Part shown: positions 1 to 33,611 of the stretch, one piece after another
How the letters are laid out: each line of letters starts with the position of its first letter
How positions within the stretch are numbered: position 1 is the first letter of the stretch
Origin: Caldisericota bacterium
GTDB lineage: Bacteria > CAIJMQ01 > JAADFP01
Length of the DNA: 33,611 bases
Reading direction: 5' to 3'
NCBI GenBank assembly: GCA_013152825.1
Contig: JAADFP010000045.1
Coordinates: 1-33,611, forward strand
Notes under the pieces: generated by a model
What the model was told of the DNA's origin: nothing
Seen by the model: the letters and a program-made list of their open reading frames with translations, nothing else
Database searches by the model: none
Made by a program: the position numbers and the translations under genes

Positions 1-37
1 AAAAAATGTCCCATGTCATGGGTTGACCCAGATGCCT

Positions 38-1639
<1,602 letters not shown>

Positions 1640-1640
<1 letters not shown>

Positions 1641-2959
1641 TGTTTGACAATCTTAGAACCAGGCTTTCGAAAATATTTAAGAAGTTAAAGGGCGAGGCAT
1701 TTCTCAGTGAGAAGAACATTGAAGAGGCCCTCAAAGAGGTCAGGATTGCTCTCCTGGAAGCAGATGTAAACTACAGAGTAGTAAGAGAATTCCTCACCCT
1801 TACCCGGGAAAAAGCTCTGGGGAAACGGGTGCTAAACAGTGTGAGCCCTGCCCAGCAATTTATAAAGATTGTGCATGAGGAATTGGTAAAAATACTGGGT
1901 GAACAGGCTACTGGTTTACTTACGGCTCCCGTACCCCCATCCATATACATGTTGGTAGGAATTCAGGGAAGCGGAAAAACGACTACCTGTGCAAAACTGG
2001 GATTAATACTAAAGAATAAAGGAAGGAAAGTTCTCCTGGCTGCCACTGATACTCAACGTCCTGCGGCAAGAGAACAATTAAAAATGCTGGGAGAAAAGAT
2101 AGGCGTTCCCACTTTCACGGAAGGAAGAACCCCCCTGGAAATTGCTTTAAGTGCTCTCAAAACTTCCCGTAAGTTAGGGTGTAACGTTGTACTCCTGGAT
2201 ACACAGGGAAGATTGCAGGTAGAGGAAGAGTTAATGAAAGAGCTGGAAGTTATGAGGGACAGGATTAAGCCCACAGAAATACTTTTAGTGGCAGATGCCA
2301 TGACCGGACAGGAAGCAGTAAATATAGCCAGTACATTTAATGAACGGCTTTCTCTGGACGGAATAATATTAACCAAGGTAGATAGTGATGCCAGAGGGGG
2401 AGCCGCTCTCTCTATGAGAATGGTTACAGGTTGTCCGATAAAATTTATAGGCACGGGAGAAAAAATCCAGGACATGGAAGCCTTTTACCCGGATAGAATA
2501 GCTTCCCGGATTTTAGGCATGGGAGACATAGTTACCCTGGTAGAAAAGGCAGAGGCTGTTGAGTCTGAGGAAGACGAACGCATGCTGAAGAGACTGAAAG
2601 CAAACGAATTTAACCTGGAAGATTTTCTCCTCTACCTGCAAAAAATGAAGAGTATGGGGCCCCTCTCTAAGTTGCTGGACTATCTGCCGGTAGAGCAAAA
2701 GGTAAGGGATATAGGACTTGATGATAAGCATTACAAGAGGGTAGAAGCAATAATTCTCTCCATGACACGGGAGGAGAGAGCAGAACCCCGAATAATTGAT
2801 GGCAGCAGGAAAAAAAGGATAGCCAGAGGAAGCGGGACCTCGGTGCAACAGGTGAATCAATTACTGAAACAATTTCAATTCGCCAAGAAACGAATGAAAG
2901 AAATGGTAAAATACGGACATCTTATCAAAAGAAAAGGATGGTTACCTAAGTTAGGATAA
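1640..2959 (+). CDS. ffh: signal recognition particle protein Ffh
   Basis: SRP54 G-domain motifs GIQGSGKTTT, DTQGR, TKVDSDARGG; Met-rich M domain; TAATG overlap with the upstream gene. Confidence 0.97.
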
Positions 2960-2971
2960 AAGGAGGAAATA

Positions 2972-3208
2972 ATGGCAGTAAGGATTAGACTGTTTCGTAC
3001 AGGGAAAAAACATTTCCCTTCTTATCGTATAGTGGCCGCTGATAGTCGTTCCCCCAGGGATGGGAAATTCCTGGAAACACTCGGCTCTTACGATCCCAAA
3101 GAAGATCCACCCCGGGTAAGCGTGGATATGGAAAGGTTGAAGTACTGGCTGGAAAAGGGAGCACAAATGAGCACGACGGTGAAAAGCCTTATCAAGAAAG
3201 CTTCATGA
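2972..3208 (+). CDS. rpsP: 30S ribosomal protein S16
   Basis: 78 aa starting MAVRIRL.R.G.K..P.YRIV, a typical bS16 N-terminus; SD AAGGAGG upstream. Confidence 0.95.
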   Translation: MAVRIRLFRTGKKHFPSYRIVAADSRSPRDGKFLETLGSYDPKEDPPRVSVDMERLKYWLEKGAQMSTTVKSLIKKAS

Positions 3209-3945
3209 TTTTTTATGTATTGACAATATTTCCCGAATTTTTTTATCCGTTTTTAGAAAAAGGGATAGTTGCCAAAGGCATAGAGAGAAAGAAGTTAGAA
3301 ATACGCATTAAAAATTTGCGGGATTTCACCAAAGATAAGAGAAGGACAGTGGATGATTACTCGTTTGGAGGCGGCGGCATGGTTTTGAAACCAGAGCCGG
3401 TATTTTTAGCTATGGATGAGGTTAATAAAGAATTTAAAAATAAGAAGAGAGTAGTTCTTCTTACTCCGCAAGGGGAAATTTTTACCCAGAGGAAAGCAGA
3501 AGAATTTGCCCGGGAGAAGGCACTTGTCCTGATATGCGGACGATATGAAGGCGTGGATGAAAGAATCAGAGAGACGTTGATTACCGATGAGATATCCATT
3601 GGTGACTATGTGCTGGCAGGAGGAGAACTTCCCTCCCTGGTAGTGATAGAAACAATATCCCGCATTATACCGGGGGTTTTGGGGAAAGAAAGATCCTACG
3701 AAGAAGATTCTTTTACCCAGCCCTTTTTAGATTGGCCGCATTACACGCGTCCCAGGGAATTCCGCGGGAAGCAGGTCCCCGAGATACTCTTAAGCGGGAA
3801 CCACCAGGAGATAAAGAAATGGAGGCTAAAAGAAGCTTTGAAAAGGACCCTGCAAAGACGGCCTGATTTACTCAAAGAGGAACTTTTAGATAAAGAAACG
3901 GGAAAGATACTGAGAGAAGTAAAAAGAGAAAGGAGGCTCGGATGA
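3205..3945 (+). CDS. trmD: tRNA (guanine37-N1)-methyltransferase
   Basis: 246 aa; [23 protein letters not shown] and [11 protein letters not shown] motifs of TrmD; 4-nt overlap with rpsP. Confidence 0.95.
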
Positions 3946-4307
3946 ATATACAGGAATTGGTAGAGAAAGAAAAAATGCGGGAAGATATCCCGGAATTTCA
4001 GGTAGGAGATACAGTCAAGGTATACACAAAAATCTTCGAAGGGGGAAAAGAAAGGGTGCAGGTTTTCGAGGGCATAGTAATTCGTAGACGCGGAGGAGGA
4101 TTGCGTGAAACCTTTACTGTGCGGCGCTCAAGTCATGGTGAAGGGGTAGAAAGAATATTTCCCCTGCATGCTCCTATAATAGAAAAGATTGAGGTAACCC
4201 GCAAAGGCAGAGTAAGACGCGCCAAACTTTACTACCTGAGAAAAGTAAGGGGTAAGAAATTAAAGGTAAAAGAAAGAACCCAGAGACGAGAAGTAAATAG
4301 TAAATAG
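3942..4307 (+). CDS. rplS: 50S ribosomal protein L19
   Basis: 121 aa; FQVGDTVKV...[12 protein letters not shown] core of bL19; the last 4 codons and the stop lie inside the heptad repeat. Confidence 0.95.
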
Positions 4308-4395
4308 TGAGTTGATTCCATAGTATCTTAGTTTCTGGGGTTTATCTTTTGGATTTATTTAGGATTTAGAGTTTTGTGTTTGGAGTTTTTAATAA
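4291..4395 (+). repeat. heptad-periodic modular intergenic element, locus A (NAGTAAA block followed by a T/G-rich xxxxTTT block)
   Basis: 15 in-phase 7-mers from 4291; no C in 4347-4404; the 17-mer at 4358-4374 is repeated exactly (inverted) at 27418-27434. Confidence 0.8.
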
Positions 4396-4983
4396 AGGTG
4401 GAATCTATACCCAGGAGGAATCTGGGAAAAAGGATACACCTTTATAGCCGGGATAGACGAGGTAGGAAGAGGACCGCTGGCCGGGCCAGTAGTTGCAGGT
4501 GCAGTAATTCTGAGACCTTTTACCTACATAGATAAACTCAAAGACTCAAAAAAACTTACTCCTGGAAAGAGGGAAGAATTTTTCGCTCTAATTGTAAATA
4601 ACTGCATAGACTGGGCAGTGGGTATAGTAGAAGCTCGGGAAATAGAAAGGATAAATATTCTCCAGGCTTCAAAATTAGCCATGCAGCAAGCCATAAAAAA
4701 CCTCAGACAGAAGCCGGATTTTCTCCTCATAGACGCAGTAAAACTTACTTCTGAAACACCTTCCAAATCAATAATAAGAGGCGATGAAATCTCAGCTTCC
4801 ATCGCCTGTGCCTCAATAATAGCCAAGGTAATGAGAGATAGATTAATGGATAACTTATCCCTTATCTTTCCCCAATACGGCTTCGAAAAGCATAAGGGAT
4901 ACCCTACAAAATTCCACCGGGAGAAAATCGCAGAGCATGGATTAACTCCCATACACCGGAAAACCTTCAAGTTTAAAAAGTAG
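4396..4983 (+). CDS. rnhB: ribonuclease HII; 5' end unresolved (no in-frame ATG/GTG/TTG before codon GTG 4618)
   Basis: The frame is open from 4396 and reads ..IWEKGYTFIAGIDEVGRGPLAGPVVAGAVIL..DSKKLT..ASIIAKV.RD..M..GFEKHKGY, spanning the full RNase HII core. The ORF track reports only the C-terminal 121 aa. Confidence 0.8.
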   Translation, partial: RWNLYPGGIWEKGYTFIAGIDEVGRGPLAGPVVAGAVILRPFTYIDKLKDSKKLTPGKREEFFALIVNNCIDWAVGIVEAREIERINILQASKLAMQQAIKNLRQKPDFLLIDAVKLTSETPSKSIIRGDEISASIACASIIAKVMRDRLMDNLSLIFPQYGFEKHKGYPTKFHREKIAEHGLTPIHRKTFKFKK

Positions 4984-4985
4984 AA

Positions 4986-5393
4986 TTGAAAGGTCATTTA
5001 GTCAGATTCTTTTCCCTATTTAAAAAAGCACCTACTTTAAAGAGAGGTGTACAGGGAGAAAAACTGGCAGAGAAATTCCTGCATAGGAAAGGCTTGAAAA
5101 TATTGCAGAGAAACTTCCGGATAAGAGGGGGAGAAATAGATATCATTGCAGAAGATAACGAGACTACTGTTTTTATAGAAGTAAAGACCCGCTCCACGGA
5201 CTCCTTCGGCAGTGCGGGGGAGAGTATAAACTACTACAAGAGGAAAAGCTTGCGGAAAACTGCTCTTTTCTATCTTAAAAAGAAGGGACGTCCTTTTAAG
5301 GCCAGGTTTGACGTAATATATGTAAATCTGCACTCTGATAACCGGCTAAAAGCTATCGAATGGATTAAAAATGCTTTCCCATTTGAGGAATGA
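4986..5393 (+). CDS. YraN family (UPF0102) endonuclease-like protein
   Basis: 135 aa with GE.LA..FL...G..IL.RN.R..GGEIDIIA.D....VFIEVKTR, the YraN signature; TTG start 2 nt after the rnhB stop. Confidence 0.8.
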   Translation: MKGHLVRFFSLFKKAPTLKRGVQGEKLAEKFLHRKGLKILQRNFRIRGGEIDIIAEDNETTVFIEVKTRSTDSFGSAGESINYYKRKSLRKTALFYLKKKGRPFKARFDVIYVNLHSDNRLKAIEWIKNAFPFEE

Positions 5394-5400
5394 CAGGGAA

Positions 5401-5630
5401 AGACTATACACTCAAGACTTTAGACTATAGACCGTAGACGGGAGGAATTAGTTAGTAGCGAGTAGATAGTAGTGGGTAGCGAGGAAAGGAGTGGTAAGCA
5501 GTGAACAGTGAATAGTAAGCAGTTATGAGAAAATCCCAAATCCCTCCTGATGAAACATCGGGATCGGGAGGCGGAATTGGCAACTAACAACACCTATCTG
5601 CATGCGGCTCGCCCACGCAGGATAACTTTA
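5401..5630 (+). repeat. heptad-periodic modular intergenic element, locus B
   Basis: 28 in-phase 7-mers across 5401-5596 followed by an imperfect hairpin at 5595-5624; shares 12-19-nt exact words with loci C and D. Confidence 0.85.
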
Positions 5631-5653
5631 TCCCCATCCCTCAAAGAAAATCT

Positions 5654-6415
5654 TCACTTTAGCTGGGGGAAAAGAGAGAAGAAATTTTCCGTGGTAATGC
5701 GGGCAATATCTTCTTCCGGGATTCCTTTTAATTCCGAAAGCATTCGCAAAGGAAGAACCACTTCCAGCGGAGTAGTAGGTTTACCTTTATAGGGCACCGG
5801 GCTGTCAGTTTCCAGGATTAACCTATCTATAGGCGCTCTCTCAATCACTCTTTTATAACCATGACTGTAGCCTATGGCCGGATTAACCGAAAGATACCCC
5901 CCGGCAGAAACTATATCCCCTACCAGAGAAGGACTGCCCGAAAACCAGTGAAATATTGCTCTTTCCACTTCCATTTCTTTCACTATTTCCACACAATCCC
6001 TAACTGCCCGACGAGAATGGATAATCACCGGTTTTTGATATTCTATGGCCAGGGAGAGAAGTTTTTTAAAAACCTCTTTCTGTCTGTCTGGTTCCTCCTC
6101 TCCCTTGTAATCCAGGCCAATTTCACCCAGAGCCACAACAAACTCAATATGCTCTTTTAACCAGGAAATTTCTTCTTCTACTTTCAGGTTACCCAAAAGA
6201 AAGGGATGAAGTCCTATGGCTGGATATACCAGGCCTGGAAATTTCCGGGAAATTTCCAGTATCTTCTGGTTTGAAATCATTTCCTCCCCTACCCCCAATA
6301 CCACTATCCCTTTCCTATCGCACTCTGCCAGCACACTTTCTACCCGGGGAATATCGTAAAGGTGAGAATGAGTATCCACCAGGAATACAGGCTTCTCTCT
6401 TTTTAAAAATTGCAT
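5654..6415 (-). CDS. tatD: TatD family metal-dependent hydrolase/DNase
   Basis: 253 aa; VDTHSHL N-terminus, GEIGLDY, HSR and ETDSP motifs of the TatD family. Confidence 0.85.
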   Translation of the reverse strand: MQFLKREKPVFLVDTHSHLYDIPRVESVLAECDRKGIVVLGVGEEMISNQKILEISRKFPGLVYPAIGLHPFLLGNLKVEEEISWLKEHIEFVVALGEIGLDYKGEEEPDRQKEVFKKLLSLAIEYQKPVIIHSRRAVRDCVEIVKEMEVERAIFHWFSGSPSLVGDIVSAGGYLSVNPAIGYSHGYKRVIERAPIDRLILETDSPVPYKGKPTTPLEVVLPLRMLSELKGIPEEDIARITTENFFSLFPQLK

Positions 6416-6427
6416 GAAATCTTCCAG

Positions 6428-6913
6428 CTATAGGGAAATGATTTTTGCTTCCAGAGCTTCCGGGTCAAGGAGAGCTATAGTGGACTCCTGGCTCAACCAG
6501 CCGCCGCATTCCCCCGGGTTTATCACCAGGGAATGGCCCAGTTGTTTTATTTCCTGCTTATGGGTATGCCCGTAAATGAGAATGTCAATATCCCCTGATT
6601 TTGCCAGAGAAGGAACCAGGTCTCCTTTGTGGGTTAAAAATATTCTTTTACCCTCCACCTCTCCCAGGAAAAAGTCTTCGTGAATTTCTCCCAGGTTTTT
6701 ATAGGCTTTCTTTAAGCCGATTTTTTCTCCATCGTTATTGCCAAAAACTCCAATAAGCTTACCATCAAATCCTTCAAATAACCGCACTGTAAAAGGCGAG
6801 ATAAAGTCTCCCGCATGAAAAATGATTTTCACCTTCTGTTGTCTAAAAATATTTATTGCCTTCTTTAAGGAAGACAGGTTATCATGCGTATCAGAGATTA
6901 TTCCCCATTTCAT
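6428..6913 (-). CDS. MJ0936/YfcE family metallophosphoesterase
   Basis: 161 aa; SDTHDN, HAGD, GNND and GHTH motifs of calcineurin-like phosphoesterases. Confidence 0.8.
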   Translation of the reverse strand: MKWGIISDTHDNLSSLKKAINIFRQQKVKIIFHAGDFISPFTVRLFEGFDGKLIGVFGNNDGEKIGLKKAYKNLGEIHEDFFLGEVEGKRIFLTHKGDLVPSLAKSGDIDILIYGHTHKQEIKQLGHSLVINPGECGGWLSQESTIALLDPEALEAKIISL

Positions 6914-7734
6914 GTTGATGCCTCCTTTCCACTCCAGAATTTTAAGATTATTTCCCTGATTACTGTTGCTCCCAGAACCGAGGTAATATGAGCGCCTTCC
7001 AGGAGGGGATTCAATTCCACTATGTCAAAACCTATAAGCTCAAAAGGAGGAAGACGGTTTAGCCATTTTAAGAATTCCGGGAAGTAAATTCCACCTGGTT
7101 CAGGGTTACTCACTGCTGGAGCAATTGAGGGATCGAATACATCCATATCTATACTCAGGTATACTTTATCTTCTTCTTTTAATGGGAGTTTTTTTTCCAT
7201 GGGAAAGAAGGAGATTTCTTTCTCCTCTACTGCCACAGACCTGATACCCACCGGGATAATTTCTCTTCCACTCTCTTTTAGTCTCCTCATTACTGTGGCA
7301 TGATTAAGCAAGGAACCTTTCCAGGAATTGCGAGAATCAAGGTGTGCATCCAGATGTAGTATTCTTATTCCCGCAGGTAAGTTTTTTACTACAAAATAGG
7401 TGATTGAGTGATCCCCTCCTATAGTAATAATTTTCTTTCTCATGTTTAGAAGGGGAAGCATGTGGTTTTCTACGCGGGAAAGAATTTCTTCTTCTTTTTC
7501 CAGGGGAGAGAGAGGAAGATTTGCCAGATCAGAAATAGGGATACTCTCAAGATTCTTCTTCTGATAAGGAGAATAAGATTCTATTAACCAGGAAGCTTCT
7601 CTTATCTTATTAGGCGCCAGAACAGTGCCCGGAATAGAAGTGGTTAATTCGTAAGGAAAACCTGTAATTACTACTCTGGATTCTTCTGCCGTGGAGGTAG
7701 CAGAAAGAAAAGTAAATTTAGAGTAAGGTTTCAT
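6910..7734 (-). CDS. speB: agmatinase (ureohydrolase family)
   Basis: 274 aa; GGDHSIT, LDAHLD and SIDMDVFDP motifs of the arginase/agmatinase fold; lies in the polyamine operon. Confidence 0.85.
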   Translation of the reverse strand: MKPYSKFTFLSATSTAEESRVVITGFPYELTTSIPGTVLAPNKIREASWLIESYSPYQKKNLESIPISDLANLPLSPLEKEEEILSRVENHMLPLLNMRKKIITIGGDHSITYFVVKNLPAGIRILHLDAHLDSRNSWKGSLLNHATVMRRLKESGREIIPVGIRSVAVEEKEISFFPMEKKLPLKEEDKVYLSIDMDVFDPSIAPAVSNPEPGGIYFPEFLKWLNRLPPFELIGFDIVELNPLLEGAHITSVLGATVIREIILKFWSGKEAST

Positions 7735-8575
7735 TTCTCAGGGATAACTCTTTTTCCACAAAATTAGGCAGAGCAAATGCAGCACGATGAATAGATGGAT
7801 TATAGTATCTCAGTTCCTGGTTAAAACGCTCCCAATAATCTTGCAGGAAATCTTCCAGGGGAGAATATTTCTTGCTTCCCAGGGTAAAAGTCCATATCCC
7901 TCCCGGATAGGTTGGTATAGGAGCCCAGTAGAGATAGGTTTGGGGAAAAGATTTTTTTATCTTCCAGTATATATCCTTTACCAGTTGAGGATTATTTATA
8001 ACCGATTCACTCTGCACTATGAGAATTCCCCCTTCGTTCAAAGATTTGCTCACCATTTCGTAAAATTCTGAAGTGAACAACCCCTGGCTAACTTCAGAAG
8101 GGTCTGTAGAATCTATTATTATAATATCGTAGTAATTCTTTTTCTTATTTATAAATTCGCCGCCATCTTCAACATGAATTTTCACCCTGCGGTCAGATAA
8201 TTTCTCGCTCAGGTGAGGAAAGTACTGGCGAGAGATTTCTATAACCGCTTTATCTATTTCGCATAGGTCTATCTCTTTTACCTTTTTATGGCGGGTTATT
8301 TCTCTTACTGTACCGCCATCTCCCCCTCCTATTACCAGAATCCTCTGCGGGCTGGGATGTATAAAAAGAGCAGGATGAGTTATCATTTCATGATAGATGA
8401 ATTCATCTTTTTCAGTAAGCATAACTTTGCCGTCGAGAAGTAACACTTTTCCCCAATCAGGTGTTTCCAAAACATCTATTCTCTGGTATTTACTGTAATC
8501 AGAGTATAACACTTTCTCCACCCGGAAAGACAAACGGGTATGATCAGTATGTTCTTCGCTGAACCAGAGTTCCAT
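7718..8575 (-). CDS. speE: spermidine synthase
   Basis: 285 aa; LWFSE..., VLVIGGGDGGTVREI and IIIDSTDP motifs. Confidence 0.93.
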   Translation of the reverse strand: MELWFSEEHTDHTRLSFRVEKVLYSDYSKYQRIDVLETPDWGKVLLLDGKVMLTEKDEFIYHEMITHPALFIHPSPQRILVIGGGDGGTVREITRHKKVKEIDLCEIDKAVIEISRQYFPHLSEKLSDRRVKIHVEDGGEFINKKKNYYDIIIIDSTDPSEVSQGLFTSEFYEMVSKSLNEGGILIVQSESVINNPQLVKDIYWKIKKSFPQTYLYWAPIPTYPGGIWTFTLGSKKYSPLEDFLQDYWERFNQELRYYNPSIHRAAFALPNFVEKELSLRNETLL

Positions 8576-8579
8576 GATG

Positions 8580-9047
8580 TTATTTCCAGAGTACTACGCC
8601 GGCAAACACAGCTCCCACTTTGATAACCCTATGTTCAACGGAAATGGATAGGATACGAGAAATGGGTTCTTTTCTTATAGCCATTCCTTCCTCAACCATC
8701 TCGCATGCTTTTCTCTCTATTTCTGAGGAAGTACCTTTCCCTGAAACTTCCATGATTAACCCCGGCTTGCTGTTATCCTGTGGTACAGCTACAGATACTG
8801 CTGCAGCAATCACCTCTCCCGGTTCGTCAGAGGTAAGTGCCGCATAAGCCACAGGCACCAGTACCCCAAAGGGAAGGGTAATCGGCTCTATTTCATTACA
8901 AGCAGGCGGCAGTATACTGGAAACTTTTAAGAGGTTGGTATTACCAACCCCGGAATCCAGCAATGCCGCATCAAAAGCCGTTAGGGGAAAAGAGGCTTCC
9001 CCCTCCCCTCTTACCAAGAAAAACTTCGTGGGGGTTTCAAAAACCAT
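8580..9047 (-). CDS. pdaD: pyruvoyl-dependent arginine decarboxylase
   Basis: [39 protein letters not shown] is the PdaD signature and includes the SS self-cleavage site. I chose the ATG at 9047 rather than the ORF-track start at 9080. Confidence 0.85.
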
Positions 9048-9450
9048 AACAAGCTTTATCAGCCTGGGACAAGGTCCCACTTTCCGATACCGCTGCCACC
9101 TCTTCCAGATTTCCTCTTCTCACCTCCATGGCAGAAAAATTCTCTGCCTGGAGGGATTCTTTAAGGTATCGGAGAGCTTTCCAGGGGTCAACCACCTTGC
9201 CGCAAGTGAAAACATCTACTGCCGCATATCCATACTCAGGCCAGGTGTGAATAGAAAGATGCGATTCCGCAATAACTACCACACCGCTTACGCCATGAGG
9301 CTGGAAGGGATGAAAAAAACTGCCCAGGATAGTAGCACCGCTTTCCAGGGCAGCCTCTTTCATGATATTTTCGATCTTGGCAAGGTCGTTGAGCACTTCG
9401 GGGTTACAATGGTAGAATTCCCCCAGAACATGTCTTCCCAGTGCTTTCAA
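9037..9450 (-). CDS. speH: S-adenosylmethionine decarboxylase proenzyme (short SpeH type)
   Basis: [14 protein letters not shown]...[40 protein letters not shown] chose the TTG start at 9450, 7 nt after an AAGGAGG SD; the ORF-track start at 9516 has no SD. Confidence 0.88.
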
Positions 9451-9562
9451 CTTATCCCCTCCTTTCTCCAAGACGTTGTTAAAAAAAACAATTACCGAGG
9501 TGCATAATTTTACCAAATTTTTTACAAAATGTGTCCCTAAAATAGCTTTTGTCTATCCGTTT

Positions 9563-10945
9563 CTACCGCGCTGCTGACAATGCTCCTATCATATACTTTA
9601 TGTCTTGGTCTTCAAAATCCAGTTTTATTCCCACCATGAGATAAGATGTATCAAGCAGGTTTTCTCCGCCTATGAATACCCACATGTTGTTTTTTACTCT
9701 ATAATAAATCCTGCTGCGTAAGTAGAACGGTTTTATACCTTTTTGATAGAAACCTTCGGTAAGAATCTCAAGATTTTTTCTGGGACTGAAAGTAACACCT
9801 AATCCCCCTCCTGTCTCTATCCATCCCCCATGCAACATTATATTCTTCTTTATTTCCTTTCCTATCTCTGCTCTGAATAGAGGAAGGTCCTCAGCCATCT
9901 CCATTCCTCCTCCCACCAGGTAGTATTTACCAGGCCTGGGCTCTATTCGCAGATAACCCATATGTGTGGCGCCCATTTTATTAGAACCCACTCCTCCTTC
10001 ATAGCCGATATAAGTCTTTACCTGATTTATCCGTTTTATCAACCCTTCTGCTCCCGCACTTATTTTCTTTGCAGACTTCAGAGTCTCTTTCACATCTTTA
10101 TACATTTCCTCGGAAGTAACCAGTTTACCTACGGTTCCCTCCCCCTTGTTTATTTTTTCCAATATTTCCCGTAAATTTTCCAGAGAAGGTGTAACTTCTT
10201 TTTCCCACTTATCAAAATTGAGGTTTACTTTCTGGCTAAGTTCTTCTATGTTTTTGCTGGCTTTTTCTCCCTGGCTTAATATTGCCTGCAATTTCTCGTA
10301 GGTTTCTTTGTCTTTGATTAGTTTACCCAGCGTACCTTCTCCCTGGTCTATCTCACTTACCAGTTTACGGAGGGAAGTGGTTAATTCCTGGACTTCTGCA
10401 AACGTCTTGTTAAAACGAGAAATGCTGGTGCTAATATTTTCTTTATTTTCTCCCAGCCATTCGGATAACTGGAGGGCAATACTTTGAAATTTCTTTAGCG
10501 TCTCTTTTACTTCTTCCCCTATTCTTGCCGCCTCAGTAATCAATTCTTCCACCCTGGGCGGGTCTATTCCCCTTATTACACTTCCTGGTTTCCGAAGAGG
10601 CGAATCAGGAGAGCCAAGAGTTATGGAAACAAGCTTTCCTCCCATGATAGATACACTGGATATGGTAAATTGGGAATCTTTTTTGATGGGTGTATCCTTT
10701 CTCACCCAGACAGTAACAGTAATCTTTGATCCGGTAAATTTTAAATCGGCAACTTCTCCCACTTTCATTCCAGCTAATCTTACTTCATCGCCTACCCGTA
10801 ATCCTGCCACATAGGAAAAGTTTATGTAATATAAGGCACCTTTCCGAAAAGGTTTAATCTTCCCTACCAGGATGGTCAAAAGAAGTAAAAAAACCAGTCC
10901 CAGTATAAAAAATGTTCCTACTTTTTTCTCTACATTTCCTAACAT
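9563..10945 (-). CDS. MlaD/Mce-domain protein with a long coiled coil and a C-terminal beta-rich domain
   Basis: 460 aa with an N-terminal TM helix and an Mce domain (..VGDEVRLAGMKVGEV..); lies immediately downstream of the mlaE/mlaF-like genes. Confidence 0.75.
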   Translation of the reverse strand: MLGNVEKKVGTFFILGLVFLLLLTILVGKIKPFRKGALYYINFSYVAGLRVGDEVRLAGMKVGEVADLKFTGSKITVTVWVRKDTPIKKDSQFTISSVSIMGGKLVSITLGSPDSPLRKPGSVIRGIDPPRVEELITEAARIGEEVKETLKKFQSIALQLSEWLGENKENISTSISRFNKTFAEVQELTTSLRKLVSEIDQGEGTLGKLIKDKETYEKLQAILSQGEKASKNIEELSQKVNLNFDKWEKEVTPSLENLREILEKINKGEGTVGKLVTSEEMYKDVKETLKSAKKISAGAEGLIKRINQVKTYIGYEGGVGSNKMGATHMGYLRIEPRPGKYYLVGGGMEMAEDLPLFRAEIGKEIKKNIMLHGGWIETGGGLGVTFSPRKNLEILTEGFYQKGIKPFYLRSRIYYRVKNNMWVFIGGENLLDTSYLMVGIKLDFEDQDIKYMIGALSAAR

Positions 10946-10947
10946 TT

Positions 10948-11712
10948 CTATCCCTCCTCCACTGGTATAGGCCCCTCATGTGAACCTGTGATAAACTGTA
11001 TAACTAAAGGATTACTACTTTTCTTTATGTTTTCTGCCCTATCAATCTCTACCATTTTCCCTTGATAAAGCAGCCCAATTCTATCGCCCACCAGGTAGGC
11101 ACTTTTCATATCATGGGTTACCACTATCGAGGTAGTATTAAGTTTTTTCTCCAGTTCCATAATCAGAGTATTTATGGCAGAAGCCGTTATAGGATCCAGC
11201 CCCGTAGTTGGTTCATCATAGAGGACAATTTCAGGCTCCATTATCAGGGCACGTGCAATTCCTACCCGCTTTTTCATTCCGCCGGAAAGATCGTCTGGAT
11301 AAAGTTTCTCTACCCCTTTAAGTCCTACCAATGATAATTTCTCTGCTACCTTTTCCTTGATTTCTTCCGGGTCAAGCTGGGTATGCTCCACCAGAGGCAA
11401 GGCAATATTTTCCTCTACATTCAGTGAATTGAGCAAAGCGGAAGACTGAAACACCACACCTATTCTTTTCCTTATTCTTTCCATCTCTTCCTCAGTAAGA
11501 TGGGTAATCTCTTCTCCAAAAACCTGGATGTTTCCTGCGTCAGGTCTTATAAGCCCGATTATCAATTTCAGCGAAACACTCTTCCCGCACCCACTCCTTC
11601 CAATAATTACCAGGGTCTCCCCCTTGAAAACTTCCAGGTTAAGCCCGGAAAGCACACTTTTATTCCCAAAAGATTTATATATATTCTCCATTCTAATAAC
11701 AACTTCTTTCAT
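10948..11712 (-). CDS. mlaF: ABC transporter ATP-binding protein (MlaF-like)
   Basis: Walker A GRSGCGKS, signature LSGGMKKRV, Walker B VLYDEPT. Confidence 0.85.
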
Positions 11713-11713
11713 T

Positions 11714-12481
11714 TTAGTACAGTAGATGCGTTACTACGTAATCGGCTATAAGAATTAGTAAAAAAGTGATTACTACTGAGCGAGTGGTAGATTCTCCCAC
11801 CCCCCGGGCACCACCTTCAGTAGTAAACCCCTCGTAGCAGGCTACCAACCCCATTATCAAACCAAAAACTGTTGATTTAATCAATCCATTTGCAATATCC
11901 TTGGGAGAAACGAATTTTGCTATTCCTTCCATGTAGGGAAATAATTTTATGCCAAGCTGTGCTTTACCTATGATAAAACCACCCAGCAACCCGGTCACAT
12001 TAGTATAGATGGTAAGTAAAGGAAGGACAATTATAGAGGCTATCATACGAGGAACAACGAGAAGCCGAATAGGATTAATAGCCATGGCCCTGAGAGCGTC
12101 GATCTCCTCGGAAATTTTCATTGTGCCTAATTCTGCGGTCATGGAAGCACCTACTCTTCCTGCTACAATTAGCCCGGTAAGCACGGGGCCAAGCTCACGA
12201 GCAAGGGTGGCGCCTACAATGCCTCCCAGCCATTGAGTGGCTTGAAACTTCAATAGTTCCTGGCCAGCCTGTAATCCCATCACCATCCCGGTAAAGATTG
12301 CCATGAGACTCACCACGGGCAAACTCCCCACGCCCATCCTATATATTTGAGCTATGGTCTCTTTTCTCATACGAAACGCAGTTTTAAACCAGTAAAAAGC
12401 ATGGAAAAGGAAAATCAACATATCCCCTGCTCTGCCTATGCCCGTTGCTATTCTCTTATTTAAAGTTATATTCTCTTCCAT
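11714..12481 (-). CDS. mlaE: ABC transporter permease (MlaE-like)
   Basis: Polytopic membrane protein of MlaE/Ttg2B type (..[37 protein letters not shown]..). I chose the ATG at 12481 (MEENITL..), which overlaps the upstream gene by 26 nt. Confidence 0.85.
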
Positions 12482-14471
12482 ATTTTCTCCTGATCTCCCT
12501 CTGCAATGAGTCGACAGCCTCTCTAATTTTAACATTACCAGTATCTCTTTTAGCAAGTTCTCCAAGCACCTTTAATGCCTCCCCGTAGCGTCCTTCTTCC
12601 CGTAAAAGCTTTGCCAGGTCCCAGTAAGCCGGGAGAAGAGATGGTTTCAGTGAGATGACTTTCTTAAATTCTTCGATGGCTCTCCCTTTCTCCCCTATTT
12701 TTTTATATATAAGAGCAAGGTTAGCACGCGCTGAAGGATGATACGGGTTAAGCTTCAGCATCTCCTCCAGGTAAAATCCTGCCTTTATTATTTCCCCCTT
12801 TCTGAGATAAAGGGCACCTAAATTGAAATCTGTCTCAGCATAATGCGGTGCCAGTTCCTTGATTCTCAAATACTCTTTTAGAGCCCTGTCCAGATTATTA
12901 ATAGAAGCATAGGCAAAGGCAAGACGATACCGAGTTCTTAGATTATAAGGATCCCAGGCAAGAGATTTAAGGTATTCAGGTATTGCTTTATCCCAGATAA
13001 GTTGTCTTCGGAAAATAATACCCTTTCTGAGATGTATCTGGGATAAGTTTTCTTTCACCCCCACATTAAAGAAAACCCAACCGCCTGCCAGGGAAAGAAA
13101 AACTATTAAGAGGTTTCTCTGAAGAGGAGAGAAAGCCAATTTGAAGTGATAAAATTTCTTCCTGCCATGAGGGGGCAGAGCAAATAACAACCCCATAAAA
13201 GCGAAGAAAAAGATAGAAGAAGAAGGATACCTCAAATTAACCCCAAATAGATTATTCACCAGTATTCCCACAATCCCCGCCATCAGCGCCGGAAAAATAA
13301 AATTGTTACTTTTACTAAACTTCCTTGCTCCCTCTCTCAAGGATATAAAAATAAGCACCAGAAAAATTAACAAGCCCACTATCCCCACCTCACTCCATAG
13401 TTCCAGAAACTCATTGTGGGCATGATCCGTAGCATTTACCGCATGAGGGTTAAGGAAATACTCAGGAACCCTGTACTCTGGATAAACCACTAAAAAGGTG
13501 CCCAGGCCCCAACCTACTAAAGGGCGCGCCACAATCATTCTCCAGGTTCCCTGCCAAATTTTTACTCTTATGCCAATCGTCCCCTCTTTCAAGTCTTTAT
13601 TAATTTGCTGCTTGACATCGGACATTTTAGGAAAAACAGCCAACACGCTAACCAGTAACAGAAAGATAAAACAGAGAGAAAAAATAATCTTCCCTTTCTT
13701 CTTCATAAATTTATTTCGGTAAATAATCATCAGTGTAATCAATCCCGCAATTGTAGCTATGCCAGCCGCTCGTCCTCTTACTCCGTATATCAATAATAAG
13801 GAAAGTACCGCAACGATAAGAGAGGGGATTCCTATGAAAGCTTTTTTCCGCCTAAGGTTATGCAGAGAAAAAAGAAGAGATAACGGGAAAAGCATATTCA
13901 GGTAGGCAGAAAAGAAGTTTGGATTCCCAAAAGTAGAAGGTAAAACTTTTTCATAGACACGGGAATATGTGATGATTTCTTTTATGCCAATCCTGGGATA
14001 GGTAAGCCTTATGTTTTGCATAAAACCCTGCAGGTAGGAGATGCTTTCTTTTATAACCAGAGAGGCAAATGGTATCAACAGGATTCCTATGATAATTTTT
14101 TCTTCTTTCTTGCTCCAATCCATTATGGAGATAAAATAGAAAAGCAAAAAGTAAGAAATCTGGGTATAAAGGTAAGGCCGGCTTGCATAGGGATAAGGTG
14201 AGAAAATAGTAGAAAGAACATACCAGAGGAAAAGAGCAATTAATACAGGGCAAGCTGGATGATAGAACAGCTTTACCTTGCCTTTAAGACTTGCTTCTAT
14301 GAAGAAAAAAAGGACAGAAAATAACAAGAAAAACTGAAGCTGGGACAGTTTAACTAAAACGTAATTATACGCCTGGGGAAGCTGGACAAGGGGAACCAGA
14401 AAAAGAGAAAAGAGAATAAACCCTTTCACCCAGTTTTCTAATGAACCATTCTGCTTCACTCCATTACTCAC
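12456..14471 (-). CDS. O-antigen ligase (Wzy_C)-like polytopic membrane protein with C-terminal TPR repeats
   Basis: 671 aa with about 10 TM segments, a ..HAHNEFLELWSEVG.. loop typical of the O-antigen ligase family, and ~170 aa of TPR-like repeats at the C-terminus. Confidence 0.7.
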   Translation of the reverse strand: MSNGVKQNGSLENWVKGFILFSLFLVPLVQLPQAYNYVLVKLSQLQFFLLFSVLFFFIEASLKGKVKLFYHPACPVLIALFLWYVLSTIFSPYPYASRPYLYTQISYFLLFYFISIMDWSKKEEKIIIGILLIPFASLVIKESISYLQGFMQNIRLTYPRIGIKEIITYSRVYEKVLPSTFGNPNFFSAYLNMLFPLSLLFSLHNLRRKKAFIGIPSLIVAVLSLLLIYGVRGRAAGIATIAGLITLMIIYRNKFMKKKGKIIFSLCFIFLLLVSVLAVFPKMSDVKQQINKDLKEGTIGIRVKIWQGTWRMIVARPLVGWGLGTFLVVYPEYRVPEYFLNPHAVNATDHAHNEFLELWSEVGIVGLLIFLVLIFISLREGARKFSKSNNFIFPALMAGIVGILVNNLFGVNLRYPSSSIFFFAFMGLLFALPPHGRKKFYHFKLAFSPLQRNLLIVFLSLAGGWVFFNVGVKENLSQIHLRKGIIFRRQLIWDKAIPEYLKSLAWDPYNLRTRYRLAFAYASINNLDRALKEYLRIKELAPHYAETDFNLGALYLRKGEIIKAGFYLEEMLKLNPYHPSARANLALIYKKIGEKGRAIEEFKKVISLKPSLLPAYWDLAKLLREEGRYGEALKVLGELAKRDTGNVKIREAVDSLQREIRRKYGREYNFK

Positions 14472-14587
14472 AACTCTTATCTAAAACCAACCTACTGAAT
14501 AAAACTAAAACCAGGAACCTTCCCGGTATATAGCGGGAGAGTTTCCACTACTTAAACCACCTAAGGACTCAAAACTATAACTGCCTG

Positions 14588-15559
14588 TCAAGGTCTCCGA
14601 CCTTCGGGGCAAAGAGCCGATCGCATTTTATCAATCTCTTCTTCCACCACAATACCCCGGGTAGGAAAGTCAAGCAGCCGGCTAACCCTGAGATTATCTT
14701 TTTCATTAAGGATTTCCTTCTTTGCCTTCTCCACGGGGAAAGTATATATCCCGGCCTGAAAATGCATGTGGGAAAGAATAGAGGTGCCCGGCGGCCCGTT
14801 ATATACAGAGAAATAATGGGGAGAGCTCAACACAAATTCCGCCATTACTTTTAAAGCCTCTTCATCTATATACTGGGCAACATGCTCGGAATTCACAATA
14901 ACAATATGGTGATCGTAGTAAGGATAGGGATTGGCAGAAATTACGTAATTGTTCCAGAAATAATCTTCTCTACCCGGTTCCTGTATACAGTAAGGACAAA
15001 GCTCCTTACCCCTGCTTCTTTTTTCCACCCTGGCTTTACTCACAATTGACTTGCGGTGCGGGTTAAACTGCACTTCAATCAACCCATCTCTATATACTTT
15101 ACTTTCTATATCTCGCAGGCATTCCTCCCTAACAAACTTATTCTCAATGCCTTTTTCCCAGAGTTCATCAATTTTTGCCTCTATATTCTCAAGAGGAGCA
15201 CTCAATCTTTCCGGAGTAGTATCCATTTCTTTTGTTAATTCCTGGTAAAGAAATTGTAAATCCTCATGGGTAGAACTAATAGAATCCAATGCTTCCCATA
15301 CTGTTTCTAAATTGGAGAAATCATATATATCTCTATCCACTGCTACAATAAAACCAGCCATCTCGGAAGACCCTGGCTTTATGGTCTTGTCCGGGTGGCC
15401 AAAATGTTTTACATAATTATCCGGGAGTCTCCGCCAGCGAGGGAATATATAGGCAGTAAGCACACTTCCCCTCAATTTGAGAATTACATTGATAATCTTT
15501 GTTCTTTCGTTATCTTCGAGCTTTTTAATAATCTGGTAAGTAGTAGACACAAAACCCAT
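14588..15559 (-). CDS. HIT-superfamily GalT/Apa2-like nucleotidyltransferase or phosphorylase with an uncharacterised N-terminal domain
   Basis: 323 aa; the C-terminal half has CPYC followed by HMHFQ (the HxHxQ motif of the GalT branch); I recognise nothing in the N-terminal ~170 aa; good SD. Confidence 0.55.
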   Translation of the reverse strand: MGFVSTTYQIIKKLEDNERTKIINVILKLRGSVLTAYIFPRWRRLPDNYVKHFGHPDKTIKPGSSEMAGFIVAVDRDIYDFSNLETVWEALDSISSTHEDLQFLYQELTKEMDTTPERLSAPLENIEAKIDELWEKGIENKFVREECLRDIESKVYRDGLIEVQFNPHRKSIVSKARVEKRSRGKELCPYCIQEPGREDYFWNNYVISANPYPYYDHHIVIVNSEHVAQYIDEEALKVMAEFVLSSPHYFSVYNGPPGTSILSHMHFQAGIYTFPVEKAKKEILNEKDNLRVSRLLDFPTRGIVVEEEIDKMRSALCPEGRRP

Positions 15560-16191
15560 ACTTTCTCCTTTTTAATACTTTCCGTATTTTAGCACAAGAT
15601 CGATAACCAAGGTCATTACCATCAAACTCGTAGCCCTTATCCATTACCATTTTACACATATCCAGGAAGAGATTTCCCGGAGTCTCTATCCTCTCCCGCA
15701 CCCATTCCGGACCAGTAACCATTAAAACCAGCAATTCCGCGCTGTTGATGTAGATCCCCTGAAATACAGAGGTAGCGCCCCTTGCTTTGCTCACGATGAT
15801 ATCTGTTGTAAAGGGCTGCATAGTTCACCTTGGTATAACCCGATTTTAATCTTTCTTTAATTTTCAACCAGTCATCTTTTTTCTTAATAGGCCAGTCAAT
15901 AATTTCCGGCGTGGTGGAATAATCTCTAAAATTCTTCCTGATTCCTCCCGTAGGAGTCCTTTCCACGATATAAGTCGCGTTTTCCTGGAATACTTCAGCG
16001 GGGAAACGGGGAGAGAGGTCAAAGCCAAAGTTTACCAGCTCATAGCCAAAATAGTCTTCTACCGGCATGAAATCGGGTAGTCCTTCCTTTCTCCACCGCC
16101 TAACGGTAGCCCCCCAGGGATTATTGTGGATAGGAATTCTATCTGCTTCCTTATGCTCTAAGATTCTTTTCACTCTTTCTCTTGAGGTCAT
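15525..16191 (-). pseudogene. uroporphyrinogen-decarboxylase (URO-D/MtaA-like) family gene, frameshifted and 3'-truncated
   Basis: Two overlapping ORFs (15652-16191 and 15525-15821) in different frames together read as the N-terminal ~210 aa of a URO-D-like protein (MTSRERVKRILEHKEADRIPI...GYEFDG). The remainder is missing and the next gene starts at 15559. Confidence 0.6.
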
Positions 16192-16365
16192 CTTATAGCT
16201 TCCTTTTTAAATGCTAATTTTCCCTGACCTCTGCTGCAATAGGTGCAAGTTGTGAGTCTCCTTCTTGATTTATACACTAAAATTATAATCCCGAAAAATT
16301 TAGGAAAAACTCCAGTTTTTCAGAGAGGAAACTCCCCCCCGGATCCAAACCTACCTGGCCCCGTT

Positions 16366-16569
16366 TTACTTTTTGAGGGCAATTTCTGCCAGGGAAAGTG
16401 CAATGGCAAACAGCAAGCAGAACATGGCAAAACGCAAGAAACTAAGAGGATAGGCAGGCAATTTTGCCACACCAATAACTATGCCGGTAAGCTTTTGTAC
16501 GAATCCTACCAGCACACTGAGAATGGCCAGCAAAAAGGATACCCACAAACCGAACCTAAAACCTTTCAT
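16366..16569 (-). CDS. small two-TM membrane protein, unknown function
   Basis: 67 aa with two hydrophobic helices; its ATG directly abuts the folD stop. Confidence 0.4.
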   Translation of the reverse strand: MKGFRFGLWVSFLLAILSVLVGFVQKLTGIVIGVAKLPAYPLSFLRFAMFCLLFAIALSLAEIALKK

Positions 16570-17484
16570 CTATTTCCCCCTTTTCTGTAATTTTACCGCC
16601 TCCAGAGTATTCCTCAGCAGGATAGCAGTAGTAACAGGTCCCACTCCGCCGGGAACAGGCGTGATAAAGGAAGCTTTTTTCTCTGCTTCCTCAAAGACCA
16701 CATCGCCCACAATCTTCATTTTCTTCCTGCCTTTTTCATTCAATACCGGGTTTCCTTTATCGTCAAGCACCGGTACCCGGTTAATTCCAATATCTATTAC
16801 CACTGCCCCTTCCTTAATCATCTCTCCTTTTATCAGGCCAGGTTTCCCCACTGCCACGATAAGCACATCTGCTCTTTTAGTGTGGAAAGAAAGGTCACGT
16901 GTAGCAATGTGACAAACGGTAGGAGTAGGAGATTCAAATAAAGATTCTAAAAGCATCAAGGTCAAGGGCTTACCCACTATCTCCGAGTGCCCTACTACCG
17001 TAACCTCCAGCCCTTTAAGCGGGAGGCCTGTAGCTTCCAGTAAGGTTTTTGCTGCCTTTGCCGTACAGGGAACCAGCTTGCCCTTGCCATATATCAGGAG
17101 TCCTATATTGTAAGGATTCATCCCTTCAGCATCTTTATCCGGGGATATGCTCATCTGAATTTCCCTGGCATTCATATGGGAAGGGACCGGCACCTGGAGA
17201 ATTATTCCATTTACTTTTTCGTCCCGGTTTAATTCTTCTATAAATTTTATTACCTCCTCCTGGGTTTGACTCTCGGGCAACTCGTGGAGATGGTAAACTA
17301 TTCCTACTTCTTCGGCGCTCTTTTTCTGATTTCGTGCATAAACTCGTGAGCCCGGGTTATCTCCTATCATCACTGCATGAAGTGATACTTCGATGCCCTC
17401 TTCTTTAAATTTCTCAACTTCTTTCTTTACTTCATTTTTAATCTTGCCGGCAATTTCTTTTCCCTCCAGAAGTTTTGCTGCCAT
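16570..17484 (-). CDS. folD: bifunctional methylenetetrahydrofolate dehydrogenase/cyclohydrolase
   Basis: LEGKEIA..., GDNPGSRVY, VVGHSEIVGKP and PVPGGVGPVTTA motifs. I chose the ATG at 17484, 5 nt after AAGGAGG. Confidence 0.95.
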   Translation of the reverse strand: MAAKLLEGKEIAGKIKNEVKKEVEKFKEEGIEVSLHAVMIGDNPGSRVYARNQKKSAEEVGIVYHLHELPESQTQEEVIKFIEELNRDEKVNGIILQVPVPSHMNAREIQMSISPDKDAEGMNPYNIGLLIYGKGKLVPCTAKAAKTLLEATGLPLKGLEVTVVGHSEIVGKPLTLMLLESLFESPTPTVCHIATRDLSFHTKRADVLIVAVGKPGLIKGEMIKEGAVVIDIGINRVPVLDDKGNPVLNEKGRKKMKIVGDVVFEEAEKKASFITPVPGGVGPVTTAILLRNTLEAVKLQKRGK

Positions 17485-17504
17485 CGTTTCCTCCTTTTGC
17501 TTCT

Positions 17505-18197
17505 TCAATCTTTGAACCTATACCTGAAAAGAGCTAAAATTGCTACTACTCCGTCTTTCCAGGTTATCTTTTTCCCCTCCTCGTATCCCCGTCCATAATA
17601 ACTTATAGGAACTTCCCAGACACGGTAGCCCCTCTTTAAAATCTTTGCGGTTATCTCCGGCTCTATATCAAAGCCGGAAGAATGCAAGGGAATATTTTTT
17701 ATTACTTCTTTCCTGAACATCTTGTATCCAGTTTCCATGTCTGTAAGAGTGCTGTTGTAGAGAAGATTGGTGAGCAAGTTTAGAAAAACATTGCCCATCA
17801 TATGCCAGAAAAGAAGCACCCTGTGAGGGCCCAGGAAGCGTGTCCCGTAAACCACATCAGCTTTGCCGGCAAGTATCGGTTTCATAAGCAGGGGATAATC
17901 TTCCGGGTTATACTCCAGGTCTGCATCCTGGATTACTATCAGGTCGCCCGTGGCTTCCCTGATGCCTGTACGGACTGCGCTTCCCTTGCCACGATTGGTA
18001 CTGTGAGAAAATATCCGTATGTTATTGTATTTGTTTCTTAATTTTTTTACGATTTTTAGCGTAGAATCACGGGAACCATCATCTATTACAATTATCTCTT
18101 TCTCTACTTTTCCTATATCTACTTTTTCTACTTCCTCAATTACACGCGTAATAGTAGCCTCTTCATTGTATACGGGGATGAGTATGGATAATTTCAC
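17505..18197 (-). CDS. family 2 glycosyltransferase (polyprenol-phosphate glycosyltransferase-like)
   Basis: LSILIPVYNEE...VIDDGSRDST...DADL motifs. I chose the GTG at 18197, which forms a GTGA overlap with the trm112 stop. Confidence 0.85.
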   Translation of the reverse strand: MKLSILIPVYNEEATITRVIEEVEKVDIGKVEKEIIVIDDGSRDSTLKIVKKLRNKYNNIRIFSHSTNRGKGSAVRTGIREATGDLIVIQDADLEYNPEDYPLLMKPILAGKADVVYGTRFLGPHRVLLFWHMMGNVFLNLLTNLLYNSTLTDMETGYKMFRKEVIKNIPLHSSGFDIEPEITAKILKRGYRVWEVPISYYGRGYEEGKKITWKDGVVAILALFRYRFKD

Positions 18198-18361
18198 TCT
18201 TTTCCCTCGTAATCTTTTGCTTCTTCTATTAACATCACCGGGATACCTTCTTTTATCGGGTAGTACTTCTTGCACTGCAGACAAATAATTTTATCCTCTT
18301 TCCATTTCACCCCTCCCTTGCACTTAGGACAGGCCAGTATTTCCAGCAACTTCTCATCCAT
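18194..18361 (-). CDS. Trm112 family zinc-ribbon protein
   Basis: MDEKLLEILACPKCKG...CLQCKKYYPIKEGIPVML; the ATG at 18361 is preceded by GGAGGAAAGG. Confidence 0.8.
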   Translation of the reverse strand: MDEKLLEILACPKCKGGVKWKEDKIICLQCKKYYPIKEGIPVMLIEEAKDYEGKE

Positions 18362-18422
18362 AACCTTTCCTCCTATTACTAAAATGAGGAGCCGAGTACT
18401 CCACAATTTTAGCTTTCTTCAT

Positions 18423-18674
18423 TTACCTAAGAATCGCCCTGATTCCACGCAATATCTCTTTTATTCTTCCCCTTACCTCGTTTCTCATCTGTTCCAGGGC
18501 TTTAACTCTCTCCCTGAGAAGTTTTACCGTGAGATTTTCTCTCTGGAGAGATTCCACTTTTTTCTCCAGCTCTTTAATCCTGGATTTAAGGAGACTTTCC
18601 CCTTTTCCCCTGTTTTCTCTTTCCCTCAGTAACTTTTTGACTCTCCTTTCCAGCTCTTTCCACTTTTCCTCCAT
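18423..18674 (-). CDS. small coiled-coil protein (function unknown, possibly division-associated)
   Basis: 83 aa, almost entirely heptad-type charged coiled coil; lies directly downstream of pheT. Confidence 0.45.
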   Translation of the reverse strand: MEEKWKELERRVKKLLRERENRGKGESLLKSRIKELEKKVESLQRENLTVKLLRERVKALEQMRNEVRGRIKEILRGIRAILR

Positions 18675-18695
18675 ACTTAGAGAGCCCCTAAATCA

Positions 18696-21053
18696 TTACT
18701 GCCTTATCTCGATACCTTCTTGAGAAAGTCTCTTTTTGATTTTTGCCATAATTTTCTCGCCCTCTTTGTCGGTAAGGGTACCCGATTTTTTCTGAAAAAT
18801 AAGCGAATAGGTAAAACTCTTGAAACCTTTGGGAATTGGCTTCCCGCGGTACAGATTGAAGAGATACACATCTTTAAGTAATTCTCCTGCGCTTTCCCGG
18901 ATTAATTGTTCCACTGCCTGGCAGGGTATTTCTTCCTTTAATACCAGAGAAAGGTCTCTTTTAAGGGGAGGAAATTTGGGCAATTCTTCGTATCTCTTAG
19001 GAAGAATTTTATCGGCTAATTGATGTACGTAAACTTCCCAGAGGAAAAGAGGCACGTCTAAATCCAGTCTATCCCGCACTTCCTCTTTTAATTCTCCTAT
19101 AATTCCGGCCTCTTTATCACCTACTTTCAATGCCAGAGCTGGTTCTAACAAGGGATTGCACACTTCTTCCCAGTGAAAATCTTCTCCCCATTCCTCCCAT
19201 AATCTTTCTACTATTCCCTTTGCCTGGAATAAGTCAGATTGAATATCTGATGCCTTCCAGCCCCCCTTTTGCCAGATTCCTGCCAGTAAACCGCCTGCAT
19301 GGTACTCTTCCCGGAAAACATTTCTCTTTTTCATATACACCTTGCCTACTTCAAACATTTTCAGGTCGTGGTTACCGCGGCTAAGATTTGTCATGCCTAC
19401 CTGGATAAGTCCAGGAAGAAGAGAGAACCTCATGATTTCCCATTCGCCACTCAACGGATTGTCCATCCGAATTGTATCTGAAGGAAGCGGGAAATTTAAT
19501 TTTGTGATAATCTCAAGGGGAACAAAGGAATAGTTTAGCACCTCCCACAAACCCATACTAAGAAGAATGTTTCTGATCTTATCTATTTTCTCTTCTTCCT
19601 CATTTCGGTAAAAGGGAGGCGTTCCACCCTCTGGCAAAGTAGAAGGGAAATTGTCATAGCCATGTATGCGGGCTATTTCTTCTATCAAGTCAATTTCCTG
19701 CTCTATATCGTAGCGAAAAGAAGGGACACTAACCTGCACACCCTTCTTCTCTTTCTTACAGATAAACCCCAAGCGAGACAGAATCCTTTCATAGTCAGGA
19801 ATCCCTTTTCCCAGGATTTTACCCACTCTTTCCGGTCTCAAGCTTACCTGTTTCTCTTCTAATCCTTTCTTTTTTACATCTACAAATCCTTTAAGTGGTT
19901 TCCCCTCTGCAAACTTACCTATGAGATAAGCTGCCCTATCTGAGGCAATGGCAGACATACCCCAATCCACCCCTCTTTCAAACCTATAGGAGGACTCGCT
20001 TACCAATCCGTAACGACGGGAAGTCTTTCTTATGCTTTGGGGCTGAAAGCAGGCACTTTCCAATAAAATGTTTCTGGTAGTCTGGGAAATCTCGCTTTCT
20101 TCGCCTCCCATTACCCCGGCCAGGGCTACTGGTTTTTCCCCGTCGGCAATTACCAGGTCTTCGGGGGAAAGGCCCCTGCTTACTCCATCCAGGGTAATCA
20201 GCGTCTCCGAAGGATTAGCCTTCCTTATTAAGATCTTTCTGCCTTTAATTTTATCCATATCAAAGGCATGGAGAGGCTGCCCCAGCTCCAACATCACATA
20301 ATTTGTTACATCAACAATGTTATTTATACTTCTTATATCACAGAGTTTAAGCCGCCAGCGAATCTTTAAAGGACTTTCTTTTACCCTGGCATTTTCAATT
20401 ATCCTAAGAGTATAACGCGGGCATAATTCTGGCTCTTTCACTTCTACTTCTACTTTCTTAGCAGGATGTTCAATCTCCTCTATAAGATACTCCGGCATTT
20501 TAAACTCTTCACCGGTGAGTGCTCTTATTTCCCGAGCAATCCCCAGGACACTCAAACAATCCCCGCGGTTTGGCGTTACACTTATGTCCAGGACCCAGTC
20601 TTCCAGGCCAAGTGAAGTATAAATTTCTTCCCCTACCCTGGTCTCAGGGGGAAGTATCCAGATGCCGGAAGCATCTTCCCCTACGGCAAGTTCTTTCTCT
20701 GAGCACAACATTCCTGTAGACTCTACCCCCCGGATTTTTCTCTTCTCAATTTTCATTCCTCCAGGAAGCACCGCTCCTACCAATGCCAGGGGTGACTTAA
20801 TTCCTTCCCGCACATTGGGTGCCCCGCAAACAACCTGTACCTTTTCTTTCCCGGTAAATACTTCGCAAACGCTCAGTTTATCAGCATTGGGATGAGGAGA
20901 TACCTTAAGTACCTCTCCTACTATGACTGAAGGAAGTTTAATCTCTTCTACTTCCTCAATTTCCAACCCCAAAGAAGTAAGCTTGTCGGCTAACTCAGGC
21001 GCAGAAAAAGGAATATCTATAAACTCCTTCACCCAGTGGTAAAGAATTTTCAT
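18696..21053 (-). CDS. pheT: phenylalanine--tRNA ligase beta subunit
   Basis: 785 aa with an N-terminal tRNA-binding (OB) domain, B3/4 and B5 domains and a C-terminal anticodon-binding domain; ATGA overlap with fabG. Confidence 0.97.
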   Translation of the reverse strand: MKILYHWVKEFIDIPFSAPELADKLTSLGLEIEEVEEIKLPSVIVGEVLKVSPHPNADKLSVCEVFTGKEKVQVVCGAPNVREGIKSPLALVGAVLPGGMKIEKRKIRGVESTGMLCSEKELAVGEDASGIWILPPETRVGEEIYTSLGLEDWVLDISVTPNRGDCLSVLGIAREIRALTGEEFKMPEYLIEEIEHPAKKVEVEVKEPELCPRYTLRIIENARVKESPLKIRWRLKLCDIRSINNIVDVTNYVMLELGQPLHAFDMDKIKGRKILIRKANPSETLITLDGVSRGLSPEDLVIADGEKPVALAGVMGGEESEISQTTRNILLESACFQPQSIRKTSRRYGLVSESSYRFERGVDWGMSAIASDRAAYLIGKFAEGKPLKGFVDVKKKGLEEKQVSLRPERVGKILGKGIPDYERILSRLGFICKKEKKGVQVSVPSFRYDIEQEIDLIEEIARIHGYDNFPSTLPEGGTPPFYRNEEEEKIDKIRNILLSMGLWEVLNYSFVPLEIITKLNFPLPSDTIRMDNPLSGEWEIMRFSLLPGLIQVGMTNLSRGNHDLKMFEVGKVYMKKRNVFREEYHAGGLLAGIWQKGGWKASDIQSDLFQAKGIVERLWEEWGEDFHWEEVCNPLLEPALALKVGDKEAGIIGELKEEVRDRLDLDVPLFLWEVYVHQLADKILPKRYEELPKFPPLKRDLSLVLKEEIPCQAVEQLIRESAGELLKDVYLFNLYRGKPIPKGFKSFTYSLIFQKKSGTLTDKEGEKIMAKIKKRLSQEGIEIRQ

Positions 21054-21790
21054 ATAGCCATTCCTCCATCCACTCTTACCACTTCTCCAGTAATATAAGA
21101 AGAAAGAGGGGAGGAAAGGAAAAATACCGAGTCCGCCACTTCCTCCGGCAACCCTATCCTATCCATGGGGATATCGGCTAACATCTTCTCCCTGGCTTGA
21201 GGAGAAAGTTTTTCTGTCATGGCACTCTGAATAAACCCGGGGGCCACCGCATTGACCCTTATCCCCCAGCGAGCCAGCTCCTTGGCTAAGGACTTGGTAA
21301 AAGCAATTAACCCTCCCTTTGAAGCTGAATAGTTTGCCTGGCCTGTATTTCCAATCATTCCCACCACGGAAGCAATATTCACTATGCAGCCTTCTTTTTG
21401 CTTCATCATTACCTTCACCACACATCGAGAACAGTTAAAGGCACCCTTTAAATTAATCTCTATGACCTGGTCCCATTCTTCTTCCCTCATGCGAACGAGC
21501 AGATTGTCCCTGGTAATACCAGCGTTATTCACCAGGATATGAATGTTTCCAAACTTCTCCTTTACTTCCGAGACACACTTCTCTACCTGGGCAAAATTCC
21601 TTATATCAACTTCCCAGAATCCAAAGTTGACTCCTTTCTTTTCTATTTCGCCAGATAGGGCAGCTCCCTCCTGAATATCAAAGACAGCAATATCCGCACC
21701 CTCCTCTGCCAGTTTCAATGCAATAGCTTTGCCTATTCCCCTGGCTCCACCGGTAATTAAAGCTACGCGATTCTGCAAAATTCTCACCAT
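21050..21790 (-). CDS. fabG: 3-oxoacyl-ACP reductase
   Basis: 246-aa SDR; TGGARGIG, NNAG and YSASKGG motifs. Confidence 0.93.
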   Translation of the reverse strand: MVRILQNRVALITGGARGIGKAIALKLAEEGADIAVFDIQEGAALSGEIEKKGVNFGFWEVDIRNFAQVEKCVSEVKEKFGNIHILVNNAGITRDNLLVRMREEEWDQVIEINLKGAFNCSRCVVKVMMKQKEGCIVNIASVVGMIGNTGQANYSASKGGLIAFTKSLAKELARWGIRVNAVAPGFIQSAMTEKLSPQAREKMLADIPMDRIGLPEEVADSVFFLSSPLSSYITGEVVRVDGGMAI

Positions 21791-21832
21791 ATCCCTCCTC
21801 CCTATTTTGTTACGTCTTACATTTATACTGCT

Positions 21833-22759
21833 TTATTCAACCTGAAGCAATTTGATAGCCTCTTCCAGTGATCTTAGGGTATCAGTGGTCAAAATCTTAC
21901 GCTCTTTTAGTGTTCTCTTTACCAGTCCTCCCAGTACTTTTCCCGGCCCCATTTCCACAAAGGTATCCACCCCCTTTTCTCCCAGGTAAGATACAGATTC
22001 TTCCCATCTAACCGGGTAAGTAAGCTGAAGAGTAAGGTTCTCCTTGATTTTTTCTGGTTCATTTTCTTCTCGCGCCGTAACATTAGAAATTACGGGGAAA
22101 CGGGGAGAACTCAACTGAAGATTGTTGAGTCTTTTCGTAAATTCACCGGCTGCCTCTTCCATAAGGGGAGAATGGAATGCACCACTCACTTTCAGATATA
22201 TTACCCGCCGGGCACCGGATTCTCCCGCCAGTTCTGCTGCGTATTTCAAAGCATTTTCCTCTCCAGAAATTACTATCTGTCCAGGAGAATTATAATTAGC
22301 ACATACTACGATTCCTTTTGCTTGCGCCTTTCTCACTATTTCCTCTACTTTTTCTCTCTGCAGCCCTATGATAGCTGCCATAGTGCCTTTTTTGGCTCCA
22401 TCCATCAATTCAGCTCTTTTCTTTACCAGCTCCAATCCTTCTTCGAAAGAAAACACTTCACTGGCAGCAAGAGCAGTATATTCTCCCAGGGAGTGCCCCA
22501 TCACGTAATCAGGAAGTCTTCCTCCTTCTTCCTCCCAGACCTTGAATATTGCAAAACTGACCAGGTAAATAGCAGGTTGTGTAAATAACGTTCTTCCCAG
22601 ATTTTTTTCTTTCCCGGAGAAAATAAGGGTACGAATATCCCACCCCAGAATCTCTTCTGCCTTCTGGAATAGATTCTGCACCAGGGGGAATTTCTCATAA
22701 AATTCCCTGCCCATACCTATATATTGAGAACCTTGTCCCGGAAAGACGAATGCTACCAT
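21833..22759 (-). CDS. fabD: malonyl CoA-ACP transacylase
   Basis: FVFPGQGSQ, GHSLGEY and GAFHS motifs. Confidence 0.95.
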   Translation of the reverse strand: MVAFVFPGQGSQYIGMGREFYEKFPLVQNLFQKAEEILGWDIRTLIFSGKEKNLGRTLFTQPAIYLVSFAIFKVWEEEGGRLPDYVMGHSLGEYTALAASEVFSFEEGLELVKKRAELMDGAKKGTMAAIIGLQREKVEEIVRKAQAKGIVVCANYNSPGQIVISGEENALKYAAELAGESGARRVIYLKVSGAFHSPLMEEAAGEFTKRLNNLQLSSPRFPVISNVTAREENEPEKIKENLTLQLTYPVRWEESVSYLGEKGVDTFVEMGPGKVLGGLVKRTLKERKILTTDTLRSLEEAIKLLQVE

Positions 22760-23733
22760 CTTATTACACAGGCTCCCCAGGTAAGCCCGCCTCCAAAAGC
22801 ATCCAGGAGTATTAAATCACCCTCTTTTATCCTTCCTTCCCTTACTGCCTCATCCAGAGCAATGGGAATAGTAGAAGCAGAAGTGTTTCCATACTTGTGA
22901 ATGGTGATGAATACTTTATCCTCGGGAATACCTATTCTGCGTGCACATGCCTTCATAATCCTCCAGTTAGCCTGGTGAGGTATGAAAAGAGATATATCTT
23001 CCGGCTTAATGCCAGCTTCTTGAATAGCTTTCATTCCAGCTTCGGCAAGCACCCGTACCGCGATTTTGAACAATTCGTTACCTTTCATTTTCAAACAGTG
23101 TTTTTTATTTTTTACCGTTTCTACACTGGCAGGAAGTCGGGAGCCTCCTGCAGGCATGTAAAGTAAATGCCCAAACTCCCCGCTTGCCCCCAGGTTATAA
23201 GACAAGAGGTGTTTCTCCTTATCCGGCACAACCACACAGGCACCTGCTCCATCAGCCAGAAGAACACAGGTTCCCCTATCCTCCCAGTCAGTTATTTTGG
23301 AAAGGGTCTCGGAAGCCACCAAAAGAACCTTTTTGTACCTCCCCCCCCTTACTAATCCCTCCACAGTAGCCAGCCCGTAGAGAAAACCGGAACAAGCAGC
23401 CATGACATCAAATGCCGCCGCGTTTTTCGCCCCAATATTTTTTTGAATAAAACAAGCAGTGGAAGGAAAGAACATGTCCGGGGTTATGGTAGATACTACG
23501 ATGAGGTCAATTTCGGCAGGAGAAATGCCCGCCATTTTAAGCGCCCGGAGAGCCGCTTCTGTTCCCAGATCAGAAGTAGCCTGATACTCAGCAGCAATTC
23601 TTCTTTCCTTAATACCTGTTCTCTCGCGAATCCATTTATCAGAGGTATCTACTATTTTTTCCAGGTCAAAGTTTGTGAGAACTTTCTCTGGAAGATAGGA
23701 ACCTGTACCAACTATGCGAATTTCTGTATTCAA
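22753..23733 (-). CDS. fabH: 3-oxoacyl-ACP synthase III
   Basis: 326 aa; AACSGF active-site Cys, HQAN and GNTSAS motifs. Confidence 0.95.
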   Translation of the reverse strand: MNTEIRIVGTGSYLPEKVLTNFDLEKIVDTSDKWIRERTGIKERRIAAEYQATSDLGTEAALRALKMAGISPAEIDLIVVSTITPDMFFPSTACFIQKNIGAKNAAAFDVMAACSGFLYGLATVEGLVRGGRYKKVLLVASETLSKITDWEDRGTCVLLADGAGACVVVPDKEKHLLSYNLGASGEFGHLLYMPAGGSRLPASVETVKNKKHCLKMKGNELFKIAVRVLAEAGMKAIQEAGIKPEDISLFIPHQANWRIMKACARRIGIPEDKVFITIHKYGNTSASTIPIALDEAVREGRIKEGDLILLDAFGGGLTWGACVIRW

Positions 23734-24710
23734 GAGACAAACTCCTTCTCTATTTCCTTATTAATTCCTTTCTTGACTTCCCGGCAAGCTACCAGAATAC
23801 TATTTTTGATTCCCTCGGCAGGAGAAGCTCCATGGGTTATAATGCAATAACCTTTTACTCCCAGGAGTATCGCTCCCCCGTAATTCGAATAGTTCACTCT
23901 CTGGAAGAAATGCCCCAGCACCTTTTCAAGAGAGCCCTCTATTTCCCGGGAAATAGCCGATTTTCTCAAATACTCTTTTATATACATAGCCATGCTCTCT
24001 GCTACTCCTTCGCTACACTTCAAAACTATATTCCCTACAAAACCATCGCAAACCACAACATCTGCCTTGCCCCGAAAAATATCTCTTCCTTCGATATTTC
24101 CCACAAAATTCAGGTTTGACTTTTCAAATAATGGGTAAGCTGACTTTACCACACGGTTGCCTTTTGTACGCTCTTCGCCTATATTAAGTAATCCAACTTT
24201 GGGATTTTCTTTTTCCATCATTTTCCGTATATATATACTGCCTATTATCCCAAACTGCAGCAGTTCCTCCTCTCCGGCATCCACACATGCTCCCGCATCC
24301 AGAAGAAGAGTGAAATCAGAAGCAGTAGGAAGCAAAATAGCCAGTGTAGGTCTTTTTACCCCTTTTATTTTCCTTAAGAATATAGAAGCAGAAGCTACTG
24401 CCGCACCTGTATTACCCGCGGTGACCACTGCCTCTACTTTCTTTTCCTTAAGCAAACGAAAACATTTGACCATGGAGGAGTTTTTCTTTCGTCTTACTGC
24501 AGAGACGGGCTCTTCGTCCATCTGGATGACTTCCTCCGCGGGATATACGCTAAGGTTGGGCAAAGGATTTTTAGCAAGAAATTCCTCTATTATCTCCTGG
24601 TTTCCCACCAGGACTACTTCATCGGAAATTTCGGAGGCAGCTAAATATCCACCTTCCAGGATTACCTCCGGACCCCTGTCCCCTCCCATTACATCCAGAG
24701 CGATTCTCAT
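23730..24710 (-). CDS. plsX: phosphate acyltransferase PlsX
   Basis: MRIALDVMGGD..., TAGNTGA and GFVGNI motifs. Confidence 0.95.
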   Translation of the reverse strand: MRIALDVMGGDRGPEVILEGGYLAASEISDEVVLVGNQEIIEEFLAKNPLPNLSVYPAEEVIQMDEEPVSAVRRKKNSSMVKCFRLLKEKKVEAVVTAGNTGAAVASASIFLRKIKGVKRPTLAILLPTASDFTLLLDAGACVDAGEEELLQFGIIGSIYIRKMMEKENPKVGLLNIGEERTKGNRVVKSAYPLFEKSNLNFVGNIEGRDIFRGKADVVVCDGFVGNIVLKCSEGVAESMAMYIKEYLRKSAISREIEGSLEKVLGHFFQRVNYSNYGGAILLGVKGYCIITHGASPAEGIKNSILVACREVKKGINKEIEKEFVS

Positions 24711-24717
24711 TTGGCTA

Positions 24718-24894
24718 TTACTTCACTTCGATTACCTTTCTTCCACGATAGTAGCCACAATTTGGGCAGACCGTGTGAGAAGGCTTCATCTGGTGACAAT
24801 GAGAACACTCCACCAACATAGGCGTCTGCAGGTGATGGTGAGACCTTCTCATTCCTTTACGTGAATGCGAGGTTTTTCTCTTAGGTACAGCCAT
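24718..24894 (-). CDS. rpmF: 50S ribosomal protein L32 (below the ORF-track length cutoff)
   Basis: My translation of the minus strand gives [58 protein letters not shown]. It holds the canonical bL32 position upstream of plsX. Confidence 0.9.
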
Positions 24895-25062
24895 TTTAAT
24901 TCTCCTTTCTGACTTTTCTGTCTATTATTCAGCCTTAAGTTTAACTCAAAATCGCTTTCTCTTCAAGATACAATTTGAAATATAAGAAAATCAGGTGAGT
25001 AAAATTTCTCCCTTTTATCGCATTTCTCAGGTATAATTATGAACAAAAAAGGAGGGAAGAAT

Positions 25063-25755
25063 ATGAAATTTAACAAAGTGCAACCGGGTGAAGTGGAGAT
25101 CCCAACTCCTCCTCTCCCGGATTTCAGGGCAAAAAAGATTGTTTTTATTGGAGATAGTATCACTGATACTGGAAGAAGGCAGGATTTTTACCCTTATGGA
25201 AAGGGCTACGTTTCAATTTTCCGAGACTTGCTCATTTCACTGTACCCGGAACAGAGCACAGAAATAATTAACAAAGGGATTAGTGGAGATAACATACCCG
25301 GGCTAAGAGAAAGATGGGAGGATGATGTTATTTCCCAGTCTCCTGACTGGCTATCCATACTTATCGGAATAAATGACCTACATCAAGCAGTCAGACACGG
25401 CTTGAGCGAGTTTGACCCGGAAAATTACTACCGGAATTATAAGGAATGTTTAGAGATCACCCAAAAAATGCTTTCTCCAAATATAATTCTTATTACACCT
25501 TTTTACATCAGCAGAGCCAATACCATGGATACTTTCCGTAAAAAAGTACTTGAGAGCATTCCTGCCTATATTGAAAAAGTAGAAAAACTAAGCAGAGAAT
25601 TCTCTACACTTTTCCTCAATCTCCACGAAATTTTCCAGGCCAAACTTGCCACTTACGAGCCAGAAACCTTTGCACCAGAGCCAATACATCCCAATCGTAC
25701 CGGACATACTGTAATAGCAGTAGAACTAATGAAGACATTAGGCTTAATAAAATAA
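25063..25755 (+). CDS. SGNH/GDSL family hydrolase
   Basis: IVFIGDSITD block I, GISGD block II and DLHQ-type blocks. I chose the ATG at 25063, after GGAGGG. Confidence 0.8.
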   Translation: MKFNKVQPGEVEIPTPPLPDFRAKKIVFIGDSITDTGRRQDFYPYGKGYVSIFRDLLISLYPEQSTEIINKGISGDNIPGLRERWEDDVISQSPDWLSILIGINDLHQAVRHGLSEFDPENYYRNYKECLEITQKMLSPNIILITPFYISRANTMDTFRKKVLESIPAYIEKVEKLSREFSTLFLNLHEIFQAKLATYEPETFAPEPIHPNRTGHTVIAVELMKTLGLIK

Positions 25756-25824
25756 ACAGCGAACGATAACCAATGAGAAATGGATGATTTATTTACCTGT
25801 GTCCAAAGATTTAAGTAAGGAAAG

Positions 25825-26532
25825 ATGGAGATAAAAGGTTTTATTCCTAATTCCCTGCTTGATTGGGAAGGATACATAGTTTCCACAATTTACCTGCCTT
25901 ATTGCAATTTTCGCTGTCCTTACTGCCAGAATCCTTCGCTGGTATTTTCTCCTAAATCTCTCTCCACCATCCCTTTTGAAGAATTGCAAAACTATTGGAA
26001 GAAAAACAAAAAATGGATAGACGGGGTATGTATTACCGGTGGCGAACCATGTCTTTATCGTAAACTTCCCGGGTTACTGCGGGAAATAAAAGATCTGGGG
26101 TTAAAAGTTAAGCTGGATACTAACGGCACATTTCCCCGCAGATTGGAAGAAGTAATCCAGGAGAAGCTCGTAGACTACATAGCCATGGATATCAAAGCCC
26201 CCTTGGATGTTGCTTCCTACCAGAAGTCTACGGGAATAAGGAGAGAATTCTACCTGGGAAGAATCGTAGAAAGCATTCAAATTATAAGAAATTCCGGCTT
26301 AGACTACGAGTTCCGTACTACCGTAGTCCCTACTCTGCATACAGAAAAAGACATCGAAGAAATCGCCAGTTATATCCAGGGTGCCAGGGCATACTACCTG
26401 CAGAATTTTGTGCCACGTGACACGCTCAACCCTGCTTATGAGAAAATTGCTCCCTACCCCCGGGAAAAGATAGAGAGCATTTGTAAAAGAATCGCGCATT
26501 ACGTGGTTAAGTGCGGAGTGAGAGGAAAATAA
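25825..26532 (+). CDS. radical SAM activase of the anaerobic ribonucleotide reductase activating (NrdG-like) family
   Basis: CNFRCPYC radical-SAM cluster motif near the N-terminus; GGEP; 235 aa; no nrdD lies adjacent in this window. Confidence 0.75.
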   Translation: MEIKGFIPNSLLDWEGYIVSTIYLPYCNFRCPYCQNPSLVFSPKSLSTIPFEELQNYWKKNKKWIDGVCITGGEPCLYRKLPGLLREIKDLGLKVKLDTNGTFPRRLEEVIQEKLVDYIAMDIKAPLDVASYQKSTGIRREFYLGRIVESIQIIRNSGLDYEFRTTVVPTLHTEKDIEEIASYIQGARAYYLQNFVPRDTLNPAYEKIAPYPREKIESICKRIAHYVVKCGVRGK

Positions 26533-26562
26533 AAATCTGTTTGAAAAGCAAAGAAGGAAGAA

Positions 26563-26891
26563 ATGCTACCAAGAGAAAAATTTATTTCTGCTCTGGAGCG
26601 TAAACCAATAGAAGGAAGGGTCCCCCACTTTGAACTTGTCTTTTACCTCACCATGGAGGCATTTGGGAAAGTACATCCAAGGCATAGAAACTATGACCAG
26701 TGGGAACAGATGAGCCAGGAAGAAAAAAAAGCTGCACCGGGAAGACATAGCAGAAATCTTTTGCCCTTAAACACGGCATGCCCGGCTACGGTTATATATT
26801 TTCCACTTCCAATTGCGTTTTGCCCTTGAAAAGGTACGAGTTGATGTTAGAAGTCTGGAGGAAGGAGGGGAATTACACAACCGGAGAGTAA
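26563..26891 (+). pseudogene. remnant of a second URO-D/MtaA-like gene (N-terminal ~55 aa joined to the C-terminal ~45 aa, with a frameshift)
   Basis: Frame 1 reads MLPREKFISALERKPIEGRVPHFELVFYLTMEAFGKVHP...QEEKK. After an A8 run (26723-26730) the sense continues in another frame (LHREDIAEIF). Frame 3 (26751-26891) then gives ..GYGYIFSTSNCVLPLKRYELMLEVWRKEGNY, a typical URO-D-family C-terminus. Confidence 0.55.
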
Positions 26892-26892
26892 A

Positions 26893-27375
26893 ATGAAAAG
26901 GAAACGGGTCATTTCTCTTCTCATCTACGCCATAGCCATGGCTTACGTGGAAGCTCTGGTAGTAGTTTACCTAAGAAAGCTTGTACCCCTGGAAATATGG
27001 GAAAAAGCCACCAGTTACCAGGACATAACCCGGCTCATCCAAAGAGTGGGTATTATGTGGAGCGAACAAACCAGGGAGTTTGCCACCATAGTAATGCTTG
27101 GTACTGTAGCTTACTTATTTGGAAGAAGTAAAAAGGAAAAGTGGGCAGGATTCCTGATTTCCTTTGGTGTATGGGACATTTTTTACTACATATTTCTTTA
27201 TCTCTGGATACAATGGCCTTCCTCTCTGCTCACTCAGGATGTACTTTTCCTCATTCCCCTGCCCTGGGTAGCACCGGTAATCGTTCCCATTACTATCTCT
27301 GTAATACTGATACTCTGGGGTAGCCTGCTTCTTATACCAATTTCACCTTTATCACAACATAGATTAGGAAAGTGA
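26893..27375 (+). CDS. hypothetical polytopic membrane protein
   Basis: 160 aa with 4-5 hydrophobic helices; no family recognised. Confidence 0.5.
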   Translation: MKRKRVISLLIYAIAMAYVEALVVVYLRKLVPLEIWEKATSYQDITRLIQRVGIMWSEQTREFATIVMLGTVAYLFGRSKKEKWAGFLISFGVWDIFYYIFLYLWIQWPSSLLTQDVLFLIPLPWVAPVIVPITISVILILWGSLLLIPISPLSQHRLGK

Positions 27376-27436
27376 TGAGCTGCTACCCATACTTGTGTCC
27401 CGGGGTGAAATTAGGATAAACTCTAAATCCTAAACT

Positions 27437-27481
27437 TCCCGAAAGAATCCCGGACCCCGATATTATATCGGGGCTTCGGGA
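27437..27481. other. nested GC hairpin module
   Basis: Outer stem TCCCGAA (27437-43) pairs with TTCGGGA (27475-81). Inner stem CCCCGATA (27455-62) pairs with TATCGGGG (27466-73), loop TTA. Confidence 0.6.
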
Positions 27482-27567
27482 CCAAAACCTAAATAAATCT
27501 AAATGCTCAAGCCCAAAACTTCTCCCAGGAAACCAACTAACTGCTTATCCACCTACTCCCCGGTAAC

Positions 27568-27603
27568 ATCGGGACAGGCAGGAATGACAGGGGGAGCTGG
27601 TAT
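27568..27603 (-). repeat. 36-nt exact repeat, copy 1 (inverted partner at 31597-31632)
   Basis: ATCGGGACAGGCAGGAATGACAGGGGGAGCTGGTAT is the exact reverse complement of 31597-31632. Confidence 0.95.
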
Positions 27604-28026
27604 CCTGCATCTTGTATCTTACTCACTTCCTAACTTATTCACTTACTCACTTTTTACTATCCTGCATTCTTCTCACTACTCCTTCCCTCGCTACTAACTA
27701 ATTCCCCACTATAATGTCTAATGTCTATGGTCTACAGTCTAACTCGTTGGTCGGTTGAGGTTGCGTAGCTCGAATCGTATATCGTTATTCGTCCACCGTC
27801 TTCCCCCACCATAAAATAGGAAGAATATTCTCTCCTTGTTCCTCTCTTCCTCCTTTTTGCCCCTTCCTCTTTTCCTCTATTCAATCCTGTCTATTGACTC
27901 CTGATGAAATCTTTGGGATTACCTCAGTTTTATGGAAGAGAAAATCCCATAGTTGTGTTAAAATTTGGGGGAAAGCGGAAGTAAAAGTTTCTGGAGTTTC
28001 TTGTGTTTAAACAGAAAGAATAGATA

Positions 28027-29700
28027 ATGGTCTGGAAGATAAGAAAAAAAAACGACCCCTATGAAATAGAAAAACTGGTCCAGAGCTTAAGGATTTCTCC
28101 TCTGACAGCAGAAATGCTGCTTTACCGCGGAGTTACCACAGTAGAAGAGGCCAGGAAGTTTCTCTATCCCTCACTTGATGCTCTTCTCCCCCCCTCTGCA
28201 ATTCCCGATATAGAGAAAGCAAAGTATCGTATTGAAAAGGCAGTAGAAAACAGGGAAAAAATTCTTCTGTACGGAGATTACGATGCCGATGGAATCACCG
28301 GAACTGCGCTCCTTTACCACTTTTTTAAGAAGCAGGGCATTGTCCCCGAAGTCTATATCCCCCACCGGATAGAAGAGGGCTATGGATTTCATAGAGAGGC
28401 AGTGGAGAAACTTTCAGAGAAGGGATTCTCCCTCATCATTACTATTGACTGTGGAACAGAAGGAGAAGATGCAGCCTGCGAAGCAGCAGAGAAAGGAATT
28501 GATTTGGTTATTTGCGACCATCATATAAAAGAAGGGAACCTGCCTCCTGCTTATGCCCTGATAAACCCACATATTCATACACATTCACCAGGCAAGGAAC
28601 TCGCAGGATGCGGAATAGCTTTCAAACTACTTCAAAGCCTTGACGAAGAAGAAGCTTTCAAACATTTGGACCTGGTAACCGTAGGTACTGTAGCTGATAT
28701 TGTCCCGGTTATAGGGGATAATCGCATCCTGGTAAAGGAAGGCTTGTTAAAAATCGCAGAAACCTCAAAAAAAGGGCTCAGGAGCCTGCTTGAAATATGC
28801 GGCCTGAAAAAGAGAAAGATAACTGCCTGGGATATTTCCTTCCTATTAGCTCCTCGACTGAATGCCGGGGGAAGAATGACCCATGCGCTTAAGTCCCTGA
28901 GTCTTCTCCTGAGTAACGATGAAGAAGCCAGGGAAATAGCTCTCTCACTGGAACTGGATAACCGCAACAGGAAAAAAGTAGGTGACAATATACTCAAAGA
29001 AGCAGGAAAACTGATGAGAGAAAGAGAAGAGGAATCAGCCCTGGTACTGGCAGGTGAAGGATGGCATGCCGGAGTGCTGGGAATAATTGCTTCCCGCCTG
29101 GTAGATAAATACTCCCGGCCTGCTTTTGTAATAAGCCTTCCCCCCGATAAAAGCAAACCAGCAAAGGGTTCAGCCAGGAGTATCCCGGGCATAAACCTGT
29201 TTAATCTCCTAAAAGAATCGCATGACCTATTACTTACCTACGGTGGCCACGAAAAAGCAGGAGGGTTCGAGATACTTCCAGAGAAAATAAACGTCTTCCG
29301 TGAGAGAATTCTTAGCTTAATCAAGGATATCCCTGCTCCCGAGGAAAAGACCCTTTTGATAGACAAAGAAGTTTCACTTGACACCTTAACTTTTCAGCAG
29401 ATTAAGGAGTTATCCCTGCTCTCCCCCTTTGGAGAAGGGAACGAAGAACCACTGCTCCTCTCCCGTAAAGTGAAAATGGTAACTACTCCCCGTCCCCTGG
29501 GAAATGGTCATATAAAATTCTGGGTAAAAGGTGAGAAGTTACACCTGGAAGTTCTGGGATTTGGCTGGAAAGATAAGCTGGAAGATAACCTGAGCAAAGG
29601 TAGAGAAATTGACATAGTCTATACTCCTCGCACCAATAACTGGGAAGGGCGAAATAGTGTGGTTCTCATCCTTCAGAGCTTGAAAATATCTTCTAGGTGA
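28027..29700 (+). CDS. recJ: single-stranded-DNA-specific exonuclease RecJ
   Basis: 557 aa; DHH motifs (YGDYDADGITG, DCG, DHH) and a DHHA1 region (GGHEKAGG). Confidence 0.93.
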   Translation: MVWKIRKKNDPYEIEKLVQSLRISPLTAEMLLYRGVTTVEEARKFLYPSLDALLPPSAIPDIEKAKYRIEKAVENREKILLYGDYDADGITGTALLYHFFKKQGIVPEVYIPHRIEEGYGFHREAVEKLSEKGFSLIITIDCGTEGEDAACEAAEKGIDLVICDHHIKEGNLPPAYALINPHIHTHSPGKELAGCGIAFKLLQSLDEEEAFKHLDLVTVGTVADIVPVIGDNRILVKEGLLKIAETSKKGLRSLLEICGLKKRKITAWDISFLLAPRLNAGGRMTHALKSLSLLLSNDEEAREIALSLELDNRNRKKVGDNILKEAGKLMREREEESALVLAGEGWHAGVLGIIASRLVDKYSRPAFVISLPPDKSKPAKGSARSIPGINLFNLLKESHDLLLTYGGHEKAGGFEILPEKINVFRERILSLIKDIPAPEEKTLLIDKEVSLDTLTFQQIKELSLLSPFGEGNEEPLLLSRKVKMVTTPRPLGNGHIKFWVKGEKLHLEVLGFGWKDKLEDNLSKGREIDIVYTPRTNNWEGRNSVVLILQSLKISSR

Positions 29701-29707
29701 TTTAGCT

Positions 29708-30829
29708 ATGAAGAGAGAAAAAGATAAAAAATTTATGCAGGAAGTATTCTCCCTGGCAGAGAAAGGCAGGGGCACTACCTCACCCAATCCCATGGTAGGA
29801 GCAATAGTAGTCAAAGGCAACCGGATAGTAGGCAGAGGCTATCACAAAAAAGCAGGTTCTCCACATGCAGAAGTTATAGCTTTGAAAGAAGCAGGGCCAA
29901 AATCCCGGGGAGCAACCCTCTATATAAACCTTGAGCCCTGTGTTCACTACGGCAGAACTCCTCCCTGTGCCCCCCGTATAATAGAAAAAGGGATAAAAAG
30001 GGTTGTCATAGCCATGCTGGACCCAAATTCCAGGGTAAACGGCAAGGGCGTAACCATGCTCAAGAAAGCAGGGGTAGACGTAGAGGTAGGAATAGAGGAA
30101 GAAAAGGCACGGAAATTAAACGAGTTCTATATCAAACATATAACTACTAACCTACCCTTTGTAATACTCAAATGGGCAATGAGCCTGGATGGGAAAATAG
30201 CCACCTGTACAGGAGACTCTCGCTGGATTTCGGGAGAGGAATCCAGAGCTTTTGTGCATTCACTGAGGAACCAGGTAGATGGAATCCTGGTAGGCATAGG
30301 AACTGTCCTGCAGGATGATCCGCTTCTCACAGTAAGGAAAGTACCCGTCAAAAAACAGCCCCTTAGAATCATAATTGATCCTAACCTTTCTTTCCCTCTA
30401 ACGGCAAGAATGCTGCAGGAAGAAGGAGGAAACATACTAATCTTTACCGGTGAGGACATAGATAAAAACAAAAAAGAACAGCTACTTGCGAAGGATGTAG
30501 AGATAGTCCCCTGTGGAGAAAAAAGAATCCATATAGAAAATATGCTGAAAATCCTGGGGAAAAGGGAAATCACCTCTCTACTGGTGGAAGGCGGTAGTAA
30601 AGTGTTTACTGAATTCCTGGAAAAGAAGCTACCCGACAAAATATACACTGTTGTCTCACCTCTTCTTCTGGGAGGAGAAAAGGCACTTACTCCATTTGGT
30701 GGCAAGGGAGTGGAAAAAGTAAAAGCAGGCATACAATTCAAGGAAATACACTGGTTTTTCCGGGGTAAAGATGTGATAATGGAAGGATACCCGAAATACT
30801 CAACAGAGGATAAGCAGCTTTTATCCTAA
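29708..30829 (+). CDS. ribD: bifunctional riboflavin biosynthesis deaminase/reductase RibD
   Basis: HAEV...PCVHYGRTPPC CMP/dCMP deaminase zinc motif plus a C-terminal RibD reductase domain. Confidence 0.95.
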   Translation: MKREKDKKFMQEVFSLAEKGRGTTSPNPMVGAIVVKGNRIVGRGYHKKAGSPHAEVIALKEAGPKSRGATLYINLEPCVHYGRTPPCAPRIIEKGIKRVVIAMLDPNSRVNGKGVTMLKKAGVDVEVGIEEEKARKLNEFYIKHITTNLPFVILKWAMSLDGKIATCTGDSRWISGEESRAFVHSLRNQVDGILVGIGTVLQDDPLLTVRKVPVKKQPLRIIIDPNLSFPLTARMLQEEGGNILIFTGEDIDKNKKEQLLAKDVEIVPCGEKRIHIENMLKILGKREITSLLVEGGSKVFTEFLEKKLPDKIYTVVSPLLLGGEKALTPFGGKGVEKVKAGIQFKEIHWFFRGKDVIMEGYPKYSTEDKQLLS

Positions 30830-30879
30830 TCCCGGGGTATATTGGGTATCATATAACATAGGGTAAAAGGGGGTGAGTA

Positions 30880-31320
30880 ATGAACATACTGGTAATTCAT
30901 GGGCCTAATCTGGATTTACTGGGAAAAAGAGAACCAGAAATTTATGGAAAAGAAACCCTGGAAGATATAAACAATCTTTTGGAAAAGAAAGCAGAAGAAA
31001 AAAAAGTTTCCCTGAAAATAGTTCAAAGTAATTACGAAGGTAAAATTGTAGAAGTAATAGGTTCCTCGTTAGAATGGGCAGACGGGATAATAATTAATCC
31101 TGGTGCCTACACTCATACTTCCATAGCCATCAGAGATGCACTTGCTACATTCAACAAACCCTCAATAGAAGTCCATCTTTCTAATATCTACGCCAGGGAA
31201 AAATTTCGTCATCATTCCTACATCTCACCTGTATGCACGGGAAAAATTACTGGTCTGGGAAAATGGAGCTACTTATTAGCACTGGAAGCATTGGTGGCAA
31301 TAATGAAAAGCAGTAAATAG
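30880..31320 (+). CDS. aroQ: type II 3-dehydroquinate dehydratase
   Basis: ILVIHGPNLDLLGKREPEIYG..., INPGAYTHTSIAIRDA and EVHLSNI motifs; the last codons and the stop lie inside the heptad repeat. Confidence 0.95.
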   Translation: MNILVIHGPNLDLLGKREPEIYGKETLEDINNLLEKKAEEKKVSLKIVQSNYEGKIVEVIGSSLEWADGIIINPGAYTHTSIAIRDALATFNKPSIEVHLSNIYAREKFRHHSYISPVCTGKITGLGKWSYLLALEALVAIMKSSK

Positions 31321-31596
31321 TGAACAGTAAGGAGTAAATAGTAAGTAGGGGAGTAAGCGAGAAGAAGCATAACCCGCCTGCTCTCGACTAAGCCATGCCC
31401 GCTCCCGACCAACGCGGAAAGGCAGGCGGGGAGGGCGGACAGAGGCACAAAGGAGAGAAGAGAAGAAATGAGGAGAAGAAAGGCCGGGTATCCTGAGGAA
31501 TTTTATTCTAACTTCCATGTGGTTTAGGGTTTGAGTTTATTATTTTGGATTTTGGGTTTATTTAGAACTTTGGATTTGGTGTTTAGGGTTTATCCA

Positions 31597-31632
31597 ATAC
31601 CAGCTCCCCCTGTCATTCCTGCCTGTCCCGAT
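31597..31632 (+). repeat. 36-nt exact repeat, copy 2
   Basis: ATACCAGCTCCCCCTGTCATTCCTGCCTGTCCCGAT is the reverse complement of 27568-27603. Confidence 0.95.
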
Positions 31633-31656
31633 CTACATCGGGGCGAAAGCAGGAAT
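31615..31656. other. nested hairpin module
   Basis: ATTCCTGC (31615-22) pairs with GCAGGAAT (31649-56). This encloses CCCGAT (31627-32) paired with ATCGGG (31637-42), loop CTAC. Confidence 0.6.
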
Positions 31657-31827
31657 CCAGGATTTAGACTATAGACCTTAGACTGGCAGGAGTAATTAGT
31701 AGCTAGGGAAGAGTTGGTTATTAGTTTTGGAGATTGGTAGGGGTTGTTTGAGTTTTGTTATTTGTAATTTGTGGTTTATTTAAAACTTAGGGTTTATTCC
31801 CCCTCCCATCTTACCTCAGAGCAAATA

Positions 31828-31865
31828 TCTGCAGTTTGGTTGCAGAAATATAAAAATGCTATAAT
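31828..31865 (+). promoter_or_regulatory. candidate extended -10 promoter with an overlapping palindrome, upstream of the HEPN/MNT pair
   Basis: TGCTATAAT (TG at 31857-58, TATAAT at 31860-65); TTGGTT at 31836-41 (18-nt spacer); palindrome TCTGCA(31828-33)-N7-TGCAGA(31841-46). Confidence 0.4.
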
Positions 31866-31938
31866 TAAATCGGTGTTATTTCAATATCCAAGAAAGACAT
31901 GAGAAAGTTTCTTAGGATAGTTTAGAATCAGGGGATTT

Positions 31939-32328
31939 ATGGAATATAAAGAAGAAGTTAGCTACTGGTTAAAAGCAGCAGCGCATGATTTAGAAGTGGC
32001 TGAAATTTTGTTTGAGAGAAGGAAATATGATTGGTGTCTTTTTATAGCTCATTTAGTACTTGAAAAAACTCTCAAGGCTCTCTATGTAAGAGATAATGCA
32101 AAGATGCCCCCACCTATTCATAAACTGGATATCTTAGCCAGAGAAACCAAATTATCTTTTTCTCTTGAGGATTTAGAGTTTCTTAAAAAAGTTAATGAGT
32201 TTAATATCCAGGCAAGGTATCCCGACAAAAAATTCTCTTTTTATAAAATCTGCACTAAGGAATTTGCAGAAAAATTCTTTAATAGAATAAAAGAGTTTTA
32301 TAAATGGTTACTAAAAGAGATAAAATAA
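31939..32328 (+). CDS. HEPN domain protein
   Basis: 129 aa, all-helical; ..A..DL..AE.L...G.Y.W..F.AH...EK.LKAL... and ..ARYP.. are typical of the HEPN family that pairs with minimal nucleotidyltransferases; no Rx4-6H motif found. Confidence 0.8.
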   Translation: MEYKEEVSYWLKAAAHDLEVAEILFERRKYDWCLFIAHLVLEKTLKALYVRDNAKMPPPIHKLDILARETKLSFSLEDLEFLKKVNEFNIQARYPDKKFSFYKICTKEFAEKFFNRIKEFYKWLLKEIK

Positions 32329-32621
32329 TCCAGGAACTCCGAGACTTAATAGCCACCCTGGAAAAAGAGGGGATTTCTATTAGGAGAGCTTATCTATTCG
32401 GCTCCTATGCCCGTGGCAACCCTAAAAAATGGAGCGATATTGACCTTCTCCTTGTCTCTGATAATTTTTCCGGCATAAGATTTTATGATATTGAAAAACT
32501 GATTCCATTGACCAGAAAATTCAACAAGTTTATTGAACTCCATCCTCTCAAAACTGAAGATTTCAATTTAAAAGATTTATTTATAAAAGAGATAACCAAA
32601 ACCGGAATTAGAATTAAGTAA
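32304..32621 (+). CDS. minimal nucleotidyltransferase (MNT, Pol-beta superfamily)
   Basis: 105 aa; LFGSYARGNPKKWSDIDLLLVS matches the GSxxRG...SDxDL NTase motif; overlaps the HEPN gene by 25 nt. Confidence 0.85.
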   Translation: MVTKRDKIIQELRDLIATLEKEGISIRRAYLFGSYARGNPKKWSDIDLLLVSDNFSGIRFYDIEKLIPLTRKFNKFIELHPLKTEDFNLKDLFIKEITKTGIRIK

Positions 32622-32700
32622 ATCGACGGTAGTGAGGGAAGAATAGTAAACGGTAAATAGTAAGCAGTAAATAGTTTCGTCCCTTAGTATCCTGGCTGGA
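32616..32700 (+). repeat. heptad-periodic element, locus E (NAGTAAA block)
   Basis: 9 in-phase 7-mers across 32616-32678: AAGTAAA TCGACGG TAGTGAG GGAAGAA TAGTAAA CGGTAAA TAGTAAG CAGTAAA TAGTTTC; followed by GTATCCTG at 32687-94. Confidence 0.8.
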
Positions 32701-33015
32701 AGTTTTGCCCTGAATCTCACATGGTTCAGGAGATATTCTGCAACGGCGTTAAATCTCGCACTGTCATATTCAAAATTACTTTCTGTGCTAAAATATTTTA
32801 AGAGAGCAATGCACATTCCCTTGATTTCTGGTATAGATATTGCTTTATAATATATAAGGAGATAAAGTTACAATAGAAGCATTGCCGCAGGAAATGGAAG
32901 ATGAGAGGTGATATATTGTATAAATTATCTGCCAGGGAAAGGTGTTGTCTGTACAAAAATGTCCTACACTTGAGACAAAAATGGTCATTATGCTAAGAAA
33001 GGAGAGTTACCGTAG

Positions 33016-33611
33016 ATGAAAGTAGGTATAATTCTGGTAATTGAACAAGAAAAAGATGTACGCGAGCTCATTTCAGCTACCCTGCAAGAAAAAGGACATG
33101 TGGTTGCCTCATTTTCAACCTGTGGAGAAGCAGCAAAATTCCTTCAGGAAAACCCAGATATAGATGTTGTTTTATTGGACATTTCTCTGGCAGGAGAAAA
33201 GGGGAATAATTTCTTGCAATGGATAAGAATAAAATATCCTGATCTCCCAATTATTATAGTAACCACTACCATGGAACTACCCGAAACACTCAAATGTATG
33301 CGGGAAGGAGCATTTGATTACCTTAGCAAATCATCTTTTTACCCGGAAGAGCTACATATTATAGTAAAAAAAGCAAAAGAGTTAAAGTCTCTAAAGGAAC
33401 AAAACAGAAAACTAATCCAGGAGCTAGAGTCCAAATCCATAGAAAGTGCCACAAAATTGAAAGAAATATTCCTGGGGAGTCTTAATGCGTTGGTAAAGAC
33501 CATGGAAATAAGAGACGGCTACCTGGTAGGTCATTCCAGGAGGGTGGCCAGCATCTCCCTGAAAATTTCTCGCAAGATAGGATTTGCAGACAACCTGAGA
33601 AAGAAAATACT
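33016..33611 (+). CDS. response regulator, REC domain plus HD (probably HD-GYP) output domain; 3'-partial at the window edge
   Basis: ATG at 33016 after GAAAGGAG. The REC domain (..DVVLLDISL.., IIIVTT, DYLSK) is followed by a coiled linker and ..MEIRDGYLVGHSRRVA.., the start of an HD domain. The frame is open to the end of the window. Confidence 0.85.
   Translation, partial: MKVGIILVIEQEKDVRELISATLQEKGHVVASFSTCGEAAKFLQENPDIDVVLLDISLAGEKGNNFLQWIRIKYPDLPIIIVTTTMELPETLKCMREGAFDYLSKSSFYPEELHIIVKKAKELKSLKEQNRKLIQELESKSIESATKLKEIFLGSLNALVKTMEIRDGYLVGHSRRVASISLKISRKIGFADNLRKKI

Follow-up and report, generated by a model that had tools for sequence, protein, structure and literature searches.

A composite repeat tract at the rplS/rnhB junction

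The window, i.e., the whole 33,611-nt stretch of DNA analyzed here, includes the gene order eno-divIC-ffh-rpsP-trmD-rplS-rnhB-yraN, and a tract with pronounced 7-nt periodicity lies where rplS meets rnhB (IG1; Table 1). The L19 protein encoded by rplS comprises 121 aa, with the Pfam domain ending at residue 112, and its final nine codons (TQRREVNSK, from ~4278) together with the stop codon are, judging from orthologous junctions, derived from an insert. The first-pass annotation had cut this DNA every 7 nt from 4291 and described a single heptad repeat extending to 4395. The letters of this cutting were accurate on direct reading, as were the stop codons in all three frames within AAGTAAATAGTAAATAGTGAG, and the stretch 4347-4404 is C-free as described (nearest Cs at 4346 and 4405). 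The 17-mer TTTAGGATTTAGAGTTT does have exact copies at 4358 (+) and 27418 (-), with 0.04 matches expected, and a third copy (16/17) was found at 32165 within a HEPN ORF. The two other gene ends reported to coincide with the repeat were also located where expected: aroQ ends with agc agt aaa tag (31309-31320), and the TAA of the MNT gene (32619-32621) falls inside an AAGTAAA block.

The periodicity itself proved to be real, but not in the form of one 15-unit array. Lag-7 identity across 4291-4395 was 0.49, compared to 0.334±0.045 in dinucleotide shuffles (reached by 0 of 2000), and AGTAAA occurs 49 times in the window against 28±5.5 expected, a count reached by none of 100 shuffles. When the tract was divided, lag-7 identity amounted to 0.62 for 4291-4318 (3/2000 shuffles), 0.27 for 4312-4340, which is the value of the shuffles and hence non-periodic, and 0.55 for 4339-4392 (20/2000 shuffles). 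The tract 4291-4395 is thus a short S array over the rplS stop codon, followed by a 27-nt non-periodic spacer and a C-free G array. TRF reported 2.4 copies of AGTAAAT at the rplS end, along with an overlapping period-11 match (two copies of TTTAGGATTTA, 4347-4368), which does not represent a heptad array.

Window positions 4285-4396 could be aligned end to end with a non-orthologous copy in a related locus (L013:10751-10860), which consists of the S1 end-motif (...ATAGTAAATAGTGAGTTGG), the centre, and an inverted D array. The spacer within this alignment matches L013:10783-10810, and homologous, non-orthologous copies of the end-motif (..ATAGTAAATAGTGAGTTGG..) were detected in L013, L022, L044, L075, and L081. 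The most common mismatch between the window and L013:10751-10860 was C>T, with the GTCTANN units of the relative reading GTTTNNN in the window. This identifies the G array as the inverted counterpart of D arrays, whose GTCTANN units have changed C>T at the invariant C, and explains why the tract at rplS/rnhB is free of C.

The repeat had further been described as running up to rnhB, placed after 4395. Although rnhB does follow, no simple start lies there: the frame is without a canonical start, and the copy overruns the rnhB 5′ end. The GTG at 4376 is located within the G array, in another frame than the rest of rnhB, and a 4-nt deletion near 4420 relative to L001 and L012, as read from the contig assembly, moves WEKGYTFIAGIDEVGRG... 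to frame 1 (4396-4983). No hairpin was found in the copy at 4291-4395, and the predicted RNA fold of IG1 was no better than shuffles on either strand (minimum free energy, MFE, -21.7 kcal/mol, z = -0.8; 39 of 200 shuffles fold as well). Terminator and promoter scans of 3900-5700 returned nothing on the + strand, the rplS/rnhB junction has no GC-rich hairpin followed by a U tract as in Rho-independent terminators, and the ends of 4276-4400 share no inverted match >6 nt of the kind that would mark a MITE. Rfam covariance models yielded no match at gathering score across the whole window.

Related mosaics in the window

A sliding lag-7 analysis detected the period-7 signal in five intergenic regions (4243-4400, 5390-5548, 27686-27760, 31296-31800, and 32629-32684) and almost nowhere else, with TRF period-7 arrays starting at 4292, 5401, 27712, 31312, and 32642. 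In-phase trinucleotide runs numbered 130 at period 7, compared to 26-66 at periods 5, 6, 8, and 9. The modules common to these five regions are S arrays (AGTRANN), D arrays (TAGACNN), G arrays, a hairpin H, and small hairpins (CCCGAT-N4-ATCGGG). Modules have a single polarity inside each region, and the region 27376-28026 is inverted as a whole. Hairpin H includes 36 nt that are 100% identical between 27568-27603 (-) and 31597-31632 (+). A long hairpin, with G and D joined by G.U wobble pairs, is predicted for the + strand of IG4 (-71.2 kcal/mol, z = -4.0), while the fold of the - strand is weaker (-48.2 kcal/mol, z = -1.55). For the region around IG3 (27300-28100), Rfam returned nothing meaningful at E<1, and IG3 has no detectable counterpart of the 6S RNA located upstream of recJ in L013.

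Table 1 Coordinates and composition of the repeat features and adjoining genes in the window
Feature	Position	Strand	Content
rplS	3942..4307	+	TAG stop 4305-4307
S1 array end-motif GAGAAGTAAAT AGTAAAT AGTGAG	4285..4311	+	unit AGTRANN; stops in three frames; contains the final rplS codons and TAG 4305-4307
Non-periodic centre/spacer TTGATTCCATAGTATCTTAGTTTCTGG	4312..4338	+	belongs to the same dispersed element as the S1 end-motif
G array, C-free GTTTNNN/TTTNGGA units	4339..4392	+	holds the exact 17-mer 4358-4374 and GTG 4376
rnhB	4376..4983	+	GTG 4376 (frame 2) encodes MFGVFNKGGIYTQEE, homologous N-terminus
IG2 mosaic downstream of yraN	5385..5576	+	right arm of H (GGAATGACAGGG, includes yraN TGA); D array 5412-5440; S2+S1 array 5446-5525; then small CCTGAT..ATCGGG hairpin
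IG3 mosaic, inverted, between two + genes	27410..27748	-	G arrays 27410-27440 and 27484-27520, interrupted by nested hairpin 27441-27483; H 27540-27603; S 27610-27700; D 27705-27748
S1 array, 5-6 units	31305..31355	+	provides aroQ final codons SSK and TAG
IG4 mosaic	31513..31797	+	G 31513-31593; H 31597-31661 (NTS/SRM-like, nested hairpin in loop); D 31663-31690; S-like 31691-31712; second G 31713-31797
IG5	32616..32700	+	AAGTAAA S block with MNT TAA; S1 array 32638-32676; spacer (32676-32700) related to 4312-4338

Gene ends with and without the repeat

To place the rplS copy in context, we compared orthologous junctions. The closest L19 proteins are metagenomic (92-93% identity; P0001 and P0002), followed by one at 80% (P0003, in the NCBI MAG GCA_027076875.1) and by that of ‘Candidatus Calescamantes’ at 72%, for which the gene order is the same as in the window. 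In the Calescamantes locus (L009), L19 ends in VKEKS and the rplS-rnhB spacer is 3 nt long. In L012, where L19 is 93% identical to that of the window, the protein ends in KVKEKNLA, and the TTG start of rnhB lies inside those last codons so that the two genes overlap. L19 of L003 ends in KVKEKKK. Genomes without the repeat at this site (L012, L003, and L009) therefore have other C-terminal codons than the TQRREVNSK of the window, as anticipated if the tail is a lineage-specific addition, and the junctions of L012 and L009, with the genes overlapping or 3 nt apart, indicate that the rplS/rnhB junction was ancestrally compact.

The closest comparison is that of L012 with L001 and L002, two independent assemblies (JGI and ENA, respectively) of the same architecture. 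Over 800 nt, their flanks and those of L012 share 96.1% identity, but L001 and L002 also include a 94-nt block at precisely the point where rplS meets rnhB, with GAAAGAAAAG and GAGAGAAAAA at its boundaries. The block starts with the S-like heptads GTAAGGA GTGAGAC GTAAGAA GTGAGCA, gives L19 the tail IQRREVSKE, and is flanked in L001 by an imperfect 10-nt direct repeat (8/10 identical). By this alignment, L012 represents an empty site relative to L001. The flanks in the window are 77% identical to those of L001 and L012, and its insert is located at the same rplS position, with the left ends of the window and L001 inserts being homologous (25/34 nt). Two histories would fit: an old insert at rplS that L012 lost precisely via the direct repeats, or two separate entries by one kind of element. 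Taken together, these alignments indicate that the copy swapped the last three rplS codons for nine new ones and displaced the rnhB start. In the lineage at 80% identity, the rplS-rnhB spacer holds a different, inverted D-S unit, and its length is 43, 50, and 57 nt in L004, L003, and L005, which encode an identical L19. Such one-unit steps indicate that arrays change length between strains by increments of 7 nt.

A similar pattern was observed at aroQ. The closest AroQ (94-95% identical) is encoded on a contig of JGI 3300028399, and public runs holding this contig are labelled hydrothermal vent metagenome. Together, the closest L19 and AroQ proteins place the window in an uncultured thermophile related to Calescamantes. 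In L113 and L114 (AroQ 82% identical), the protein ends in IIKEKK and is followed by 55 array-free nt and a response-regulator/HD gene, the counterpart of the window ORF at 33016. In L013, arrays begin directly after the AroQ IIK codons, the TAG being the first triplet of an S2 array (AroQ ending in IIK), and in the window an S1 array begins at the same Lys codon, yielding IMKSSK. The AroQ tail hence differs where arrays are lacking, and these alignments indicate that the presence of the repeat alters the AroQ tail as well as the L19 tail. Located 3′ of aroQ in the window are 1.7 kb that comprise a mosaic, the genes of a HEPN/MNT pair, and a further S array, and direct S arrays, 79% alike, flank this segment. 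The MNT gene had been counted as a third gene ending inside the repeat unit. It shares only its stop codon with the repeat and has no added tail, as the Pfam domain extends to residue 104 of 105.

Abundance, order, and orientation in relatives

The distribution of the arrays beyond the window was evaluated from metagenomes. Searching them with a 23-mer taken from the L013-type H hairpin yielded 97 loci, including 44 from one JGI sample, and heptad arrays were present only in these 44. A census was then based on 33 such loci and the window (~230 kb). This set was sampled via the H hairpin and is thus biased toward mosaic regions, takes all Ga0256830 contigs as one organism although these may mix genomes, and relies on heuristic gene calls from a home-made codon model trained on long ORFs. 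Within this frame, 100 S and 80 D arrays were identified, and none of the 180 was inside a gene. Modules follow a recurrent order, namely H - ATTTT - D (4-5 units) - GGGAGA - S1 - S2...GGGG or a TGGTATC-type array - H, and unit logos read T-A-G-A-C-y-n for D, A-G-T-R-A-r-y for S1, and a-G-T-A-G-n-g for S2. Arrays stay within a limited length: D most often has 5 and at most 6 units, S2 most often has 4, and S1 has 2-7. The sequences of L013 and L014 are identical, with no difference in unit number between them. In run X1, from a 95%-related hydrothermal-vent relative, depth was ~68x for unique genes and 1360-4500x (20-65 times) for repeat bins, which suggests tens of copies per genome. Contigs of the relatives often break at these repeats.

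In further searches, a 20-mer of the window H hairpin gave three chance matches from unrelated taxa among genome contigs, a metagenome scan with a 32-mer gave no matches, and the D-S linker motif was absent from viral contigs. Thirteen IMG/VR contigs did include many CAGTRAN arrays, but these contigs are unrelated, have 47-63% G+C, and are without such hairpins, so that an obligate association of S-type arrays with SRM hairpins was rejected. The G arrays were likewise not a feature common to the relatives, as they were found in the window’s genome alone.

The arrays are polarized relative to genes. In co-directional spacers, 25 S arrays are in sense and 12 in antisense orientation. Nearly half of the sense S arrays (23/49) lie within 60 nt of the upstream stop codon and eight overlap it, whereas only 2 of 30 antisense arrays are within 60 nt of a stop and none overlaps one; D arrays are likewise near stops more often in sense (12/38) than in antisense (1/25). 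Across the ~230 kb, sense S arrays are therefore enriched near upstream stops and antisense ones are not, in line with the expectation attached to the first-pass annotation. Every frame of the consensus sense arrays contains stops, while antisense arrays are open in two or all three frames and antisense S1 arrays have no stops at all. This would suffice to explain the clustering at stop codons, as only sense copies could be tolerated within the end of a gene. The broader claim that the element inserts at, or replaces, gene 3′ ends was only partly upheld: orthologue tails do differ and sense arrays do cluster at upstream stops, but specific targeting of gene 3′ ends was not supported, since most arrays are located at other intergenic positions, have either orientation, and form part of larger ordered mosaics. 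As a separate observation, the fixed cores, free positions, bounded length, and 2:1 sense bias fit selection on periodic binding sites at least as well as neutral slippage.

Hairpin H and a candidate GIY-YIG nuclease

Hairpin H has the structure ..TGTCAT-GCCTGC-GGAA-GCAGGC-ATCCAG.., the version in the window having TCCTGC/GCAGGA stems and, within its loop, a further nested hairpin. In Neisseria, repeats with the NTS layout CGTCATTCCCGCGMAVGCGGGAATCYRG serve as substrate for SsnA, a GIY-YIG nuclease acting on single strands, and NTS-like repeats, termed ‘SRM’, occur widely (PMC11893778). Neither the H of the window nor the abundant variant with GCCTGC stems matches the strict SRM pattern (HGTCWYN(0-2)YYVSBRHN(0-5)WNVSBRGN(0-2)RNCYNB), yet both share GTCAT..ATCCAG and the hairpin, and canonical SRM copies (CGTCATTCCCGCGCAAGCGGGAATCCAC) are found in the related loci L028 and L079. 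The exact H 23-mer was detected in contigs of 32-73% G+C from many environments. No GIY-YIG gene is encoded in the window. A 96-aa GIY-YIG ORF (Pfam 1.1e-17) lies directly after an H copy in L068, with origin from the same genome being assumed, and a second one was found in L086.

Comparison with known repeat families

According to the summaries given in PMC4679880 and PMC4692102, heptamers are the most common long SSR class in bacteria, and STRR heptanucleotide repeats occur in Calothrix and Nostoc. The arrays described here have the hallmarks of heptanucleotide SSRs, i.e., head-to-tail units, many dispersed intergenic copies, and unit-number polymorphism. As for LSSR/STRR, the 7-nt tandem arrays of the window and its relatives are dispersed, intergenic, and excluded from coding sequence, and they are small (2-6 units for LSSR/STRR) and vary in copy number between strains. 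Unlike STRR, however, they are found in a Calescamantes-related thermophile, combine several unit types in a fixed order with hairpins, and consist of degenerate units (fixed core plus free positions) instead of near-perfect copies. No tandem pairs of CCCCAGT, TTGGTCA, CAACAGT, TAACTGA, or GGGNATC were found in the window.

TAACTGA direct repeats are known from marine Beggiatoaceae, cyanobacteria, and Bacteroidetes (MacGregor 2015, PMC4679880), where their forward-strand stops limit overlap with genes and a periodic protein-binding role has been proposed (PMC4679880). The likeness is close, as both are heptamers with forward stops, present in 2-6 intergenic copies and also in ribosomal-protein operons (PMC4679880), but TAACTGA repeats are mostly immediately 5′ of start codons, whereas here sense arrays are near upstream stop codons, and the TAACTGA family has another unit and no associated hairpin mosaic. 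The GGGNATC and GGGGAYT heptamers of Xanthomonas and Nostoc (Rehm 2015, PMC4692102) also have a bounded copy number, and GGGNATC repeats are enriched <50 bp from stop codons on the sense strand (PMC4692102). These form G4 structures from G-tracts, whereas S and D arrays are without G-runs, and only the window’s G arrays (GGGTTTA-like) could conceivably form G4. Heptamer elements have also been described in Geobacter metallireducens (PMC2700814).

In layout, mosaics provide further parallels. The Neisseria dRS3/NTS mosaics (Chenal 2025, PMC11893778) similarly have hairpin-bracketed repeat units in intergenic DNA, and H (GTCAT-6-bp stem-loop-stem-ATCCAG) shares the NTS layout, but the units between the Neisseria hairpins are 50-150-bp RS units instead of heptad arrays. 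The BIME/REP elements of E. coli also are intergenic mosaics with a small motif vocabulary in variable combinations, often at gene 3′ ends and in both orientations; tandem heptads are, however, no BIME component, and the likeness is one of layout. For the sequence period itself, a parallel is provided by HutP, whose recognition sites in Bacillus hut antitermination are repeated UAG-N4. UAG likewise recurs every 7 nt along D and S2 arrays, although these are present in hundreds of copies, in both orientations, and without terminator context, and no hutP gene or hut operon was seen in the window, nor a terminator on the + strand of 3900-5700.

Probable origin of the rplS/rnhB copy

Overall, we consider it likely that 4278-4392, with its S1 end-motif, centre, and degenerate inverted D array, represents a partial copy from a family of mosaic intergenic elements present at high copy number. 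This family is dispersed and polymorphic between strains, and it is probably specific to the lineage of a Calescamantes-related thermophile. Its vocabulary is made of four or five kinds of heptanucleotide arrays and NTS/SRM-like hairpins. Arrays include 2-7 units, each with a fixed 4-5-nt core and 2-3 free positions, of types D (TAGACNN), S1 (AGTRARY), S2 (AGTAGNG), T (TGGTANC-like), and, in the window’s genome, G (GTTTNNN), ordered around NTS/SRM-type hairpins as H, D, S1, S2 or T, H. We propose that replication slippage lengthens and shortens the arrays, and that whole modules would spread by insertion and be lost by recombination between short direct repeats, to which the hairpins and a candidate GIY-YIG nuclease of the Ssn type, specific for single strands, may contribute. 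Because 7 = 1 mod 3, one stop triplet per unit (TAG, TAA, or TGA) would reach all three frames within 21 nt, so that an ORF entering a sense copy would be closed after a few codons. Sense copies may thus be tolerated and accumulate at gene 3′ ends, and antisense copies may not. Most likely, such elements represent DNA that is selfish or neutral, and effects on expression, such as the uncoupling of rplS and rnhB translation or 3′-UTR structure where G and D arrays pair, would be secondary. No transposase or terminal inverted repeats were found, and the flanking direct repeat is imperfect only.

Alternatively, the arrays could be functional cis elements, i.e., periodic (NAG-N4)n RNA or ssDNA platforms to which an oligomeric protein would bind, as HutP or TRAP do. 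The recurrence of [T/C]AG every 7 nt in the D, S1, and S2 types of unit, the invariant cores with 2-3 free positions, the bounded lengths with modes of 4-5 units, the sense bias and location of sense arrays near stop codons, and the far better fold of the IG4 + strand with its G.U-paired G and D arrays would all be compatible with such a role. However, one third of the arrays are antisense, no candidate binding protein was found, and the G arrays are absent from relatives, so that we regard this as a minority possibility. The same low probability applies to control of 3′-end formation, mRNA stability, or translational coupling by the arrays, with the rplS/rnhB copy regulating these two genes: this copy is absent from the 96%-identical relative and is thus dispensable there, another relative has a different, inverted unit at the junction, and IG1 has no significant fold. 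It is unlikely, although conceivable, that heptad arrays and NTS/SRM hairpins form one organized system, in which an oligomeric single-strand (RNA or ssDNA) binder reads [U/T]AG at a 7-nt period; that this predicted binder would act together with the Ssn-type GIY-YIG nuclease hairpins punctuating the mosaics is no more probable. Such a system would govern recombination, DNA uptake, or mRNA 3′-end formation genome-wide, with the remodelling of gene ends as a by-product.

Quite improbable, in our view, is a site-specific mobile element aimed at stop codons or gene 3′ ends. It would account for the homologous left ends of the window and L001 inserts at one rplS position despite flanks that are only 77% identical, for the lack of the insert in L012, for arrays of different types (S1 and S2) starting after the same AroQ Lys codon in the window and L013, and for the stop codons overlapped by 8 of the 49 sense S arrays. 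But most arrays are away from gene ends, there is no evident common motif at insertion sites and no linked recombinase, the rplS pattern is accounted for just as well by a shared ancestral insert that L012 lost precisely, and the polarity is explained if open antisense arrays are removed by purifying selection. It is very improbable that rplS and rnhB are separated by an intrinsic terminator or attenuator: a U5 run (GGAGTTTTTAA, 4382-4392) does follow the G/U-rich tract, and weak pairing with the S array is possible, yet the scan of the + strand found no terminator, the MFE is not beyond that of shuffles, and the tract is absent in relatives. Finally, it is scarcely credible that the tract is low-complexity sequence that arose by chance, or that it was created by faulty assembly of a repeat. 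The contig breaks of relatives and an unexplained frameshift in the window rnhB beside the tract could point to an artefact, but the architecture shared by the independent JGI and ENA assemblies and the homologous copies at many loci argue against it, as the AGTAAA excess, the recurrence of the 17-mer, the period-7 runs, and the lag-7 statistics do against chance.

Implications

Heptanucleotide arrays in intergenic DNA are already known. New here are the host lineage, the set of units, and the ordered multi-array mosaic punctuated by NTS/SRM-type hairpins, together with what the aligned junctions present as direct empty-site evidence for the remodelling of conserved gene ends. In practice, these mosaics break metagenome assemblies and can mislead the calling of gene ends and start codons in this lineage. 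The empty and filled sites in near-identical strains show that the C-termini of conserved proteins, a ribosomal protein included, can be rewritten by small mosaics of tandem repeats, and suggest that these can break translational coupling in compact operons. The arrays also point to a simple rule on the orientation that is tolerated, as a stop triplet embedded in a unit of 7 nt results in three-frame stops. Heptanucleotide-repeat genomes, known from cyanobacteria and proteobacteria, are now also represented in a thermophilic phylum that is uncultured. There, the arrays are physically tied to NTS/SRM hairpins, on which the recently described Ssn single-strand nucleases act, an association that may help explain the origin and spread of either repeat.

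A frameshifted rnhB reading frame and repeat-supplied gene ends

No canonical start codon was found in frame with rnhB in the window. A frame of 23 codons beginning at a GTG within the G array (the C-free GTTTNNN heptads) encodes MFGVFNKGGIYTQEE, in agreement with the rnhB N-terminus of the relatives with and without the 94-nt insert (L001 and L012). Near position 4420, ATTTTG is replaced by TC, a 4-nt deletion after which the remainder of the gene (WEKGYTFIAGIDEVGRG...), with the RNase_HII domain in full, is read in the -1 frame. A Shine-Dalgarno-like AGGAGG precedes G AAA AAG by 7 nt, so that a putative -1 slip at the latter would restore the complete RnhB protein. Alternatively, the deletion may mark a fresh pseudogene, or reflect an assembly error in the 5′ region of the gene.

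Downstream, an H hairpin (NTS/SRM-like) carries the TGA stop of yraN (UPF0102) within its right arm, GAGGAATGACAGGG, which brings to four the number of genes in the window with an end provided by a repeat module. Two other sites show a small CCCGAT-N4-ATCGGG hairpin nested within a different module, one occupying the loop of H and the other splitting a G array midway, an indication that one repeat has been inserted into another. Near recJ, the relative with non-orthologous repeat copies (L013) has a gene for 6S RNA (Rfam score 75 bits) in the ksgA-recJ interval; none was detectable at the equivalent place in the window, where the upstream neighbour is different.

Coordinates of features in the window and in compared loci
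Feature	Locus	Position	Strand	Remarks
GTG-initiated frame	window	4376-4447
rnhB	window	4396-4983		frame with the RNase_HII domain
AGGAGG	window	4413-4418
G AAA AAG	window	4426-4432
Right arm of H with yraN stop	window	5385-5396
Small hairpin in G array	window	27441-27483
S arrays bordering aroQ interval	window	31305-31342; 32638-32675		direct; 79% identity
aroQ-response regulator interval	window	31321-33015		1.7 kb; mosaic, HEPN/MNT pair, further S array
Small hairpin in H loop	window	31621-31648
HEPN/MNT toxin-antitoxin pair	window	31939-32621
17-mer copy in HEPN	window	32165-32181		16/17
aroQ-response regulator spacer	L113	6398-6452		55 nt
6S RNA	L013	6783-6988	-
Period-7 tracts	L009	2925-2967; 3875-3932		intergenic
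Small single-domain GIY-YIG ORF	L068	2703-3060	-	Pfam 1e-17; array-bearing metagenome
Small single-domain GIY-YIG ORF	L086	32-328	-	Pfam 1e-17; array-bearing metagenome

Related repeats in other genomes

Many long, near-perfect heptad arrays of CAGTAAT, CAGTGAT, CAGTGAG or GAGTGAA, reaching more than 10 units, were detected in IMG/VR contigs of 47–63% G+C (L115-L2xx; e.g., L154, L192, L158, L140, L202), so that AGTRA-core heptads extend beyond the window's lineage. A Calescamantes MAG (L009) has its own pyrimidine-rich tracts (CTTTTAC/CCTTTCA-like), yet its rplS-rnhB spacer is just 3 nt.

Contigs of 32–73% G+C from soils, sediments, and waters (L016-L112; e.g., L030, L063, L095, L103, L104) contain exact copies of the 23-mer GTCATGCCTGCGGAAGCAGGCAT, often as the first hairpin of a composite GTCAT-hairpin-ATCCAG-loop-CTGGAT-hairpin-ATGAC, and this NTS/SRM-type repeat is strikingly conserved in sequence among unrelated genomes. 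Two contigs encode GIY-YIG proteins, and the L068 ORF directly follows an H hairpin, the placement known for ssn genes.

A toxin–antitoxin cassette between repeat arrays

The HEPN coding sequence includes, where it encodes LEDLEF, a near-copy of the G-array 17-mer, TTGAGGATTTAGAGTTT, which may reflect chance or be the trace of gene–repeat exchange. Between aroQ and the response regulator, the short, array-free spacer of a relative (L113) corresponds in the window to the interval holding this toxin–antitoxin pair. Direct S arrays (AGTRANN heptads) lie at both borders, and this bracketing suggests that the HEPN/MNT-bearing cassette arrived, or is retained, between repeat arrays.

Follow-up and report, generated by a model that had tools for sequence, protein, structure and literature searches.

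Compound heptanucleotide arrays and hairpin modules in intergenic mosaics of a Calescamantes-related bacterium, including the yraN-tatD spacer

Heptamer repeats in bacteria and the yraN-tatD element

The STRR heptanucleotide repeats of heterocystous cyanobacteria, reportedly described by Mazel and colleagues in 1990, are said to be built of CCCCART, TTGGTCA, and CAACAGT units. Direct repeats of another heptamer, TAACTGA, occur in Beggiatoaceae, and mixed heptamer assemblages are found in Microcystis and some Bacteroidetes (MacGregor 2015, PMC4679880). More broadly, heptameric simple-sequence repeats (SSRs) are over-represented in many bacteria, and those of Xanthomonas retain the same gene neighbors even where close relatives differ in repeat length and sequence (PMC4692102). 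Polymerase slippage has been proposed as their origin (PMC4692102, PMC4679880). In Geobacter metallireducens, families of four or five tandem heptanucleotides were annotated as putative regulatory elements (PMC2700814), and heptamer repeats of Nostoc affected reporter expression (bioRxiv 10.1101/2022.06.06.494920).

Here we analyzed a heptanucleotide element at positions 5401-5596 of a 33,611-nt stretch of bacterial DNA, the whole of which is referred to below as the window. A sequence-only reading of the window had named the cyanobacterial STRR families as the nearest analog, and they prove to be the right kind of comparison. The element shares with them tandem 7-nt units, several families per genome, an intergenic location, and variability of the same spacer between relatives. 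Unlike STRR1-3 (CCCCART, TTGGTCA, and CAACAGT), the families here are TAGACNN, AGTAGCG, and YAGTRAR, and no STRR unit occurs among the arrays; the CAGTGAA unit comes within one mismatch of a rotation of STRR3, CAGTCAA, without being identical to it. The host is also different (related to Calescamantes), and the blocks are short, degenerate, and joined to hairpin modules.

Like the TAACTGA repeats and mixed assemblages, the arrays are intergenic direct heptamer repeats with stop codons in the forward orientation and several families per spacer; the spacers differ from those of the closest relatives, and contigs often break at the repeats (PMC4679880). The TAACTGA unit itself is missing here except for one CAGTTAT at 5520, and the arrays mostly abut stop codons, whereas the Maribeggiatoa sets lie mostly just upstream of start codons (PMC4679880). 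Over-representation of intergenic heptamers is shared with the GGGAATC SSRs of Xanthomonas and the GGGGAYT SSRs of Nostoc (Rehm et al. 2015, PMC4692102) and with the long-SSR class of Mrazek et al. 2007, as are persistence in one gene neighborhood despite differences in length and sequence among close relatives, and a proposed origin by slippage. Unlike the G-rich SSRs of Xanthomonas and Nostoc, the arrays are compound rather than single-family, and since their units are not G-tracts they lack quadruplex potential. BIME/REP mosaics are similar in that a few short modules (hairpins and motifs) vary in order and orientation and frequently lie between convergent genes, but here the main constituent is tandem heptads and not palindromic units.

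Taken over these comparisons, the element fits the heptanucleotide SSR class on every structural criterion tested: its 7-nt units run head to tail, period 7 is over-represented and mostly intergenic, and copy number changes by whole units, as in the long-SSR and STRR-like repeats. It departs from the STRR and TAACTGA repeats in their specific features of unit, host, and position. The locus is thus a further example of known heptamer repeats and not a new kind of element. The concatenation of different heptad families had been cited as setting the locus apart from the STRR repeats, but it is not unprecedented, given the mixed assemblages already described in Microcystis and some Bacteroidetes (PMC4679880). 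For this phylum, we found no earlier description of heptamer repeats in the literature.

Periodicity and composition of the spacer

Genes identified in the window are mostly housekeeping (eno, ffh, trmD, rplS, rnhB, a polyamine operon, mla genes, pheT, fab genes, recJ, ribD, and aroQ), and the gene content is typical of a thermophile and not of a phototroph. The nearest named match to the predicted Ffh, at 88% identity, is a Candidatus Calescamantes bacterium protein, and we take the host genome to be related to that candidate group, in keeping with the earlier suggestion that it is not cyanobacterial. The element lies between yraN (UPF0102; 4986-5393, plus strand; Pfam PF02021, E 7e-28) and a tatD-family hydrolase gene (5654-6415, minus strand; Pfam PF01026, E 1e-56), and the two flanking genes are convergent, as had been noted. 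The yraN TGA stop codon (5391-5393) is 8 nt ahead of the array.

The 7-nt periodicity proposed from the letters alone was borne out by autocorrelation. Across 5401-5596, identity at lag 7 is 0.524, versus 0.27 in shuffles. With mononucleotide shuffles the z score is 7.9; with dinucleotide-preserving shuffles the z score is 8.5, and the observed value was reached by 0 of 1000. Identity is also high at lag 14 (z 6.0) and lag 21 (z 5.1), and lags 5, 6, 8, and 9 are at or below expectation. Fourier analysis gave peaks at periods 7 and 3.5, and these are missing from yraN and tatD coding sequence of equal length.

The periodicity is not uniform. Where 28 in-phase units had been counted, 18 (5401-5526) form a strong array with a lag-7 identity of 0.60 (z 7.5), whereas the last 10 (5527-5596) are only weakly periodic (lag-7 identity 0.40, z 2.6, reached by 11 of 1000 shuffles) and are better described as a hairpin-bearing tail than as a heptad array. 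The rest of the spacer, which runs to the tatD stop codon (5597-5653), has no 7-nt periodicity (lag-7 z -0.2). Within the spacer, TRF delineated period-7 arrays at 5401-5432, 5449-5472, and 5499-5516.

The strong array comprises three blocks. Block 1 (5401-5442) consists of six units of the (T)AGACNN family, which recurs in the window at 27712-27742 (minus strand) and 31659-31683 (plus strand) and is also present in the related loci L001, L126, L127, L128, and L040 (see below). Block 2 (5443-5484) is made up of AGnnAGT and AGTAGCG-type units and contains the 19-mer GGAATTAGTTAGTAGCGAG (5444-5462). Transition units then lead into block 3, of the YAGTRAR family (CAGTGAA twice, then TAGTAAG and CAGTTAT), and together these occupy 5485-5526. 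When heptads are cut from 5401, 11 of the first 12 units start with AG, as had been noted. The idea that one register is kept throughout stands only approximately: on passing from block 2 to the YAGTRAR units the AG anchor is offset by +1, and in the inverted copy (27687-27769) the GGAATTAG module is 1 nt out of the phase that it keeps here with the AGAC block.

Units resemble their neighbors most closely, with mismatches rising from 2.8 between adjacent units to 6.3 between units twelve apart (rho 0.66). Together with a 21-nt (three-unit) indel described below, this decay leads us to class the array as a compound degenerate simple-sequence repeat, contrary to the view that it is not a simple microsatellite. 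The purine fraction of the array's forward strand is 0.58-0.76; the coding strands of the genome are likewise purine-rich. Of the 12-mers in the region, 19 are found again elsewhere in the window, versus 1.3 in shuffles (maximum 9).

The weakly periodic tail (5527-5596) has two 12-mers in common with 27898-27949 and includes a GC-rich hairpin at 5541-5569 (-15.4 kcal/mol, z -3.2). This local hairpin is the only stable structure in the spacer, for which predicted RNA structure as a whole is weak (z -2.1 on the plus strand and -0.4 on the minus strand). A consensus scan of 4200-5800 identified no sigma-70 promoters anywhere in that interval and no intrinsic terminators in the spacer; all terminator-like matches are within coding sequence. 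Rfam 15 returned no match at gathering score and none relevant to the spacer element at E ≤1, and no tRNA was found for the element. A CUGAUGA motif at 5546-5552 was considered as part of a hammerhead ribozyme, a candidate set aside for lack of the stem II/GAAA arrangement and of any Rfam match at E ≤1.

Related mosaics in the window and in relatives

We scanned the whole window with sliding 49-nt segments for identity of at least 50% at lags from 3 to 13. Lag 7 yields 323 high-identity segments, and none of the other lags yields more than 69. Most of the lag-7 segments are in the larger spacers, apart from two marginal stretches inside coding ORFs (~14096-14154 and ~16392-16448). Five spacers in the window carry arrays that draw on one small vocabulary (TAGACNN, AGTAGCG-type, YAGTRAR, and TTTRGGN/TTTTGKN), interspersed with GC-rich hairpin modules. 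Each mosaic is thus composed of arrays of this vocabulary, with a TAG-N4 core, and short GC-rich hairpin modules, and a stable hairpin is present in every one.

Besides the yraN-tatD spacer, the rplS-rnhB spacer has a mosaic (4288-4400, plus strand) of AGTAAAT units followed by TTTAGGA/TTTTGNG units; the rplS stop codon (TAG, 4305-4307) sits within the AGTAAAT units. The mosaic upstream of recJ (27415-27775, minus strand) includes TAGAC units, the 19-mer, GAGTAAG units, a 36-nt module (27568-27603), TTTAGGN-type units, and a hairpin (27448-27481, -23.9 kcal/mol, z -4.2). A segment at 27898-27949 (plus strand) contains CTCCTGATGAAA and GAGAAAATCCCA, and both words also occur in the yraN-tatD tail, in direct orientation and in reversed order. 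An array of CAGTAAA/TAGTAAG units at 31305-31352 (plus strand) encloses the aroQ stop codon (TAG, 31318-31320). Between aroQ and a HEPN gene, the mosaic (31518-31800, plus strand) consists of GGTTTAG units, the 36-nt module with a hairpin (module at 31597-31632; hairpin at 31619-31652, -17.3 kcal/mol, z -3.7), TAGAC units (31659-31683), a AGTAATTAGTAGCTAGGGAAG block, and GTTTTGN units. Finally, a TAGTGAGGGAAG motif followed by AATAGTA/AGCAGTA units (32628-32680, plus strand) lies just 3' of the stop codon of an MNT-type nucleotidyltransferase gene.

Exact words link these loci. The four that had been reported from the sequence were all recovered: 5422-5433 equals 31666-31677, the 19-mer at 5444-5462 is identical and inverted at 27687-27705, 5527-5538 equals 27938-27949, and 5544-5555 equals 27898-27909. 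In addition, the 36-nt module at 27568-27603 is a perfect inverted copy of that at 31597-31632, and a 51-nt segment (5412-5462) matches 31656-31706 at 78%. Relative to its inverted copy, the 5401 locus has an in-register insertion of 21 nt (three units) at 5463-5483, flanked by GTAGCGAG. The segments common to loci are short (13-36 nt) and variously ordered, and no full-length element is copied. Overall, the analysis supports the earlier description of the element as noncoding, 7-periodic, built of differing heptad blocks, and sharing modules with other loci. Its proposed conserved order survives in part: a TAGAC array followed by AGTAG(C/T)G...AGGGAAG occurs at 5401, in the reverse complement of 27687-27769, at 31659, and in L040, but beyond this series the modules are shuffled, inverted, and swapped, with the orthologous spacer in a close relative no exception.

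The TatD protein of the window had no exact match in protein records, and few TatD relatives were found. One relative is represented by two independent assemblies, the NCBI MAG L001 (TatD identity 85%) and the ENA assembly L126 (Ffh identity 94%). Their yraN-tatD spacers are identical to each other and contain seven AGACNNN units, a palindromic hairpin CCCTGAACCCCACGTGGTTCAGGG, and then AGTAAGCAGTGAATAG. The TAGAC array and a CAGTGAA-type block, GTAAGCAGTGAA, are kept between the window and this orthologous spacer, with six AGACNNN units (one degenerate) in the window versus seven in the relative. In place of the window's 49-nt AGnnAGT block the relative has the palindromic hairpin module, and the ~100-nt tail of the window's spacer is missing. 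The rplS-rnhB spacer has also been rebuilt between the window and L126, in which AGTAAGC units are found at the rplS 3' end. Identity at third codon positions of tatD, window versus L001, is 0.63. Synonymous sites are thus unsaturated and the divergence is moderate, and therefore conservation of the array at the orthologous spacer neither proves nor excludes selection.

L001 carries a further mosaic (CAGTGAG CAGTAAA, farther on four TAGAC units, and then CAGTGAA with a hairpin). Its start coincides with the stop codon of a gene for a small membrane protein, and it takes the place of most of a URO-D-like gene; the orthologous site in the window has no array. Rapid module turnover at orthologous spacers and encroachment of arrays on gene 3' ends are therefore both shown by these comparisons.

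More distant relatives mark the extent of the family. L127 (the Calescamantes MAG) and L128 (Ffh 75% identical) have TAGAC arrays in reverse orientation, and L040, placed in the clade by shared repeat words only, has TAGAC, AGTAGCG, and CAGTGA arrays. Lag 7 dominates only in the window, L001, L126, L127, and L040, and weakly in L128. Relatives with Ffh identity of 67-71% or TatD identity of 48-77% have compact spacers and no lag-7 excess.

A metagenome scan for four TAGACNN units matched at least 120 contigs with GC contents of 0.30-0.70, some of them eukaryotic and telomere-like. In control scans of viral contigs, heptads of the same composition were as common (CAGAT, 83 and AGCAT, 82, versus TAGAC, 51), as were other periods (period 8, 60; period 6, at least 120). 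Because control heptads and other periods are equally common, the TAGAC arrays of other metagenomes are independent heptamer or other tandem repeats and not homologs, and we rejected the notion that TAGAC arrays are a widely distributed conserved element. Among the 120 metagenome matches listed, only L040 has the wider vocabulary. L058 and L129 seemed similar when compared by shared words, yet they have no relation to the window. Of the 120 loci listed, 83 have two or more period-7 families; genomes with one heptad family usually have several.

Origin and possible roles of the arrays

The explanation that we favor, and hold to be probable, is that 5401-5596 is a compound degenerate heptanucleotide SSR of the STRR-like kind, one copy of a clade-specific family of intergenic mosaics that grows by slippage and ectopic copying, with the heptads as tolerated filler. 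Replication slippage lengthens and shortens arrays in 7-nt steps, as the 21-nt and one-unit differences between copies and the decay of unit similarity with distance show. Local re-amplification of variant units may then give rise to the in-phase blocks. Whole modules have been copied between arrays at different loci in either orientation, and recently, as the identical 19-nt and 36-nt words at distant loci show; judging from its products, the copying process could be template switching or gene conversion across shared heptads.

Arrays can spread up to and into gene 3' ends because every frame on the forward strand of the array meets a stop codon within 21 nt, as four genes with their stop codon inside an array show. 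The yraN-tatD array is probably transcribed as 3' untranslated sequence, and the hairpin predicted at 5541-5569, and not the heptads, would be the likeliest 3'-end or terminator structure. The heptads themselves are most likely without any function tied to their sequence, being tolerated filler that renews itself.

Two observations are at odds with entirely neutral filler. The first is the order TAGAC to AGTAG...AGGGAAG, which is found in four or more copies and points to a composite unit rather than to free assembly. The second is the core itself. In the arrays of the clade, which total 1587 nt, TAG is the commonest trinucleotide (102 positions). It also has the most recurrences at +7 (47, across all families), from which we conclude that the heptad families share a TAG-N4 core. 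Neutral drift would not obviously keep this core, and a constraint may act on it, either for stops in all frames or for a binding motif. It is the main feature that slippage and copying leave unexplained. It could result from a filter that lets only stop-rich arrays abut a coding end; alternatively, it could serve as a motif for binding.

A binding motif would be expected if the arrays were functional multivalent platforms, in which an oligomeric protein that binds RNA or single-stranded DNA with a 7-nt footprint recognizes (U/T)AG-N4 and controls mRNA 3'-end stability, termination, or translation of a neighboring gene. HutP, for example, recognizes UAG triplets separated by 4 nt; its site in Bacillus subtilis hut comprises two sets of three UAG in the 5' leader terminator; cold-shock-domain proteins bind one heptamer each. 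The arrays resemble the HutP site in having (U/T)AG triplets every 7 nt (spaced by 4 nt), but they reach 18 units, occur at gene 3' ends or antisense, and are found in both orientations. In favor of a binding platform are the recurrence of TAG at +7 in all heptad families, a vocabulary kept across the clade, and array position, which is 0-8 nt from the upstream gene's stop codon at six loci (8 nt for both yraN and the MNT gene). The purine-rich strand is usually the sense strand of the upstream gene, with about seven loci co-oriented and about four antisense, a hand count on numbers too few to test. Outside this clade, deletion of heptamer repeats in Nostoc altered reporter expression and a binding partner was proposed (bioRxiv 10.1101/2022.06.06.494920), and a passage of PMC4679880 cites binding of heptamer repeats by CspB.

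Orientation is nevertheless inconsistent, and a strict rule is not supported: the arrays at 27687-27769, L040 10675-10739, L128, and L127 are antisense to their neighboring genes. Array content is also swapped or lost at the orthologous spacers of close relatives, the neighbors are unrelated housekeeping genes, and no candidate binding protein was found among the genes of the window. We consider a functional platform unlikely, although it is the likeliest of the alternatives. A more specific version, in which the clade-wide TAG-N4 arrays just downstream of stop codons (0-8 nt) dock an oligomeric nucleic-acid-binding protein with a 7-nt step and form a lineage-specific system of post-transcriptional (3'-UTR) control or RNA protection in a thermophile, seems decidedly unlikely. 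Were it true, block variation at the four non-TAG positions would tune affinity or the choice of partner.

The same shared modules that point to ectopic copying could instead mark nonautonomous mobile elements (similar to MITEs, REPINs, or small dispersed repeats) that are moved by a transposase in trans, with the heptads as preferred target or as part of the body. Mobility would explain why the same 19-nt and 36-nt modules lie far apart in either orientation, and it fits with the L001 mosaic that is missing at the orthologous window site, the hairpin modules that stand in place of heptad blocks at orthologous sites, and the stable hairpins of every mosaic. Small dispersed repeats of Nostoc reportedly insert within tandem heptamers, as Elhai and colleagues are said to have described in 2008. 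Against this, the spacer has neither terminal inverted repeats nor target-site duplications, its sole bracket being an 11-nt pair with one mismatch that is about what chance would give. The shared segments, at 13-36 nt and in differing order, include no full-length copies, and no transposase gene was identified in the ~33-kb window or in the related loci, which are fragments of the relatives' genomes. Mobility thus appears a decidedly unlikely source of the mosaics.

A further alternative is selection for frame-independent translation stops, serving as backup terminators right after genes. Counted by frame, the forward strand of the spacer (5394-5653) holds 4, 8, and 8 stops; every heptad family includes a TAG, TAA, or TGA; and the stop codons used by four genes (rplS, aroQ, the small membrane-protein gene of L001, and a gene of L040) fall within the first units of an array. 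One or two units would be enough for this purpose, yet arrays reach 18 units; several are antisense or upstream of genes (27687-27769, L127, and L128); and the array-free relatives cope with 4-nt spacers. The pattern fits equally well with a filter on where arrays are tolerated, and we judge selection for backup stops to be very improbable.

An assembly artifact, or membership in a protein-coding or known RNA gene, is barely credible: repeats are prone to misassembly and a 57-codon minus-strand open frame crosses the array (5420-5593), but the identical TAGAC array is found in the same spacer in the independent assemblies L001 and L126, the vocabulary is common to five window spacers and four other contigs, the frame is spurious, open only because the reverse complements of the units lack stops, and is not conserved in L001, and Rfam has no match at E ≤1.

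In practice, the mosaics are likely to break MAG assemblies, shift stop codons, and mislead gene callers, the last because of the long open frames on the reverse strand of arrays. Why heptamer repeats are common in some bacterial genomes, and whether they have a role, is a question that dates from the description of the STRR families in 1990, and the locus adds a deep-branching candidate phylum associated with thermophiles to the groups in which they are known. It also provides a comparative series in which one spacer can be seen with and without arrays, modules are swapped over short evolutionary distances, and gene 3' ends and decaying genes are overwritten. This series supports an origin by slippage plus ectopic copying, and it marks the TAG-N4 core as the sole feature that could reflect function.

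Metagenomic loci with TAGACNN arrays

Among metagenome loci recovered by scanning for TAGACNN units, eight (L014, L015, L041, L110, L115, L120, L121 and L125) contain a TAGACNN array followed ~20-60 nt on by an inverted NNGTCTA array. The contigs that carry them are unrelated and often high in GC. Such array pairs would form long imperfect palindromes. Inverted heptamer arrays are found in pairs in Xanthomonas (PMC4692102). Seven other matches (L010, L013, L034, L044, L103, L108 and L109) are degenerate TAAACCC/TAGACCC arrays of kilobase scale, which look like telomere-like repeats of eukaryotic contigs rather than bacterial spacers.

Gene remnants and neighbors of the arrays

A URO-D-like gene, 352 aa long in the comparison locus L005, is a remnant in both the window (15652-16191) and L001 (690-875), an NCBI MAG of a close relative. 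The window retains the N-terminal 179 codons; in L001 only ~50 C-terminal codons are left, and a heptad mosaic occupies the place of the remainder. We also identified a toxin-antitoxin-like gene pair encoding HEPN and an MNT-type nucleotidyltransferase (31939-32621), with heptad arrays on either side (31655-31800 and 32628-32680).

Relative to L126, an ENA assembly of the same relative, the window rnhB (4374-4983) is missing 4 nt near its 5' end, at about 4415-4420, so the TTG start is no longer in frame. The RNase HII frame is still open, and it contains no ATG, GTG or TTG upstream of 4618. This anomaly could be due to a non-canonical start, an N-terminal truncation or a sequencing error.

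Inverted repeat and strand composition

The 4-kb segment with recJ, ribD and aroQ lies between the arms of a perfect 36-nt inverted repeat (27568-27603 and 31597-31632), which might allow the segment to invert. Both GC skew and AT skew track gene orientation throughout the window, and coding strands are purine rich. The turning points in cumulative skew (~5.5 kb and ~27 kb) coincide with changes in gene direction; the pattern reflects the direction of transcription rather than a replication origin.

Affinities of TatD and the polyamine operon

Beyond its own clade, the closest homologues of the window TatD (5654-6415, reverse strand) share ~43% identity and have archaeal names (Hadarchaeales, Thermoplasmatota and Bathyarchaeota). 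The polyamine operon adjoining tatD uses a pyruvoyl-dependent arginine decarboxylase. Together, these two features hint that the lineage has archaeal-type or exchanged genes.

What the first reader, a model, noticed from the sequence alone, without database searches (positions are those of the whole stretch)
27604..27904. 301 nt (43 units) in a single 7-nt register, the inverted mosaic copy of the locus B modules
Cutting from 27604 gives CCTGCAT CTTGTAT CTTACTC ACTTCCT AACTTAT TCACTTA CTCACTT TTTACTA TCCTGCA TTCTTCT CACTACT CCTTCCC TCGCTAC TAACTAA TTCCCCA CTATAAT GTCTAAT GTCTATG GTCTACA GTCTAAC TCGTTGG TCGGTTG AGGTTGC GTAGCTC GAATCGT ATATCGT TATTCGT CCACCGT CTTCCCC CACCATA AAATAGG AAGAATA TTCTCTC CTTGTTC CTCTCTT CCTCCTT TTTGCCC CTTCCTC TTTTCCT CTATTCA ATCCTGT CTATTGA CTCCTGA. 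Blocks (CTTnnnn/ACTnnnn, GTCTAnn x4, TCGnTnG, nnnTCGT x3-4, CTnnnnn pyrimidine tract) change identity without breaking phase. Read on the minus strand, the order AGAC block, AATTAGTTAGTAGCGAG, AGTrAG block, hairpin matches locus B. Positions 27618-27663 contain no G. The whole 650-bp gap between the membrane-protein gene and recJ is occupied by such modules. The only promoter-like sequence for recJ (TGTTAAAAT, 27956-27964) lies at the element's edge.
Basis: seen in the sequence. Interest (0 to 1): 0.75.

Follow-up and report, generated by a model that had tools for sequence, protein, structure and literature searches.

The report
Mosaic short-repeat filler upstream of recJ
The 301-base stretch is non-coding filler made of several short tandem-repeat blocks (7- and 8-base units) from a repeat family that litters the gaps between genes in this uncultured bacterial lineage; it is a new example of a known kind of sequence, not one 43-unit periodic element.

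Summary
The sequence is as transcribed and has a real 7-nt signal (lag-7 z = +5.6). That signal comes from three short blocks. There is therefore no single 43-unit register.

The "inverted copy of locus B" is real for 27540-27750. A TAGAC heptamer array, an exact 19-nt boundary module, AGT-type arrays and a hairpin lie in the same order as at 5397-5570. At least 20 copies of this core occur in related contigs.

Both flanks are window-specific:
- Relatives have rsmA directly upstream of recJ.
- The closest relative has a 6S RNA gene there.
- The upstream membrane-protein gene is followed by lacI in a relative.
- Homology stops at 27362 on the left and resumes at about 27931 on the right.

I found no gene remnant, Rfam match, RNA structure, consensus promoter or intrinsic terminator.

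Within a gap the modules share one polarity (121 of 125 markers). Gap polarity relative to genes is random (13:12).

Best reading: fast-evolving heptamer simple-sequence mosaics, like cyanobacterial STRRs, sitting at a rearrangement junction. This is a new member of a known kind, of modest interest.

The parts
27404..27440 (-). TTTAGG-type (G+T-rich) short-repeat module, read on the minus strand
   Evidence: 17-nt exact match of 27418-27434 to 4374-4358. The same module type occurs at 4347-4394, 31521-31596 and 31742-31789.
27441..27483 (.). Extended palindromic hairpin, core CCCCGATAT-T-ATATCGGGG. Member of the CCCGAY-N4/5-RTCGGG hairpin family.
   Evidence: Perfect 9-nt arms at 27455-27463 and 27465-27473. 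Fourteen family matches were listed in lineage loci, with the innermost pair T:A in the window and L001 and C:G in Ga0256830 contigs.
27484..27530 (-). Second TTTAGG-type module
   Evidence: 27484-27503 matches 4367-4348 at 90%. Inverted repeat I2.
27555..27603 (-). Truncated copy of the GTCAT-N-CCTGC...GCAGG-N'-AT hairpin module. It includes a 36-nt perfect inverted repeat of 31597-31632.
   Evidence: I1 (27568-27603 / 31597-31632, 100%). The hairpin family is characterised. The 3' arm GCAGGAAT is missing here (read directly).
27593..27620 (-). Three GTATCYT-type heptamers. TATCCTGCAT is a 10-nt direct repeat that brackets the octamer block (27601-27610 and 27658-27667).
   Evidence: Lag 7 at 14/21, p = 5e-4. 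D7.
27614..27659 (-). Octamer array, CTTACTCA on the plus strand and TGAGTAAG on the minus strand, about 4.4-5 units. Period 8, not 7.
   Evidence: Tandem Repeats Finder period 8, 4.4 copies. Lag 8 at 23/38 (p = 7e-5) against lag 7 at 11/39. CTT anchors fall every 8 nt (D1).
27681..27711 (-). Boundary module GGGGAATTAGTTAGTAGCGAGGGAAGGAG (TAG-anchored heptamers)
   Evidence: Exact 19-nt match to locus B 5444-5462. Family consensus ...AGTAGTTAGTAGCGAGGG... in Ga0256830 contigs.
27705..27747 (-). TAGACNN heptamer array, 4-5 units (GTCTANN on the plus strand)
   Evidence: Tandem Repeats Finder period 7, 4.4 copies. Lag 7 at 21/36, p = 3e-4. Matches of 80-90% to arrays in the window, L001, L005 and at least 12 metagenome contigs.
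27748..27767 (-). CAACNNN-like units (CAACCTC AACCGAC CAACGAG on the minus strand). Resembles the CAACTNA module of relatives but is statistically aperiodic.
   Evidence: Read. No significant lag (block E). A similar module lies at L001 8788-8830.
27768..27803 (-). Four NNNNACG heptamers on the minus strand (NNNTCGT on the plus strand)
   Evidence: Lag 7 at 15/29, p = 0.01. TCGT in phase at 27775, 27782 and 27789. No family match.
27810..27838 (.). Aperiodic segment with the imperfect palindrome AGGAAGAATATTCTCTCCT
   Evidence: No periodicity (block G). Palindrome read directly.
27832..27882 (-). Polypurine tract on the minus strand (polypyrimidine on the plus strand). Low-complexity, with a weak period of about 8.
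   Evidence: Tandem Repeats Finder period 8 with 62% matches. Lag 8 at 25/43 against lag 7 at 21/44. Analogous polypurine modules lie at 31440-31480 and L001 8445-8475.
27873..27904 (.). 14-nt unit repeated twice (TCTATTCAATCCTG / TCTATTGACTCCTG)
   Evidence: Tandem Repeats Finder period 14, 2.0 copies, 85%. Lag 14 at 12/18.
27931..28026 (+). recJ promoter and leader. Not part of the mosaic. Contains TGTGTTAAAAT (extended -10-like, 27954-27964).
   Evidence: This is the only part of the gap alignable with L001. blastn identity of 86% runs from 27954 to 31308.
5397..5570 (+). Locus B: the plus-strand copy of the same composite (TAGAC array, AATTAGTTAGTAGCGAG, AGT arrays, CCTGAT...ATCGGG hairpin)

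Best explanation
27604-27904 is not one periodic element. It is a non-coding patchwork of about nine short, degenerate tandem-repeat blocks (units of 7 nt, in two places 8 nt, once 14 nt) plus aperiodic spacers.

Its core, 27644-27750, together with the flanking hairpin at 27555-27603, is a minus-strand copy of a polar composite: a GNRA-loop hairpin, then a TAGAC heptamer array, then TAGTTAG/TAGCGAG heptamers, then AGTAAAC-type arrays. This composite is scattered through the intergenic gaps of this uncultured lineage.

Mechanism, inferred from what is established for heptanucleotide simple-sequence repeats:
- The blocks arise and change by replication slippage on short units.
- Modules are copied between loci by recombination or gene conversion. 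That would explain the 36-nt and 19-nt perfect identities embedded in otherwise diverged mosaics.
- The dispersed copies serve as substrates for rearrangement.

Shown: the gap 27376-27930 has no orthologue on either side in relatives. It therefore marks a recent rearrangement junction that brought recJ-ribD-aroQ next to the membrane-protein gene.

The stretch most likely has no sequence-specific function. Its likeliest incidental effect is that, read from the upstream gene, it gives a C-rich, G-poor, unstructured RNA that could load Rho and insulate recJ. recJ keeps its own conserved extended -10 promoter just downstream.
For: Periodicity is block-wise with mixed periods.

Family membership:
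- Module matches occur within the window and in L001.
- At least 20 copies of the 27644-27750 core occur at 70-87% identity in L001, L005 and Ga0256830 contigs.
- All lag-7 arrays found in 123 kb of lineage DNA are intergenic, except one that overlaps the 3' end of a gene.
- 121 of 125 polarity markers agree within their gap. Gap polarity relative to genes is 13 sense to 12 antisense.

No orthologue at this site:
- recJ-ribD-aroQ is 86% identical to L001 only from 27954 to 31308. The mosaics on both sides are unalignable.
- Relatives with 77, 68 and 54% RecJ identity have rsmA 3 nt upstream, 62 nt upstream or overlapping recJ.
- L001 has rsmA inverted plus a 6S RNA gene there.
- L084 is colinear with the window at 83% identity up to 27362. 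It then has an array-free 309-nt gap and lacI.

No other feature found:
- No coding or RNA gene: no Pfam hit for either ORF in the gap. tblastn with rsmA gave no hit, and lacI gave only chance-level hits elsewhere in the window (E 3.9 and 7.1). Rfam found nothing.
- Folding z-scores are +0.26 and +1.06.
- No consensus promoter or terminator.
- C-G on the plus strand is 0.34 for 27616-27695, the 99.9th percentile of the window.

Literature: heptanucleotide repeats are the commonest long simple-sequence repeats in many bacteria and are attributed to polymerase slippage. Mixed heptamer arrays in intergenic regions have been linked to gene rearrangement (PMC4679880, PMC4692102).
Against: - Slippage itself was not observed. 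Three assemblies of one related locus show no indels, and no population data exist for this window.
- The hairpin modules show a strand-specific GNRA loop and compensatory variation at one pair (GC 7, AU 3, UA 3, GU 1, none unpaired). This hints at selection on at least that module.
- Uniform polarity within gaps is not predicted by purely random slippage.
- The junction rests on one metagenomic contig. No other assembly carries these exact proteins, so a chimeric join at a repeat cannot be excluded.
- The related loci were partly retrieved with a pattern taken from the element, which biases copy density upward.
Confidence: 0.72

Rival explanations
1. Functional insulator: the inverted mosaic is kept because, as plus-strand RNA read from the upstream gene, it is a Rho-utilisation site. 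It would end read-through before the recJ promoter.
For: The plus strand is 31% C and 11% G. C-G is 0.34 over 27616-27695 and 0.24-0.25 over 27776-27895, the 97th to 99.9th percentile of the window. The RNA is unstructured, z = +0.26. No intrinsic terminator lies in the gap. recJ has its own conserved extended -10.
Against: The composition follows simply from the orientation of a purine-rich family. Half of the family copies lie the other way round. This copy has no positional conservation. Whether the organism has Rho is unknown.
Confidence: 0.12
2. The composite is a transcribed RNA element, for example a small RNA or a 3'-UTR platform that binds a protein through repeated heptads and is capped by a GNRA hairpin. 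This copy would be expressed from the minus strand.
For: The hairpin loops read GNRA (one AAAA) in all 16 copies, always in the same orientation relative to GTCAT. One stem pair covaries through three Watson-Crick types. The composite has a fixed polarity.
Against: In this copy the hairpin is truncated because the 3' arm is missing. The 301 nt have no structure. No promoter-like site lies on either strand. Arrays turn over completely between genomes that are 86% identical. No Rfam family matches.
Confidence: 0.1
3. A non-autonomous mobile element (MITE- or REPIN-like) that inserted upstream of recJ.
For: The family is high-copy and dispersed, occurs in either orientation and has palindromic modules. 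A CCCGAT hairpin is nested in the loop of another hairpin at 31611-31660, and a 26-nt extra segment with the same hairpin type lies in the apical loop of the L001 6S RNA.
Against: There are no terminal inverted repeats or target-site duplication around the composite. Copies differ in module number and order rather than sharing defined ends. No transposase or REP-associated tyrosine transposase (RAYT) gene was found among the window's Pfam-scanned genes.
Confidence: 0.08
4. Remnant of a decayed gene (rsmA, lacI, or the 6S RNA that occupies this position in the closest relative).
For: Relatives have rsmA or 6S RNA upstream of recJ, and lacI downstream of the membrane-protein gene. The 19-nt hairpin at 27455-27473 resembles the apical hairpin of the L001 6S RNA.
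Against: tblastn with four rsmA proteins found nothing in the window, and lacI gave only chance-level hits outside the gap (E 3.9 and 7.1). cmscan at E <= 10 gives no 6S match. The shared hairpin belongs to a dispersed family. The stretch is fully accounted for by repeat modules.
Confidence: 0.03

Closest known systems
STRR (short tandemly repeated repetitive) heptanucleotide sequences of heterocystous cyanobacteria (Calothrix/Anabaena; Mazel et al. 1990, cited from my own knowledge; the Calothrix heptanucleotides are mentioned in PMC4692102)
   Same: Degenerate tandem heptamers lie in intergenic regions. Several unit types are mixed in one gap. There are many dispersed copies, and the sequences are lineage-specific.
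   Different: The unit sequences differ (TAGACNN, TAGCGAG, AGTAAAC and TTTAGGG-like, not CCCCAGT, TTGGTCA or CAACAGT). The host is a non-cyanobacterial uncultured lineage whose nearest named homologues are Omnitrophota. Here the arrays are joined to a GNRA-loop hairpin in a fixed order.
Long simple-sequence repeats with 7-nt units (Mrazek, Guo & Shah 2007, as summarised in PMC4679880 and PMC4692102)
   Same: A 7-nt unit is preferred, the arrays are intergenic, and the presumed origin is polymerase slippage.
   Different: The arrays here are short (3-6 units) and highly degenerate, and one block has an 8-nt unit. Length polymorphism was not observed.
TAACTGA and mixed heptamer repeats of Beggiatoaceae, Microcystis and Bacteroidetes (MacGregor 2015, PMC4679880); GGGAATC repeats of Xanthomonas (Rehm 2015, PMC4692102)
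   Same: Intergenic gaps are filled with several heptamer types. Orientation relative to genes is variable in some species. Close relatives have shorter, repeat-free gaps. A link to gene rearrangement has been suggested.
   Different: There is no preference for a position just upstream of start codons, no G-quadruplex potential, and the units are different.
REP / BIME of enterobacteria and REPINs of Pseudomonas (PMC3116915)
   Same: Mosaic combinations of short palindromic units with other motifs, confined to intergenic space, in high copy, with roles in rearrangement.
   Different: The 301 nt themselves contain no REP-like palindrome. No REPIN doublets and no RAYT gene were seen. Tandem heptamers are not part of BIMEs.
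Small dispersed repeats (SDR) of Nostoc (Elhai et al. 2008, cited from my own knowledge; cited in PMC4390886)
   Same: Very small repeat modules nested within one another and among tandem heptamers. Compare the CCCGAT hairpin inside another hairpin's loop at 31611-31660.
   Different: Precise insertion and excision were not demonstrated here, and there is no sequence relation.

Membership tests
Heptanucleotide simple-sequence / STRR-type intergenic repeats | Head-to-tail units of 7 nt | tested here: met
   Met for blocks 27593-27620, 27705-27747 and 27768-27803. Not met for 27614-27659 (period 8) or for two aperiodic stretches.
Heptanucleotide simple-sequence / STRR-type intergenic repeats | Intergenic location and many dispersed arrays in the same genome or lineage | tested here: met
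   All but one of the lag-7 arrays in 123 kb of lineage DNA are intergenic; the exception overlaps the 3' end of a gene. There are five mosaic gaps in the window.
Heptanucleotide simple-sequence / STRR-type intergenic repeats | Unit-number variation in steps of the unit length between strains (slippage) | tested here: inconclusive
   Three assemblies of one related locus differ only by substitutions. No second copy of this window is available.
STRR sensu stricto (cyanobacterial STRR1-3) | Consensus units CCCCAGT / TTGGTCA / CAACAGT in heterocystous cyanobacteria | tested here: not met
   The units here are TAGACNN, TAGCGAG, AGTAAAC and TTTAGGG-like. Nearest named protein homologues are Omnitrophota, Planctomycetota and Bacillota at 40-59%. 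The STRR consensus sequences are from my own knowledge.
REP / BIME / REPIN | Imperfect palindromic unit of 20-40 nt, repeated genome-wide | tested here: inconclusive
   Two hairpin families exist next to the arrays. None lies within 27604-27904, and the adjacent copy at 27555-27603 is truncated.
REP / BIME / REPIN | Associated RAYT (IS200/IS605-type) transposase | tested here: inconclusive
   None was found among the window's Pfam-scanned genes. The rest of the genome is not available.
MITE | Terminal inverted repeats and target-site duplication bounding a unit of fixed length | tested here: not met
   No such repeats surround the composite. Copies vary in module content.
Rho-dependent terminator (rut site) | At least 70-80 nt of C-rich, G-poor, unstructured RNA on the transcribed strand | tested here: met
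   C 0.36 and G 0.03 over 27616-27695. Folding z = +0.26.
Rho-dependent terminator (rut site) | Rho-dependent 3' ends in vivo | not testable with these tools
   No transcript data are available, and whether rho is present in this genome is unknown.
6S RNA (RF00013) | Match to the covariance model | tested here: not met
   L001 scores 75.4 bits at the equivalent position. The window gap gives no match even at E <= 10.
CRISPR array | Direct repeats of 23-50 nt separated by unique spacers of similar length | tested here: not met
   Units are 7-14 nt and contiguous.

The most novel reading that the evidence does not exclude
The mosaics may be copies of one polar composite element, defined as a GTCAT-CCTGC-GNRA-GCAGG hairpin followed by arrays of heptads that each carry a stop-like T-purine-purine triplet. 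Such an element would be propagated as a unit through an uncultured, Omnitrophota-related lineage. It could act either as a very small non-autonomous mobile element whose hairpins insert into the loops of other hairpins (possibly including 6S RNA), or as a multicopy RNA or protein-binding platform. In either case it would actively drive gene-order change, such as the relocation of recJ-ribD-aroQ between two inverted mosaics that share a perfect 36-mer. TAGAC-type heptad arrays in many phage and bacterial contigs would then be part of a wider, undescribed class.
Probability: 0.17. Interest if true: 0.55.

Novelty: new member of a known kind. Interest (0 to 1): 0.3.

Why it matters
For genome annotation, gaps of this type in the lineage should be labelled as repeat mosaics. 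They should not be mined for hidden genes or single long periodic signals.

For genome evolution, the window gives a clean small example of three things:
- Complete turnover of intergenic mosaics between genomes that are 86% identical in the adjoining genes.
- Synteny breaks that coincide with the mosaics.
- Strict polarity within each mosaic, with no orientation preference relative to genes.

If the polar composite proved to be mobile or to bind a factor, it would extend the STRR/REP type of element to a poorly known phylum-level lineage. For recJ itself the practical message is that expression probably depends on its own conserved extended -10 promoter.

Tried and rejected
- **All-frame stop trailers.** I considered that the arrays are placed after genes because their heptads carry TAG, TAA or TGA. 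In the window 4 of 5 gaps are co-oriented with the upstream gene. Over 27 gaps the orientation is 13 sense, 12 antisense and 2 convergent, so I rejected this.
- **Replication origin.** There is a cumulative-skew minimum near 27.5 kb and one near-consensus DnaA box at 27545. DnaA boxes do not cluster: 13 matches against 8.2 expected, spread over the window. The skew follows gene orientation.
- **Decayed rsmA, lacI or 6S RNA.** No significant similarity.
- **Small ORFs 27503-27697 (+) and 27732-27884 (-).** No Pfam match. Both lie in low-complexity repeats.
- **Known RNA families.** None at gathering scores in the window. Only noise at E <= 10 in the gap.
- **Intrinsic terminator or sigma-70 promoter in the gap.** None found.
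- **MITE ends.** None found.
- **Colinear alignment of the gap with L001's recJ-upstream gap.** Only the promoter aligns.
- **Metagenome scan with the 36-mer core TGTCATTCCTGCCTGTCCCGAT.** 0 hits.
- **Exact-protein look-ups to find this contig or its junction in other assemblies.** Nothing on record.
- **Source or taxonomy of the related MAGs.** No paper found.
- **Elhai 2008.** Not held in the library, so cited from memory only.

Full report
**Setting**

The finding lies in the 651-nt gap between a 160-aa ORF (26893-27375, +) and recJ (28027-29700, +). The ORF has no Pfam match, but many homologues exist. recJ matches DHH, DHHA1 and RecJ_OB. It is followed by ribD, aroQ and a HEPN/nucleotidyltransferase pair. 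The window is an ordinary chromosomal segment with eno, ffh, trmD, rplS, polyamine genes, mla genes, pheT and fab genes. It comes from a poorly sampled lineage. RecJ relatives are found at 93% (L001, a MAG labelled only "bacterium"), 77%, 68% and 54% identity, then at 45% or less. The nearest named homologues of the membrane protein are Omnitrophota at 58-59%.

**The observation**

The heptamer cuts are transcribed correctly, and the region has a genuine excess of identity at lag 7: 0.439 against 0.294, z = +5.6. The shuffles' 95th percentile for the best lag is z = 2.97. The signal is local.

- Tandem Repeats Finder reports period 8 for 27618-27652, period 7 for 27712-27742, period 8 for 27839-27882 and period 14 for 27876-27903.
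- In block tests, 27614-27659 gives lag 8 at 23/38 (p = 7e-5) and lag 7 at chance (11/39).
- 27748-27774 and 27801-27838 show no periodicity.
- Clear 7-nt periodicity is limited to 27593-27620, 27705-27747 and 27768-27803.
This is the drift expected of an octamer cut into sevens.

"Phase kept across blocks of different motif" cannot be defined from one copy. Tested across 17 family copies, the offset between the TAGAC block and the next TAG block is 0, 1, 2, 3 or 6 mod 7. The 49-nt G-free run is real but not exceptional in this genome.

**What it is**

Read on the minus strand, 27540-27750 is colinear with locus B (5397-5570). Both have a TAGAC heptamer array, the boundary module GGAATTAGTTAGTAGCGAG (19 nt exact), AGT-type arrays and a CCYGAT...ATCGGG hairpin. 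The same modules occur at 4290-4394, 31305-31800 and 32640-32677 in the window, and in L001 and L005.

A metagenome scan with a composite pattern returned 25 loci. Twelve of them come from one metagenome (Ga0256830) and show the same architecture: the hairpin CCTGTCAT-N-CCTGC-GNRA-GCAGG-N'-ATCCAGG, then a TAGAC array, then TGGGAG...AGTAGCGAG TAGTTAG TAGTGAGGG, then an AGTAAAC array.

blastn of 27376-27930 against these loci gives at least 20 matches at 70-87% identity, but only for 27644-27750. The right-hand 150 nt of the finding consists of NNNTCGT units, a palindrome, a pyrimidine tract and a 14-mer repeated twice. These resemble family module types only loosely.

Over 27 mosaic gaps, 121 of 125 polarity markers agree within their gap. 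Gap polarity relative to transcription is 13 sense, 12 antisense and 2 convergent. The "inverted" orientation of this copy is therefore not special.

**Comparative evidence**

The recJ-ribD-aroQ block is 86% identical to L001 from 27954 to 31308. Homology stops on both sides exactly where the mosaics begin.

- Upstream of recJ, relatives at 77, 68 and 54% RecJ identity have rsmA 3 nt away, 62 nt away or overlapping.
- L001 has rsmA inverted and a bona fide 6S RNA gene in the gap (RF00013, 75.4 bits).
- The window has no rsmA and no 6S RNA.
- On the left, L084 (Ga0256830_1000698) is colinear with the window at 83% identity up to 27362. It then has an array-free AT-rich 309-nt gap and a convergent lacI.

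So 27376-27930 is specific to this contig on both sides. It is a filled site at a rearrangement junction, with no gene remnant. A perfect 36-nt inverted repeat (27568-27603 / 31597-31632) lies in the two oppositely oriented mosaics that flank the conserved block.

**What it is not**

- No Pfam match for the two small ORFs.
- No Rfam family.
- No RNA structure beyond shuffles (z = +0.26 and +1.06).
- No consensus sigma-70 promoter or intrinsic terminator.
- No MITE-like ends.
- No DnaA-box cluster.

**How it most likely works**

Heptanucleotide repeats are the commonest long simple-sequence repeats in many bacteria and are attributed to polymerase slippage. Mixed heptamer arrays fill intergenic gaps in Microcystis and some Bacteroidetes, where relatives have shorter repeat-free gaps and a link with rearrangement has been proposed (PMC4679880, PMC4692102).

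I infer the same here. Blocks are generated and remodelled by slippage. Modules are homogenised between loci by recombination or gene conversion, which would give the 19-nt and 36-nt perfect tracts. Ectopic recombination among copies reshuffles gene order. Complete turnover between genomes that are 86% identical argues against sequence-specific function at this locus.

One incidental effect is plausible. On the plus strand the stretch is C-rich, G-poor (C-G up to 0.34, the 99.9th percentile) and unstructured. This is the composition of a Rho loading site, so it might insulate recJ, which has its own conserved TGTGTTAAAAT element.

Points that argue for some selection concern the hairpin modules rather than the 301 nt. 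Loops read GNRA (one AAAA) in all 16 copies in one orientation. One stem pair varies as GC 7, AU 3, UA 3 and GU 1 with none unpaired. A second hairpin family switches T:A to C:G between lineages.

**Caveats**

- The junction rests on one metagenomic contig that could not be found elsewhere.
- Related loci were partly selected with a pattern from the element.
- Gene calls for the orientation count are ORF-based approximations.
- Slippage polymorphism was not observed.

**Verdict**

The single-register claim is rejected and the mosaic-copy claim is upheld. The stretch is a new member of a known kind (STRR/heptamer simple-sequence mosaics with REP-like hairpins) and is of modest interest.

Noticed in passing
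L001 4655-4860 (minus strand): The closest relative has a 6S RNA gene (RF00013, 75.4 bits against a gathering score of 46.4) between an inverted rsmA and recJ. Its apical loop holds 26 extra nt that include a CCCCGATGTAATATCAGGG hairpin of the dispersed CCCGAY...RTCGGG family. The window has no 6S RNA anywhere.
   Followed up: partly
window 27568-27603 and 31597-31632: A perfect 36-nt inverted repeat lies in the two oppositely oriented mosaics that flank the conserved 3.35-kb recJ-ribD-aroQ block. It is a possible substrate or footprint of an inversion or translocation.
   Followed up: partly
window 31611-31660: Nested hairpins: TGTCATTCCTGC[CTGTCCCGATCTACATCGGGGC]GAAAGCAGGAAT. A CCCGAT hairpin sits exactly in front of the GAAA loop of the GTCAT-type hairpin, as if it had been inserted there.
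   Followed up: no
window 26563-26888: The URO-D (uroporphyrinogen decarboxylase family) gene present in L084 (321 aa) is reduced here to its first 56 and last 47 codons in different frames. This is a 627-nt internal deletion, so it is a likely pseudogene or an assembly error.
   Followed up: partly
window 4396-4983: The RNase HII reading frame (IAGIDEVGRGPLAGPVVAG...) is open from 4396 but has no ATG, GTG or TTG before 4618, which is inside the conserved domain. Either the start codon is non-canonical or the adjacent repeat mosaic (4308-4395) displaced the original start.
   Followed up: no
L007-L057 (viral contigs) and L068, L071-L076 (metagenome contigs): Arrays of four or more TAGACNN heptamers occur in 51 viral contigs with GC content from 24 to 66%. 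Some lie between a stop codon and the next ribosome-binding site, and some are paired with an inverted array to form a long hairpin. High-GC contigs also join TAGACGG arrays to AGTAGCGAG. TAG-anchored heptad arrays therefore seem widespread beyond this lineage.
   Followed up: partly
L086 5596-5645 and 5904-5953: A more distant relative (75% identity in the membrane protein) carries a different heptamer, (AATTACG)n, as an inverted pair about 260 nt apart in the intergenic gap upstream of pgk. Heptamer arrays with lineage-specific units appear to be a trait of the wider clade.
   Followed up: no
window 27601-27610 and 27658-27667: An exact 10-nt direct repeat, TATCCTGCAT, brackets the octamer block. 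This suggests that the block arose as part of a 57-nt duplication.
   Followed up: no
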